This document shows positions 1-49,333 of a DNA stretch of 49,333 bases, one piece after another. This DNA is from an uncultured Candidatus Saccharibacteria bacterium (GTDB lineage Bacteria; Patescibacteriota; Minisyncoccia; Minisyncoccales; DG-74-3). The DNA lies in the NCBI GenBank assembly GCA_964504075.1, contig CAZDCT010000001.1, positions 1,333 through 50,665 of the forward strand, written 5' to 3'. The notes below the pieces were generated by a model. The model did no database searches and had not been told where the DNA came from. It was given only the letters and a program-made list of their open reading frames with translations. A program made the position numbers and the translations under genes. Numbering within the stretch: position 1 is the first letter of the stretch; each line of letters starts with the position of its first letter.

Positions 1-1181
1 TGTTTGATAAAGCAGAGCCAATAGATCTTTTATCTTTATCTAATCGGCTTCGAGAAAAAGAAAACTTTGATGAAGTTGGTGGCAATACTTATTTAACAGA
101 GTTGGTTAATTCAGTTCCTACTGCCCGTCATGTTTTAAATTATTCCAAGATCGTTCAAAGAAAAAGGATTTTAAGAGACTTAATTTCAGCTTCTCATGAT
201 ATTGGTATTTTGGGTTACAATGAGTCTGAAGACATAGATGTTCTTTTAGATAAAGCTGAGAACACAATTTTTAGTATTGCTCAGAGAAATCTTTCTCAGA
301 ATTTCTTACCAGTAAAAGCGTCTTTGGAAGATGCTTTTGAAAGAATTGATAGATTGTCTAAACACAAGGGAGACCTTCGAGGCCTATCAACTGGTTTTAC
401 TGGATTAGATAATATATTAGGTGGGTTTCAAAAGTCTGATATGATAATTTTGGCTTCAAGACCTTCAATGGGAAAAAGCAGTTTAGCTTTGAACATCGCT
501 TCTTATGCAGCAATTTCACACAATATTCCAGTAGGAATATTTTCTTTAGAAATGTCTAGAGATCAAGTAATAGATAGATTGATTGCTACTCAAGCAAATG
601 TTGATTTATGGAGATTAAGAACCGGCAAATTATCTGGAGAAGGAGAAGATGATGATTTTTCCAGAATTCGTCAATCTTTGGACATATTAGACAAAGCTCC
701 AATTTATCTTGACGATACTCCCTCTTTAAATATTTTACAAATGAGAGCAATGGCCAGAAGATTACAGGCTCAAAAGGATTTGGGACTTATAGTTGTTGAT
801 TATTTACAATTAATGCAACCAAGGAATGCTAGTGATTCAGCAGTTAGACAGGTGACCGAAACCTCTCGTTCTCTTAAGGTTTTAGCCAGGGAGCTTAATA
901 TTCCTGTTTTAGCCATTTCTCAATTATCCCGAGCAGTTGAGCAAAGGTCTCCTCAGATTCCTCGTTTGGCTGATCTTCGTGAAAGCGGAAGTTTAGAACA
1001 GGATGCGGACGTAGTTTTATTTATCTATAGGGAGGATAGATATCAGCCAGAAACTGCCAGAAAAAATATTGCTGATATTATTGTAGCCAAACACAGGAAT
1101 GGTCCTGTAGGAAAAGTTGAATTATATTTTGATGATAGCAGAGTAACGTTTCGCAATTTAGAAAAAAGACTTGAAGAATAA
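1..1181 (+). CDS. dnaB: Replicative DNA helicase DnaB, C-terminal ATPase part (5' end cut by window edge)
   Basis: The frame is open from base 3 (FDKAEPIDLLSLSNRL...), so the listed start at 102 is internal. Walker A SRPSMGKSS, Walker B LIVVDYLQLM, SQLSRAVEQR and DADVVLFIYRED are typical of DnaB. Confidence 0.9.
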   Translation, partial: FDKAEPIDLLSLSNRLREKENFDEVGGNTYLTELVNSVPTARHVLNYSKIVQRKRILRDLISASHDIGILGYNESEDIDVLLDKAENTIFSIAQRNLSQNFLPVKASLEDAFERIDRLSKHKGDLRGLSTGFTGLDNILGGFQKSDMIILASRPSMGKSSLALNIASYAAISHNIPVGIFSLEMSRDQVIDRLIATQANVDLWRLRTGKLSGEGEDDDFSRIRQSLDILDKAPIYLDDTPSLNILQMRAMARRLQAQKDLGLIVVDYLQLMQPRNASDSAVRQVTETSRSLKVLARELNIPVLAISQLSRAVEQRSPQIPRLADLRESGSLEQDADVVLFIYREDRYQPETARKNIADIIVAKHRNGPVGKVELYFDDSRVTFRNLEKRLEE

Positions 1182-1777
1182 TGTACACTTCTTCTATTAA
1201 AAAACTGATTAAATTATTTTCTAAGTTTCCAACAGTCGGGCCAAGAACTTCAGCTCGATTTGTTTTTTATTTAATGAGAAAGAACAATCAAGAGATAGAA
1301 GAATTAATACAGGCAATTCAAAATATTAAAAAAGAAGTAAAAACATGCTTTTGGTGCTTTAATCCTTTTGAGGGCAAGGGTGAACTTTGTGAGATTTGTC
1401 AAAATCAGGGTCGTGATCAAAGCATATTATGTATTATTGAAAACGAAACTGATTTAGCTTCTATTGAAAAAACAAAACAATACAAAGGCCTTTATTTTAT
1501 TTTAGGAGGCGCAGTTTCAGCTTTAAGAAAACAAGATATTAAGAAATTAAGAATCAAGGAATTAGAACAAAGGATTAAAGATCATTCTGAAATCAAAGAA
1601 ATCATTCTTGCTATTAATCCTACGGTTGATGGTGAAGCTACTACTTTATATTTAGAAAGAATTTTAAAACCTTTTAACAAGAAGATTACTCGTTTGGGAA
1701 GAGGACTGCCCAGAGGAGGAGAATTAGAATATGCTGATGAGCAAACCTTGAAAGACGCACTGGATAGGAGAAAATAA
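1181..1777 (+). CDS. recR: Recombination protein RecR
   Basis: N-terminal HhH (FPTVGPRTSARFVFYL), C4 zinc finger (CFWC...CEIC), Toprim-like core (LCIIENETD). The ATG overlaps the dnaB stop (TAATG). Confidence 0.9.
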   Translation: MYTSSIKKLIKLFSKFPTVGPRTSARFVFYLMRKNNQEIEELIQAIQNIKKEVKTCFWCFNPFEGKGELCEICQNQGRDQSILCIIENETDLASIEKTKQYKGLYFILGGAVSALRKQDIKKLRIKELEQRIKDHSEIKEIILAINPTVDGEATTLYLERILKPFNKKITRLGRGLPRGGELEYADEQTLKDALDRRK

Positions 1778-1790
1778 TTGTTAACAAGCC

Positions 1791-1818
1791 AAAAACAGCC
1801 ATTATGGCTGTTTTTGAT
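1791..1818. terminator. Bidirectional intrinsic terminator between convergent recR and ORF 1875..2198
   Basis: AAAAACAGCC-ATTAT-GGCTGTTTTT hairpin with an A-run on one side and a T-run on the other. Confidence 0.7.
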
Positions 1819-1874
1819 TAATTTCTTTCTCCTTTTTCCAACTAACAATAATTTAATTATTAGCTCGAAAAAAT

Positions 1875-2198
1875 TCAGGAGGCTATAGAATTGGTTGCTG
1901 CTTCTAGCGGCGTTTCTGGTGGCAGGAATAATGGTATTTTGCGCATTATAGCTTGCTTTCCTTCAACACAGAAGCTAATCCTTCTCTTATTGGTAAGAGA
2001 TACGATGATCAGGTTTCCGCTATGAGTCGGTGGGCAAAAGCCTGCGATATCTATAATTTCTTTTTTTGAAGCAGAAAGGCTTTTCCTAACTAACTCTTTT
2101 GTTAAGCCTCCTTTTACTTTGAAAAGATCTTTCAGTTGTTCGAATGGGCAGTTAAAAAAATACGCAATTGCATTCTTTTCTGTCTTATCGAATTCCAT
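1875..2198 (-). CDS. Hypothetical protein (107 aa), no recognisable domain
   Basis: Intact ORF with its own consensus promoter immediately upstream. Visibly GC-richer than neighbours. Confidence 0.5.
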   Translation of the reverse strand: MEFDKTEKNAIAYFFNCPFEQLKDLFKVKGGLTKELVRKSLSASKKEIIDIAGFCPPTHSGNLIIVSLTNKRRISFCVEGKQAIMRKIPLFLPPETPLEAATNSIAS

Positions 2199-2207
2199 TG
2201 TATTAAT

Positions 2208-2250
2208 ATTATATACCTAAATAAAAAATTTGTCAAGGGGTTTGACAAAT
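2208..2250 (-). promoter_or_regulatory. Composite terminator/promoter: hairpin whose 3' arm carries the -35 of a TTGACA-17-TATAAT promoter
   Basis: Minus strand reads AUUUGUCAA-ACCCC-UUGACAAAU followed by UUUUUUAU, which is a terminator for ORF 2277..2522. The same TTGACA (2236..2231), a 17-nt spacer and TATAAT (2213..2208) lie 9 nt before ATG 2198. Confidence 0.6.
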
Positions 2251-2276
2251 ATTTAAAAAAGGTGGGGTGATGATAA

Positions 2277-2522
2277 TTACTGCTTAAGCACAATAGCTTT
2301 CCATGCATTGTGGTATAGCCAATAGGAGTACAGTAAACCCATCATTGAAAGTACAATAGCAAATTGACTCATTGTTATTGAAAGATCAGGGTTTGGAAAT
2401 ATAAACATGAAAACAAGTGCAGCGCAAAAAGATATTATCATCAGGGCAATCATTATATAAGCTATGGCCCATCCCCACCGTTGGTCTTGAGGTATCATTT
2501 CATACCTTGTCGTTGCTTTCAT
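2277..2522 (-). CDS. Hypothetical small membrane protein (81 aa, two predicted TM helices)
   Basis: Two hydrophobic stretches (WAIAYIMIALMIISFCAALVFMFIF; FAIVLSMMGLLYSYWLY). SD AAGGTGA lies 4 nt before the ATG. Has its own promoter. Confidence 0.5.
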   Translation of the reverse strand: MKATTRYEMIPQDQRWGWAIAYIMIALMIISFCAALVFMFIFPNPDLSITMSQFAIVLSMMGLLYSYWLYHNAWKAIVLKQ

Positions 2523-2547
2523 TCTTTCACCTTTTAGTAACTATTTT

Positions 2548-2576
2548 ATTTTAAAGATAAACAACAAATTTGTCAA
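2548..2576 (-). promoter_or_regulatory. Sigma70-type promoter for ORF 2277..2522
   Basis: Minus strand TTGACA (2576..2571), 17-nt spacer, TAAAAT (2553..2548). Confidence 0.55.
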
Positions 2577-2626
2577 CAACAGAGCCCCAGCTCTTTGAGT
2601 ACAGAGCTCTCTGAGGAAATAATATC
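2571..2626 (-). repeat. Copy A of a ~55-nt intergenic element shared with the thrS leader
   Basis: In minus-strand sense GATATTATT..CAGAG..CTG..TACTCAAAGAGCT..GCTCT..TTGACA. Shares an exact 16-mer (AGCTCTTTGAGTACAG) and flanking blocks with 44892..44958. Confidence 0.55.
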
Positions 2627-2628
2627 AA

Positions 2629-2949
2629 TTACTCGTTACTAGATACTATTTTCAAAATTTCAACCTCGCTAAATGGTTGACGGTGGCTTTTCTTAGTTTT
2701 GTGACGAGTTTTTGATTTATACTTAAAAACAATTATTTTTTTAGCTCTATCTTGTTTTAATATTTTTCCAATTACTTTTACATCTTTAACCAAAGGATTC
2801 CCAATCTCTATTTTCTTGTTTTTTTCTAAAAGCAAAACCTGAGGAAAAGTTATTTCTTTACCCTCTTCAATATTAAGCTTTTCAACTTTAATTTTGTCTC
2901 CTGGGGATACAATATATTGTTTTCCCCCTGTTTTTATTACAGCTAACAT
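2629..2949 (-). CDS. rplU: 50S ribosomal protein L21
   Basis: MLAVIKTGGKQYIVSPGDKIKVEKL... is the canonical L21 N-terminus. Basic C-terminal part. Confidence 0.9.
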   Translation of the reverse strand: MLAVIKTGGKQYIVSPGDKIKVEKLNIEEGKEITFPQVLLLEKNKKIEIGNPLVKDVKVIGKILKQDRAKKIIVFKYKSKTRHKTKKSHRQPFSEVEILKIVSSNE

Positions 2950-2950
2950 A

Positions 2951-3940
2951 TTATTCTAAATGATTTGGTTTATTTAATTGTAATGGTTCAACTGTTTTTT
3001 CTTTCTCAATTAACTTAGTTATATCTTTATCTATTTTACCAAACTCTTTATAAGCTTGATTATAAGTATTTACAGTTGTGCCTAAATGATTACCTAACTT
3101 TTTCAAAAAAGTATCATAATTTACTAAATGTTTTTGCAAAGTTTCTACTTTTTTAATGATTTTTTCAGTAGACTTTTCAATTTGTAAAGCTTTTAATCCT
3201 TGAAGCACTGTTTGAAGATAAGCGTAAAAAGAAGTTGGTGAAACAATGATTACATGTTTTTCCTTAAAAGCATATTCAATTAAATCATAAGTAGTGCTTT
3301 TAATTCCTCCTACCTGATTGATTAATAAATCATAATAAATGCCTTCTGAGGGAATAAACATAAAAGCAAAATCCATTGTTCCTTCTTCTGGTTTAATATA
3401 TTTTGCTGTTTCTTCAATTCTTGTTTTCAAATCGTTTTTAAAAAGCTTTTCTAATTTCTGTCTTTTTTGTGAATCTTTTTCTTCTATAATCTTATTATAG
3501 TTTTCTAAAGAAAACTTAGCATCAATTGGAATAATTTTTTCTTTAACAAAAATGACTGCATCAGCAATTATTCCATCTTTGAACTGATATTGGCATTGAT
3601 ATTGATTAGGCTGGAATATGTTCTTTAATAAAGTTTCTAAAAGGTACTCTCCTAAAATTCCTCTTTGTTTTGGGTTAGCTAAAACATCTGTTAATTTGCT
3701 TACCTCAGCTTTAAGCTCTACAACGCGTTGATGATCAGAATGAATCTTTTCCAATTCAGAAGTTACATCTTTAATTAATTTGCCGCTTTCTCTAATTTGT
3801 TTTTCTAAAAAATCAATATTCTTTTCTCTAGAATCTTTAATTTCTTCTCTAATACTTTTCAAATTAAGAAAGAAAATCACAATCCCAGCCCCAGCTGTTA
3901 CAATAAAAAATACTATTAAAATTAAAGTAAGGCCATCCAT
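2951..3940 (-). CDS. rmuC: DNA recombination protein RmuC
   Basis: N-terminal TM helix, long coiled coil, C-terminal RmuC nuclease-like block (IIPIDAKFSLENY, FAFMFIPSEGIYYDL). Confidence 0.85.
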   Translation of the reverse strand: MDGLTLILIVFFIVTAGAGIVIFFLNLKSIREEIKDSREKNIDFLEKQIRESGKLIKDVTSELEKIHSDHQRVVELKAEVSKLTDVLANPKQRGILGEYLLETLLKNIFQPNQYQCQYQFKDGIIADAVIFVKEKIIPIDAKFSLENYNKIIEEKDSQKRQKLEKLFKNDLKTRIEETAKYIKPEEGTMDFAFMFIPSEGIYYDLLINQVGGIKSTTYDLIEYAFKEKHVIIVSPTSFYAYLQTVLQGLKALQIEKSTEKIIKKVETLQKHLVNYDTFLKKLGNHLGTTVNTYNQAYKEFGKIDKDITKLIEKEKTVEPLQLNKPNHLE

Positions 3941-3969
3941 TTGATATCAAGAATATTAACAAATTTAAA

Positions 3970-4920
3970 CTATTTAGTCAACTGACAAGTAACAAAAAGA
4001 ATATAGATTAAAAATAAAATAGATCCTTCTTTCTTAGTAATTTCACGCTCAGTTTTAATAAAATAAAGAAAGAATAAAGAAGAAATTATAAGGAAGAACC
4101 GAGCAATAGTAAATGGAGTAAAATTGGTTATTTTGATTGGAGAAATTAAAGCCACTATCCCTAAGACCAAAGTAGACGGTACTATCACAGCACCCATTAA
4201 GTCGCCCAAAACCATCCAATTTTGATCTGATCGAGCAGAAGTAATAGCAAAGTATATCTCTGGCAAAGAATTTCCCAAAGCAACAACTAAAATACCAATT
4301 AATCCTAAAGACAGGTTTAGCTTTTCAGCCAGAAAAATGGCTGTACGAATTATTCCTTCAGCAGCTAATAAAAGAAGTATCAATCCCAAAATCACTCTTG
4401 CCAAATCCTTGATAAAAATTTTAAAACCCTTAATAGCTGAAACCTTGCGACCATTATAAACCTTAGTAAACCTTTCTTTTTTTGAAAAAAGCCAGACAAC
4501 ATAAAGAACAAAGATTCCTATGAGTAAGATACCATCTTCCCTACCCAGAACTCCATCTGAAATTAATAATAATGGCAAGAGAGCTGCACAAACAGTAAAA
4601 AGAGAGCTGGACTGAACCATTTTGCTCTTAGCTGGAAGTTTTTTGCCCAAAAAGGTGACCAAAGATATAGCTATAGTTAAATCCACTATATTGCCTCCAA
4701 CAACATCAGCAAAAGAAAGTTCAGGAATTCCATGCAAGATTGAAGAAAAGCCAAGGAAAAGATTGGGAAGAGAACCAGCAAAAGCCATTACAAAAAAAGC
4801 GACCACAAACTCACGCCAACCCAAAAATACAGCTATTTTAGTTAAACTAGAAATTAATAATTTCGCAGCAAAAGAAAGAGCAAGACAAGACATAAGAAAG
4901 ATTGAGATATATAGAATCAT
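3970..4920 (-). CDS. Ca2+/Na+ antiporter (CaCA family, YrbG-like)
   Basis: About 10 TM segments with two alpha-repeat-like blocks (GNSLPEIYFAITSA and GSLPNLF/VVGGNIVDL). Overlaps the upstream ATPase stop by 4 nt. Confidence 0.8.
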   Translation of the reverse strand: MILYISIFLMSCLALSFAAKLLISSLTKIAVFLGWREFVVAFFVMAFAGSLPNLFLGFSSILHGIPELSFADVVGGNIVDLTIAISLVTFLGKKLPAKSKMVQSSSLFTVCAALLPLLLISDGVLGREDGILLIGIFVLYVVWLFSKKERFTKVYNGRKVSAIKGFKIFIKDLARVILGLILLLLAAEGIIRTAIFLAEKLNLSLGLIGILVVALGNSLPEIYFAITSARSDQNWMVLGDLMGAVIVPSTLVLGIVALISPIKITNFTPFTIARFFLIISSLFFLYFIKTEREITKKEGSILFLIYILFVTCQLTK

Positions 4921-7556
4921 ATAGCTTGTTTTTTAATAATAAAATGATGTTTGGTAATTTCGATTAAAATAAGTTCTGCTAAGCCTAAACCGATAATAAT
5001 AGACCACTCATAAGACCCAAGGGCAACGGTTTTTAATAAGGCTTGAAAGGGTGGTAAATAGATTGCAAAAACAAGCATTAATATTCCAACAAGAACAGAT
5101 ATGTTTAAAAATTTATTTGAAAAAATGTTCATCTGCCAAAGGTTTTTTCTTAAGCTTTTGCAAGCAAAAACAAATAAAAGAGAATCTACAGCTAGAGCTG
5201 CAAAGACCATAGTTCTTACGTATATAATGTCTTGAGTTTTTTGCCAGAACCACCAGAATAAACCCAAAAGTATTAAATCGCTTATAATGCCAATAATGAA
5301 AATAATTGTTTTCATTTCCTGAGTTAATAATGGCGCATTGCGTTTTCTTGGAGGTTTTAGCATAATGTCTTTCTCTTTTGGCTCAAAAGCCAAAGCAATA
5401 TCTGGTAACCCATCTTCAATCAAATTAACCCACAAAATCTGAGCAGCGCTAACTGGTAAAGGTAATCCCAGCATAATACCTCCACCAATTAAAATAGTTT
5501 CAGTAAAAGAATCAGTAAGCAGATAAGTGATAATTTTACGAATGTTGTCTAATATCTTTCTTCCTTCTTCAACAGCATTAACAATAATAGAAAAATTATC
5601 ATTTAAAAGGACTAAATCAGCAATTTCTTTAGCAACATCAGTTCCTGAACCCAGGACCATTCCAATATCTGCTTTTTTTAAAGCAGGAGCATCATTGACA
5701 CCGTCGCCTGTCATGGCCACCACGTCTCCTCTGTTTTGCCAATTTTCCACTATTCTCATTTTATGTTTTGGCTCTACTCTGGCATAAATAGAGATGTGCT
5801 TAATTATCTTTTGAAACTGTTCGTCTGAAAGACTATCCAAATCTTTTCCCTCTATGATGTTTTCTTTTTTTACAGGTAAACCAATTTCTTTAGCCACTGC
5901 CTTGGCTGTTAATTTGTGGTCTCCAGTAACAATAATTATTCTGATGCCTGCACGTTTGCATATTCTAATTGATTTTTTAACCTCTTTTCTCAAAGGATCT
6001 TTCAGGCCAATTAGACCAGTAAAAACCAAATCTTGACATGTCTTTTCTATTATTTCTTCTTTTGAAAGATTATTAATTTCTTTATAAGCAGTAGCAACAA
6101 CTCTTTGTCCTTTGCCAGTAAGCTCGTTTAATTTTTCTTTTATTTTTTCACTTCTCAATTCAGTCAATCCTTTCTTATCCTTATTAACTTCTATATACTT
6201 TGAAAGTTCTAATATTTTTTCTGGTGCCCCGCAAACAAATAAAATTCCTTGTTTTTCATTAATTTTATATAAATTAGCAAGATATTTATGAATCGGATCA
6301 AAGGGCATTTCTTGAATCTTTTCAAGCCCTTCTTGTTCTTTTTTTATATTCACACCAAACTCAATTGCACCTAAAAGCAGTGCTTTATCAGTTGGCCTTC
6401 CTCGTACAACCCAATCTTTTTTAGGTTCTTTAGGATTTTCAATAAAAGCTTCATTACACAAAGCAACTATTTTGAGAACTGATAAAGGATTATTTTTTTC
6501 ATTTTCTATTATATGGCCTCCGCTTAAAACTTGAGCCACTTTCATTTTACCTTCGGTTAAAGTACCTGTTTTATCTGTGGCAATTATAGATGTGCTTCCT
6601 AGGGTTTCAGCTGAGGCTAATTTTCTGACCAAACCTTGTTTTTTTAAGATTTTTTGCATACCTAAAGCCAAAACAACTGTTATGCAAACAGGTAATCCTT
6701 CAGGAATAGCAGCTACAGCCACTGCTATAGAGATAATAAACATTTCGTTGAAATCCCTACCCTTAATAATTCCTTCAGCAAAAATAAAAAGACAGATAAA
6801 AACAATGATGAAACCAATGACTTTTGAGAAATGGGCTACTTTTTCTTGATAGGGAGTTTGTTCTTCTTTTGTTTCTTTTACCATTTGGGTAATTTTTCCG
6901 ATTTCTGTCTGAATTCCTGTTTCTGTAATAACGATTTTTGCTTTTCCATCTTCAACCACTGTTCCCATATAAACCATATTGTCTCTATCAGCTAATGATG
7001 TTTTTTCTGAAAGAGTAGCAACAGTTTTATTGGCAGGTAGCCACTCTCCTGTTAGGGTCATTTCATTAATTTTAAGATTATATGATTCAATAATTCTACC
7101 ATCTGCTGGAACTTTATCTCCGGGATGCAAAATAACTATATCTCCTGGCGTTAATTCTTCAGAATTAATCAGTTTAAAATTTCCATCTCTTAAGACCTGG
7201 GCAAAAGACTTAGCTATTTTTTTGAGCTCTCTTAGTGCTTGTGATGCTTTGTTTTCTTGAAAAAAACCAACAAAAACATTAACAATAGCTGCTCCAAAAA
7301 TAATGATTGAGTCCCCATATTCTTTTAAAAATAAAGTAACAAACCCTGCAATTAAAAGAATATAAATCAAAGGGCTTTTGAATTGCCTTAAAAAAATTTT
7401 AATCCCAGAGAAAGTTATTTCCTCAGGAAGTGAATTCTTGCCGAATTCTTTCTGACGTATACTGATTTCTTCTTGACTCAGTCCTTTCTTGAGATTTGTT
7501 TTTAAGATTCTAATTACCTCTTTGGTTGATAAATTGTGCCAAAAAATTCCAGCCAT
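4917..7556 (-). CDS. P-type ATPase, Ca2+-transporting (P2-type)
   Basis: DKTGTLT phosphorylation motif, TGES-equivalent LTGEW, MTGDGVNDAPALKKADIG hinge, PEGLP in M4, N-terminal cation-ATPase domain. Confidence 0.9.
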   Translation of the reverse strand: MAGIFWHNLSTKEVIRILKTNLKKGLSQEEISIRQKEFGKNSLPEEITFSGIKIFLRQFKSPLIYILLIAGFVTLFLKEYGDSIIIFGAAIVNVFVGFFQENKASQALRELKKIAKSFAQVLRDGNFKLINSEELTPGDIVILHPGDKVPADGRIIESYNLKINEMTLTGEWLPANKTVATLSEKTSLADRDNMVYMGTVVEDGKAKIVITETGIQTEIGKITQMVKETKEEQTPYQEKVAHFSKVIGFIIVFICLFIFAEGIIKGRDFNEMFIISIAVAVAAIPEGLPVCITVVLALGMQKILKKQGLVRKLASAETLGSTSIIATDKTGTLTEGKMKVAQVLSGGHIIENEKNNPLSVLKIVALCNEAFIENPKEPKKDWVVRGRPTDKALLLGAIEFGVNIKKEQEGLEKIQEMPFDPIHKYLANLYKINEKQGILFVCGAPEKILELSKYIEVNKDKKGLTELRSEKIKEKLNELTGKGQRVVATAYKEINNLSKEEIIEKTCQDLVFTGLIGLKDPLRKEVKKSIRICKRAGIRIIIVTGDHKLTAKAVAKEIGLPVKKENIIEGKDLDSLSDEQFQKIIKHISIYARVEPKHKMRIVENWQNRGDVVAMTGDGVNDAPALKKADIGMVLGSGTDVAKEIADLVLLNDNFSIIVNAVEEGRKILDNIRKIITYLLTDSFTETILIGGGIMLGLPLPVSAAQILWVNLIEDGLPDIALAFEPKEKDIMLKPPRKRNAPLLTQEMKTIIFIIGIISDLILLGLFWWFWQKTQDIIYVRTMVFAALAVDSLLFVFACKSLRKNLWQMNIFSNKFLNISVLVGILMLVFAIYLPPFQALLKTVALGSYEWSIIIGLGLAELILIEITKHHFIIKKQAI

Positions 7557-7562
7557 TTATGC

Positions 7563-7591
7563 ATTATACACGAAAAAGAACTTCGTTTGAA
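7563..7591 (-). promoter_or_regulatory. Promoter of the P-type ATPase with -10 only 6 nt from the ATG (leaderless candidate)
   Basis: Minus strand TTCAAA (7591..7586), 17 nt, TATAAT (7568..7563), GCATAA, ATG (7556). No SD. Confidence 0.55.
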
Positions 7592-7598
7592 GTTCTTT
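7571..7598 (-). terminator. Intrinsic terminator downstream of tRNA-Glu
   Basis: AAAGAACUUC-AAAC-GAAGUUCUUU followed by UUCG on the minus strand. Confidence 0.6.
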
Positions 7599-7603
7599 GC
7601 GTG

Positions 7604-7676
7604 TGGCCCCAACGGGAATCGAACCCGTGTTCCCAGCTTGAGAAGCTGATGTCCTTGGCCACTAGACGATGGGGCC
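7604..7676 (-). tRNA. tRNA-Glu (anticodon CUC)
   Basis: The reverse complement folds as a cloverleaf. Acceptor GGCCCCA/UGGGGCC, anticodon stem UCAGC/GCUGG, loop UUCUCAA, T-arm ACGGG-UUCGAUU-CCCGU. CCA is not encoded. Confidence 0.85.
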
Positions 7677-7717
7677 CTTTTTACATGCTATCAGATTAAT
7701 ATCTTTTTTCAATAATA

Positions 7718-9331
7718 TTATTCGTAATCAGGAGGGATTTGTTGGTAATTGACAATGTATTCTGATAGTTTATGAAAAACTGGCAATGCTGAATATTCAG
7801 CAGTTTTAGTTTTTGGCTTATCAAGCTTGACCAAAATCAAGACCTTAGGATCAAAAGCAGGAAGCCAACCAATAAAGCTTTGTCTGGTTTCTTCTGAATA
7901 ACCTTTTTTTTCTTGGTAAGGAATAAGAGCGGTTCCAGTTTTACCAGCAATATAATAGCCAGGAATTTGAGCTTGCCTGGCAAATCCTTTTTCAATTACA
8001 TTAACCAACATTGCTGTTAATTGACGGGCTACTTTTTGAGAAATTATTGAATCTGATGTAACTTCAGTTTCTTTTTTTTCAATCATTTTTCCGTTTTGCC
8101 AAATTTCATCTACTAGATATGGTTGAATCAATTTTCCACCATTAGCCAGAACGCAATAGGCTCTGACTAACTGAATTGGTGTCATTTCAATACCCTGTCC
8201 ATAAGAAGCAGTAGCAAAGTTTATTTCATATCCCTTTTTTAATTCTTTGTTTTCAGAAGAAACTTCCCTTAGGTCTATTCCTGTTTTTTCAAAGAAACCA
8301 AATTTTTCAAGATACTCCAAAAACACATTATCACCAATTTGCCTTTCAGCAAAAACAGCTCCAGTGTTGACTGATTTTTCTAAAACTTCTGTCATTGGTA
8401 TTTCTCCATAAACCCTTTGTTCATAATTATAAATAGGCCAACCTCCGATATTAACCACGCCACTATCAACATAGGTAGTTTCAGGAGTTATTTTCTCCTC
8501 ATTAAGAGCAGTAGCAAAAGTAATTGCTTTTAAGACAGAACCTGGTTCAAAAACCTTTTGAGTAACGCTGTTTTGGAAAATATCTAAGTCGCCCATAAGA
8601 GCAAATTCTTTATACTGATTAGGATTAAAATTAGGAAAATTTGCTAAAGCTAAAATTTTTCCAGAATTAGGCTCAATAACTATAATTTGACCTGATTCAA
8701 TTTCTAAATTGTCTTTAGCTTCAGCTAATAATTGCTCAGCCATAAACTGAATTTTATAATCTAAGGTTAAAATAAGGTCACTTCCCTTGGATCCAGCCTT
8801 ACCCCCTAATATTTCATTATAATATTCTTCTAGTCCATATTGACCGCTATCTCCTCCACCCAAAAATCCAATTAATTGAGAAGCTAAAGATTCTTGGGGA
8901 TAATACCTGCCTTTTTCAATATCTAAGTAAACACCATCTAAATTAGAAGCACTTAAAAGTTCTGCTTCTTTTTCGTTGAGTTTGTCTTTTATAATTACGT
9001 ATGATTTGTTTGTTTCAAGTCTTTCTAAAATAGAATTTTCTGATAAATCAAGGATTTGACTTAGCTTTTCAGCAGTTTCTTTAAAGTTTTTAATCTCTTT
9101 AGGAAGAGCCCAGGCCAAAGGCCAATTTTTATTGATAGCTAAAGATTCCTTATTGTTAAAAAAAATCTCTCCTCTTTCAGTTTGATCACTTCCAGGGAGG
9201 ATATGAAGTCCCTGAGACAAAGCTTTGTATAAATCCCCTTTCCTTATCTGAATATCAATTAAGCGGCCGATTAAAGCCGCTGAGAAAAGAACAAGCATTA
9301 AAAAAACAAAAAGAAGTTTAAAACCCTTCAT
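7718..9331 (-). CDS. ftsI: Penicillin-binding protein, class B transpeptidase (FtsI/PBP2-like)
   Basis: N-terminal TM, PBP dimerisation region, SxxK (SVLK), SxN (SVN), KTG (KTGTA). Position after mraZ-rsmH-ftsL. Confidence 0.88.
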   Translation of the reverse strand: MKGFKLLFVFLMLVLFSAALIGRLIDIQIRKGDLYKALSQGLHILPGSDQTERGEIFFNNKESLAINKNWPLAWALPKEIKNFKETAEKLSQILDLSENSILERLETNKSYVIIKDKLNEKEAELLSASNLDGVYLDIEKGRYYPQESLASQLIGFLGGGDSGQYGLEEYYNEILGGKAGSKGSDLILTLDYKIQFMAEQLLAEAKDNLEIESGQIIVIEPNSGKILALANFPNFNPNQYKEFALMGDLDIFQNSVTQKVFEPGSVLKAITFATALNEEKITPETTYVDSGVVNIGGWPIYNYEQRVYGEIPMTEVLEKSVNTGAVFAERQIGDNVFLEYLEKFGFFEKTGIDLREVSSENKELKKGYEINFATASYGQGIEMTPIQLVRAYCVLANGGKLIQPYLVDEIWQNGKMIEKKETEVTSDSIISQKVARQLTAMLVNVIEKGFARQAQIPGYYIAGKTGTALIPYQEKKGYSEETRQSFIGWLPAFDPKVLILVKLDKPKTKTAEYSALPVFHKLSEYIVNYQQIPPDYE

Positions 9332-9626
9332 TTGTTTTAACTACCGATGGTTCTAAGATTTGAATATATTTTACTTGATTTGCTTTCTTGAAATTTTTGT
9401 TTTGAAGATAATCTTCAATATTCTTAAGAGAGGTTGAGCGAGCTAGGTTAATTTCTAAACCTTCTCTACTGCCTGAAAGTTGACTCAATTTGTTTTGACA
9501 ATCATTAATTGTAAAAATGTCTCGAGCAAAATAATTGACTTGTAAAACAAGAGAAAATAAAAGGAAAAATAGAGAAACAAAAGATAAAGTCCAGAAAGTT
9601 TTTGAGTGAGTGAGAGTATATTGCAT
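9318..9626 (-). CDS. FtsL-like cell division protein (bitopic, coiled coil)
   Basis: Single TM (FWTLSFVSLFFLLFSLVL) followed by a short coiled coil. Syntenic slot between rsmH and ftsI. Confidence 0.5.
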   Translation of the reverse strand: MQYTLTHSKTFWTLSFVSLFFLLFSLVLQVNYFARDIFTINDCQNKLSQLSGSREGLEINLARSTSLKNIEDYLQNKNFKKANQVKYIQILEPSVVKTNEGF

Positions 9627-9636
9627 GATTTATTTT

Positions 9637-10524
9637 TTATATTTTTATTGCTGCCCTTAGCTTGGCGCTACGCGACCTGGCATTAATTTTAATTTCCTCA
9701 TCATCCGCTCTAATTGGTTTTTTAGTATTAATTTGTAAAACTTGTTTTTGCGCCTGCTCTCTTAAGAAATTTTTAACAATTCTGTCTTCGAATGAATGGA
9801 ACGAAATGACCACTATTCTCCCGCCTGGTTTTAAAATTTCAATTGCTTGGGGTAAAACTTTAATCAAATTATTTAATTCATCATTTACAGCAATTCTTAG
9901 AGCCTGAAAGGTTTTGGTGGCAAAATGAATTCTGCGATGTTGATACCAGACCGGAACTACTTTCTTTATAATTTGGACTAATTGAGAAGTTTTTTTTATC
10001 GCTATTGTTTTTCTTGTCTTAACAATCTCTTGTGATATTTTTTTAGCAAACCTTTCTTCTCCATATTCTTTTAAAATTTGCTCTATTTCTTTTTGTGAAT
10101 ATTCATTTACAATCTTATCTGCAGTTAAATAATTTTGAGCCCCATATCTCATGTCTAGACTTTCTTGTTTTTGAAAAGAAAATCCTCTTTCTGATTTTTC
10201 TAAATGCCAGCTGGACATTCCCAGGTCAAGCAATATTCCTGAAACTGGGTCAAACTTTTGTTCTTTAACAATATTCTTTAGGTTTGTAAAATTATCACAA
10301 ACAAGAACTATTCTTTCTTTAAATCTTGTTTCAAGATTTAGTTCACAGTTTTCAATTTGTTTTAAGTCTTGATCTATGCCCAATACTTTACCTTTAGGAC
10401 CATTCTTCTCAAGAATTGCTAGAGTATGACTCCCCTCTCCAATGGTGGCATCAATAAAGTTTTCATTAGGTTCTGGTTTAAGAAAACTTAGAACCTCTTT
10501 TTTAAGAACAGGTGTATGAATCAT
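9637..10524 (-). CDS. rsmH: 16S rRNA (cytosine1402-N4)-methyltransferase RsmH
   Basis: MIHTPVLKKEVL...DATIGEGSHT...DLGMSS...SFHSFEDRIVK are hallmark MraW/RsmH motifs. Confidence 0.92.
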   Translation of the reverse strand: MIHTPVLKKEVLSFLKPEPNENFIDATIGEGSHTLAILEKNGPKGKVLGIDQDLKQIENCELNLETRFKERIVLVCDNFTNLKNIVKEQKFDPVSGILLDLGMSSWHLEKSERGFSFQKQESLDMRYGAQNYLTADKIVNEYSQKEIEQILKEYGEERFAKKISQEIVKTRKTIAIKKTSQLVQIIKKVVPVWYQHRRIHFATKTFQALRIAVNDELNNLIKVLPQAIEILKPGGRIVVISFHSFEDRIVKNFLREQAQKQVLQINTKKPIRADDEEIKINARSRSAKLRAAIKI

Positions 10525-10531
10525 TAAATTA

Positions 10532-10963
10532 TTAAATTCCCAAATCTTTTAAATTAGAAGCTAAGTCTCCTACATTCTTTTCCATTTTTGCCTTATACTC
10601 ATTCCATTTTTTAGAATCCCAAATCTCTAATCTATTAAAAAGTCCGCAAACTACTGCATTTTTTTTAAGACCAGCATATTTTTTTAAATATTCTGGGATA
10701 AGAATTCTACCCAATTTATCCAGAGCGACCTCCATTGCTCCTGCTAACATAATTCTTGAGAATCCCCTAGCGTCAGCTTGACTAACGGGTAGCTTACCCA
10801 GCTTATCAGACATTATTTTCCATTCTTTTTGAGGATAAACAACTAAACAATTTTCAAAACCGCGGGTAATAACCACTGCTTTGCCCAACTCTTTTCTAAA
10901 TTTAGCTGGAAGGGCCAATCTTTTTTTAGTATCAATTGTATGGCTGTATTCTCCAATAAACAT
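10532..10963 (-). CDS. mraZ: Transcriptional regulator MraZ
   Basis: MFIGEYSHTIDTKKRLALPAKFR and a second SpoVT/AbrB-like repeat. I prefer ATG 10963 over the listed TTG 10975, which lies inside an operator-like repeat. Confidence 0.9.
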   Translation of the reverse strand: MFIGEYSHTIDTKKRLALPAKFRKELGKAVVITRGFENCLVVYPQKEWKIMSDKLGKLPVSQADARGFSRIMLAGAMEVALDKLGRILIPEYLKKYAGLKKNAVVCGLFNRLEIWDSKKWNEYKAKMEKNVGDLASNLKDLGI

Positions 10964-10965
10964 AG

Positions 10966-11053
10966 TTATCCACAAGCTTTAGGGGTTTTACCATAGTTAT
11001 CCACAATTATCCACCTCATATTCTTTATATCCCACTTGATAGCACTTAGTCAA
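10966..11053 (-). promoter_or_regulatory. mraZ promoter plus phased GTGGATAA repeats (MraZ-operator-like; also DnaA-box consensus)
   Basis: Minus strand TTGACT (11053..11048), 18 nt, TATAAA (11029..11024). TTATCCACA sits at 10966-10974 and 10997-11005, and TTATCCACC at 11007-11015. All have the same orientation, and two are exactly 10 bp apart. Confidence 0.6.
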
Positions 11054-11191
11054 CCCTTTTTTCCCACCATTAAAAATCCCGATAAAATCAAATACTTTTC
11101 CACAAAAAACTCACAGTTGATCTATCTAGTTAAAACAAAAAAGCCCATTTACAGGGATTTTAAATAAACACTTAAAACTAATTACTTAATG

Positions 11192-13750
11192 TTAGTTTGT
11201 CTTTAATTCAAAATTATCAGGCAAAACTTTTACCCTATCTCCCCTTTTTAATTTATTGCTTAATATTGCTTTGGCTAAAACATTTTCTACCTTATCTTGA
11301 ATTACTCTTCTCATTTGTCTGGCGCCGAAAACAGGATTATATCCTAGTTCTGCGATTTTTTCTTTAAGCTCTTTTGTTATTATGAAATCAATATCTTTTT
11401 CTTTAAGATTTTTTTGTAGATTTTTAAGCATTAATTCGGCAATGTCTAAAAGATTGCTCTGGCTTAAGGGTGTAAAAACAACAACATCATCAAATCGATT
11501 AATAAACTCTGGTCTAAAAATACTTTTTTCAAAAACATAATCTAAAAGTTTTTGTTTAACATTTTCCCATTTTTCTTTATCTTTTAATGCTTTGAGAATT
11601 ATTTTATAACCAGCATTAGATGTAGCAATAATAATTGAATCTTTGAAATGAATTTTTCTTCCAAGACCATCGGTTAAAAAACCTTCGTCTAAAACCTGTA
11701 AAAATAAATTTAAAACATTAGGATGAGCTTTTTCAATTTCATCAAGCAGAATTAGGGAAAAAGGATTTTCTCTAACCTGAGTGGTGAGTAAACCATCTTC
11801 TTGAGAAGAACCAATCAAACGAGGAATATCTTGTAATGTTTGAAATTCTGACATATCCAACCTGATCATTTTAGTTTCTGAACCAAAATAAATTTCTGTT
11901 AAAGCTTTAGCTGTTTCTGTCTTACCAACTCCAGTGGGTCCTAAGAAAAGAAAGCAACCCAAGGGTCCTTTTCTAATAGTTACTTGAGCTCTTGCTCTAC
12001 GTAAAGAAGCTGATACCTGATTAACCGCTTCATCTTGATTAATGATTCTTTGATGAATCAGTTCTTCTAAGTTCAGTAAAATCTTTTTCTCTTTTTCTTC
12101 TATTTTTCCAACAGGGATTTGGGTTTTCTCAGAAACAATTTTAGAAACATGAGAAGATAAAACTATTTTTTCTTTTGTACTTACAACATAAACCACTGTT
12201 TCATTTAAAATATCCAATGCTTTTTCTGGAAATGGAAGATTGGGAAGATAACGATCAGTATAGGTTATGATGTCACGAAGAACAGGATAGCTAATGAATT
12301 TTTTATACTTAAACTCTAAGCCTAAAGCTACTTTTTCTAAAAGTATCAAGGTTTCTCTTTTTGAAATCTCAGCAACCTCAACTTTATTAAAAAGAGATAG
12401 AATAGAAGGGTTTTGTTCAATATTTTTATGAAGGCCAACAAAATCAGTAATAGCAAAAACCTGGAACTGAGGAAATTTTAGATAAGAAGACAAAATTCCT
12501 GAAATATCAATTGTTCCTGGTTTTTCTTTACCCCCAACAAAATTATGCAATTCATCAATAAATAAAATAATATTGCCAGCCCTAAGCACTTCTTGAAAGA
12601 TTTGATCTAAAATAGCTTCTATTTCTTCTTTGTTTTCTAATTGAGCAAGTAATGATGGTAAATTTAACTCTTTTATTCTTTTATAATTGATTTCAGGCAA
12701 ACTTTGACCCAAAACGCTCTTAGTGGCTAATGCTTGTAAAACAGACTTTCGACCTGTTCCTGGTTGCCCAATCAATAGAACATTATTGTCTTCTTGCATT
12801 CCAGCTAAAATTCTTTCTACTTGTTCTAATTCTTTTTGATGCCCAACTACTTCTGGAAAACCCATATTTGTAACCTTTTCTGACCAATCTACTGAAAATT
12901 TATCTAAAAGAACAGTAAAACCAGCTGTCCATTCTTTGGCCAAAGTTCCTTTTTTAAGCAAGTTTTCGTATTCCCACCATCTTTTCCTTTTTCCTATTTT
13001 TTCTTTTAAAGACTCTAACCACCAAACCAAATTTTCTATATCTTGTTTTTTTAATGAAGCATTAATAAGAATGTTTTTAAAAACTAAATTATAATCAGTA
13101 AGAGCAATTAAAATATCTCCTATTTCAATTCTTTGCCCATTTCTTTTTTGAGCTATTTTAAAAGATTCAAAAATTATTTGTTCAAAATCTTTAGAATATA
13201 AAATCTCTTTATTTGAACGGTTTTCAGAAATTTTAAAATGCAACTCTAATATTTTCTTTATTTCTTTTACGCTTAAAAGAACCCTGGAAAAAATAAAATT
13301 TAATTCAGAATTATTTTTCAAAAGCAAATAAAACAAAACAGAAGAATTAATTTCAGGAAGTTTTTTCTTTTTAACGAATTGTTTTGAATCATAAATAGTT
13401 TTAGCCACTTCAAAACTTAAAAATTCAGCTAAATTGTATTTTTCAGGACTTTTAATAACTTCTTTCAATTCAATACTTATCTTGGGTTTCTTTAGCTTCC
13501 AATTGAAGAAACATTCTTTTAACCAACAGATTATGGTTAAGATTCCAAAAAACAAAGAGAGACCAAGCATTTTTTTATTCAGCTCTAAAGTAAAGTTCTG
13601 GGGCAGGAATCCATATAAAAATATAAGAAAACTAAGAACAAACAAAGCGCTAAAGCATTTCTTAAAAAACTTGACAAATCTGAAGATTGGAGTTCTTTGC
13701 CACTGAACTGTTTGAAAAATACCAGCTTTTTTTAAATCAAAATTAAACAT
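11192..13750 (-). CDS. Membrane-anchored Clp/Hsp100-family AAA+ ATPase (ClpC/ClpB-like, two NBDs)
   Basis: N-terminal TM helices, Clp_N-like repeats, NBD1 (LLIGQPGTGRKS, ILFIDELH), NBD2 (FLGPTGVGKTETAKAL, ILLDEIEKAH), C-terminal D2-small domain. Confidence 0.8.
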   Translation of the reverse strand: MFNFDLKKAGIFQTVQWQRTPIFRFVKFFKKCFSALFVLSFLIFLYGFLPQNFTLELNKKMLGLSLFFGILTIICWLKECFFNWKLKKPKISIELKEVIKSPEKYNLAEFLSFEVAKTIYDSKQFVKKKKLPEINSSVLFYLLLKNNSELNFIFSRVLLSVKEIKKILELHFKISENRSNKEILYSKDFEQIIFESFKIAQKRNGQRIEIGDILIALTDYNLVFKNILINASLKKQDIENLVWWLESLKEKIGKRKRWWEYENLLKKGTLAKEWTAGFTVLLDKFSVDWSEKVTNMGFPEVVGHQKELEQVERILAGMQEDNNVLLIGQPGTGRKSVLQALATKSVLGQSLPEINYKRIKELNLPSLLAQLENKEEIEAILDQIFQEVLRAGNIILFIDELHNFVGGKEKPGTIDISGILSSYLKFPQFQVFAITDFVGLHKNIEQNPSILSLFNKVEVAEISKRETLILLEKVALGLEFKYKKFISYPVLRDIITYTDRYLPNLPFPEKALDILNETVVYVVSTKEKIVLSSHVSKIVSEKTQIPVGKIEEKEKKILLNLEELIHQRIINQDEAVNQVSASLRRARAQVTIRKGPLGCFLFLGPTGVGKTETAKALTEIYFGSETKMIRLDMSEFQTLQDIPRLIGSSQEDGLLTTQVRENPFSLILLDEIEKAHPNVLNLFLQVLDEGFLTDGLGRKIHFKDSIIIATSNAGYKIILKALKDKEKWENVKQKLLDYVFEKSIFRPEFINRFDDVVVFTPLSQSNLLDIAELMLKNLQKNLKEKDIDFIITKELKEKIAELGYNPVFGARQMRRVIQDKVENVLAKAILSNKLKRGDRVKVLPDNFELKTN

Positions 13751-13752
13751 AG

Positions 13753-14151
13753 TTAAAACAAAATTTTAAAACTAAGACTAAGTCCAAGAATCAAACAAAA
13801 AGGAAGCACAAACCAAACGAAAAGCATTATTACCCCTGCTAAAATTATAAGGATTTCAACAAAAAAACCTATTAATATCAAGAAAAATCTTAAAATAGCT
13901 CCTATGGTTCGAGATATAAGATTAGAAATAAAAATTTCAAAATACTTACCAATATCAAATCCTTTCGGATATAACAAAAGATTGTGTCTCCAGGGAGCAA
14001 AAAGAGTTTTTAAAAGCAATGGTATAGAAAAATAATTGAGATAAAACCTAAAAATATCTTTCCAGCTATGTAAAATATTTTTAGGCATTTCAATAAAATA
14101 CCAAAAAACCCATTGAATCAGAATATTTTGTTTTTGAGCTATCTCAGTCAT
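13753..14151 (-). CDS. Hypothetical membrane protein (132 aa)
   Basis: Hydrophobic C-terminal half. Stop lies 2 nt from the Clp-like start. 4-nt overlap with the upstream ORF. Confidence 0.5.
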   Translation of the reverse strand: MTEIAQKQNILIQWVFWYFIEMPKNILHSWKDIFRFYLNYFSIPLLLKTLFAPWRHNLLLYPKGFDIGKYFEIFISNLISRTIGAILRFFLILIGFFVEILIILAGVIMLFVWFVLPFCLILGLSLSFKILF

Positions 14152-14513
14152 ATTTTAATTATATTTTTTAACTCTTTTAAAATATCCTCTGGTATTGGAG
14201 GCGGCTCTCTTTTGGGACTTATTCCAGGATATCTCCAAGCACTTATTATCCTGATTTTTCTCAGCTTTTCGCTTTTCGCTTTTCGCTTTAAACTTATCTT
14301 TTGATACATCAACCAAATCTCAGTAGGATGCTTTTTAGTCCCAGTAGACTGCATAACAGCAAGTGTGTTGGGAGCAATACCTTTTTCAACCCTGATTGGA
14401 TTTCTCAAAACTCGTTTTAATCTCTTTTCTGACAATCCATAATATTGCATCTTTCTCTTAACATGATTTGTCCAAAGCATATTCTTTTTATCCTTGGGCA
14501 AATTAAAACGCAT
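14148..14513 (-). CDS. Hypothetical basic protein (121 aa)
   Basis: Intact ORF, tightly packed in the operon. No confident domain. Confidence 0.45.
   Translation of the reverse strand: MRFNLPKDKKNMLWTNHVKRKMQYYGLSEKRLKRVLRNPIRVEKGIAPNTLAVMQSTGTKKHPTEIWLMYQKISLKRKAKSEKLRKIRIISAWRYPGISPKREPPPIPEDILKELKNIIKI
14264..14289. repeat. Heptanucleotide tandem repeat (GCTTTTC) x3.7 inside CDS 14148..14513
   Basis: GCTTTTC GCTTTTC GCTTTTC GCTTT read directly. Confidence 0.8.
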
Positions 14514-14514
14514 A

Positions 14515-15288
14515 TTATTTAATTTCGTAAGTAAGAGTTACTGTTACTTCTATTTTACTCTCCCCTGTTTCTATTTCAGGCTCTCCTCCTCCCATCGCAG
14601 CCTCTGATTTTTCTAATGAATAAGTACGAGGAACAATACCGCTTTCATTGAAGCTGGTAATCCTTACTAATTTTATTCCTAATTGAGAGGCTAATTCTTC
14701 AGCTTTTTCTTTTGCTTGTTCAATGGCTTTTTCTCTAGCTTGATCCTTTAATTCATCTTGATCATCAACAGTAAACTGCAGGCTTCCCACCTCATTAGCT
14801 CCAGAATCCGCTGCTCCCTGAATAATCTCTCCTATTTTTGTTAATTCTCTTATTTTAACCTGAAGGGATTGACGTACTTCATACCCAACCAAAACCCTTT
14901 TTCCTGATGGATATATGGAAACCTCAGTTACTTCCTGCCACTCATAACGAGGATAAATATTAAAATCAGTAGTTTTCAAATCTTTATCTTCTACTCCTTG
15001 CTCTTTTATAAAGCTTATTATTTGATTCATTTGTTCAGTATTCTCGCTAAGAGCTTCTGCTACTGTTTTAGCTTCTGTAATAACCGAGAAACTTGTTAGA
15101 GCTAAATCTGGCTTTGCATAAACCTTGCCTGTTCCAGAAACAGTAATTCTGTTTTCAGAATCAACTTTAATTTTGTTATAAACATCAACAGAAACAGAAA
15201 GAATAACAACGACTATTAAAATACTAAGCAAAGCAAAGAAACAATGTTTTTTGCTTTTGATGTATTCATAATGTTTTTTTTGATCCAT
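14515..15288 (-). CDS. SIMPL/DUF541-domain protein (BP26-like)
   Basis: N-terminal TM, then GTGKVYAKPDLALTSFSV...YEVRQSLQVKI...EVGSLQFTVDD is a typical SIMPL pattern. Confidence 0.75.
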   Translation of the reverse strand: MDQKKHYEYIKSKKHCFFALLSILIVVVILSVSVDVYNKIKVDSENRITVSGTGKVYAKPDLALTSFSVITEAKTVAEALSENTEQMNQIISFIKEQGVEDKDLKTTDFNIYPRYEWQEVTEVSIYPSGKRVLVGYEVRQSLQVKIRELTKIGEIIQGAADSGANEVGSLQFTVDDQDELKDQAREKAIEQAKEKAEELASQLGIKLVRITSFNESGIVPRTYSLEKSEAAMGGGEPEIETGESKIEVTVTLTYEIK

Positions 15289-15308
15289 ATTGTTTAAGTT
15301 TATTAATA

Positions 15309-15752
15309 TTAATTTAATAAAAGAGCTATAAAAATTCCCAAGATTGCTCCAGAAAACACTTCAAAAGAAGTATGCCCCAAAAGTTCTCTTAATCGTTCTA
15401 TTTTTAATCCTCTTTTTTGATATAAGTCATCAACAATTTTATTCAAAATCTGAGCCTGTTTTCCAGCCGCTCTTCTGATACCTCGAGCGTCAGATATTAC
15501 AACTGAAGCCATTACTACTGAAATAGCAAAAAAAGGAGAACCAAACCCCAAATTAAGCCCAATGCTTGTAGCTAAAGCACTGACAATTGCAGTGTGTGAA
15601 CTTGGAAAACCACCAGTTGATACAAGTAAAGTAAAATCAAGCTTTCTTTTTTTAACAGCAGTTATAGTAAATTTAAAAAATTGAGCAATAAACCAAGCTG
15701 TAATAGCAATCATTAATGTTTTATTGGACAATACTGTTTTTAATTGAGACAT
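15309..15752 (-). CDS. Divergent PAP2 family membrane protein (DUF212)
   Basis: GGFPSSHTA motif and the four-TM layout characteristic of the family. Confidence 0.8.
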   Translation of the reverse strand: MSQLKTVLSNKTLMIAITAWFIAQFFKFTITAVKKRKLDFTLLVSTGGFPSSHTAIVSALATSIGLNLGFGSPFFAISVVMASVVISDARGIRRAAGKQAQILNKIVDDLYQKRGLKIERLRELLGHTSFEVFSGAILGIFIALLLN

Positions 15753-15755
15753 GTT

Positions 15756-16271
15756 TTATTGATTAAAGTTTTCATAACAAATAATTTCTTTAAGACTTTT
15801 TCTTGTTTTGGGCCTGGGAGAATCAGCTGGAAATCCAAGGGGCAATAGAGCCACAACTTTATATTTATCTGGAATATTTAAAATCTTTTTTACCTCTTCT
15901 TGAGAAAAAGCACCTATCCAGCAAGTTCCTAAACCCTGTTCACAAGCTTGTAAGGTCATGTGGTCTACAGCAATAGTTAAATTGATTGCATAAGCTGGAA
16001 CTTCACAACTGATAACTCTTTCTGGATTTAAGGCCACAGCTGCTATTACAACTGGAGCTTCTGCAATAAAGCTTTGGGATTGAGCTGCTTGAGCCAATTG
16101 CTTTCTTTTTTTAATATCTTTAATAACTATAAATTTCCAATCCTGATCATTGTGGGCCGAAGGAGCTAGTCTGGCAGCTTCTAAAACTTTTCTCAAGCTT
16201 TGTTCTGGAACTGGGTCTGACTTATAAGCCCTTACGCTTCTTCTGTTTTTTATAGCTTCATGTACTTGCAT
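15756..16271 (-). CDS. Nitroreductase family protein
   Basis: IKNRRSVRAY...APSAHNDQDWKF...GTCWIG motifs. Confidence 0.85.
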   Translation of the reverse strand: MQVHEAIKNRRSVRAYKSDPVPEQSLRKVLEAARLAPSAHNDQDWKFIVIKDIKKRKQLAQAAQSQSFIAEAPVVIAAVALNPERVISCEVPAYAINLTIAVDHMTLQACEQGLGTCWIGAFSQEEVKKILNIPDKYKVVALLPLGFPADSPRPKTRKSLKEIICYENFNQ

Positions 16272-16310
16272 TTTATCAATTTTATTTACTTAATCTATTT
16301 TATCTTTTTC

Positions 16311-17165
16311 TCAAAATTTTTCCAATAAGATCTTTGCTTCCCTAACCAATGGTATTAAATGTTTTAGAGAAACCCTTGTTTTTTTAGCAAACTTTTCTAT
16401 GTCAAGCTTTAAAATATCTTCGGCCATTATTATGTTTTGAGAAACAAAAATCTTGGCTAAATAATTTCTCAAAGAGGGCAAGATAGTAATTGGATATAAC
16501 TCCTTGGTATCTATTATGTGTTCTAATCCTTGATTTTTAGGATATTTCCAAGCCAAACATTCCACTCCAACGCATTCTGAATAACGAATAGCTTGACTAG
16601 TTAATTTAGTATTGGTAACAAGTAAACTTTTAACCCTCAGATTTTTAAATGTTTTTTGAAAAAACTTTCCTTTTTTAATATCCAAAAAACGAGCATAATT
16701 AGCCAAAGCAGTATCTAGATGTGTTCTTCCACCAGGATCATTACGATATTTGCATTCACCAACATATAATAGATCGCCCTTTTTAGCCAAGAAATCTATT
16801 TCATAAGAAGTGCAAAAACCAGGAATATGTTGATTTAATTGAACCTGAAAGCCATTTCTATTGAAAATCTCTCCAACATATTTCTCAAAAGGAAAACCAG
16901 TTGGTCCCAGTTTTCTCATTCCCTGTTTTAGATTAAACCTTAGAGCAGCTTGAGGTTCTTGCTGCCTAAGCTCTCTTTTAACTTTCTTAAAAATTTCACT
17001 TGTCTTTGTTCCAACACGTAAATCTTTTTTAATGCTATCAGCAATTTTTTGAGCCACTTTTTTAGAAGCCCCAACCCGTCTTGCAGATCGATAAACCTTT
17101 TGAAAAGAAAAAGGTTCTTTTTTCCCTTGTAAATTTATTACGTAATTTTTTGTTGCGTTTTGCAT
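16311..17165 (-). CDS. ATP-cone domain fused to Mrr-like restriction-endonuclease-fold domain
   Basis: N-terminal ATP-cone pattern (VINLQGKKEPFSFQKVYRSARRVG...). The middle FEKYVGEIF...EIDFLA...VGECKY matches the PD-(D/E)XK/Mrr_cat pattern. The start overlaps the upstream gene by 28 nt. Confidence 0.65.
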   Translation of the reverse strand: MQNATKNYVINLQGKKEPFSFQKVYRSARRVGASKKVAQKIADSIKKDLRVGTKTSEIFKKVKRELRQQEPQAALRFNLKQGMRKLGPTGFPFEKYVGEIFNRNGFQVQLNQHIPGFCTSYEIDFLAKKGDLLYVGECKYRNDPGGRTHLDTALANYARFLDIKKGKFFQKTFKNLRVKSLLVTNTKLTSQAIRYSECVGVECLAWKYPKNQGLEHIIDTKELYPITILPSLRNYLAKIFVSQNIIMAEDILKLDIEKFAKKTRVSLKHLIPLVREAKILLEKF

Positions 17166-17956
17166 ATTTCGAGAAAATCACAATGATAACAATATTTATT
17201 TTTTTGAGGAAGAAAATCTTTGGTCTGCTGAATTTTATCAATTTTTTTCAAAACCTGATCTTTGATTTGATCTTGATTTATGTTTGAAACATCAAAATCT
17301 ACTATTTCTCCCCCATTAAGATAATAAAAACTCACAATCCTTACTAATGTTTTAAAATTTAATTCAGCTAAAAACTTATAAAAGATAAGTTGAAACTTAT
17401 TAGATTCATTTTTATTAGTTTTAAAATCAATAATTCTTAAAGTGTTGTCTTCTAATTTATCAATTCGGTCAAACTTGCCTGAGATCGAAAAATTATCGTT
17501 TAATGGTTTAATCATTTCTTCATAATCATAAAAAGAATCTTTGATTTGTTTGGTTGGAATATAGAATAGATGAGGATTTGGTTCTTCTATATCAAAGAAC
17601 TTCTTAAGCATTAGCAGAGCCTGAGCATAAGAAGTTCTTTCATGTTGTAAATCACGAAAACCCCCCAATTTACCTAAAGGCATGCCCTGAGATGAATCAA
17701 GCTCTGAAAACCATGCTCTTGATAAACATTTCTTCAGATTTTCAAAAGTTCTTTCCGGTTTAGGCAAATGATAAAAAAGAGTAATTGCTCCATGGACTGC
17801 CTGACCTTTGGTTTTATAATCCCGAGGTTTTAAAAATTGCTTTTTTATAGGAGCAATTTCTGGATCAAGATAGTTAAAATAGTATTGTTTGGGACATTTT
17901 TCAAAAAGACTAAGTTTGGAATAAGAATAAATTTTCGAAAAATCAATCTTTTTCAT
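17138..17956 (-). CDS. PD-(D/E)XK nuclease, Cas4/AddB-like with Cys cluster
   Basis: N-terminal Cys (FEKCPKQYYF), catalytic-like IDFKT, and C-terminal CYHCDFLEIC give the Cas4-type 4-Cys arrangement. Confidence 0.65.
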   Translation of the reverse strand: MKKIDFSKIYSYSKLSLFEKCPKQYYFNYLDPEIAPIKKQFLKPRDYKTKGQAVHGAITLFYHLPKPERTFENLKKCLSRAWFSELDSSQGMPLGKLGGFRDLQHERTSYAQALLMLKKFFDIEEPNPHLFYIPTKQIKDSFYDYEEMIKPLNDNFSISGKFDRIDKLEDNTLRIIDFKTNKNESNKFQLIFYKFLAELNFKTLVRIVSFYYLNGGEIVDFDVSNINQDQIKDQVLKKIDKIQQTKDFLPQKNKYCYHCDFLEICKTQQKIT

Positions 17957-18171
17957 TTAATTTCAAAAATTTTATTGCCTTGTTTAAAACCTCTAACCAA
18001 TCTTAATTTAGATTCTGAAATCTTGAAATAATCAGCTAAAGTTTGTTTAATAGCAAGATTAGCCAAACCTTTAACTGGTTTTGCTTTAACAAAAACATCA
18101 AAACTGTCTTTGCTTTTTTCAACAACCTTGTTTTCTCTAGCTTCGGGAAAAGCCCTAACCTTAATTAGCAT
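17953..18171 (-). CDS. DUF167 (YggU-like) protein
   Basis: 72 aa. IKVRAFPEARENKV...VKAKPVKGLANLAI...LRLVRGFKQGNKIFEI matches the DUF167 pattern. Confidence 0.7.
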   Translation of the reverse strand: MLIKVRAFPEARENKVVEKSKDSFDVFVKAKPVKGLANLAIKQTLADYFKISESKLRLVRGFKQGNKIFEIK

Positions 18172-18172
18172 T

Positions 18173-18835
18173 TTAAAGAAGCTTGAAATTATTGATAACT
18201 AAACCAAATTGATAACCCAAATATTTAGCTGCTTCTCGGCAATAAACCATACGTTGAGTAAAGATTTCAAAATACTCTATTACTGGTACGAAATTACTAT
18301 CAATCTTTAACATAAGAGTAATTCTTTTTTTCTTTTTATCAACCAATAATTTAGACATTGTTGTGGCAAAATTGACTCTGTCATGAATATCAGCTTTAAT
18401 TTTGTCCATTTTCTTTACTAATACTCTAGAACGGCGAACATCTGATTTATCAGCTAAAATTAAAACAGCTGAAATGGGGTTTGAAAACTCCATTTCATCT
18501 CTATCATGCATGCTAATGGCTCTCATAATTTTAGATATTTTAGAAGGAGAAAAATCATTTTGGAAAACCTGATGAAAAAGTAAGGCTCCAAAATAATGAT
18601 GATAACTTCTACTTACAAAAGAAGCCATGTCATGACAAAAACCAGCAATAGCAGACAGTTCTTGCTCTTTTTCTGAAAGACCAATTTTTTGAGCGATTTC
18701 TTTAGCTCGTTTTGCCACTAAGGTTGAGTGATTTAACCCATGTTCAGTATAGCCCGAAGCTTTTAAGCTTTTTTCTGTTTGTTTAATAAATTCTAGAATC
18801 TGAGAATTCTTTTTAATTTCATTTAGTGTTAACAT
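18173..18835 (-). CDS. HD-domain phosphohydrolase
   Basis: H...HD signature (HGLNHSTLVA...GFCHDMA) and a later HDRD. Confidence 0.75.
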   Translation of the reverse strand: MLTLNEIKKNSQILEFIKQTEKSLKASGYTEHGLNHSTLVAKRAKEIAQKIGLSEKEQELSAIAGFCHDMASFVSRSYHHYFGALLFHQVFQNDFSPSKISKIMRAISMHDRDEMEFSNPISAVLILADKSDVRRSRVLVKKMDKIKADIHDRVNFATTMSKLLVDKKKKRITLMLKIDSNFVPVIEYFEIFTQRMVYCREAAKYLGYQFGLVINNFKLL

Positions 18836-19829
18836 ATTTTGTACTTAATTGGCCACAAGCAGCATCAATCTTATCTCCAAAATTGTGCCTTATTGTAGCA
18901 TTAATATTATTTTTCTCTAATTGATTTTTAAACTCTTCGACTGTTTTTTTATCAGGGCTCATAAATTCACTATTAATATCATTGTATCTTATTAGGTTCA
19001 AATGAAACAAGGGTTCGTGTTTTAAGAGTTTAATTAATTTATCAATAGATTTTTGATTGTCATTAATACCCTTCAACATAACATATTCTAAAAACACCTT
19101 TCTATTTGTTTTTACAATATATTCTTTAGCTGCACTCATTAGATCTTTTAAAGGATAATTTATATTAACAGGCATAATTTCAGACCTCTGTTTGTTATCT
19201 GGACTATTAAGAGATATGGCTAGATTGATTTGTAAATTTTCTTCCTGTAATTTCTTAATTCCAGGAATAATACCAGCAGTTGAAACAGACATAGAACGAG
19301 CAGCCAAGTTAAATCCATTTTTATCATTTAAAATTCTAATTGCCTTCAAAACATTATCATAATTTAAAAATGGTTCACCCATTCCCATAAAAACAATGTT
19401 TAAATTCTTTTCATTCTCTCTTTGAGCAAAGAATAAAACCTGATCTACGATCTCTTGCCAGTCTAAATTCCTAATAAATCCCATTTTTCCTGTTGCGCAA
19501 AACTTACAACCCAAAGCACAGCCGACTTGAGAAGAAACGCAAACAGTTTTTCTTTTATAATCATGCTTCATTAAAACAGTTTCTATAAGATGACCATCAT
19601 GTAATTTAAATAAAGCTTTTTCTACCTCTTTATTAGTTTGAATTTTTTCTTCTTTCAAAGAAAATAATTTAACTTCTTTTTTAAGACCCTCTCTTAAATC
19701 CTTTGAAATAGTTGTAATCTTGTCAAAATCAAAAATCAAGTCGCAGAATACGGCTTGATATATCTGAGAAAATCTATAATTAGACTGTCCCTTATCTTCC
19801 AATATTTTTTTAAGTTTTTCTATTTCCAT
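18819..19829 (-). CDS. rlmN: 23S rRNA/tRNA A-C2 methyltransferase RlmN (radical SAM)
   Basis: CALGCKFCATG radical-SAM cluster, MGMGEPFLNYDNV, C-terminal AACGQL. Confidence 0.9.
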   Translation of the reverse strand: MEIEKLKKILEDKGQSNYRFSQIYQAVFCDLIFDFDKITTISKDLREGLKKEVKLFSLKEEKIQTNKEVEKALFKLHDGHLIETVLMKHDYKRKTVCVSSQVGCALGCKFCATGKMGFIRNLDWQEIVDQVLFFAQRENEKNLNIVFMGMGEPFLNYDNVLKAIRILNDKNGFNLAARSMSVSTAGIIPGIKKLQEENLQINLAISLNSPDNKQRSEIMPVNINYPLKDLMSAAKEYIVKTNRKVFLEYVMLKGINDNQKSIDKLIKLLKHEPLFHLNLIRYNDINSEFMSPDKKTVEEFKNQLEKNNINATIRHNFGDKIDAACGQLSTKYVNTK

Positions 19830-19831
19830 TA

Positions 19832-20158
19832 TTAATGAATTTTAGAACCAGGGGGTACTTGCTTGTCAGGCATTAAAAGAATTGGTTCTCCATTAATATC
19901 AGCTGCCAAAAGCATACCTTGACTTTCCATCCCCATCATTTTTTTGGGTTCTAAGTTAACTACCACTATTATTTGTCTACCCATTAATTCTTCTGGTTGA
20001 TAATATTTTTGAATTCCAGCCAAGACTTGTCTCTTTTCTAGTTCTGCACCTAAATCAATTTCTAATTTCACGAGATTTTCAGACTTTTCCACTTTTTCAG
20101 CTGTTATTATTTTTGCAACCCTTAGGTCTATTTTTTTAAACTCTTCAAAATTAATCAT
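19832..20158 (-). CDS. tRNA-binding domain protein (CsaA/EMAP-like)
   Basis: FKKIDLRVAKIITAEKV...KLEIDLG...RQVLAGI...GMESQGMLLAA is a typical tRNA_bind OB fold. Confidence 0.8.
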   Translation of the reverse strand: MINFEEFKKIDLRVAKIITAEKVEKSENLVKLEIDLGAELEKRQVLAGIQKYYQPEELMGRQIIVVVNLEPKKMMGMESQGMLLAADINGEPILLMPDKQVPPGSKIH

Positions 20159-20586
20159 ATTTTAATTTTATTAATATTATTAATGCTTATCCAGGCTGCC
20201 ATAGCTCCAAATCCAGTTTTATCAATATTAAATGGTTTAATCTCTTCTACCCGATCAAAAAATACTATAACAGCATATTTTTTATCTTTGATATAATTTA
20301 GAATTTCAGAAGGAATTTCTTTAATACCCAAATCTTTTTCAGCATGTTTTTTCATTATTTCCAAGGCCTGTTTATTGTTTGACATTTGATATTGTATTAC
20401 TTTGTTTACCCTTGTTTTAACGATTACTGATTCTCCTGAGTTTTTAAAATAAAGATTATCTCCCTTTTTGATTCTGTTCCAAGGAATAATTCTAGACTTA
20501 TACCATCTTGATTCTGCCACCTTTGTTCCGTTAAGAATCTTGGGAATTAGTCCCCAGGATTTTTTCATTATAGCAACATGATCCAC
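20155..20586 (-). CDS. ASCH-domain protein
   Basis: MKKSWGLIPKILNGTKVAESRW...GDNLYFKNSG pattern. Moderate confidence. Confidence 0.6.
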   Translation of the reverse strand: MDHVAIMKKSWGLIPKILNGTKVAESRWYKSRIIPWNRIKKGDNLYFKNSGESVIVKTRVNKVIQYQMSNNKQALEIMKKHAEKDLGIKEIPSEILNYIKDKKYAVIVFFDRVEEIKPFNIDKTGFGAMAAWISINNINKIKI

Positions 20587-20588
20587 GT

Positions 20589-21986
20589 TTAAAGTTTAGA
20601 AGTTTTAATTATATCCTCTCCTGCAATTAATCCAGTTACTGCTGCCCCAACTATTCCCCTTGTTATTCCTGCCCCATCTCCAATCGCATAAATAAAAGGT
20701 ATGCTTGTTCTCATATTTTGATCAACTTTTACTTTTAGTGAATAAAACTTTATCTCAGGAGCGTAAAGCAGGGTTGAACCCTCGGCTATGCCTGGTAAAA
20801 GCTTATTAAGCTGTTCTAAAGAATCTAAGATATTTTCCATTAATCTACCCGGATAAGCCAAACTTATATCTCCAGGAATGGCGGTTTTTAAAGTAGGTTG
20901 AACCAATCTATTAGTTTTAATCCTGTTTTCAGTGCTTCTCCTGCCCAATCTCAGATCTTTAAGCCTCTGGACAATTGGACTTCCCCCACCAAGCTTTGTT
21001 GTTAATCTAGCCAAATCTCTTCCCCATTCATTGGGATATTTAAAAGGTTCAGTAAATTTATAATTCCCCAATAAGGCAAAATTAGTGTTATTTGTTTTTT
21101 CTTTGGTTTTACTATGACCATTTATTAAACAAAAATCATCATAATCTTCTCTAATAACCCATCCTTGAGGGCAGGTACAAAATGTTCTCAAATAATCATC
21201 GTGCTTTTTGGTAACCATTCTGAGTTTGGGATCATAAATTGTAGAAGTTATTTCCTGCATAATAGAAGCTGGCACTTCTACCCTTACCCCAACATCAATA
21301 GCTTTCAGTTCGCTATTTAATGCAAGATTATATTCTCTTGTCCATTTTTCTAGAAATTGCGCTCCCCCTCTTCCAACAGCAATAATCAGGAAATTATATT
21401 GATACTCTTTTCCTTCCTTTGTTGTTATTTTTTTCTCCTTTGGACTTATATCTAAAACAGTTTGTTCAGTGAAAATATCAACATTTTTTTTCCTTAAATA
21501 ATTGTCAATACTTTTTACAACTGTTGGCAAATTATCACTTCCTAAGTGTCTTTGTTTTAGTGGTACAAATTCTATACCAACTTTATTTGCTTTTTTAATT
21601 AATTGATCAATTTTCTCTTTATCTTCTCCGTATAACTTACTGGGTTCTCCATGCTCTAAAAATATTTTGTCCACCTCTTTCATTTTTTCTATCAAATAAT
21701 TTTTATCTAAAAAATCAAAGTTTCCTCCAACAGTATAACTGGATGAATATTCGGGATTTGCAAAAATTAACTTTCCATCAGACAAACCACCCGCTCCCCC
21801 GATACCAGCTCTTATGTTACAAGGAGAGCATTTTTGACAATAACCACCATTTAGTTCGCCTGGACATATTCTTTTTTCAATATCTTTTCCCAATTCAAAA
21901 ATAGCAACTTTTAGTTCCTTGGGAAGCTTATAGCTAGCAAATAAACCACCTGGTCCACCACCTATGATAATGACATCGTATTTCAT
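20589..21986 (-). CDS. FAD-dependent oxidoreductase (COG2509-like)
   Basis: N-terminal DVIIIGGGPGGLFA dinucleotide-binding motif and C-terminal GDGAGITRGIVGAAVTG. Confidence 0.8.
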   Translation of the reverse strand: MKYDVIIIGGGPGGLFASYKLPKELKVAIFELGKDIEKRICPGELNGGYCQKCSPCNIRAGIGGAGGLSDGKLIFANPEYSSSYTVGGNFDFLDKNYLIEKMKEVDKIFLEHGEPSKLYGEDKEKIDQLIKKANKVGIEFVPLKQRHLGSDNLPTVVKSIDNYLRKKNVDIFTEQTVLDISPKEKKITTKEGKEYQYNFLIIAVGRGGAQFLEKWTREYNLALNSELKAIDVGVRVEVPASIMQEITSTIYDPKLRMVTKKHDDYLRTFCTCPQGWVIREDYDDFCLINGHSKTKEKTNNTNFALLGNYKFTEPFKYPNEWGRDLARLTTKLGGGSPIVQRLKDLRLGRRSTENRIKTNRLVQPTLKTAIPGDISLAYPGRLMENILDSLEQLNKLLPGIAEGSTLLYAPEIKFYSLKVKVDQNMRTSIPFIYAIGDGAGITRGIVGAAVTGLIAGEDIIKTSKL

Positions 21987-22030
21987 TGTTTATCAAGGAC
22001 AGACTTAGCCTATCCAATTATTATTGTATC

Positions 22031-22051
22031 AAAAAATCGCCTGTTCGGCGA
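22031..22051 (-). terminator. Second of two tandem intrinsic terminators after ORF 22114..22434
   Basis: Minus strand UCGCC-GAACA-GGCGA followed by UUUUUUGAU. Confidence 0.55.
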
Positions 22052-22060
22052 CTTAGAAAA

Positions 22061-22086
22061 AATAAAAAGACACGTTTTTGTGTCTA
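22061..22086 (-). terminator. Intrinsic terminator after ORF 22114..22434
   Basis: Minus strand AGACAC-AAAAAC-GUGUCU followed by UUUUAUUUUUU. Confidence 0.65.
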
Positions 22087-22113
22087 TAAAAGAAAAGGGG
22101 TTGTCTTTAGAGA

Positions 22114-22434
22114 TTATATTTTGTAAACTTTGCAGCTCTCTCGAACTCTTTCTTGAACCTTAAGCCCGATTAGATCACTAGGATTAGCCTTGTCTATTTT
22201 TTTGTGATTAAGTTCCATTGACTTTACTTCTTGTGTAAAGTCAGTACTCCTGCCACCAGCAATTCTAACAATATCGCCTATTTCCAAAGTACCAGAGAGC
22301 TTAAGTATTGCTACTCCTAGTTCGGAATAATAATGAGTAACCTTTCCAACTTCAACTTTTTGTTCCTCGATTTCAACCACCTCCTTGTTAAAGGACAGTA
22401 ATAAAAATATTAGCAAAATCAAAAAATTTGTCAA
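22114..22434 (-). CDS. Small beta-barrel protein resembling EF-Tu domain 2 (translation-factor-like); start uncertain
   Basis: VGKVTHYYSELGVAILKLSG.LEIGDIVRI..G....FTQEV.SME fits the pattern. The listed TTG start is the TTG of a TTGACA promoter hexamer. A strong SD AAGGAGG lies about 50 nt downstream, so the real start is probably near 22380. Confidence 0.5.
   Translation of the reverse strand: MTNFLILLIFLLLSFNKEVVEIEEQKVEVGKVTHYYSELGVAILKLSGTLEIGDIVRIAGGRSTDFTQEVKSMELNHKKIDKANPSDLIGLKVQERVRESCKVYKI
22407..22434 (-). promoter_or_regulatory. Promoter inside the annotated 5' end of ORF 22114..22434
   Basis: Minus strand TTGACA (22434..22429), 16 nt, TAATAT (22412..22407), then a leader with AAGGAGG. 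Confidence 0.5.
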
Positions 22435-22521
22435 GAATAAAAGTCTATAAAAACAAATTTTATTTAAAAGAGCTTTGTCGAAAAGAGATTTATTTCTTTA
22501 AATACAATTTTTATATTTAAC

Positions 22522-23571
22522 TCAAGCTTTCCAACTCTTTAATCTACGAGTTAGAACGTATCTTGTATTTTGCAGTTCTTGTATATTTTTAGAGCCAGTT
22601 AAAAACATAGCTATTCTTAATTCTTGTCCCATCGCTTTAATTTGTTGTTTTACTTCTTCAGAACTTTTAAGTGCGCTTGCTAACAAACCCTTGGCCATAG
22701 AAGCACCATCAGCTCCCAAAGCAATACTTTTAGCAACATCCAAGCCATTTCTAATTCCCCCTGATCCGATTACACACAAGCCAGCTTGTTTAGATTCTAA
22801 AACACTAATTGGTGAAGGAATGCCCCAATTCCAAAACAACTTACCAAGTCTTTCCTTGTCTTTATTCTTTTGGGCTTTAGCTCTGTAATATTCTACTGCA
22901 GTCCAACTAGTACCACTAAGACCGCTAACTTCTATTGCTTTTACCCCAGCATCTTTTAACAACAAAGCAACTTCTTTAGAAATACCAGAACCAGCTTCTT
23001 TAACAATTACTGGAAATCTTTGAGCCACTTCAGTAATAGCTTTTAGAATGCCTTTAGCATTCTGATCGCCTTCTGGTTGAACTGTTTCATGAGCAAGATT
23101 TAAATGAATAGCAATAGCATCAGCTCCAATCATATTAATAATTTTTTCTATTTGATCAAGTGTTAGGGGAGACTTGTTGCCTTGTTGAATTAATTGAACG
23201 CCTCCAATATTGGCTACAACAAAAGGAATGTCATATTGTTTAACAATAGAATATGAGTCTATTAATTCTGGATTTTCTAAAGCAGCTCTTTGGCTACCAA
23301 TACAAAAACCAATCTTTAATTCTGAGGCAGCTTTAGCACAATTATCATTTAGAATTTTGCCTTTTTCGTATCCCCCGCTCATTGCTCCAATAAAGATTGG
23401 ATATTCTAATTGTTTACCCAAGAAATCAATACTGGTATCAATCTCATTTTTATTGATCTCGGGCAAAGCATTATGAACAAGGCGCACATCGTCCCAATAA
23501 TTATGTTCAGAATCAACTTTTTCATTTAGACAAATCTCTATATGCTCAGCCTTTCTTTTTTTAATTGACAT
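22522..23571 (-). CDS. fni: Type 2 isopentenyl-diphosphate delta-isomerase (FMN-dependent)
   Basis: RKAEHIEICL, TIM-barrel FMN motifs (GAMSGG, VKEAGSGIS, GSGGIRNGLDVAK). Confidence 0.9.
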   Translation of the reverse strand: MSIKKRKAEHIEICLNEKVDSEHNYWDDVRLVHNALPEINKNEIDTSIDFLGKQLEYPIFIGAMSGGYEKGKILNDNCAKAASELKIGFCIGSQRAALENPELIDSYSIVKQYDIPFVVANIGGVQLIQQGNKSPLTLDQIEKIINMIGADAIAIHLNLAHETVQPEGDQNAKGILKAITEVAQRFPVIVKEAGSGISKEVALLLKDAGVKAIEVSGLSGTSWTAVEYYRAKAQKNKDKERLGKLFWNWGIPSPISVLESKQAGLCVIGSGGIRNGLDVAKSIALGADGASMAKGLLASALKSSEEVKQQIKAMGQELRIAMFLTGSKNIQELQNTRYVLTRRLKSWKA

Positions 23572-23572
23572 A

Positions 23573-24847
23573 TTAGTGTTTTTTATCTTTTTCTGAATAA
23601 TAATATTTCTGTTCTCCTATTTCTTTAGGAAAATGAGTTTGTCCAGTCTTAGTATCAGGAAAATCATGAGCATATTTATAATCTTTGCCATAACCAAGAC
23701 TTTTCATCAATTTAGTAACAGCATTTCTTAAATGTAAGGGCACCCCAAAAGATCCTTTTTTAGCATCTTGTTTAGCTTTCAATAAAGCAGTATAAGAAGC
23801 ATTGCTCTTAGGAGCAGAAGCTAAATAAGTAACACCATGAGCTAAATTAATCTGAGCTTCAGGCATACCAACATATTCTATTGCTTGAGCTATTGAAACA
23901 GCTACTCTTAGGGCACTAGAATCAGCGTTACCAATATCTTCAGAAGCAAAAATAACCATTCTTCGAGCAATAAATCTTGGATCTTCGCCAGATTCTACCA
24001 TTCGAGCCAACCAATAAAGAGCTCCGTCAGGGTCTGAATCTCTCATGCTTTTAATAAAAGCGGAAATTACATTATAATGCTCTTCACCTTTTTTATCATA
24101 TCGCAAGGCATGTTCTTTCAGAATTTCTGAAACATGCTTTTCATTAATCTTATTCTCATCTTTTGTTTTTAAAAAATTAACAATAAACTCTAAACCATTT
24201 AAGCCAGCCCGAGCGTCTCCATCAGCAAAATTAATTAATCTTTGCAAAGCTTTTTTAGCAATTTTCATTTTTGATTTGCCCAATCCATTTTCTTTATCAG
24301 TTAAAGCCTTTAATAAAATTGATTCCATTGCTTTTTCATCAAGCGGTCTTAAAACATAAACTGCTGAACGAGACAAAAGAGGAGAAATCACCTGAAAAGA
24401 AGGATTCTCGGTAGTGGCTCCAATTAAGATAATTGTTCCATCTTCAACAAAAGGTAAAAAAGTATCTTGCTGCGCTTTATTAAATCTATGAATCTCATCT
24501 ATAAAAAGAATAGTTTCTTTATTATAAAGCTTGAGACGTTCTTTAGCATCTTTAATTGCTTTTCTAACATCTTGAACGCTAGCATTAACAGCTGAAAATT
24601 TCACAAAATGAGCTTTGGTTTTTTTAGCAATGATCCGAGCCAAAGTGGTTTTTCCAGAACCCGGTGGTCCCCACAAAATTAAAGAACTTAAATTATCGTC
24701 TTGAATAGCTCTGCGCAAAGGACTATCCTGACCAATTAATTTATCTTGACCAAAAAAGCCATCAAAATCTTGAGGTCTCATTCTATCAGCCAAAGGAGCG
24801 TTTTTCTTCAAATTCTTCTGAAATTGCTTGTTAAACAGATCCTCCAT
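23573..24847 (-). CDS. rarA: Replication-associated recombination protein A (AAA+)
   Basis: LADRMRP, ILWGPPGSGKTTLA, LFIDEIHRFNKAQQD, MgsA C-terminal block (YDKKGEEHYNVISAFIKSMRDSDPDGALYWLARM). Confidence 0.92.
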   Translation of the reverse strand: MEDLFNKQFQKNLKKNAPLADRMRPQDFDGFFGQDKLIGQDSPLRRAIQDDNLSSLILWGPPGSGKTTLARIIAKKTKAHFVKFSAVNASVQDVRKAIKDAKERLKLYNKETILFIDEIHRFNKAQQDTFLPFVEDGTIILIGATTENPSFQVISPLLSRSAVYVLRPLDEKAMESILLKALTDKENGLGKSKMKIAKKALQRLINFADGDARAGLNGLEFIVNFLKTKDENKINEKHVSEILKEHALRYDKKGEEHYNVISAFIKSMRDSDPDGALYWLARMVESGEDPRFIARRMVIFASEDIGNADSSALRVAVSIAQAIEYVGMPEAQINLAHGVTYLASAPKSNASYTALLKAKQDAKKGSFGVPLHLRNAVTKLMKSLGYGKDYKYAHDFPDTKTGQTHFPKEIGEQKYYYSEKDKKH

Positions 24848-24861
24848 ATATCTTTATTCAT

Positions 24862-25614
24862 CTATTTTTCTAAATCTTTGACCGCCTGTCTATATTTACA
24901 ATAATCACAATCTTGTCCTGAATTTGGAATTTGATTTGACATTAAACACTCCTTAATATCAAATAAAACTTTCTCTATCCAAGAATCATCACCCTTATAG
25001 GGAATGATTTTAATATCAAATTCAATCTTTTTATCAAAAGCTCTTCTATCGGTTCTGCCATTACAATAAACAAAATATCCTATCTTAGAAACCTTAAAGC
25101 CATTTTTTCTTAATAACCATTGATATATTTCTATTTGGCGCTTGTAAGTTATCTGCCAATCAGCATCAATTGAAACTTCACCATTTTTGGAAGTTGCTTT
25201 ATAGTCCACTACAATTAATTCTCCCTGAGAATTGACCCAAACATCGTCAATAGCTCCCATAATTAATAAATTAGTGGGTTGATGAAAATATTGCACTCCT
25301 TTTCTGGTATCTCTCCACTCATCAATTTTTTCATGTTGAAAAGGTACAGCATCAATACCATATTCTTCCATTAAAGGATGACGAGATTTAGTAATTCTGT
25401 GAGCATCAAATTCTTTTTTTAATAAAGTATCTACAGCCCTATTAAGATTAAAAGGAAATCCAGGAGGACGACTTGTGCCCAAACGTCTATCAAGATAAAA
25501 ACAGCGAGGGCACTCTAAAAACAAATCAATCTTAGACCTGCTTACTTTAAATGGCTCTTTTGAGTTTGGGTCAAATAAATTACTGAACCTTTTTGGATTA
25601 TAATATTTAGACAT
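24862..25614 (-). CDS. PD-(D/E)XK nuclease, Cas4-like with Cys cluster (second copy type)
   Basis: CPRCFY near the N-terminus, GAIDDV...VVDYKAT catalytic pattern, C-terminal CDYCKY. Confidence 0.65.
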   Translation of the reverse strand: MSKYYNPKRFSNLFDPNSKEPFKVSRSKIDLFLECPRCFYLDRRLGTSRPPGFPFNLNRAVDTLLKKEFDAHRITKSRHPLMEEYGIDAVPFQHEKIDEWRDTRKGVQYFHQPTNLLIMGAIDDVWVNSQGELIVVDYKATSKNGEVSIDADWQITYKRQIEIYQWLLRKNGFKVSKIGYFVYCNGRTDRRAFDKKIEFDIKIIPYKGDDSWIEKVLFDIKECLMSNQIPNSGQDCDYCKYRQAVKDLEK

Positions 25615-25626
25615 ATTTAATTTAAT

Positions 25627-25953
25627 TCATAATAGCTTTCTTTGCGTAAAGATTTTAGCAACACCCAAAGCTATTTTCTTACCTTTTTTAGTCAAAGAAA
25701 ATGTAGTTTGAGGATCTCCTGAAATTAACTTTTTATCTCTAAGAGTTCTTAATGGTCTATCTAATTTACGAGTATCAGGCCATTTAGAATTACCAGATAA
25801 AGCAAAAGTTTTTGGAAACAAATTAAAACATTTTTTAACTAATGCCTGAAAACTACATTTTGTATCATTAACAGCTACCAAATAAATACCAAAAAGAATC
25901 AAGTTATTAATTGATACTCTTTTATATAATTGTTCATCAAAAGCTTTTTTCAT
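25627..25953 (-). CDS. Hypothetical protein (108 aa, possibly winged-helix-like)
   Basis: I start at ATG 25953 (MKKAFDEQ...). The listed longer ORF (to 26016) runs through tRNA-Val. Confidence 0.45.
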   Translation of the reverse strand: MKKAFDEQLYKRVSINNLILFGIYLVAVNDTKCSFQALVKKCFNLFPKTFALSGNSKWPDTRKLDRPLRTLRDKKLISGDPQTTFSLTKKGKKIALGVAKIFTQRKLL

Positions 25954-25958
25954 GGGGG

Positions 25959-26030
25959 TGGACGGTACAGGATTTGAACCTGTGACCCCTGCAATGTGAA
26001 TGCAATGCTCTGCCACTGAGCTAACCGTCC
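25959..26030 (-). tRNA. tRNA-Val (anticodon CAC)
   Basis: Reverse complement is GGACGGUUAGCUCAGUGGCAGAGCA-UUGCA-UUCACAU-UGCAG-...ACAGG-UUCAAAU-CCUGU-ACCGUCC-A. CCA is not encoded. Confidence 0.85.
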
Positions 26031-26055
26031 TTTTGATTTAGTTTAACAGTTTTAT

Positions 26056-26084
26056 TTTCATTAGAAAAGGGTTAAAATTAAAAT
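26056..26084 (+). promoter_or_regulatory. Candidate promoter with -10 6 nt before ATG 26091 (leaderless candidate)
   Basis: TTTTCA-like -35, then TAAAAT (26079-26084), GATAGC, ATG. No SD. Confidence 0.4.
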
Positions 26085-26090
26085 GATAGC

Positions 26091-28193
26091 ATGAAGATTT
26101 TTGAATTTTATTTTAATCCAAAACTAAAACCTGATGTGGTTTTTCAGAGTTTTTGTTATGAACCAGAAAACATTTATGAAAAAAGGGTAGGAAGTTTGTA
26201 TATGGTTGGACTTTTAAAAAACACCTTACCTCAAGACCTTAGTTTTTTAGACAAATTATCAAATAGAATCAAGGATAGATATTATACTCCAGGACTTCGT
26301 TCTCCCGAAAAGTCTCTCAAAGAAAGTCTAAAAAGTGCTAATAATTTTTTGGAAGATTTAATTCAAAGAGGAAATACTGGTTGGTTAGGAAATCTAAGTT
26401 TTATTACTCTCTCAATTAAACAATCAGAGTTTAATTTTTCAAAAGTGGGTAATTTAAAAATATTTTTAATCAGAAATGGAAAAATAGTTGATATTGATAA
26501 GAAAGTAAAAGGAGGGTTTGAAGATATTGAACCATATCCTCTCAAAGTGTTTTTAAACATTGTTTCTGGCAAACTGATTGAAGACGATATATTTTTAATT
26601 TTGAGCGAAGAAATTGCTGAGTTTTTTGAAAAACAAGCTATTTTAAATGAAATTGCTAAAGAACCATTTTTAGAAGAAAAAAGATTGATAGAACTTTTAA
26701 ACGGCAAAATAAAAAAAGCTCAAGAACTTTCTGGTATTTGTTTATTAATTCTTTCCAGGGAAAAAACACAAAAAAGCAGAAAAACAACTATTGTAAAAAA
26801 AGAAAAAATCAGAGATTTTTCTTTTAAAAAAGCCCTTGCTCCCCTATTGAATCTTTTTTTGAATGCTTTTAAGAAAATCCGTGTTCCCAAGATTCCTAAG
26901 ATTAATTTGCCTAAAATAGAATTACCCAAAAGAGTAAAGAAACCAATCGAAAAGTCAGAAAAACAGAAATTAAGATTAAAAAAAATAGGTAAACTTACTA
27001 TTCCCAAAATATCTTTTCCAAAACCAAGAATTTCTTTTAATATAAGGAGTTATCTCGTTCCAATTAAAGAATTTAAAAAAAGGATTAAAATTTTTGTTAA
27101 GCACAAAAATACAATTTTGGTTTTGAGCTTGGTCTCAGTTTTGTTTTTAGGTTCTTTAATCTTTCAAAAACAAGCAGAAAAACAATTAAAACAATATCAA
27201 GCCCAAATATCTAAGATTGAACAAAAAATTGATTTAGCCGAAAGTTTGTTAATCTTAGAATCCCCTCAATCTTTCAAAGACGCTCAAACCCTTTTAAGAC
27301 AAAGTTGGGAAGAAATTAGTCCTATTGTTAAAATTGCCCCCACTTTATCTAAAAGCTTTGATAAACAAGTTGTCTTTCTAAAAGAAAAAATATTAAAAGA
27401 GCTTTACCAATTCAATAAATTAGAAGAAATTAAGCAACCCGAAGTTTTATTTGAGTTTAAAATAGGAGAATTTGTACCTCAGAAAATGATATCTTATCAG
27501 GAAAATATTTATTTCTTTAGTCCTTATGCTAAAAACATTTTTAAGGTGAGTAAGAATAATAATGAAGGGCAAATTATAGAATCTAATCAGGAATTTAATT
27601 CAGCAAGTCTTTTTGGAGATTCAATTTTGTTTTTTTCAAAACCAAACAAAATAATTAATTTTAAAAACGACCAGTTTAACCAAGTCTTTTTTCTTGAAAC
27701 CCCATATCCAAATTTTGATTTTAATGACTTTGCCATTTTTAAATCAAACCTTTACTTTTTAGATAAAAAAGCAGGTCAAATAGTAAAATATCCTTATCTT
27801 GAAGACTTAAGATGGGACTCTGCACAGCTGTGGTTAAACGATCAAACTCCAAAACCGACTCAATCTAATTCTTTATCTATTGATGGTTCAATTTGGACTC
27901 TGAATAAAGATTCTATTAGCAGATACTCAACCGGGATATTTCGAGAAACCTTAGGCTCAAATCTTTTTCCTTATGCTGAAAATCTATCTAAGATTTTTAC
28001 TAATGCTACTCTCCCCTATCTCTATATTTTAGAACCAGCTCAGAATAGAATAATCATTATTAATAAATCGGGTGAAGTTATCAAACAATTCCAGAGTGAA
28101 AAATTTGATAATCTTTTAGACTTCTCTGTGTCAACTAACGGAAAAACCATCTACCTTTTAAATGGCTTAAAAGTTTATCAAATTATATTCTAA
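26091..28193 (+). CDS. Large hypothetical membrane protein (700 aa): degenerate PP2C-like N-domain, basic PK-repeat linker, one TM, beta-rich C-domain
   Basis: N-terminal 200 aa loosely resemble the PPM fold. PKIPKINLPKIELPK repeats, TM ILVLSLVSVLFLGSLIF, and a C-terminal 330 aa rich in aromatic and Asn beta-like segments. Confidence 0.55.
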   Translation: MKIFEFYFNPKLKPDVVFQSFCYEPENIYEKRVGSLYMVGLLKNTLPQDLSFLDKLSNRIKDRYYTPGLRSPEKSLKESLKSANNFLEDLIQRGNTGWLGNLSFITLSIKQSEFNFSKVGNLKIFLIRNGKIVDIDKKVKGGFEDIEPYPLKVFLNIVSGKLIEDDIFLILSEEIAEFFEKQAILNEIAKEPFLEEKRLIELLNGKIKKAQELSGICLLILSREKTQKSRKTTIVKKEKIRDFSFKKALAPLLNLFLNAFKKIRVPKIPKINLPKIELPKRVKKPIEKSEKQKLRLKKIGKLTIPKISFPKPRISFNIRSYLVPIKEFKKRIKIFVKHKNTILVLSLVSVLFLGSLIFQKQAEKQLKQYQAQISKIEQKIDLAESLLILESPQSFKDAQTLLRQSWEEISPIVKIAPTLSKSFDKQVVFLKEKILKELYQFNKLEEIKQPEVLFEFKIGEFVPQKMISYQENIYFFSPYAKNIFKVSKNNNEGQIIESNQEFNSASLFGDSILFFSKPNKIINFKNDQFNQVFFLETPYPNFDFNDFAIFKSNLYFLDKKAGQIVKYPYLEDLRWDSAQLWLNDQTPKPTQSNSLSIDGSIWTLNKDSISRYSTGIFRETLGSNLFPYAENLSKIFTNATLPYLYILEPAQNRIIIINKSGEVIKQFQSEKFDNLLDFSVSTNGKTIYLLNGLKVYQIIF

Positions 28194-28196
28194 ATC

Positions 28197-28224
28197 TTGA
28201 CAAATTGAAGCTATATGTTATAAT
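28197..28224 (+). promoter_or_regulatory. Near-consensus extended -10 promoter
   Basis: TTGACA (28197-28202), 16 nt ending in TGT, TATAAT (28219-28224). Starts 4 nt after the upstream stop. Confidence 0.65.
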
Positions 28225-28285
28225 TGAACTACAATAAAGTAGTTCTTAACATTTTAATAAAATATAATAGAGGAAAAAATCGGGC

Positions 28286-28326
28286 CACCTAAATTGTTTA
28301 TACTTTTTTGATAAACAGTTTAGGTG
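28286..28326 (+). promoter_or_regulatory. 16-bp leader hairpin sequestering the SD of ORF 28333
   Basis: CACCUAAAUUGUUUAU-ACUUUUUUG-AUAAACAGUUUAGGUG with one G-U pair. AGGUG (28322-28326) is the only SD-like element and lies 6 nt before TTG 28333. Confidence 0.55.
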
Positions 28327-28332
28327 TCCTGA

Positions 28333-29694
28333 TTGGGCAAAAAAAAACAATTAGTGGCAACACACACATCTCCCGACCCCGACGTAATAATGTCTATTTG
28401 GCTATTGATAGAATATGGCGGCTTAAAGCTTGAAAACATGGGTCTATGGTTTCTAAAAGGACAAAATGTGGAAATGATGACATCCTTTATCAACTCGTAT
28501 ATGATTGATAGGGGTCTTGGCAAGTTTGATCACCACAGAAGGTCTGTGTTTGGTAAAACGAGCGCTGACCTGATCGCACAAGAACTAGAAATAGTAGATC
28601 CTTATGTAGAAAAGCTTTTAGGCCTAGTGAGACGCAACGACTTACAAGGTATTTCTCAGTCATTCGATCTTGCAGACACTTTAAAGTGTCTGCAAAGGAA
28701 CAGACAGGTGACTGATGAGGAAAAGATAAAGACTGGAGTACAAATAATATCTGCCGTAATCCACTTCCGAAGAGAAAGGTTGGAGAGAGACAATGACCAT
28801 ATTAGCTCTCTTGTAAAAGAATTTCTCTCCGGAAAAAAGGTGCCTGAGAAGTTTGTCAACTATCTCGATAAGCTCAACAATCCAAGATTTAATCGCTATT
28901 TAGATATAGTTGAAATAATCTTGGGTAAAGAGAACCTGGTTGGAAAAGAACAAGCAAAAGAATTCACTAAACTTCTCTTGAAGATTATACATGACGACAG
29001 CCTATTGTACCTTAAAGCACAAGAAAATCTCTTTGAAGGATCTATTGTCAAACACATAAAAGAACATTATGTTGTTGCAAAAATAACAGATAATCCTAAG
29101 TTCAACACCGCAGCCAGAAAACAAGGAGCGTCAATCATCATCCAGCGCCAGGAAAACGGAACTACTCAGATATACTTTAATAATAAGCTTATCCGGGACG
29201 ACAAAATAGTTGAGTCTTTAGTTTCAATAATTCGTCTCGAAGAACAGCTTGTTCGGGAAAGGCCAATACCTAACATAGATCTCAGAAAAATAGGGGTTAT
29301 CAATGATATGCCAGAATGGTTCTATTTCAGAGCAGAAAACGGCTCAGGAAGATTCATACTTAATGGATCTTTCACTACACCAGATATACCTCCATCCGCA
29401 ATAGCTCTAGAAACGCTTGTTTTCTTGGCAGAATCAGCAATCAAGTTCTATCCCAACTTTAACTGGGCTAAGTGGAAAGAAGAAGCAATAAATCGCCACA
29501 AAAAAATGCCAAATAAAATTTCCTCTTTTTTTATTTCAAAAAATTACATTAAACAATCAAAAAGGAGACTCACAAAAGTCTCCTTTTCAGTTTTAACAAA
29601 ACTTTATTTCAATTCTACTGTGGCGCCAGCAGCTTCAAACTTCTTTTTCATCTCTTCTGCTTCCTCTTTCTTTACGTTTTCTTTCACAACCTGA
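28333..29694 (+). CDS. DHH-superfamily-like phosphoesterase N-domain protein, otherwise uncharacterised (453 aa as read; C-terminal ~60 aa probably non-native)
   Basis: [14 protein letters not shown] (DHH motif I-like) and [12 protein letters not shown] (motifs II/III-like). TTG start. GC visibly higher (~38%). The ORF runs through the rplL terminator and 91 nt antisense into rplL. Confidence 0.5.
29559..29587 (-). terminator. Intrinsic terminator of rplJL
   Basis: Minus strand GGAGACU-UUUGUG-AGUCUCC followed by UUUUUGAUUG, starting about 17 nt after the rplL stop. Confidence 0.75.
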
Positions 29695-30206
29695 GCACCA
29701 GAAGCAACAGCATCAACTAAATCTTTTGAATCTTTTAATCCTTTTTGAGTAATATCTCTTACTGCTTTAATAACCTCTATCTTTTTCTCTCCAATCGCAG
29801 TTAATTCAATGTTGAATTTACTTTTTGTTTCAGCTGGTGCGCCAGCAGAAACTCCGCCTGCGGGAGCAACTGCCACAGGAGCTGCGGCTGAAACTCCGAA
29901 TTTCTTTTCTAAAATCTTAACCAGTTCAGCTAAGTCTAAAACGCTCATCTTTTCTATTTCTTCAACCAGCTTTTTAAATTTTGCAGGAACCTTAATGGGT
30001 TTTGGTTCAGGTTTTGGTTCAGGCTTAGGTTCAAGTTTAGATTCTGGTTTAGGTTTCTCTTTTGCCTCAGGCTTGGGTTCGGGCTTAACTTCTTTAACTT
30101 TCTCAGGAGTTTCCTGGGTCCCTTCTTTAGTTTCTTCTTGAGAAGACTGAACTTCTTTTTTTTCTTCCTCTTGCTTAATTTCTTCTTTTTTAATTTCTTC
30201 TGCCAT
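29604..30206 (-). CDS. rplL: 50S ribosomal protein L7/L12 with ~75-aa E/K/P-rich N-terminal extension
   Basis: Core ...[31 protein letters not shown]...[23 protein letters not shown]...[20 protein letters not shown]. The preceding 75 aa are low complexity with EPKP repeats. Confidence 0.88.
29998..30057. repeat. 12-nt tandem repeat x5 encoding (EPKP)n in the rplL extension
   Basis: GGTTTTGGTTCA GGTTTTGGTTCA GGCTTAGGTTCA AGTTTAGATTCT GGTTTAGGTTTC on the plus strand. Confidence 0.8.
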
Positions 30207-30240
30207 ATTTTTAGAAATTAGATTAATTAGTAATTGGGAT

Positions 30241-30762
30241 TTATATTTTGGCTTTAGCCAAAACGTATATTAGACCTTTAATATTTGCTTGTAAAACATG
30301 ATTAAAGTTGGAAATTGGTGCTGAAATGCTACCAACCAATCTTGCTAAAAGCTCTTGCTTGCTTGGCAATTGTCCTAAAGTAATAACTGCTTCAGCATTC
30401 AGAAACTCTTGTTTTTGACTATCAATAAATCCTCCTAAAATCTTTAAATTATCGTTTTGTTTAGAAAAATTATATATTGTTTTTATTGGAGCTAACTCAT
30501 CTTCAAAACCAAAGACTAAGGCTATTTCTCCATTCATTTCTTCAGGATTGGCTTCAATTTTATTTTCTTGAAGAGCTTTTTTTATTAAAGTTTTTTTACT
30601 AACAAGAAATTGAGAATTTTTTTCTTTTAATTCATTTCTTAATCTAAATAAATCTTTAACTTTTAAGCCAGTGAAATCAACAAAAATCATTGCTTTTTGC
30701 TCAGCAATTTTTTCTTTTAATTCTTGTAAGATTTTATTCTTTTGTTCTTTTGTTTTAGCCAT
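30241..30762 (-). CDS. rplJ: 50S ribosomal protein L10
   Basis: [19 protein letters not shown]....[20 protein letters not shown] is a typical L10 N-terminus. Immediately upstream of rplL. Confidence 0.9.
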
Positions 30763-30888
30763 TTAAATCAAAAACCTGTCATGTAGACAGGCAAAAAATA
30801 GATTTCTAAGTTCTTGCCTAGAGAGGTCTTATTGTATGCCCCTTTTCTACAGCAACTTTAATTTATATTATTATTAATCTTTTGTCAA
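30763..30888 (-). promoter_or_regulatory. rplJ promoter and structured leader ending in a terminator-like hairpin (L10-leader-type attenuator candidate)
   Basis: Minus strand TTGACA (30888..30883) with an A/T-rich -10 (TATAAA/TAAATT), then a ~95-nt leader. CCUGUC-UACAU-GACAGG plus UUUUUGAUUU ends 7 nt before the ATG. Confidence 0.5.
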
Positions 30889-30890
30889 AT

Positions 30891-31823
30891 TTATTTTAGA
30901 TATTTTGCCTTGGCAATATTATGTTCTTCCAAGGTTTTACTAAAAATAGTTTCACCTTCTGAAGTAGAGAGATAATACCAGTGTGAATTAATATCTGGAT
31001 ATATTGCAGCTTTAATGCTCTCTATTCCAGGATTACAAATTGGACCTAATGGCAAGCCCGCATATCTATATGTATTATATGGAGAATCTATTTGAGTGTC
31101 TTCTTTGGAAATACCAGTGGTCTGTTTTTTAGTAATATAAGTAATCGTTGCATCAACCTGTAAGGGCATTCCAACTTGCAATCTGTTCAATAAAACCCCA
31201 GCTACCATTTTCTTGTCTTGCAGAGTTTGAACTTCTTTTTCTAACAAAGAAGCTATGGTCACAATTTCAGAAACTGTTTTTCCCTGTTTTTGAATATCTT
31301 CTCTTAATTCGGGAGTGACTTTTTCGTTAAAGTTATCAGTCATTTTTTTAATAATTTCTTGTAAACTTGCTCCCTTGCTGATTTCATAAGTGTCAGGAAA
31401 AAGATATCCTTCTAACTCTGTCATTTCATATAATTCTTCTGCTTGAAACATTCCTTTATTTTCAAAATACCAGGCAATATCTCTTAAATTCCAACCTTCA
31501 GGAATAGTGATTATTTCTTTAGCAATGTTTCCTGAAATAAATTTCTGAGAAATCTTAGAAATATTCATAGAAGAACTCAAGGCATATTCTCCCGCCTGAA
31601 GCTTACTTTGTTTTCCTGAAGCAAGAATATACAAATCAAAAAGATATTTATTTTTAATAAACCCTCTTTCTTCTAAGTTTTGACCAATTTGAAAAACACT
31701 CTCACCTTTTTTGACTAAAAAAAACTGTTCTTGGCCTTGTGGGTTTTTAGGAAAATAAAATCCTTGAACTAATATCAAGATAAGCAAGCAAAAGAATAAA
31801 ATTGTAATTAAAAGTTTTTTCAT
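30891..31823 (-). CDS. mltG: Endolytic murein transglycosylase MltG (YceG-like)
   Basis: N-terminal TM, LysM-like region, LASLLEKEV and SPYNTY motifs. Confidence 0.88.
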   Translation of the reverse strand: MKKLLITILFFCLLILILVQGFYFPKNPQGQEQFFLVKKGESVFQIGQNLEERGFIKNKYLFDLYILASGKQSKLQAGEYALSSSMNISKISQKFISGNIAKEIITIPEGWNLRDIAWYFENKGMFQAEELYEMTELEGYLFPDTYEISKGASLQEIIKKMTDNFNEKVTPELREDIQKQGKTVSEIVTIASLLEKEVQTLQDKKMVAGVLLNRLQVGMPLQVDATITYITKKQTTGISKEDTQIDSPYNTYRYAGLPLGPICNPGIESIKAAIYPDINSHWYYLSTSEGETIFSKTLEEHNIAKAKYLK

Positions 31824-32441
31824 CTAATCTTTTGTTATTAAAGGCACAAAAGCAAAACCTGGATGTTCAATTTCTTGAAAACTGTTTTTTGATTTTTTAA
31901 TAAATGTCCAAATCGAGGTTCCAATTGGAGCAACTATTTTACCTTTGATTTTCAATTGTTCTTTCCAGGCCAATGGTAATTCTCTACCTGAAGCTGAAGC
32001 TAAAATCCTATCAAACTTAGCTTCTTTTGCGTATCCCTTAGATCCATCAGCGCAAATAAATTCAACAATCCCTTTTTTTATAAAATTATACTTGCTTGTA
32101 TTTTTTTCTCCAAACTCTTTTAACTCAGGGACAATTTCAATTGCGATAACCTTACCTTTAGAGCCAACGATTTCAGCCAATAAAGCGCTTGTCCAACCAG
32201 AACCTGATCCAATGTCTAAAATTTTATGTCCGGGTTGAGGATCAAGCTCTTCTAACATAAAGGCTACCACCAAAGGTTGAGATATTGTCTGGCCAAGGCC
32301 AATTGGTAAAGCTTGATCTAAATCAGCCAGTCTTTTCATGTCTTCTGGCAAAAAATCCTGCCTTTTGATTTTTTGAAAGGCTTTAATGATATTAGGACTT
32401 TTCAACCATTCCTGTTTAATTAATTTTTGAATGAAATCCAT
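31824..32441 (-). CDS. pcm: Protein-L-isoaspartate O-methyltransferase
   Basis: QTISQPLVVAFMLE, ILDIGSGSGWTSALLA SAM motif, FDRILASA. Confidence 0.88.
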   Translation of the reverse strand: MDFIQKLIKQEWLKSPNIIKAFQKIKRQDFLPEDMKRLADLDQALPIGLGQTISQPLVVAFMLEELDPQPGHKILDIGSGSGWTSALLAEIVGSKGKVIAIEIVPELKEFGEKNTSKYNFIKKGIVEFICADGSKGYAKEAKFDRILASASGRELPLAWKEQLKIKGKIVAPIGTSIWTFIKKSKNSFQEIEHPGFAFVPLITKD

Positions 32442-32574
32442 TTTAATATGATTTTAACACATTTAAGAACTGTGGAAAACTTAGTTGCATTAACTTGAAG
32501 AATTGCTTTAAAATAAAGTAATATTCCAAAGGTCGAAGATTGTTATTTTAAGATTTTTATTTTAAACACAAAAT

Positions 32575-32898
32575 ATGACAGAATTAATTGCTTTATTTGG
32601 AACTTCTCAAATTCAATATATTGTAATTTTAATAATGGTTGATGTTGTTTTGGGAATTATTGCTGCTCTTATGAAAGGAGGTTTTCGTTTGGGAAAACTG
32701 GCTAAATTTATGGTAAAACCTGTTTTAGGATATGTTTTTGGTTTTGGGGTTTTACAAATGGTGGTTCAAGCATTACCTTCCTTAGCAATGGTAACTCAGA
32801 TGACTTATGTTTTAGTGGTTTTAGCTCTATTTGGCTCAATTTTGAATAATTTAGCAAAAATGGGATTACCAGTACCAGACTATTTAAGAAAAGATTAA
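32575..32898 (+). CDS. Holin, Phage_holin_4_1 (TcdE-like) family
   Basis: 3 TM. MVDVVLGIIAALMKGGF.LGKL...K and C-terminal SILNNLAKMGLPVPDYLRK resemble the family signature as I recall it. Confidence 0.65.
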   Translation: MTELIALFGTSQIQYIVILIMVDVVLGIIAALMKGGFRLGKLAKFMVKPVLGYVFGFGVLQMVVQALPSLAMVTQMTYVLVVLALFGSILNNLAKMGLPVPDYLRKD

Positions 32899-32925
32899 AG
32901 GGGAGTTCAAAATAAACATAATAAT

Positions 32926-32952
32926 AAAGACACGGCTTTGAGCCGTGTCTTT
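32926..32952. terminator. Bidirectional terminator between holin-like gene and ABC permease
   Basis: AAAGACACGGC-TTTGA-GCCGTGTCTTT, an 11-bp stem with A/T runs on both sides. Confidence 0.75.
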
Positions 32953-32954
32953 AT

Positions 32955-34172
32955 TTAATGGCGCAAAGCATCAACTGGTTTAAGTTTAGCTGCTTGCCTG
33001 GCTGGGAAAAACCCAGCTAAACAACCTATCAAAAAAGAAAAAAGTAAAGCAAAAATAATCATCCAAGGAGCAATAGTGGTGGTGAAATAAAAAGATGGAT
33101 TGATAGTAGCGTAATAATCTATTCCTTTAGCTAAAAAACTACCTAATAATAAACCACCCAATCCTCCCAGGATGCCTATTATGCTTGCCTCAATCAAGAA
33201 AATTGAAAGAATAGCCGAATTAGTTGCTCCTATTGCCTTCATAATACCAATTTCCTTGGTTCTTTCTTTGACCGAAGTAAACATACTATTCATGATTCCA
33301 ATACCACCAACAAGAATAGCAATACTGGCAAAAGCAATAATGACAATTTGAATTATGCCCAAAATCGTACCACTTATCTCACCCATCTTTTCTGAAGTAA
33401 TAACAGAAAAATCAGCTTCATCTGTCCCAGACCTTCTTTTCCTTGTTTTTTGAAGAGCTTCTTTAATCTCTTCTGCCACCACATTTTCATTTGCTCCTTC
33501 CTCAAGCTTAGCCATAGCGTAAGCGACTGTCCCTCGCTTTTCTCCAGTTAAATCTTGATAAAACTTCATGTCCATATAAACCATACTGTCATCCTGTCGA
33601 TTGCCCAAAGAATTCAATATGCCAGTCACTTCAAACTTTTTTCCCTTTATTATTATTTCTGAGCCTATTTTTACTTTTTTTGAAAAAATCTCATAAGCTA
33701 CTTGCTGTCCAATTATAATTTGGTTTGTCTTGCTGGGCCACTTACCCTCAGCCAAACTCCAGCCCTGGAAAATACTCAAAATATCTACAGCTTCTTTCCA
33801 GGGATCATAACCAGCTATGACAAGCTGTTTTGATTCGTTTTGATATCTACTAATGATTCCAGTATAAGAAAAGCCCAAAACACTATCTACTCCTTTTGCT
33901 TTTTTAATCGCCTCAATATCTTCTTTTTGCAATTTATCACCGCCAAACATCATGCTTGAGAAAATATTTTCTCCTGGCATAATCATAATCATTTCCCCGC
34001 CCAAAGCCTGTAATTGCTGATTAATTGTTGTTCTCATTCCTTCACTCAAAGAAAGTAAAGAAATTATCAAAAAAACACCAATAACAATACCTAAAATGGT
34101 CAACCAACTCCTCAAAAGTCTGGTTCTAATATTCCTTAAAGCGATATTAAAGTATTCTTTTATTTCTTCCAC
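32955..34172 (-). CDS. ABC transporter permease, FtsX/MacB-type
   Basis: N-terminal TM, large periplasmic MacB_PCD-like domain, C-terminal FtsX 3-TM block (ERTKEIGIMKAIGA). Confidence 0.88.
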   Translation of the reverse strand: MEEIKEYFNIALRNIRTRLLRSWLTILGIVIGVFLIISLLSLSEGMRTTINQQLQALGGEMIMIMPGENIFSSMMFGGDKLQKEDIEAIKKAKGVDSVLGFSYTGIISRYQNESKQLVIAGYDPWKEAVDILSIFQGWSLAEGKWPSKTNQIIIGQQVAYEIFSKKVKIGSEIIIKGKKFEVTGILNSLGNRQDDSMVYMDMKFYQDLTGEKRGTVAYAMAKLEEGANENVVAEEIKEALQKTRKRRSGTDEADFSVITSEKMGEISGTILGIIQIVIIAFASIAILVGGIGIMNSMFTSVKERTKEIGIMKAIGATNSAILSIFLIEASIIGILGGLGGLLLGSFLAKGIDYYATINPSFYFTTTIAPWMIIFALLFSFLIGCLAGFFPARQAAKLKPVDALRH

Positions 34173-34873
34173 AAATAATCTTTGGTTATTAAATGATTTT
34201 TTACTATTTGGCCGTCTTTAATGTTTACTATTTTTTCAGCATATTCTGCAATCTTAGGGTCATGGGTTACTATGACCATTGTTTTCCCTTCTTTTTTATG
34301 AAAATCTTTTAAATTCTCCATAATCATCTTGCCTGTAACAGAGTCCAGATTGCCAGTTGGCTCATCAGCAATAATTACTTCTGGATCATTGGCAAAAGCT
34401 CTGGCTAAAGCCACCCTTTGCCTTTCTCCACCCGAGAGTTCTGAGGGCTGATGGGACATTCTTTGTTTTAGACCAATTCTTTCCAAAAGATTTTCTGCTT
34501 TTTTCTTTCTTTCGATTAAAGATACCCCCTGAAAAATCATTGGAAGCATTACGTTTTCTGCGGCAGTTAAATTAGGCAACAAATTAAAATCTTGAAAAAC
34601 AAAACCCAATGTTTTTCCCCTAAATTGAGAGAGTTGATTCTCTGGCATTTCTGAAATGTTCTTTCCCTTTAAATAAACCTTTCCCCTAGTTGGGAAATCC
34701 AAACAGCCAATCATGTTTAAAAGAGTAGATTTACCAGAACCAGAAGAACCCATTATTGTTACAAAAGAACCTGGAAAAATTTCCAGGCTTAATCCTCTGA
34801 GCGCATGCACCTCTGTCTTGCCTAATTGATAAGTCCTCCAGACATTTTCCAGTTTAATAATAGGCTTTGCCAT
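34160..34873 (-). CDS. ABC transporter ATP-binding protein (MacB/LolD-type)
   Basis: GSSGSGKST Walker [15 protein letters not shown] signature, [11 protein letters not shown] Walker B, VTHD. Confidence 0.92.
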
Positions 34874-34874
34874 T

Positions 34875-36407
34875 TTATTCTACAATAACCTGCTCACCTT
34901 CTTCTAATCCGGAAATAACTTCAATCATATCATCACTCCCCAAAAGACCTGTTTTTATTTCTTTTTCTTTAACAACTCCATTCTCAAAGATTTTAACAAT
35001 CTGCTGGCCATTCTTTTTCTCAATAGCATCTTCTGGAATAACTAAGACGTTTTCCTTAGAATTAACTTTAATTATTAAATCAGCTGTCATTCCTGATTTT
35101 ACTCTTTCTGGCGTTTCCTCAAAAACAATAACTACCTTGTAATATACAACACCTTCAATCAATTTCTCGGCTGGGTCAATTGATACTACTCTGCCAGGAA
35201 AAATATCATCTGGAAAAGCAATCAAGGAAATATCTACTGGGTTATCAACGTTAATTTTAACAATATCTTCTTCGTAAATATCTACTTCTATATTAAAAGG
35301 ATCAGCTGGTAAAAGAGTAATAACTGTGTCTTGTGATTGAGCCATCTCTCCCACCCTCTTTTCTATTTTTGCTATCTGTCCCCTAACAGGACTACGTAAA
35401 TTAACATCTTCTATTTGATTTTCCAGAATATCAACTTGAGCTTGAGCTTGGTCTAATTGAGCCTCATAAAGAGTAATGTCTTCTTGTCTGGCTGGAGCTG
35501 TTAATAAAGATAAATCATCTTTAGCTTTTTGAAGTTCACCTTGAGCTGTAATAACAGCCAATTTTTTAGCAATAATTGTCTGTTGGGCATTAACAATATC
35601 AGTCAACACATCATTAATATTGTCCCTCTCAGTGTTAAGAGAAGTTTTATTAGCAGAAGAAACTAAATCACGATAAGCAACCGTTTCACAGATTTCACGA
35701 ATAACCTTTAAACTGTCTGAAATATCAGCTAACTCATCTTTTACTTGAGATAAAGCTTTTTCAATGTCTTCATCTAATCCTGTTTCCCTGGTTGTATCAA
35801 GAGAAGATTTAATTTGGAAAACAGCTGTTCTAATTTTCTCTTCTTCCTCTCTAACAACAATCCCCTCTTGATTATTCCCCGTAAAGTAGCTTCTTTGAAC
35901 TGTATCGACTGAATTTTGAGCGTTATAGGTTTTTAAAAAAGAATCTTCTAAAACATTCAAAGAGTCCTGATAAGCATCATCTAGATTTTGCTCAGCTATC
36001 TCCAAATCAATCTCTTCATTGTCAACTTTGGTCTGAGCAACCTTAATTTCTTGATTAGAAGAACCAACCAACAGTTTATCCAACTCGGCTTGAGCAATAA
36101 TTAATGCTGATTTAGCTTCCTTAAGCTCAATTTCAAGCTTGCTTGTCTCTAATTTTGCCAGAACCTGTCCAATGTTCACCTCTTGACCAACCTCAGTATA
36201 AATACTCTTAATTTCACCTGTGCTTTTAAAGCTCAGATTTATCTTGTCTCCTTTTTTAACCTGACCTGTTTCTGATACTTCTTGGCAAACAGTTCCTTGA
36301 TATACTTTGACTATATTAAAAGAAGGTTTTTCTGGACCAGAAAAAACCTTTATCAAAACTATTACAGCAAAAATTATAACAGCAATTGTGATTAATTTTT
36401 TATTCAT
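34875..36407 (-). CDS. HlyD/MacA-family periplasmic adaptor protein
   Basis: I start at ATG 36407 (MNKKLITIAV..., TM). The listed longer ORF runs into tRNA-Trp. Lipoyl-like hairpin, long coiled coil, beta-barrel. Confidence 0.85.
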   Translation of the reverse strand: MNKKLITIAVIIFAVIVLIKVFSGPEKPSFNIVKVYQGTVCQEVSETGQVKKGDKINLSFKSTGEIKSIYTEVGQEVNIGQVLAKLETSKLEIELKEAKSALIIAQAELDKLLVGSSNQEIKVAQTKVDNEEIDLEIAEQNLDDAYQDSLNVLEDSFLKTYNAQNSVDTVQRSYFTGNNQEGIVVREEEEKIRTAVFQIKSSLDTTRETGLDEDIEKALSQVKDELADISDSLKVIREICETVAYRDLVSSANKTSLNTERDNINDVLTDIVNAQQTIIAKKLAVITAQGELQKAKDDLSLLTAPARQEDITLYEAQLDQAQAQVDILENQIEDVNLRSPVRGQIAKIEKRVGEMAQSQDTVITLLPADPFNIEVDIYEEDIVKINVDNPVDISLIAFPDDIFPGRVVSIDPAEKLIEGVVYYKVVIVFEETPERVKSGMTADLIIKVNSKENVLVIPEDAIEKKNGQQIVKIFENGVVKEKEIKTGLLGSDDMIEVISGLEEGEQVIVE

Positions 36408-36422
36408 AAAACAATATGGAGA

Positions 36423-36496
36423 TGGCGGGGATTGAGGGAGTCGAACCCCCATCAACAGTTTTGGAGACTGCTATTCTGCCATTAAACTAAACCCCC
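36423..36496 (-). tRNA. tRNA-Trp (anticodon CCA), 3' CCA encoded
   Basis: Reverse complement is GGGGGUU...GCAGU-CUCCAAA-ACUGU...GGGGG-UUCGACU-CCCUC-AAUCCCC-G-CCA. Confidence 0.85.
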
Positions 36497-36536
36497 ATCT
36501 TTAATCAACAAGCGATAGCGAAGGTAAAGAAGAGAT

Positions 36537-36701
36537 TTATTTCTTCGCCTCCTTATGCAAAGTATGTTTTTTACACCATTTACAAAATTTCTTCAACTCT
36601 AATTTACCTTTTTTGTTGAGCATTTTGGATTTACGAGTAAAGTAATTTATCCTTTTACATTCTTGACACTGAAGTTTAACAAATGGATTTTTTTTAGCCA
36701 T
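36537..36701 (-). CDS. rpmG: 50S ribosomal protein L33
   Basis: [25 protein letters not shown]...[12 protein letters not shown] zinc-ribbon L33. The listed N-terminal extension overlaps tRNA-Thr. Confidence 0.9.
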
Positions 36702-36724
36702 AATTATTTCAAATATTAATTTTG

Positions 36725-36797
36725 AGCCGAGAACGAGACTTGAACTCGTGACCTTTCCCTTACCATGGGAATGCTCTACCAACTGAGCTATCTCGGC
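36725..36797 (-). tRNA. tRNA-Thr (anticodon GGU)
   Basis: Reverse complement is GCCGAGAUAGCUCAGUUGGUAGAGCA-UUCCC-AUGGUAA-GGGAA-AGGUC-ACGAG-UUCAAGU-CUCGU-UCUCGGC-U. Confidence 0.85.
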
Positions 36798-36805
36798 AAC
36801 AAATG

Positions 36806-36889
36806 TGGGTGGTGAGGGATTTGCACCCCCGTAGGCCAGAGGCCGTCAGTTTTACAGACTGATGCGTTTGACTACTCCGCCAACCACCC
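36806..36889 (-). tRNA. tRNA-Tyr (anticodon GUA), long variable arm
   Basis: Reverse complement is GGGUGGUUGGCGGAG...UCAGU-CUGUAAA-ACUGA-CGGCCUCUGGCCUAC-GGGGG-UGCAAAU-CCCUC-ACCACCC-A. Confidence 0.85.
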
Positions 36890-36919
36890 TGAGCAATGCT
36901 TATCTTATCAAACAATTAG

Positions 36920-37591
36920 TTATTTTTCAATCACTTTCTGATGTTTTTTTCTCCACTCTTCAATCTTTTTATGATGACCAGACAATAAAATCTTTGGTAC
37001 TTTCCATTTTTTACCCTTAATCGGTTCAAAAACCTCAGGTCTGGTATATTGAGGATATTCAATAAAACCTTTTTCTTTAGTAATTCTTTGTTTTAATAAT
37101 TGTTTTTTCCCCAAAACACCAGGAATTAATCTAGACACTGTTTCAACTATTATCATGGCCGGTATTTCTCCTCCCATTAAATCGTAAGGGCCAACAGAGA
37201 GCTCAATATCAGCTATTTTCTTAGCTACTCTTTCGTCTACTCCCTCATACCTACCACAAATCATTATTATTTGATTCAATTTAGAAAGTTGATAAGCTAT
37301 TTTCTGATTAAATTGCTTGCCTCTTGGTGTAAAAAGAATGATTTTTGATTTTGTATTTGATTTTTTAATCTTTTTTACTGCCTTATAAATTGGTTCGATT
37401 TTAAAAACCATACCCAATCCTCCACCAAAAGGACGATCATCAATAGTTTGATGCTTATCCTTGACCCAATTCCTTAAATTATGGACTTTTATTTTGATTT
37501 TTTTCTTTTTTTGGGCCTTTTTAATAAGAGATTCTTTGAAATAAGAATCAAAGATTTGAGGAAAAATTGTAATAATATCAAACTGAATCAT
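36920..37591 (-). CDS. trmD: tRNA (guanine37-N1)-methyltransferase TrmD
   Basis: MIQFDIITIFPQIF, DDRPFGGG, ICGRYEGVDERV, LSGHH motifs. I prefer ATG 37591. Confidence 0.9.
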   Translation of the reverse strand: MIQFDIITIFPQIFDSYFKESLIKKAQKKKKIKIKVHNLRNWVKDKHQTIDDRPFGGGLGMVFKIEPIYKAVKKIKKSNTKSKIILFTPRGKQFNQKIAYQLSKLNQIIMICGRYEGVDERVAKKIADIELSVGPYDLMGGEIPAMIIVETVSRLIPGVLGKKQLLKQRITKEKGFIEYPQYTRPEVFEPIKGKKWKVPKILLSGHHKKIEEWRKKHQKVIEK

Positions 37592-37611
37592 ACCAAGATG
37601 ATAGCACATAA

Positions 37612-37649
37612 AACAAAAACTGGCTACCTTACGCAGCGCAGTTTTTGTT
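37612..37649 (-). other. Long hairpin between KH-protein gene and trmD (partial terminator or processing site candidate)
   Basis: AACAAAAACUG...CAGUUUUUGUU 11-bp stem with a structured 16-nt loop, followed by UUAUG. Confidence 0.4.
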
Positions 37650-37662
37650 AATTTAGCACGGA

Positions 37663-38010
37663 TTATAATTTTAGATCTTCTAGTTCTTCTTTAGCGGGAG
37701 CTGCTTCCTTTGTTTCAGCTGGAGCTGCTCTGCCACCTTCCGGTTCTTCAATCTTTAAATTCACTCTGGCGTGATTTTTAAGACCAACAATACGAACCAA
37801 GCTTCTAATGGAACGAGCAGTGCTTCCTGCTTTACCAATGATCTGGCCCATGTCTTCGGCATGTACTACTAGTGAGAGTAAAACCCCCATTTCGTCAACC
37901 GTACGATCAACTTTAACATCATCTGGGTGATCAACTAAAGCTTTTACAATAAATTCGAGAAAATCTTTATCACTGTATTCTTTTGCCATAATCTTTTCTA
38001 GTTTATTCAT
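37663..38010 (-). CDS. KH-domain RNA-binding protein (YlqC/UPF0109 family) with acidic C-terminal tail
   Basis: LEFIVKALVDHPDDVKV...GQIIGKAGSTARSIRSLV (GxxG KH motif). Slot between rpsP and trmD. Confidence 0.8.
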   Translation of the reverse strand: MNKLEKIMAKEYSDKDFLEFIVKALVDHPDDVKVDRTVDEMGVLLSLVVHAEDMGQIIGKAGSTARSIRSLVRIVGLKNHARVNLKIEEPEGGRAAPAETKEAAPAKEELEDLKL

Positions 38011-38071
38011 TTATTCATAGATCGACCTTTCAATTCTATTATCTGTTATTATACTCTGTTTTTAGTTTCTG

Positions 38072-38605
38072 TCAATTTTCTTTAACAGTTTCCTTTTTAC
38101 TTTCTTTTGCTTCTTCTTTTTTTTCTTCTTTCGCTTCTTTTTTTGTCTCTTCTGGTTTTTCTTCTGCCTCAGGCTTATTTTCTTTTTTCTCCTTTACCTT
38201 AGCTTCCTTGGATTTTTCTTGAATGTCTTTCTTTTTCTCTTCTACTATTTCCGGCTTAATCTCTTTTTTGGGCTCTTCTTGAATTTCTCCCTCTGGCTTT
38301 ACTGCCTCAACTTTTTCTTCAGCAACCTTTTTCTTCTTAGCCTTTTTGTGCTTAGCAATTTTCTTTCCTTCAATGATTTTTTCATCAATTAAAAAATTGT
38401 GAACAGTGTCTGATGCCTGAGCTCCTTTTGAAAGCCAATACTTAATTCTTTCGCCATTAATCTTTCTTTCTTTTGTTAAGGGGTTCCAAAAACCAACCCT
38501 TTCTACAAATCGACCAGCCTTGGCTGATTTCCTTTTGTCAGTAACAACAATTCTAAAAAAGGGTTGATTTTTTTTACCAGTTCTCAATAAACGAATAACT
38601 AACAT
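38072..38605 (-). CDS. rpsP: 30S ribosomal protein S16 with ~95-aa K/E-rich C-terminal tail
   Basis: MLVIRLLRTGKKNQPFFRIVVTDKR...GFWNP...YWLSKGAQ core, then a lysine/glutamate low-complexity tail. Confidence 0.9.
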   Translation of the reverse strand: MLVIRLLRTGKKNQPFFRIVVTDKRKSAKAGRFVERVGFWNPLTKERKINGERIKYWLSKGAQASDTVHNFLIDEKIIEGKKIAKHKKAKKKKVAEEKVEAVKPEGEIQEEPKKEIKPEIVEEKKKDIQEKSKEAKVKEKKENKPEAEEKPEETKKEAKEEKKEEAKESKKETVKEN

Positions 38606-38639
38606 AAATAAATATCAAATATTAAATAATATTATTAGT

Positions 38640-39332
38640 TTACCAGCCTTTTATTTCCAAAGCCTTTTTAGCAGCATCTTCTTCTGCCTCTTGTTTTGAA
38701 GATCCCTCGCCCTCAGCCACTAATTCTTTTTCCAAATAAACTCCGATAATAAAATGTTTAACATGGTCTGGACCCCATTGTTTTGAAACTTTGTAAATAG
38801 GAGTAATTCCAACCTTTTCCTGTGATTGTTCTTGAAAAAGAGATTTAGAATCCTTATACAACCCAGCTTCAATTATATGAGGCAGATCTTTTATTAAATA
38901 TTTTTTAATAAATTCTTTACATTTTTTATATCCTAGGTCAAGATAAGCTGCTCCTATAAAAGATTCAAGAGCATTAGCTAAAATATATTGCCTAGCTTTT
39001 CCTGTTTCTTTTGTTTCTCCCTTAGAAAGCAATAAAAAATTATTAAAATTTAATTCTCCAGCTATTTTAGAAAGTTCATTAGCATTAACCAGAGAAGCTC
39101 TCCAATTAGTTAATTGTCCCTCTGGTTCGTCTGGATATTGCTGAAATAAATATTCAGTTACCACTAATTCTAAAACAGCATCTCCCAAAAACTCTAATCT
39201 CTCATTATGATTTAAATTGAAATCTGGATTTTCATTTAAAAAAGAACGATGACAAAAGGCTTGTACCAATAAATCTTTGTTTTTAAATTTTAATCCTGTT
39301 TTCTTTTCAAGTGGTGAAAAATCTTTTTTCAT
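38640..39332 (-). CDS. rnc: Ribonuclease III
   Basis: NERLEFLGDAVLELVV signature, dsRBD at the C-terminus (GEGSSKQEAEEDAAKKAL). Confidence 0.92.
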   Translation of the reverse strand: MKKDFSPLEKKTGLKFKNKDLLVQAFCHRSFLNENPDFNLNHNERLEFLGDAVLELVVTEYLFQQYPDEPEGQLTNWRASLVNANELSKIAGELNFNNFLLLSKGETKETGKARQYILANALESFIGAAYLDLGYKKCKEFIKKYLIKDLPHIIEAGLYKDSKSLFQEQSQEKVGITPIYKVSKQWGPDHVKHFIIGVYLEKELVAEGEGSSKQEAEEDAAKKALEIKGW

Positions 39333-39754
39333 TATTTCTTTATTTCTTTAAAAACTGTTCCTAAAACACCATTAATAAATCTTCCTGAACTTTCTCCTCC
39401 AAAACCCTTAGCTAATTCAATTGCCTCATTAATAGCCACTTTTGGAGGGACAGCTTCTTTGTCTCCAAACAACAGTTCATAAAGGCCAATTCTCAGAATG
39501 TTTCTGTCAACTATATTAATCTGATTTATTGGCCACTGAGGAGCAGCTTTTTCAATAATACTATTAATTTCTTTAAGATATTGAATGACACCGGTTACTA
39601 ATTGCCAAACAAATCCATCATTATCTTCTAATCCTGGCCCAAATTCTTTTATATTTTTCTCAACTATTTTTTTTAAATCTTGTTTTTGGTCAAAAAAATC
39701 CCATTCGTACAAACTCTGCATTGCTATTGATCTTGATAGGTGCCTAGAAGACAT
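39332..39754 (-). CDS. nusB: Transcription antitermination factor NusB
   Basis: [18 protein letters not shown]..., [30 protein letters not shown]. Confidence 0.88.
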
Positions 39755-39786
39755 AAAATTAGTAATTAATAAACGTTAAATAATAA

Positions 39787-40083
39787 TTATGATTTACGTG
39801 ACAATTCTTTCAAGCTTAAAGTTTTATTTCTCGTTTCTTTTTTCTTTCCTTTCTCTTGAACAGCCATTTCTTTTGCCTTAACTTTTCTTTCCTTTTTGGT
39901 TAACTTTTCTAAAACATTAATGACCTCCTTGTTTTTGTAATATCCACAACTTGGACAAACAATATGTGGCTTCTTTGGTTTACCGCACTTAGGACAAGAA
40001 ACCAAATTTGGCTCTTTAATAAAGAGGTTTCTTCTTATGTCATTTCTCTTTCCTTTAGTATGTTTTCCCCTTGGAACAGCCAT
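39787..40083 (-). CDS. rpmF: 50S ribosomal protein L32 with basic C-terminal extension
   Basis: MAVPRGKHTKGKRNDIRR, CPKCG...CPSCGYY zinc ribbon. Confidence 0.88.
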   Translation of the reverse strand: MAVPRGKHTKGKRNDIRRNLFIKEPNLVSCPKCGKPKKPHIVCPSCGYYKNKEVINVLEKLTKKERKVKAKEMAVQEKGKKKETRNKTLSLKELSRKS

Positions 40084-40115
40084 AATGTCGTTAATATACC
40101 AGAAACTTTTATGTT

Positions 40116-40748
40116 TTACAAGGACCGAATCGGTCTAAAAGTCATCCTATGTATCTTGCAGGGACCATGTTTTTTAATCATTGTCCGGTGTAACTTGGTC
40201 GCATATCCTTTATGTTTGTTAAATCCATATTGAGGATATTTTTTATGATATCTTTTCATAATTCTATCTCTTGTTACTTTAGCGATTATGGAAGCAGCTG
40301 CTATTGAAAAAACCTTACTATCCCCTTTTCTAATTGATTTCTGAGGAATGTCTAAATCGATTTTAAAATTTCCATCTAAAATTAAATAATCAATTTTTAA
40401 ATTATTTACTGCTTTTTTCATTGCCAATTTAGTTGCTTCTAAAATATTGATTTTATCAATCATTTTTTCTGAAACTTTACCTATTCCCCATTCTATATTT
40501 GGCTCTTTTACTAAAAGCTTATAAAGCACTTCTCTCTTCTTAGGACTAAGTTTCTTTGAATCCTTCACTTCTTTCAATAAACCTTTAGCTTTAAATTGCG
40601 GTCTTGCGCTTTGCCTTTTGCTCTTTACCCTTATCATTACTGCTGCTGCCACCACTGGCCCAGCCAATGATCCACGACCAGCCTCATCTAAACCAGCCAC
40701 ATATTTATATCCTCTTTTCCATAATCTTTTTTCTCTATTTAAATTCAT
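40116..40748 (-). CDS. rnhB: Ribonuclease HII
   Basis: VAGLDEAGRGSLAGPVVAAAV, LDGN, DSKVFSIAAASIIAKVTRD, GY.TK.H. I prefer ATG 40748 because an extended -10 lies 6 nt upstream. Confidence 0.9.
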   Translation of the reverse strand: MNLNREKRLWKRGYKYVAGLDEAGRGSLAGPVVAAAVMIRVKSKRQSARPQFKAKGLLKEVKDSKKLSPKKREVLYKLLVKEPNIEWGIGKVSEKMIDKINILEATKLAMKKAVNNLKIDYLILDGNFKIDLDIPQKSIRKGDSKVFSIAAASIIAKVTRDRIMKRYHKKYPQYGFNKHKGYATKLHRTMIKKHGPCKIHRMTFRPIRSL

Positions 40749-40754
40749 TCTCTC

Positions 40755-40763
40755 ATAATAGCA
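40755..40763 (-). promoter_or_regulatory. Extended -10 element (TGcTATTAT) 6 nt before rnhB ATG (leaderless candidate)
   Basis: Minus strand TGCTATTAT, GAGAGA, ATG (40748). No SD. Confidence 0.45.
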
Positions 40764-40809
40764 TAATTGGGGGATGTCCGACGTCCCCATATTAACATCA
40801 ATCTAAACC

Positions 40810-40838
40810 TTGACTATTTTAAAAAAAGTATCTAAAAT
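40810..40838 (+). promoter_or_regulatory. Promoter of SIS-domain gene
   Basis: TTGACT (40810-40815), 17 nt, TAAAAT (40833-40838). ATG 13 nt downstream, no SD. Confidence 0.6.
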
Positions 40839-40851
40839 AAAATAGATCCTT

Positions 40852-41487
40852 ATGGTAAATGGAATCTCTGATGGAATAGCGGGGCTAATGCTGACGATAG
40901 AAAAAGAGCTCGTTAAAATATCAAAAAAACCAGATCCAGAAATTGAAAAACTGATTGAAATATTCATATCTATACATAAAAAACTCTTCTTTTCAAAAGG
41001 GTTTATTACGGACATGCCAACAATCTTCTTTGGCGGAGCGGGTATATCACAAAGAAGGGCCTTAGATCTTGGAACAAGATTTGGCCAGCTTGGCTTCAGG
41101 GTTGGAAATCTTGATGACGGATGCGTTACCAATATAGATACGGTAATATATTTCTCATCTTCTGCAACAACTCTTAAAACTGTGAGCAATTTCAATCTGG
41201 TCAGGGAAACGGCCCCAGGGGCCACAATAATTGTTTTTACTTCAAATCCGGATGAAGAAATGCCAAAGAGAGCTGATTTGACAATTTGGTTACCCGGCAG
41301 AACAGATGTCCAAGATGAAGAATCTCCACTTGCTTTACTGGGTGCTAATTTTGAATCAGCTTGTGATAAACTAGTAAGCATTCTTGTTCATAAAATAAGA
41401 GAGAAAATCGCAGAATCAGAAAAACTGCCAGTAGAAGAAAGTTCTGTGTCAGAAACCGCAATGCGAAAACGTCACGCTCCAGTCTAA
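40852..41487 (+). CDS. SIS-domain protein (6-phospho-3-hexuloisomerase-like, degenerate motifs)
   Basis: IFFGGAGISQRRALDLGTRFGQLGF...VIYFSSSATTLKTV...GATIIVFTSNPD...ADLTIWLP follows the SIS/PHI pattern. GC visibly higher (~45%). Has its own promoter and terminator. Confidence 0.65.
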   Translation: MVNGISDGIAGLMLTIEKELVKISKKPDPEIEKLIEIFISIHKKLFFSKGFITDMPTIFFGGAGISQRRALDLGTRFGQLGFRVGNLDDGCVTNIDTVIYFSSSATTLKTVSNFNLVRETAPGATIIVFTSNPDEEMPKRADLTIWLPGRTDVQDEESPLALLGANFESACDKLVSILVHKIREKIAESEKLPVEESSVSETAMRKRHAPV

Positions 41488-41497
41488 GTGTTCTAAA

Positions 41498-41524
41498 AGG
41501 AAGTACTCACACTTCCTGTTTTTT
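41498..41524 (+). terminator. Intrinsic terminator of SIS-domain gene
   Basis: AGGAAGU-ACUCAC-ACUUCCU followed by GUUUUUUAUUCUUUUUUU. Confidence 0.75.
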
Positions 41525-41551
41525 ATTCTTTTTTTACTTTTTCTGTCAAGA

Positions 41552-41560
41552 TGGTATAGT
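41552..41560 (+). promoter_or_regulatory. Extended -10 (TGgTATAGT) 11 nt before dnaE ATG
   Basis: TGGTATAGT then AATATAATTTT then ATG 41572. No SD. Confidence 0.4.
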
Positions 41561-41571
41561 AATATAATTTT

Positions 41572-44500
41572 ATGAAATTTACCCACCTTCATGTTCATAG
41601 TCATTATTCTTTACTTGATGGTTTATCCAAAATCGATGAACTTCTAGATTATGTCAAGGAGTTAGGCATGGATTCAGTAGCAGTCACAGATCATGGAAAT
41701 ATTTACGGAGCAGTAGAATTCTATAAAAAAGCTAAGGCAAAAGGAATTAAACCAATAATTGGATGTGAGATTTATTTGTCTTACGAAAAGATGTCTCAAA
41801 AGAGACCAAATATTGATGACAAGAGATTCCACCTAATTTTATTAGTTAAAAACGAACAAGGTTATAAAAATTTAGTAAAGCTAATAACCAAAGCCCATTT
41901 AGAGGGCTTTTATTATAGGCCAAGGGTTGATGAAGAATTATTGGCTCAACATTCAGAAGGCTTAATTGCTTGCTCAGCCTGTCTTCAAGGTAAGATTCCT
42001 CAATTAATTCTGGCCAAGAAAATAGAAGAAGCAGAAAAATTGGCTTTAAAATATCAACAAATATTTGGCAAAGGTAATTTTTACCTAGAACTTCAAAATC
42101 ATCCCAACATTAAAGAACAAGGAGTTGTCAATCAAGAATTAATTAAAATCTCTAAAAAATTAAATATTCCCTTGATAGCTACTAATGATAGTCATTACTT
42201 AAAACCAGAAGATGCTGAAGCTCAAGATATTTTAATGCTTATTAATACTGGAGGCGATCTTAATGATCGTGACAGATTAACTCTTAAGGCAGATGATTTT
42301 TCTTTGAAGTCTCCTCAAAAAATGATTAAAGATTTCAAACATGTACCTCAGGCAATTGAAAATACTCAAAAAATTGTTGAGCAATGTAATTTTGAATTTA
42401 TTTTAGGCGAAACAAAGCTTCCCAAATTTCAAGTCCCTAACGGAAAAACACCAGACGACTATTTAAAAGAATTATGCTTAGTAGGTATTAAAAAGAGATA
42501 TCAGATTATTAAACAAAAAGAACCAATGAAAAGGTTAGAGTACGAACTTTCAATAATCAAAAAAATGGGTTTTGCTTCCTATTTCTTAATTGTCCAAGAT
42601 TTTGTTAATTGGGCAAAAGAAAATAGAATTGTTGTTGGACCTGGGCGAGGAAGTGTAGCCGGTTCAATCACCTCTTATGCCCTAAACATCACTACTGTTG
42701 ATCCTTTAAAATACAACCTTCTTTTTGAAAGATTTTTAAATCCTTCCCGCATTTCAATGCCTGATATTGATTTAGATTTTACCGATAGAAGAAGAGATGA
42801 GGTTATTGATTATGTAAGTCAAAAATATGGAAAAGATAGAGTGGCTCAAATTATCACCTTTGGAACAATGGCTGCTCGAGCTGCCATCAGAGACGTAGGA
42901 AGAGCTTTAGGATACCCTTATGGATATTGTGACAGAATTGCTAAATTGATTCCCTTTGGTTTTAAATTAGATCATACTCTTAAAAAAATAGTTGAGTTTC
43001 GTCAGATCTATGAGACTGAAGAACAAGCAAAAAGACTCATTGATTTTGCCAGAAAATTAGAAGGAACAGTTCGCCACGTATCAACTCATGCCTGCGGTAT
43101 TGTTATTTCAGCTGAACCTTTAGACAACATTGTTCCTCTTCAACATCCAACCCAAGATGATACATCTATTGTTACTCAATATGAAATGCATGCTATTGAG
43201 GATCTTGGTCTTTTAAAAATGGATTTCTTGGGATTAAAAAATCTAACTATTATTGAGGATACCTTAGCCAGAATATATGCAATTCGAAAAAAAAGCATTG
43301 ATATTGAAAAGCTTGCTCCAGGAGATAGAAAAACATACCAGTTATTGCAAAAAGCTGAGACAATAGGTGTTTTTCAATTGGAAGGCGAAGGAATTAGGAG
43401 GTATTTAAAACAGCTAAAACCAACAGAATTTGAAGACATTATTGCTATGATTGCCCTCTATCGACCAGGACCAATGTCTCTTATTCCTGAGTATATTCAA
43501 AGAAAAGAAGGGAAAAGAAAAATTGAATATATTCATCCCAGCCTAGAAACCATTCTAAAACCAACTTATGGAATAATGATTTTTCAAGAACAACTTATGC
43601 AAATTGCTCAAGAATTGGCTGGTTTTTCCCTTGCTGAAGCTGATATATTAAGAAAAGCAGTTGGTAAAAAAATAGAAAGTTTACTCGTAGCCCAAAAAGA
43701 AAAATTTATTGATGGTGCAATAAAAAATGGGGTTAAAAGAGAAATTGCTTCTAAGGTTTGGGATTGGATTTTACCTTTTGCTCGTTATGGTTTCAACAAA
43801 AGCCATAGTGCTTGTTATGCAACCATTGCTTATCAAACAGCTTATTTAAAAACACACTATCCAGTAGAGTTTATGTCAGCTCTTCTTACTTCTGAAAAAT
43901 CAGATACTGAAAGGATTGGTTTTCTAATTGATGAATGTAAAAAAATGAAGATTGAAGTATTAGCTCCAGACATAAATGAAAGTTTTAGAAACTTTTCAGT
44001 TGTTCCCAAAACTAATAAAATAAGATTTGGTTTGTTTGCGATTAAAAATGTTGGCGAAAATATTGTTAATTCAATTATTTCTGAAAGAAAGGCTGATGGG
44101 CCATATAAATCAATAACAGATTTTATTTCCAGAGTTGACCCTCAGGTTATTAATAAGAAATCTTTAGAAAGCCTAATTAAGGCTGGGGTTTTTGATAAAT
44201 TCGCAGAAAGAAATCAACTTTTACATAATATTGAAAGATTATTAAGTTATGCTCGAGAAAATAAAAATCAGAAAATTTCAGGACAAAAAATTCTTTTTTC
44301 TAAAAAAACTTTCAACTCAGACTTTTATCTTGAACCCGCTCCTCCAGCCAAAAAAAGTGAAAAATTAAATTGGGAAAAAGAATTGTTAGGACTTTTTGTA
44401 ACAAGTCATCCACTAGATGACTTCCGAGCTATTTTAGCAAAAAATGCAGTTAGAATTTCTGAATTGACTCCATCTCTTAATTATAATCAAGTTAGAATAG

Positions 44501-44736
44501 GAGGAGTTATTTCTAAAATCAAAAAAATTATCACTAAAAATGGAAAGCCAATGCTTTTTGTTAAATTAGAAGATTTAACAGATAAAATTGAGGTTGTTGT
44601 TTTCCCAAAAGTTATGGAACAAAATCCAGCTGCTTTCCGGGAAAATAAGGTTGTTTTAATTCAGGGCAAATTAGATGATAGGGGTGGAGAGAAAAAACTA
44701 ATCTGTAACAATATTGAAGAAATTACAGAGGCTTGA
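41572..44736 (+). CDS. dnaE: DNA polymerase III alpha subunit
   Basis: PHP domain (FTHLHVHSHYSLLDG...TDHGN), polymerase core (MPDIDLDF, GLLKMDFLGL, RPGPM, FNKSHSACYA), HhH and OB C-terminus. Confidence 0.95.
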   Translation: MKFTHLHVHSHYSLLDGLSKIDELLDYVKELGMDSVAVTDHGNIYGAVEFYKKAKAKGIKPIIGCEIYLSYEKMSQKRPNIDDKRFHLILLVKNEQGYKNLVKLITKAHLEGFYYRPRVDEELLAQHSEGLIACSACLQGKIPQLILAKKIEEAEKLALKYQQIFGKGNFYLELQNHPNIKEQGVVNQELIKISKKLNIPLIATNDSHYLKPEDAEAQDILMLINTGGDLNDRDRLTLKADDFSLKSPQKMIKDFKHVPQAIENTQKIVEQCNFEFILGETKLPKFQVPNGKTPDDYLKELCLVGIKKRYQIIKQKEPMKRLEYELSIIKKMGFASYFLIVQDFVNWAKENRIVVGPGRGSVAGSITSYALNITTVDPLKYNLLFERFLNPSRISMPDIDLDFTDRRRDEVIDYVSQKYGKDRVAQIITFGTMAARAAIRDVGRALGYPYGYCDRIAKLIPFGFKLDHTLKKIVEFRQIYETEEQAKRLIDFARKLEGTVRHVSTHACGIVISAEPLDNIVPLQHPTQDDTSIVTQYEMHAIEDLGLLKMDFLGLKNLTIIEDTLARIYAIRKKSIDIEKLAPGDRKTYQLLQKAETIGVFQLEGEGIRRYLKQLKPTEFEDIIAMIALYRPGPMSLIPEYIQRKEGKRKIEYIHPSLETILKPTYGIMIFQEQLMQIAQELAGFSLAEADILRKAVGKKIESLLVAQKEKFIDGAIKNGVKREIASKVWDWILPFARYGFNKSHSACYATIAYQTAYLKTHYPVEFMSALLTSEKSDTERIGFLIDECKKMKIEVLAPDINESFRNFSVVPKTNKIRFGLFAIKNVGENIVNSIISERKADGPYKSITDFISRVDPQVINKKSLESLIKAGVFDKFAERNQLLHNIERLLSYARENKNQKISGQKILFSKKTFNSDFYLEPAPPAKKSEKLNWEKELLGLFVTSHPLDDFRAILAKNAVRISELTPSLNYNQVRIGGVISKIKKIITKNGKPMLFVKLEDLTDKIEVVVFPKVMEQNPAAFRENKVVLIQGKLDDRGGEKKLICNNIEEITEA

Positions 44737-44760
44737 CAAACATTTCTAATATCTTAAAAT
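44733..44760 (+). promoter_or_regulatory. Promoter overlapping the dnaE stop codon
   Basis: TTGACA (44733-44738, contains the dnaE TGA), 16 nt, TAAAAT (44755-44760). Confidence 0.6.
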
Positions 44761-44768
44761 AAAAACAG

Positions 44769-44822
44769 ATGTTAATTTGTTTAAAAAAATTCAATATAAC
44801 AACCACAACAACTTCTTTTTAG
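44769..44822 (+). CDS. Putative Thr-rich leader peptide MLICLKKFNITTTTTSF (thrS attenuator)
   Basis: ATG lies 8 nt after the -10. Five consecutive Thr codons ACA ACC ACA ACA ACT (44799-44813). The TAG overlaps the antiterminator arm. Confidence 0.6.
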   Translation: MLICLKKFNITTTTTSF

Positions 44823-44858
44823 GTCAACTGAGGATATTTTTTAATTTTCAGCTGGCCT
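44821..44858 (+). promoter_or_regulatory. Antiterminator hairpin of thrS leader
   Basis: AGGUCAACUGA (44821-31) pairs with UCAGCUGGCCU (44848-58) at 10 of 11 positions (one G-U, one A-C mismatch). Shares GGCCU with the terminator 5' arm. Confidence 0.55.
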
Positions 44859-44880
44859 CTTCAAAAAGAGGTTTTTGTTT
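44856..44880 (+). terminator. Intrinsic terminator inside the thrS leader
   Basis: CCUCUU-CAAA-AAGAGG followed by UUUUUGUUU. Confidence 0.65.
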
Positions 44881-44891
44881 ATAAGTCGAAG

Positions 44892-44958
44892 GATATTATT
44901 CACAGAGCACTGTTTTCGATAGAATACTGTACTCAAAGAGCTAAAGCTCTTTTCGACA
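44892..44958 (+). repeat. Copy B of the ~55-nt intergenic element (with a 14-17-nt insertion)
   Basis: GATATTATT..CAGAGCACTG..[insert]..TACTCAAAGAGCTAAAGCTCTTTTCGACA is collinear with the minus-strand sense of 2571..2626. Confidence 0.55.
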
Positions 44959-44975
44959 GAGTCTGGTGACTCTGT
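44956..44975 (+). other. Hairpin with GGU-containing loop about 35 nt upstream of thrS ATG
   Basis: ACAGAGUC-UGGU-GACUCUGU. If the closing C-G pair opens, the 7-nt loop reads CUGGUGA. Confidence 0.4.
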
Positions 44976-45008
44976 AATTAAAAATTAAAAAACTAAATAA
45001 CTAAAAAT

Positions 45009-46739
45009 ATGGCTAAAATAGAAACGATTAGACATTCGCTGTCTCATATTATGGCAGCAGCAGTTCAAGAGCTTTTTCCAAAAGTAAAATTTGGAATTGG
45101 ACCAGCGATTGAAAATGGTTTTTACTATGATTTTGAGTTTCCTAAAAATCTGAGTCCGAACGATCTACCTAAAATTGAAAAGAAAATGAAAGAACTTATT
45201 AAAAGAAATGTTCCTTTTAAAAAGCTAAGTGTTTCTAAAAAAGAAGCTCAAAAAATCTTTAAAGGACAACCCTATAAACTGGATTTAATTAAAGAATTAA
45301 AAAGCAGTGAAGTCAATCTTTATCAAAGTGGAGAGTTTACAGATTTGTGCAAAGGTCCTCATGTCAGGTCAAGCAAAGAACTTTCTCTTCATGCTTTTAA
45401 GTTAACCAAAATTGCTGGAGCTTATTGGAAAGGAAGCGAAAAAAACCCAATGCTTCAAAGGATTTATGCTCTTGCTTTTAATTCTAAGAAAGAATTGGAT
45501 GATTTTCTTAAACAAGAAGTAGAAGCAGAAAAAAGAGACCATCGTAAATTAGGCAAAAAATTAGAACTTTTTATGATTGATGAAGAATTTGGGCAAGGTT
45601 TACCTTTATGGCTTCCCAAAGGAGCAATTATCAGAAAAATTATTATGGATTTTGCTCTAAATACCTACTTAAACAGAGGCTATCAATTGGTTGCCACTCC
45701 CCATATTGCAAACCTGAAATTATGGAAAAGATCTGGTCATTGGGATTTTTATCGAGAAAGCATGTATTCTCCAATAAAAGTAGAAAAAGAGTTTTACATG
45801 ATTAAACCAATGAATTGCCCTGGTCATGTTAAAATTTATGATTCAAAAATAAGGTCATATAAGAATTTACCTTTAAGATTTACCGAGATGGGAACTGTTT
45901 ATAGGTATGAAAGATCAGGAACCCTGCATGGCTTGGTAAGAGTAAGAGGCTTTACTCAAGATGATGCTCACATTTTCTGCACTCCAGAACAATTACACTC
46001 AGAGCTCTTAGAAATGATTGATTTAACCTTATATATTTTGAGAAGTTTTGGTTTCAAAAAGTTTGAAATTTCTCTTTCTGTTCGTGATATAAAAAAGAAA
46101 AAAAAGTATTTGGGAGATGATAAGGTTTGGAAATTGGCTGAAAAAGCCTTAGAAAACGCTTTAAAAACCAAAAAGCTTTCTTATACTCGCTATCTAGGAG
46201 AGGCGGTCTTTTATGGACCTAAGATTGATTTTTTGGTTTCAGACGCTATTGGTAGAAAATGGCAATTAACAACTATTCAAGTAGATTTTAATTTTCCAGA
46301 AAAATTTGATCTCAATTATATTGATAAAAAGGGGAAGAAGAAAAGACCAATTATGCTTCATCGAGCACTGTTGGGCTCTTTAGAAAGATTTATTGGGGTG
46401 CTGATTGAACATTATGAAGGTGCTTTTCCTTTGTGGTTATCGCCCATCCAATTCATGATTATTCCAGTGGGTTCAAAACATAGAAACTTTGCAAAAAAAG
46501 TTGCCGAAAGTTTAAAGGAGCAAAGCTTCAGAGCAATAGTAAAAGATGAAACCGAAACTGTTTCAAAAAAGATAAGAGAGGGAGAAATTCAAAAAATCCC
46601 CTATCTCTTGGTTGTTGGTGATAAAGAAATGAAAAGTCAATCAGTTAGGGTAAGAAAAAGAGGAAAAGGTGATATCGGAATAATGAAATTGTCTAAATTC
46701 TTAGAAAAAGTTAAAATAGAACAAGAGTCGAAAAAATAA
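45009..46739 (+). CDS. thrS: Threonyl-tRNA synthetase (short form lacking N-terminal TGS domain)
   Basis: Starts in the editing/SAD domain (IRHSLSHIMA...DLCKGPHV). Class II motifs (FYMIKPMNCPGH, YRYERSG, GFTQDDAHIF, FYGPKID) and a C-terminal anticodon-binding domain. Confidence 0.95.
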   Translation: MAKIETIRHSLSHIMAAAVQELFPKVKFGIGPAIENGFYYDFEFPKNLSPNDLPKIEKKMKELIKRNVPFKKLSVSKKEAQKIFKGQPYKLDLIKELKSSEVNLYQSGEFTDLCKGPHVRSSKELSLHAFKLTKIAGAYWKGSEKNPMLQRIYALAFNSKKELDDFLKQEVEAEKRDHRKLGKKLELFMIDEEFGQGLPLWLPKGAIIRKIIMDFALNTYLNRGYQLVATPHIANLKLWKRSGHWDFYRESMYSPIKVEKEFYMIKPMNCPGHVKIYDSKIRSYKNLPLRFTEMGTVYRYERSGTLHGLVRVRGFTQDDAHIFCTPEQLHSELLEMIDLTLYILRSFGFKKFEISLSVRDIKKKKKYLGDDKVWKLAEKALENALKTKKLSYTRYLGEAVFYGPKIDFLVSDAIGRKWQLTTIQVDFNFPEKFDLNYIDKKGKKKRPIMLHRALLGSLERFIGVLIEHYEGAFPLWLSPIQFMIIPVGSKHRNFAKKVAESLKEQSFRAIVKDETETVSKKIREGEIQKIPYLLVVGDKEMKSQSVRVRKRGKGDIGIMKLSKFLEKVKIEQESKK

Positions 46740-46754
46740 TTAATTGAATAAACT

Positions 46755-47963
46755 ATGTTAAACAAAAAAAGAGTGTTTTTTCTGAGCATTATTCTCTTGG
46801 GTGGTTTAATGCTTGGCGGTTTTGTATTGGCCCAAGAAAATGACGATCAAATTATTGATCAAGCAATAGTTCTTGATGAAGACATTGAGGCAGAAGATTT
46901 AGGAATCGGAAAACCAATCATTCTTCCTGACAATCCTTTTTATTTCCTAAAAACTTGGGCAAGAAACATTAGACAAGCTTTTGCTTTTAGAAATGTTGTT
47001 AAAGCAGAATTAATGGAAAAATTTGCTAATGAAAAGCTAATGGAGCTTAAAGAAATGGTTAAAAGAGAAAAAAGCGTAGAAGTTATTAAAAGAGCTGCTG
47101 ATAATTATGAAGAAGAAATTGAAAAGATAAAAGACGTTACTGGTAAAATCAAAGAAAAAGCCCAAGAAAGCCCTGAGGTTGAAAGATTTTTAGATAAGTT
47201 TGTAAAACATCAGATTTTGCATCAAAGAATTTTACAAAAATTAGAAGATCAGGTTCCTGCGGAAAACATGGAAAAAATAACAGAAATGCGAGAAAAACAT
47301 TTGGAGACATTTGGAGAAGTAATGACTAAACTGGAAGATAGGTCAGAAAAGCTTAAAGAAACACTAGAAACTAAAATGGAAGAAATTGAAGGTTCAAAAT
47401 ATAAAAATTTCAAAAATTTAGAAATTTTATCAGAATTAGAAGAAATGGTTCCTGAACAAATAAAAGAAACTGTTAGGGAAGTTAAAGAAAATACCTTAAT
47501 GAAATTCAAGGTTGAATTAGAAAAAATGCCTGTTCAAGATCAAGAAAGATTTGGTGATTACTTAGAAAAAATTAGTGGAGAAGAAGAAAATCAAGTCAGA
47601 GTTTTGGAAAGTTTAAGAATGAAATTAAAAGAAACACCAAAAATTGAGCAGAACATCATTCAATCTAGAGATAAGGCCTTGGAGCAGGTTCAGCAAAGAA
47701 CTCAGGAAGAAATAAAGCAGGAAACCCAAAGTGAAGTCCAAGAGCAAACCCAAGAAAGGATTCAAGAAAAAAAACAAGTTTGTATAAGTTTGTGGGATCC
47801 TGTTTGTGGCGCTGACGGAAGAACCTATTCTAATGAATGTTTTGCCGAAATAGCTGGAGTAGGCATAAAATACAGAGGAGCTTGTCAAAAAGAAAGTGTA
47901 ACACAACCCATTGATCTTCAACAAATCAAAGAAAGGGTCAGACAATCAACGGATATTAAGTAA
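46755..47963 (+). CDS. Secreted/anchored coiled-coil protein with C-terminal Kazal-like domain
   Basis: N-terminal signal/TM (VFFLSIILLGGLMLGGFVLA), long E/K-rich helical region, C-terminal CISLWDPVCGADGRTYSNECFAEIAGVGIKYRGAC. Confidence 0.65.
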   Translation: MLNKKRVFFLSIILLGGLMLGGFVLAQENDDQIIDQAIVLDEDIEAEDLGIGKPIILPDNPFYFLKTWARNIRQAFAFRNVVKAELMEKFANEKLMELKEMVKREKSVEVIKRAADNYEEEIEKIKDVTGKIKEKAQESPEVERFLDKFVKHQILHQRILQKLEDQVPAENMEKITEMREKHLETFGEVMTKLEDRSEKLKETLETKMEEIEGSKYKNFKNLEILSELEEMVPEQIKETVREVKENTLMKFKVELEKMPVQDQERFGDYLEKISGEEENQVRVLESLRMKLKETPKIEQNIIQSRDKALEQVQQRTQEEIKQETQSEVQEQTQERIQEKKQVCISLWDPVCGADGRTYSNECFAEIAGVGIKYRGACQKESVTQPIDLQQIKERVRQSTDIK

Positions 47964-47968
47964 GGCAA

Positions 47969-49294
47969 ATGAAATATTTTGTAATCACTTATGGCTGTCA
48001 GCTAAATCAATCTGATAGCGAAAGAATTATTTCAGTATTAGAAACTGCAGGATATCAATCAGCCCCGACAATGAGCGGGGCTGATTTAATTGTGATTAAT
48101 ATGTGCTCTATCAGACAATCGGCAGTTGATAGAGTTTATGGTAAAATACAAGATTTTATTAAGCTAAAAAATAAAAACCCAAATATTAAAACACTACTTT
48201 CTGGATGTATTTTAAAAAAAGATTTAAAAAAGTTTAAACAACAATTCGATTTTATTCTTCCAATTAAAACTTTAAAAAAATGGCCTGCAATTCTTAATAA
48301 GGAAACTTATTTTTATTATCCCAACCCAAGAGAAAATCAATTTAATAAACAATTCTCTACTAATTATTTCTTTGTTCAAACCAAGCCTCTAAATGATTTT
48401 TCAATACAGGTTCCCATTTCTTCTGGGTGTAATAATTTTTGCACTTATTGTGTTGTGCCATATGTTAGAGGATCTTTAATTTGCAGATCTCATAAGGAAA
48501 TTTTAAAAGAAATACGTGGTTTTATTAAAAAAGGATTTAAAGAAATATGGCTCTTAGGTCAAAATGTTAATGATTATACCTCTCCTTTCGATAAAACAAT
48601 AAACTTTCCAAAACTTTTAAAAATGGTTAATGGTATTCCAGGTCGTTTCTGGATTCGTTTTACTTCTCCTCATCCCAAAAACTTTTCTAAAGAACTAATT
48701 GATATCATGGCAAGTTGTAAAAAAATAACCCCATATCTTAATCTACCAGTTCAGTCAGGAGATAATAAGATTTTAAAAAAAATGAATCGTCCCTATACTG
48801 TTGAAAAATATAAAAGATTGGTAAAAAGAATCAGGAAAAAAATTCCAAACATTTGTTTATCTACTGACGTAATTGTTGGTTTTCCTGGAGAAACAAAAAA
48901 ACAATTTGAAAACACTGTTAAGCTTTTTAAAGAAATAAAATATGACATGGCCTATATTTCTATTTATTCTTCAAGGACCGAAACAGCTGCTTTTAAATTT
49001 AAGCATGTTATCCCCCACCATGAAAAACAAAGAAGACATAAAAGATTAACCGAGATTCTTAAACAAACTGCTTTAGAAAATAATAAAAAATACATTGGTA
49101 AAACAGCAGATGTTTTAATGACTAAATCTAAAAACGGATTTTTGATTGGTAAAACCGACACATATAAAACAGTTAGGTTTCAGGTTTCAAGTTTCAAGTT
49201 TCAAGATTTAATTGGTAAATTCGTAAAAGTCAAAATTATAGATGCTTTTCCCTGGGGACTAAAAGGAGTTTACATGGAATTGGTTTGTACTTGA
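47969..49294 (+). CDS. miaB: MiaB-family radical SAM methylthiotransferase
   Basis: UPF0004 N-domain (ITYGCQLNQSDSE, NMCSIRQ), CNNFCTYCVVP cluster, C-terminal TRAM domain. Confidence 0.85.
   Translation: MKYFVITYGCQLNQSDSERIISVLETAGYQSAPTMSGADLIVINMCSIRQSAVDRVYGKIQDFIKLKNKNPNIKTLLSGCILKKDLKKFKQQFDFILPIKTLKKWPAILNKETYFYYPNPRENQFNKQFSTNYFFVQTKPLNDFSIQVPISSGCNNFCTYCVVPYVRGSLICRSHKEILKEIRGFIKKGFKEIWLLGQNVNDYTSPFDKTINFPKLLKMVNGIPGRFWIRFTSPHPKNFSKELIDIMASCKKITPYLNLPVQSGDNKILKKMNRPYTVEKYKRLVKRIRKKIPNICLSTDVIVGFPGETKKQFENTVKLFKEIKYDMAYISIYSSRTETAAFKFKHVIPHHEKQRRHKRLTEILKQTALENNKKYIGKTADVLMTKSKNGFLIGKTDTYKTVRFQVSSFKFQDLIGKFVKVKIIDAFPWGLKGVYMELVCT
49177..49204. repeat. Heptanucleotide tandem repeat (GTTTCAR) x4 inside miaB 3' region
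   Basis: GTTTCAG GTTTCAA GTTTCAA GTTTCAA read directly. Confidence 0.85.
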
Positions 49295-49318
49295 CAATTT
49301 TCAATAATTATATAAAAT
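49291..49318 (+). promoter_or_regulatory. Promoter overlapping the miaB stop codon
   Basis: TTGACA (49291-49296, contains the miaB TGA), 16 nt, TAAAAT (49313-49318), then AGGTG SD-like at the window end. Confidence 0.55.
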
Positions 49319-49333
49319 AAAAAGTAGGTGTTT

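Follow-up and report, generated by a model that had tools for sequence, protein, structure and literature searches.

Leader-peptide attenuation is classically represented by trpL, hisL, thrL-thrABC, pheL, ilvL and leuL of E. coli, and in E. coli pheM-pheST a leader peptide with Phe codons has been experimentally proven to control phenylalanyl-tRNA synthetase. The textbook controls of thrS are the translational operator of E. coli, which binds ThrRS, and the T-box riboswitch of the Firmicutes, which binds uncharged tRNA. The CPR/Patescibacteria have very small genomes with few recognisable regulators; to our knowledge gene regulation in the group is almost unexplored, and a literature search found no report of attenuation in it. 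Among synthetase genes, pheST is a known classical attenuator and Streptomyces trpS and leuS are predicted ones (PMC1262725), and in S. lividans TK24 attenuators upstream of thrS ('thrL'), alaS, trpS and leuS have been proposed from RNA-seq (PMC8079986). The S. lividans 'thrL' has just two Thr codons, and its authors saw no clear U-rich terminator in it (PMC8079986). The initial annotation of the locus described here was not aware of any description of Thr-leader attenuation of thrS, but the mechanism is not entirely without precedent, given this two-Thr 'thrL' and the synthetase cases pheST, trpS and leuS.

Here, a candidate attenuator is identified upstream of thrS in a window of 49,333 nt, the whole stretch of DNA analysed, from an ultra-small bacterium that we take to belong to the Nealsonbacteria of the CPR. 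Comparison with relatives strongly supports the reading of the thrS leader as a Thr-codon attenuator. With a probability of roughly 0.8, the element attenuates transcription through a translated leader peptide, a ribosome-mediated mechanism by which thrS transcription follows the supply of charged tRNA-Thr, and it most likely raises thrS when charged tRNA-Thr is scarce.

The initial annotation had placed between dnaE and thrS a promoter (P1) whose -35 box contains the dnaE TGA, a leader ORF running from an ATG through five Thr codons to a TAG, and a hairpin competing with a terminator, and all of these elements are present and correct to the base (Table 1). The dnaE stop codon (44734-36) lies within the -35 box of P1, which the promoter scan scored at 11/12, and TTGACA is kept at the same relative position in most relatives. 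Across 33 leaders the distance from the -10 box to the ATG has a median of 8 nt (range 3-15), and because it is also 8 nt in the window, the mRNA from a putative start at P1 is predicted to be leaderless or to carry a leader of ~2 nt. The lack of an SD was correctly noted before but is nothing special, since an SD-like motif, even a weak one, accompanies only 5/48 ORFs in the window. Among the window's intergenic short ORFs, the leader ORF, with its stop at 44820-22, is alone in having four or more identical residues in succession, and the combined pattern of Thr run and terminator occurs once in the window and in 0/100 shuffles.

Table 1. Coordinates of the genes, promoter, leader and RNA segments around the thrS leader.
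Feature	Position	Strand	Basis or remark
dnaE (DNA polymerase III alpha)	41572..44736	+	ORF list; Pfam PHP, DNA_pol3_alpha, finger, HHH_6, OB domains
Promoter P1, -35 box TTGACA	44733..44738	+	Sequence and promoter scan
Promoter P1, -10 box TAAAAT	44755..44760	+	16-nt spacer from -35; 8 nt to leader ATG
Leader ORF MLICLKKFNITTTTTSF, 17 codons + TAG	44769..44822	+	Sequence; in-frame ORF kept in relatives
Putative sensor, five consecutive Thr codons ACA ACC ACA ACA ACT	44799..44813	+	Sequence; runs in relatives
Region 1 AACUUCUUUUU, end of leader ORF	44810..44820	+	Pairs with region 4 in untranslated RNA; MFE fold, RNAalifold consensus
Region 2, antiterminator 5' arm	44821..44835	+	Begins inside stop codon; folds and alignment
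Region 3	44844..44861	+	44844-58 antiterminator 3' arm; 44854/56-61 terminator 5' arm; overlapping
Region 4 AAAAAGAGGUU, terminator 3' arm	44863..44873	+	Pairs with region 3 or region 1
Terminator U-tract UUUUUGUUU	44872..44880	+	Sequence and terminator scan; U-tract in all 33 aligned leaders
Terminator-thrS spacer	44881..45008	+	Contains hairpin-rich insertion of ~96 nt (44881-44975), specific to the window's lineage
thrS (threonyl-tRNA synthetase, 576 aa), putative regulated gene	45009..46739	+	Translation; Pfam tRNA-synt_2b, HGTP_anticodon, tRNA_SAD

In the RNA, as had been claimed, 10 of the 11 bases of AGGUCAACUGA (44821-31) pair with UCAGCUGGCCU (44848-58); one of these pairs is G-U, and this helix lengthens by four further pairs. 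The terminator stem CCUCUU-CAAA-AAGAGG at 44856-71, followed by UUUUUGUUU, was recovered by the terminator scan. Helix 2:3 and the terminator have 44854/56-58 in common and are therefore mutually exclusive; this part of the earlier competing-hairpin proposal stands, but instead of the two conformers that it envisaged there are three, and the MFE default is the nested combination of helices 1:4 and 2:3. This default is one long hairpin of -30.9 kcal/mol in which AACUUCUUUUU (44810-20) pairs with AAAAAGAGGUU (44863-73) around the antiterminator stem, and the fold z-score of 44765-44885 is -4.8. The default conformer likewise runs up to the U-tract, and termination is therefore expected of untranslated RNA too. 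Region 1 nearly repeats region 3 in sequence, a duplication by which the untranslated and the fully translated leader would both terminate, giving a three-state design.

We infer that the leader is translated, that its translation is coupled to transcription and that the outcome responds to Thr-tRNA. An RNA started at P1 would have the leader AUG at or within ~2 nt of its 5' end, and read-through transcripts from dnaE would enter the element as well. A ribosome would then translate the 17-codon leader, with three possible outcomes. When Thr-tRNA is plentiful, the ribosome would reach the UAG and cover regions 1 and 2, leaving region 3 to pair with region 4 (CCUCUU/AAGAGG plus U-tract), which would terminate transcription and yield a product of ~112 nt. 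With no ribosome on the RNA, region 1 would pair with region 4 around the 2:3 stem, and the resulting long hairpin abutting the U-tract would again cause termination. When Thr-tRNA is scarce, a ribosome stalled on the middle or late Thr codons would cover region 1 and leave region 2 free to form the 2:3 antiterminator; region 3 would be sequestered, region 4 would have no partner and transcription would read through into thrS.

Footprint-masked MFE folding of 33 leaders, in which footprint size and equilibrium folding are assumptions, bears out the thermodynamic feasibility of this scheme and reproduces across the family the logic of ribosome position put forward in the initial annotation. The terminator forms in 33/33 leaders as free RNA and in 33/33 with a ribosome at the stop codon. 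The antiterminated state requires a mid or late Thr codon in the A-site, where it arises in 24-27/33 leaders depending on footprint size; with a codon before the Thr run in the A-site it arises in 0/33, and for 6-9/33 leaders the MFE fold is never antiterminated.

Relatives of the element were collected in two ways. Among 80 genomes chosen by ThrRS similarity alone, independently of the leader pattern, the whole module (promoter, Thr-run ORF, antiterminator, terminator and U-tract) lies upstream of thrS in four, with 6, 8, 3 and 5 Thr codons in L006, L023, L036 and L001, respectively. A metagenome scan used a pattern of four ACN codons plus TCTT, 30-60 nt and CTCTT-loop-AAGAG, with thrS forming no part of it, and returned 71 matches, 30 of which lie directly upstream of thrS, mostly downstream of dnaE; these members have 4-9 Thr codons. 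Most of the 41 non-thrS matches fall inside long ORFs or G+C-rich DNA and were set aside as chance matches. Since the Thr codons, TCTT and the terminator stem are demanded by the search pattern, their conservation in the metagenome set, like that of most of helix 1:4, is built in, and only five loci are independent of the pattern. Conservation of the ORF frame and the Thr run in relatives had been set as a check beforehand; both are kept in ~35 loci, as are both stems and the place upstream of thrS, with ThrRS sequences 49-89% identical to that of the window. The distribution is patchy, many relatives having a dnaE-thrS spacer of 10-40 nt with no leader. In L084, L086, L103 and L108 other DNA separates dnaE from the leader, which is still upstream of thrS, and in L092 the leader precedes the homoserine kinase gene thrB, followed by thrS. 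An alignment (A1) and a covariance model (R1) were built for the leader family, and a search of the 80 ThrRS-selected loci and the window with R1 gave no members besides L001, L006, L023 and L036; a weak match in the window at 30762-30835 (-) is upstream of rplJ and unrelated. L081 and L105/L144 resemble Thr leaders of other bacteria; a thr gene was looked for downstream of them and none was identified.

An ATG-initiated in-frame ORF of 15-24 codons is present in 33/33 leaders, compared with 1/66 in the other two frames, and its stop falls at or within the antiterminator 5' arm, a position conserved in relatives. The Thr runs comprise 3-9 codons whose synonymous positions vary freely, and in the peptides the Thr run, the frame and the length (15-24 aa) are kept and the N-terminal half is unconstrained. 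Besides the Thr run, the only conserved residues are a Ser-Phe/Leu (UCU UUU), whose codons belong to the RNA-pairing segment. In the last Thr codon the third base is C or U in 33/33 leaders and never A, which takes this position in 61/156 of the other Thr codons against 0/33 of the last ones (Fisher p = 7e-7); its restriction to C/U is linked to pairing of this base with a G of region 4. RNAalifold recovers both helices, 1:4 and 2:3, as consensus. The compensatory changes that had been looked for in the antiterminator are found: 11/13 pairs of helix 2:3 are changed on both sides and 90.8% of cells are paired, values that 0/500 shuffles reach, and slid controls are 38-62% paired. For the terminator, pairing over the 33 sequences amounts to 96%.

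The locus therefore combines a short ORF that both starts and stops between promoter and gene, a cluster of codons cognate to the genes it would control (thrS, and thrB-thrS in L092), an intrinsic terminator with stem and U-tract upstream of the gene, and an antiterminator that is supported by evolution and exclusive with the terminator. The computed geometry, in which stalling gives the antiterminator and completion of the ORF the terminator, depends on the assumed footprint.

Several other accounts of the same region have to be weighed. The hairpin and U-tract might be a plain dnaE terminator, with thrS on its own downstream promoter and the Thr-rich ORF incidental, since the hairpin sits just 3' of dnaE, the promoter scan finds a weak promoter-like site at 44899-44928 in the spacer and 10/30 relatives have an extended -10-like motif (TGnTAnnnT) between terminator and thrS, 24-28 nt before the thrS ATG. 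The latter motif implies that part of thrS transcription may bypass the attenuator. However, a dnaE terminator leaves unexplained the in-frame ATG, the 3-9 Thr codons, the fixed stop, the covarying antiterminator and the conserved TTGACA/TAAAAT promoter right before the ORF, and it sits badly with the 30/71 gene-blind matches at thrS and with the four loci in which the leader stays with thrS when separated from dnaE. This account is very unlikely; the terminator may nonetheless serve dnaE as well, which is compatible with the attenuator model. The leader could also sense Thr-tRNA with another output, namely Rho-dependent termination, mRNA stability, translational coupling or re-initiation. Termination at the thrS leader is itself a prediction, re-initiation has been proposed as the action of leader ORFs in some bacteria (PMC4833913), and the element is separated from thrS by 138 nt in the window (from the terminator stem at 44870) and by 36-240 nt in the family, with whole genes intervening in L001 and L092. 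Yet spacers of this length and variability preclude translational coupling, in every member a U-tract of at least five bases comes immediately after a G+C-containing stem, and the competing helix overlaps the terminator 5' arm exactly, all of which makes another output improbable.

Direct binding of the RNA by ThrRS (an E. coli-type operator with anticodon-arm mimics) or by uncharged tRNA-Thr (a T-box), with no translating ribosome, would place the locus under one of the two textbook thrS controls. A hairpin at 44956-44975, the sole candidate for such an operator, has a UGGU loop that contains the GGU Thr anticodon, and L103 has a related hairpin with the loop UGUC. However, these are 4-nt loops, against the 7-nt Thr-anticodon loop of the E. 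coli-type operator and of the window's own tRNA-Thr (AUGGUAA); the hairpin is not conserved, it is part of a lineage-specific insertion that L094 and L110, the closest relatives, lack along with most of the family, and it was rejected as an anticodon mimic. The loop of helix 2:3 likewise varies between relatives. No T-box, Thr_leader (enterobacterial thrL) or other leader family matched 44400-45300 in Rfam up to E = 10, and the search of the whole window at gathering score returned tRNAs only; the one sub-threshold match, to GP20-a (20.5 bits against a cutoff of 47.2), falls in the downstream spacer and was dismissed. Direct RNA binding is, on these grounds, extremely improbable. A repeat or mobile-element origin of the spacer (44876-45008) was also considered and rejected, as BLAST against the window and all loci gave short matches only, with no second copy in the window, and a repeat search of the spacer found local hairpins and nothing else. 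Finally, conservation of ORF frame and length would fit a functional Thr-rich micropeptide with the RNA structures merely as its terminator, but the peptide keeps only the Thr run and Ser-Phe/Leu, the third base of the last Thr codon tracks RNA pairing and not coding, and the genomic position follows thrS and thrB, so that this idea has next to no probability.

The mechanism proposed for the thrS leader is classical, but the bacterial group, CPR, is new for such an attenuator and the family is absent from Rfam. It is probably the first ribosome-dependent attenuator family to be recognised in CPR, with three unusual traits: its leader peptide is predicted to be leaderless, its three-state design is nested and its putative target is a tRNA synthetase. 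If functional, it would imply tight coupling of transcription and translation and amino-acid-specific starvation sensing in minimal, host-dependent bacteria, and would provide a concrete handle for testing both. At least one lineage would then monitor tRNA-Thr charging without a dedicated protein regulator, probable leaderless initiation would be implied, and leader-peptide control of synthetase genes would no longer be confined to E. coli pheST and the Streptomyces predictions. The new RNA family, with alignment A1 and model R1, is usable in genome annotation, and the compact element is suited to cell-free testing.

The T-box and the E. coli thrS operator act on the same gene in response to the same signal, tRNA-Thr charging or ThrRS level, but here the predicted sensor is a translating ribosome, and no T-box was detected. 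Like the classical E. coli attenuators, the thrS leader has a promoter-proximal short ORF rich in cognate codons and overlapping antiterminator and terminator hairpins, with an intrinsic terminator before the gene, and the position of the ribosome is predicted to choose the fold. In contrast to them, it shows no sequence or structure homology and no match to an Rfam leader, its target is a tRNA synthetase and not a biosynthetic operon (except for thrB-thrS in L092), its mRNA, which has no SD, is predicted to begin at the leader AUG or very close to it, its default terminator is nested (1:4 around 2:3) in place of the textbook 1:2 plus 3:4 arrangement, and its host belongs to the CPR/Patescibacteria. 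In its predicted attenuation of a synthetase gene through codons of the gene's own amino acid it resembles E. coli pheM-pheST; the amino acid, gene, phylum and sequence differ, and pheST is proven whereas the thrS leader is predicted. The S. lividans 'thrL' is likewise a short leaderless ORF with Thr codons upstream of thrS and a proposed attenuator, but that proposal is a single-genome RNA-seq call, whereas the family described here has runs of 3-9 Thr codons, ends in a canonical terminator and shows covariation across ~35 loci.

Reading of positions 44500-45200 bore out every coordinate of the initial annotation, which had proposed ribosome-mediated attenuation of thrS through a leader peptide rich in Thr codons (see table). 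Pfam identifies the flanking genes as dnaE and thrS, the leader promoter scores 11/12 in a promoter scan, and a terminator scan of 1.5 kb detected two terminator-like sites, one of them the leader hairpin. The leader segment folds far better than its shuffles (z = -4.8), and a composite Thr-run and terminator pattern has one match in the window and none in 100 shuffles. Both hairpins described initially, the antiterminator (regions 2:3) and the terminator (3:4), are present, but the minimum free energy (MFE) conformer had been missed: it is one long hairpin in which regions 1 and 4 pair and enclose the 2:3 stem.

Features of the dnaE-thrS leader and of related loci (window coordinates unless a locus is named)
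Feature	Position	Strand	Remarks
-35 box TTGACA	44733-44738	+	Read from sequence; overlaps TGA stop of the 1054-aa ORF 41572-44736
-10 box TAAAAT	44755-44760	+	16-nt spacer from -35
Leader ORF, MLICLKKFNITTTTTSF	ATG at 44769 to TAG at 44820-44822	+	Read from sequence
Five Thr codons	44799-44813	+	Inside leader ORF
Region 1, AACUUCUUUUU	44810-44820	+	End of leader ORF; pairs with region 4 in MFE fold
Antiterminator core, AGGUCAACUGA x UCAGCUGGCCU	44821-44831 x 44848-44858	+	Complementary at 10/11 positions
Terminator CCUCUU-CAAA-AAGAGG	44856-44871	+	Followed by UUUUUGUUU
Region 4, AAAAAGAGGUU	44863-44873	+	Terminator 3' arm; pairs with region 1 in MFE fold
Hairpin-rich insertion	44881-44975	+	~96 nt, three stem-loops, between terminator and thrS
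Last stem-loop of insertion, ACAGAGUC-UGGU-GACUCUGU	44956-44975	+	4-nt loop
tRNA-Thr(GGU)	36724-36797	-	8 kb upstream of leader, clustered with tRNA-Tyr and tRNA-Trp
L006 leader peptide, MSKNLSNRITTTTTTS			ThrRS-selected set
L023 leader peptide, MYIKNIITTTTTTTTSS			ThrRS-selected set
L036 leader peptide, MLISYRKIKKRTSVITTTKNPF			ThrRS-selected set
L001 leader peptide, MLSCLRKFNITTTTTSF			ThrRS-selected set
L092 thrB	about 5878-6807	reverse-complement orientation	Between Thr leader and thrS

The same module lies upstream of thrS in 4 of 80 loci chosen purely by ThrRS similarity, without any leader pattern (L006, L023, L036 and L001), and a covariance model of the leader family built later, R1, picked out the same four of the 80 loci and no more. 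The nearest genomes by ThrRS similarity are CPR assemblies, from Candidatus Nealsonbacteria and other Parcubacteria. Since only these four loci carry the module and many other ThrRS-selected relatives have a dnaE-thrS gap of only 10-40 nt, the element is, judged from these sequences, a patchy, lineage-restricted insertion into the dnaE-thrS arrangement. Metagenome contigs were also scanned for four ACN codons and TCTT, 30-60 nt, then CTCTT-loop-AAGAG, which gave 71 matches; tblastn placed 30 of them directly upstream of thrS, mostly just 3' of dnaE, with ThrRS proteins 49-89% identical to that of the window. The search pattern holds no thrS information, so this association cannot be chance. 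At one locus, L092, thrB (homoserine kinase; NCBIfam NF002288, 357 bits against a cutoff of 194) comes right after the leader and is followed by thrS; the leader there appears to control a thrB-thrS operon, an arrangement unusual for a CPR genome, and thrB is a second link to threonine. The closest genome relative, L001 (ThrRS identity 85%), has an ORF of 127 aa, hydrophobic and without an NCBIfam match, between leader and thrS (2590-2973). Short Thr-run ORFs followed by a terminator were also seen in three non-CPR metagenome contigs (G+C 0.42-0.50), at 452-527 of L081, 847-936 of L105 and 1246-1335 of L144 (oriented coordinates), with the peptides MRQQISNSAMTTTTSLLEEA in L081 and MHYKLSITTTTTTTSLWKGPFVA in L105/L144, and probably represent Thr leaders from other bacteria.

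Leader-ORF statistics were compiled from 33 distinct leaders. An ATG-initiated ORF is present in the Thr frame of all 33, compared with 1 of 66 for the other two frames, and encodes 15-24 aa with a Thr run of 3-9 codons, which in most metagenome members extends beyond the four that the pattern required. The run is nearly always followed by Ser-Phe/Leu and the stop codon falls at or inside the antiterminator 5' arm. The N-terminal halves are not related to one another (MRKISSKL, MDDIRKNL, MIKFTI, MKAPTLTNAI and others), and this lack of constraint makes it unlikely that the ORF encodes a functional micropeptide. Synonymous variation is free at the third base of all Thr codons before the last (A 61, U 48, C 45, G 2); the last carries C in 27 leaders and U in 6, never A (Fisher p = 7e-7), as expected if this base pairs with the G of region 4. 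The GGU anticodon of the window's tRNA-Thr directly reads ACC and ACU, which account for two of the five leader Thr codons, the remaining three being ACA.

The leader ORF had been singled out as apparently leaderless and without a Shine-Dalgarno motif. The motif is indeed lacking, but this is ordinary, because the window (32% G+C) is essentially devoid of such motifs (5 of 48 ORF starts, all weak). Boxes resembling -10 elements frequently lie directly 5' of start codons in the window; its sequence suggests that leaderless mRNAs are widespread in this genome, and leaderless initiation is plausible as its general habit. In several genes, for example dnaE (41572) and the ORF ending at 7556, a TATAAT-like box is found 4-8 nt 5' of the ATG. 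A TTGACA/TAnnnT promoter of at least 10/12 precedes 23 of the 33 leaders, and the median distance of 8 nt from the end of the -10 box to the ATG implies a 5' UTR of 0 to ~3 nt, placing the predicted transcription start near the leader ATG.

RNAalifold, applied to a MAFFT alignment of the leaders (A1), returned helix 1:4 (7 pairs) and helix 2:3 (13 pairs). Helix 2:3 shows both-sided changes in 11 of 13 pairs with 90.8% of cells paired; none of 500 column shuffles matched the observed values on any measure, and sliding the partner by 1-3 columns reduced pairing to 38-62%. The terminator (96% paired, invariant) was fixed by the search pattern and hence carries no covariation information. Most of helix 1:4 was likewise fixed, but the last-codon bias supports it independently, as does the pattern-independent L036, where both strands of regions 1 and 4 differ with pairing kept (CCCUUUU/AAAGGGG). 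Ribosome positions were modelled by equilibrium folding with an assumed footprint, single-stranded from -12 to +11, +14 or +16 relative to the first P-site nucleotide, which shows the feasibility of attenuation and not its function. Region 4 is paired in the free RNA of all 33 leaders, so that termination is predicted, and with the stop codon in the A-site the 3:4 terminator again forms in 33/33. Only with the A-site on 1-4 consecutive middle or late Thr codons is region 4 unpaired (24-27 of 33 leaders); an A-site upstream of the run never frees it (0/33). The proposed logic, termination at the stop codon and antitermination on stalling, is thus reproduced in the models; the antiterminated state of the window arises with Thr codons 2-4 in the A-site. 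Taken alone, the window antiterminator has a folding energy of -14.9 kcal/mol, against -8.1 kcal/mol for the terminator.

Probably the hairpin also terminates dnaE transcription, and it could be argued that it does nothing else, with thrS transcribed from an independent promoter. An extended -10-like TGnTAnnnT (mostly TGnTAAAAT) does lie downstream of the terminator, 24-28 nt 5' of the thrS ATG, in 10 of 30 relatives (L036, L093, L096, L098, L099, L104, L108, L132, L135 and L151); this conserved motif is not evident in the window, where the promoter scan found a spacer site that weakly resembles a promoter. The motif is a possible second, attenuator-independent thrS promoter, and given both observations the attenuator may modulate only part of thrS transcription. 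However, a plain terminator cannot explain the conserved ORF and its Thr run, nor the covarying competitor helix, nor why the leader stays 5' of thrS when apart from dnaE (L084, L086, L103 and L108).

Control of thrS by a T-box or ThrRS operator is not supported either: Rfam searches gave no T-box, leader or other family in the region and only tRNAs at gathering score in the whole window, and the sole anticodon-like hairpin (loop UGGU) has a 4-nt loop and sits in the lineage-specific insertion, which is replaced by 15 nt in the close relative L094. A related version in L103 is modular, assembled from 'UUUCGACAGAG...CUCUGU' units, and its loop is UGUC; like UGGU, this loop holds a Thr anticodon within only 4 nt. 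The window insertion is possibly an element of the REP/MITE type. In L093, L096 and L111 the corresponding part of the spacer holds insertions of 100-190 nt with long inverted repeats at their ends, CCCCACACCA...TGGTGTGGGG, and the position 3' of the terminator looks like a hot spot for such structured DNA. Elsewhere in the window (30762-30890, minus strand), a TTGACA promoter and a ~90-nt structured leader ending in a hairpin and U-run lie directly 5' of rplJ (ribosomal protein L10). This may be an L10-type autoregulatory leader; it matches no Rfam family at gathering score, and its 27.8-bit match to R1 is weak and at chance level.

The thrS leader is real and conserved and, from the comparative sequence evidence, very probably functional as an attenuator. 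Its predicted mechanism is that of the trp/his/thr/pheST attenuators, all of whose sequence-testable defining features it possesses, and the pheST operon of E. coli already exemplifies leader-peptide control of a synthetase gene. Such control has been predicted for Streptomyces trpS and leuS (PMC1262725) and, in S. lividans TK24, for alaS, thrS, trpS and leuS, the thrS leader there having two Thr codons, being leaderless and lacking a clear terminator (PMC8079986). The initial view that Thr-leader attenuation of thrS is undescribed was therefore slightly too strong, albeit that the literature searched yielded no well-supported case, nor any account of attenuators in CPR bacteria. To specialists the mechanism will come as no surprise; the phylogenetic setting, comparative support and testability make it worth pursuing. 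The leader is no homologue of the Rfam Thr_leader, which it does not match. It belongs to a known regulatory kind but forms a new RNA family, in a phylum from which no such regulation had been recorded, and is distinguished by a predicted leaderless leader mRNA and by a default terminator of nested design, region 1 being a mimic of region 3.
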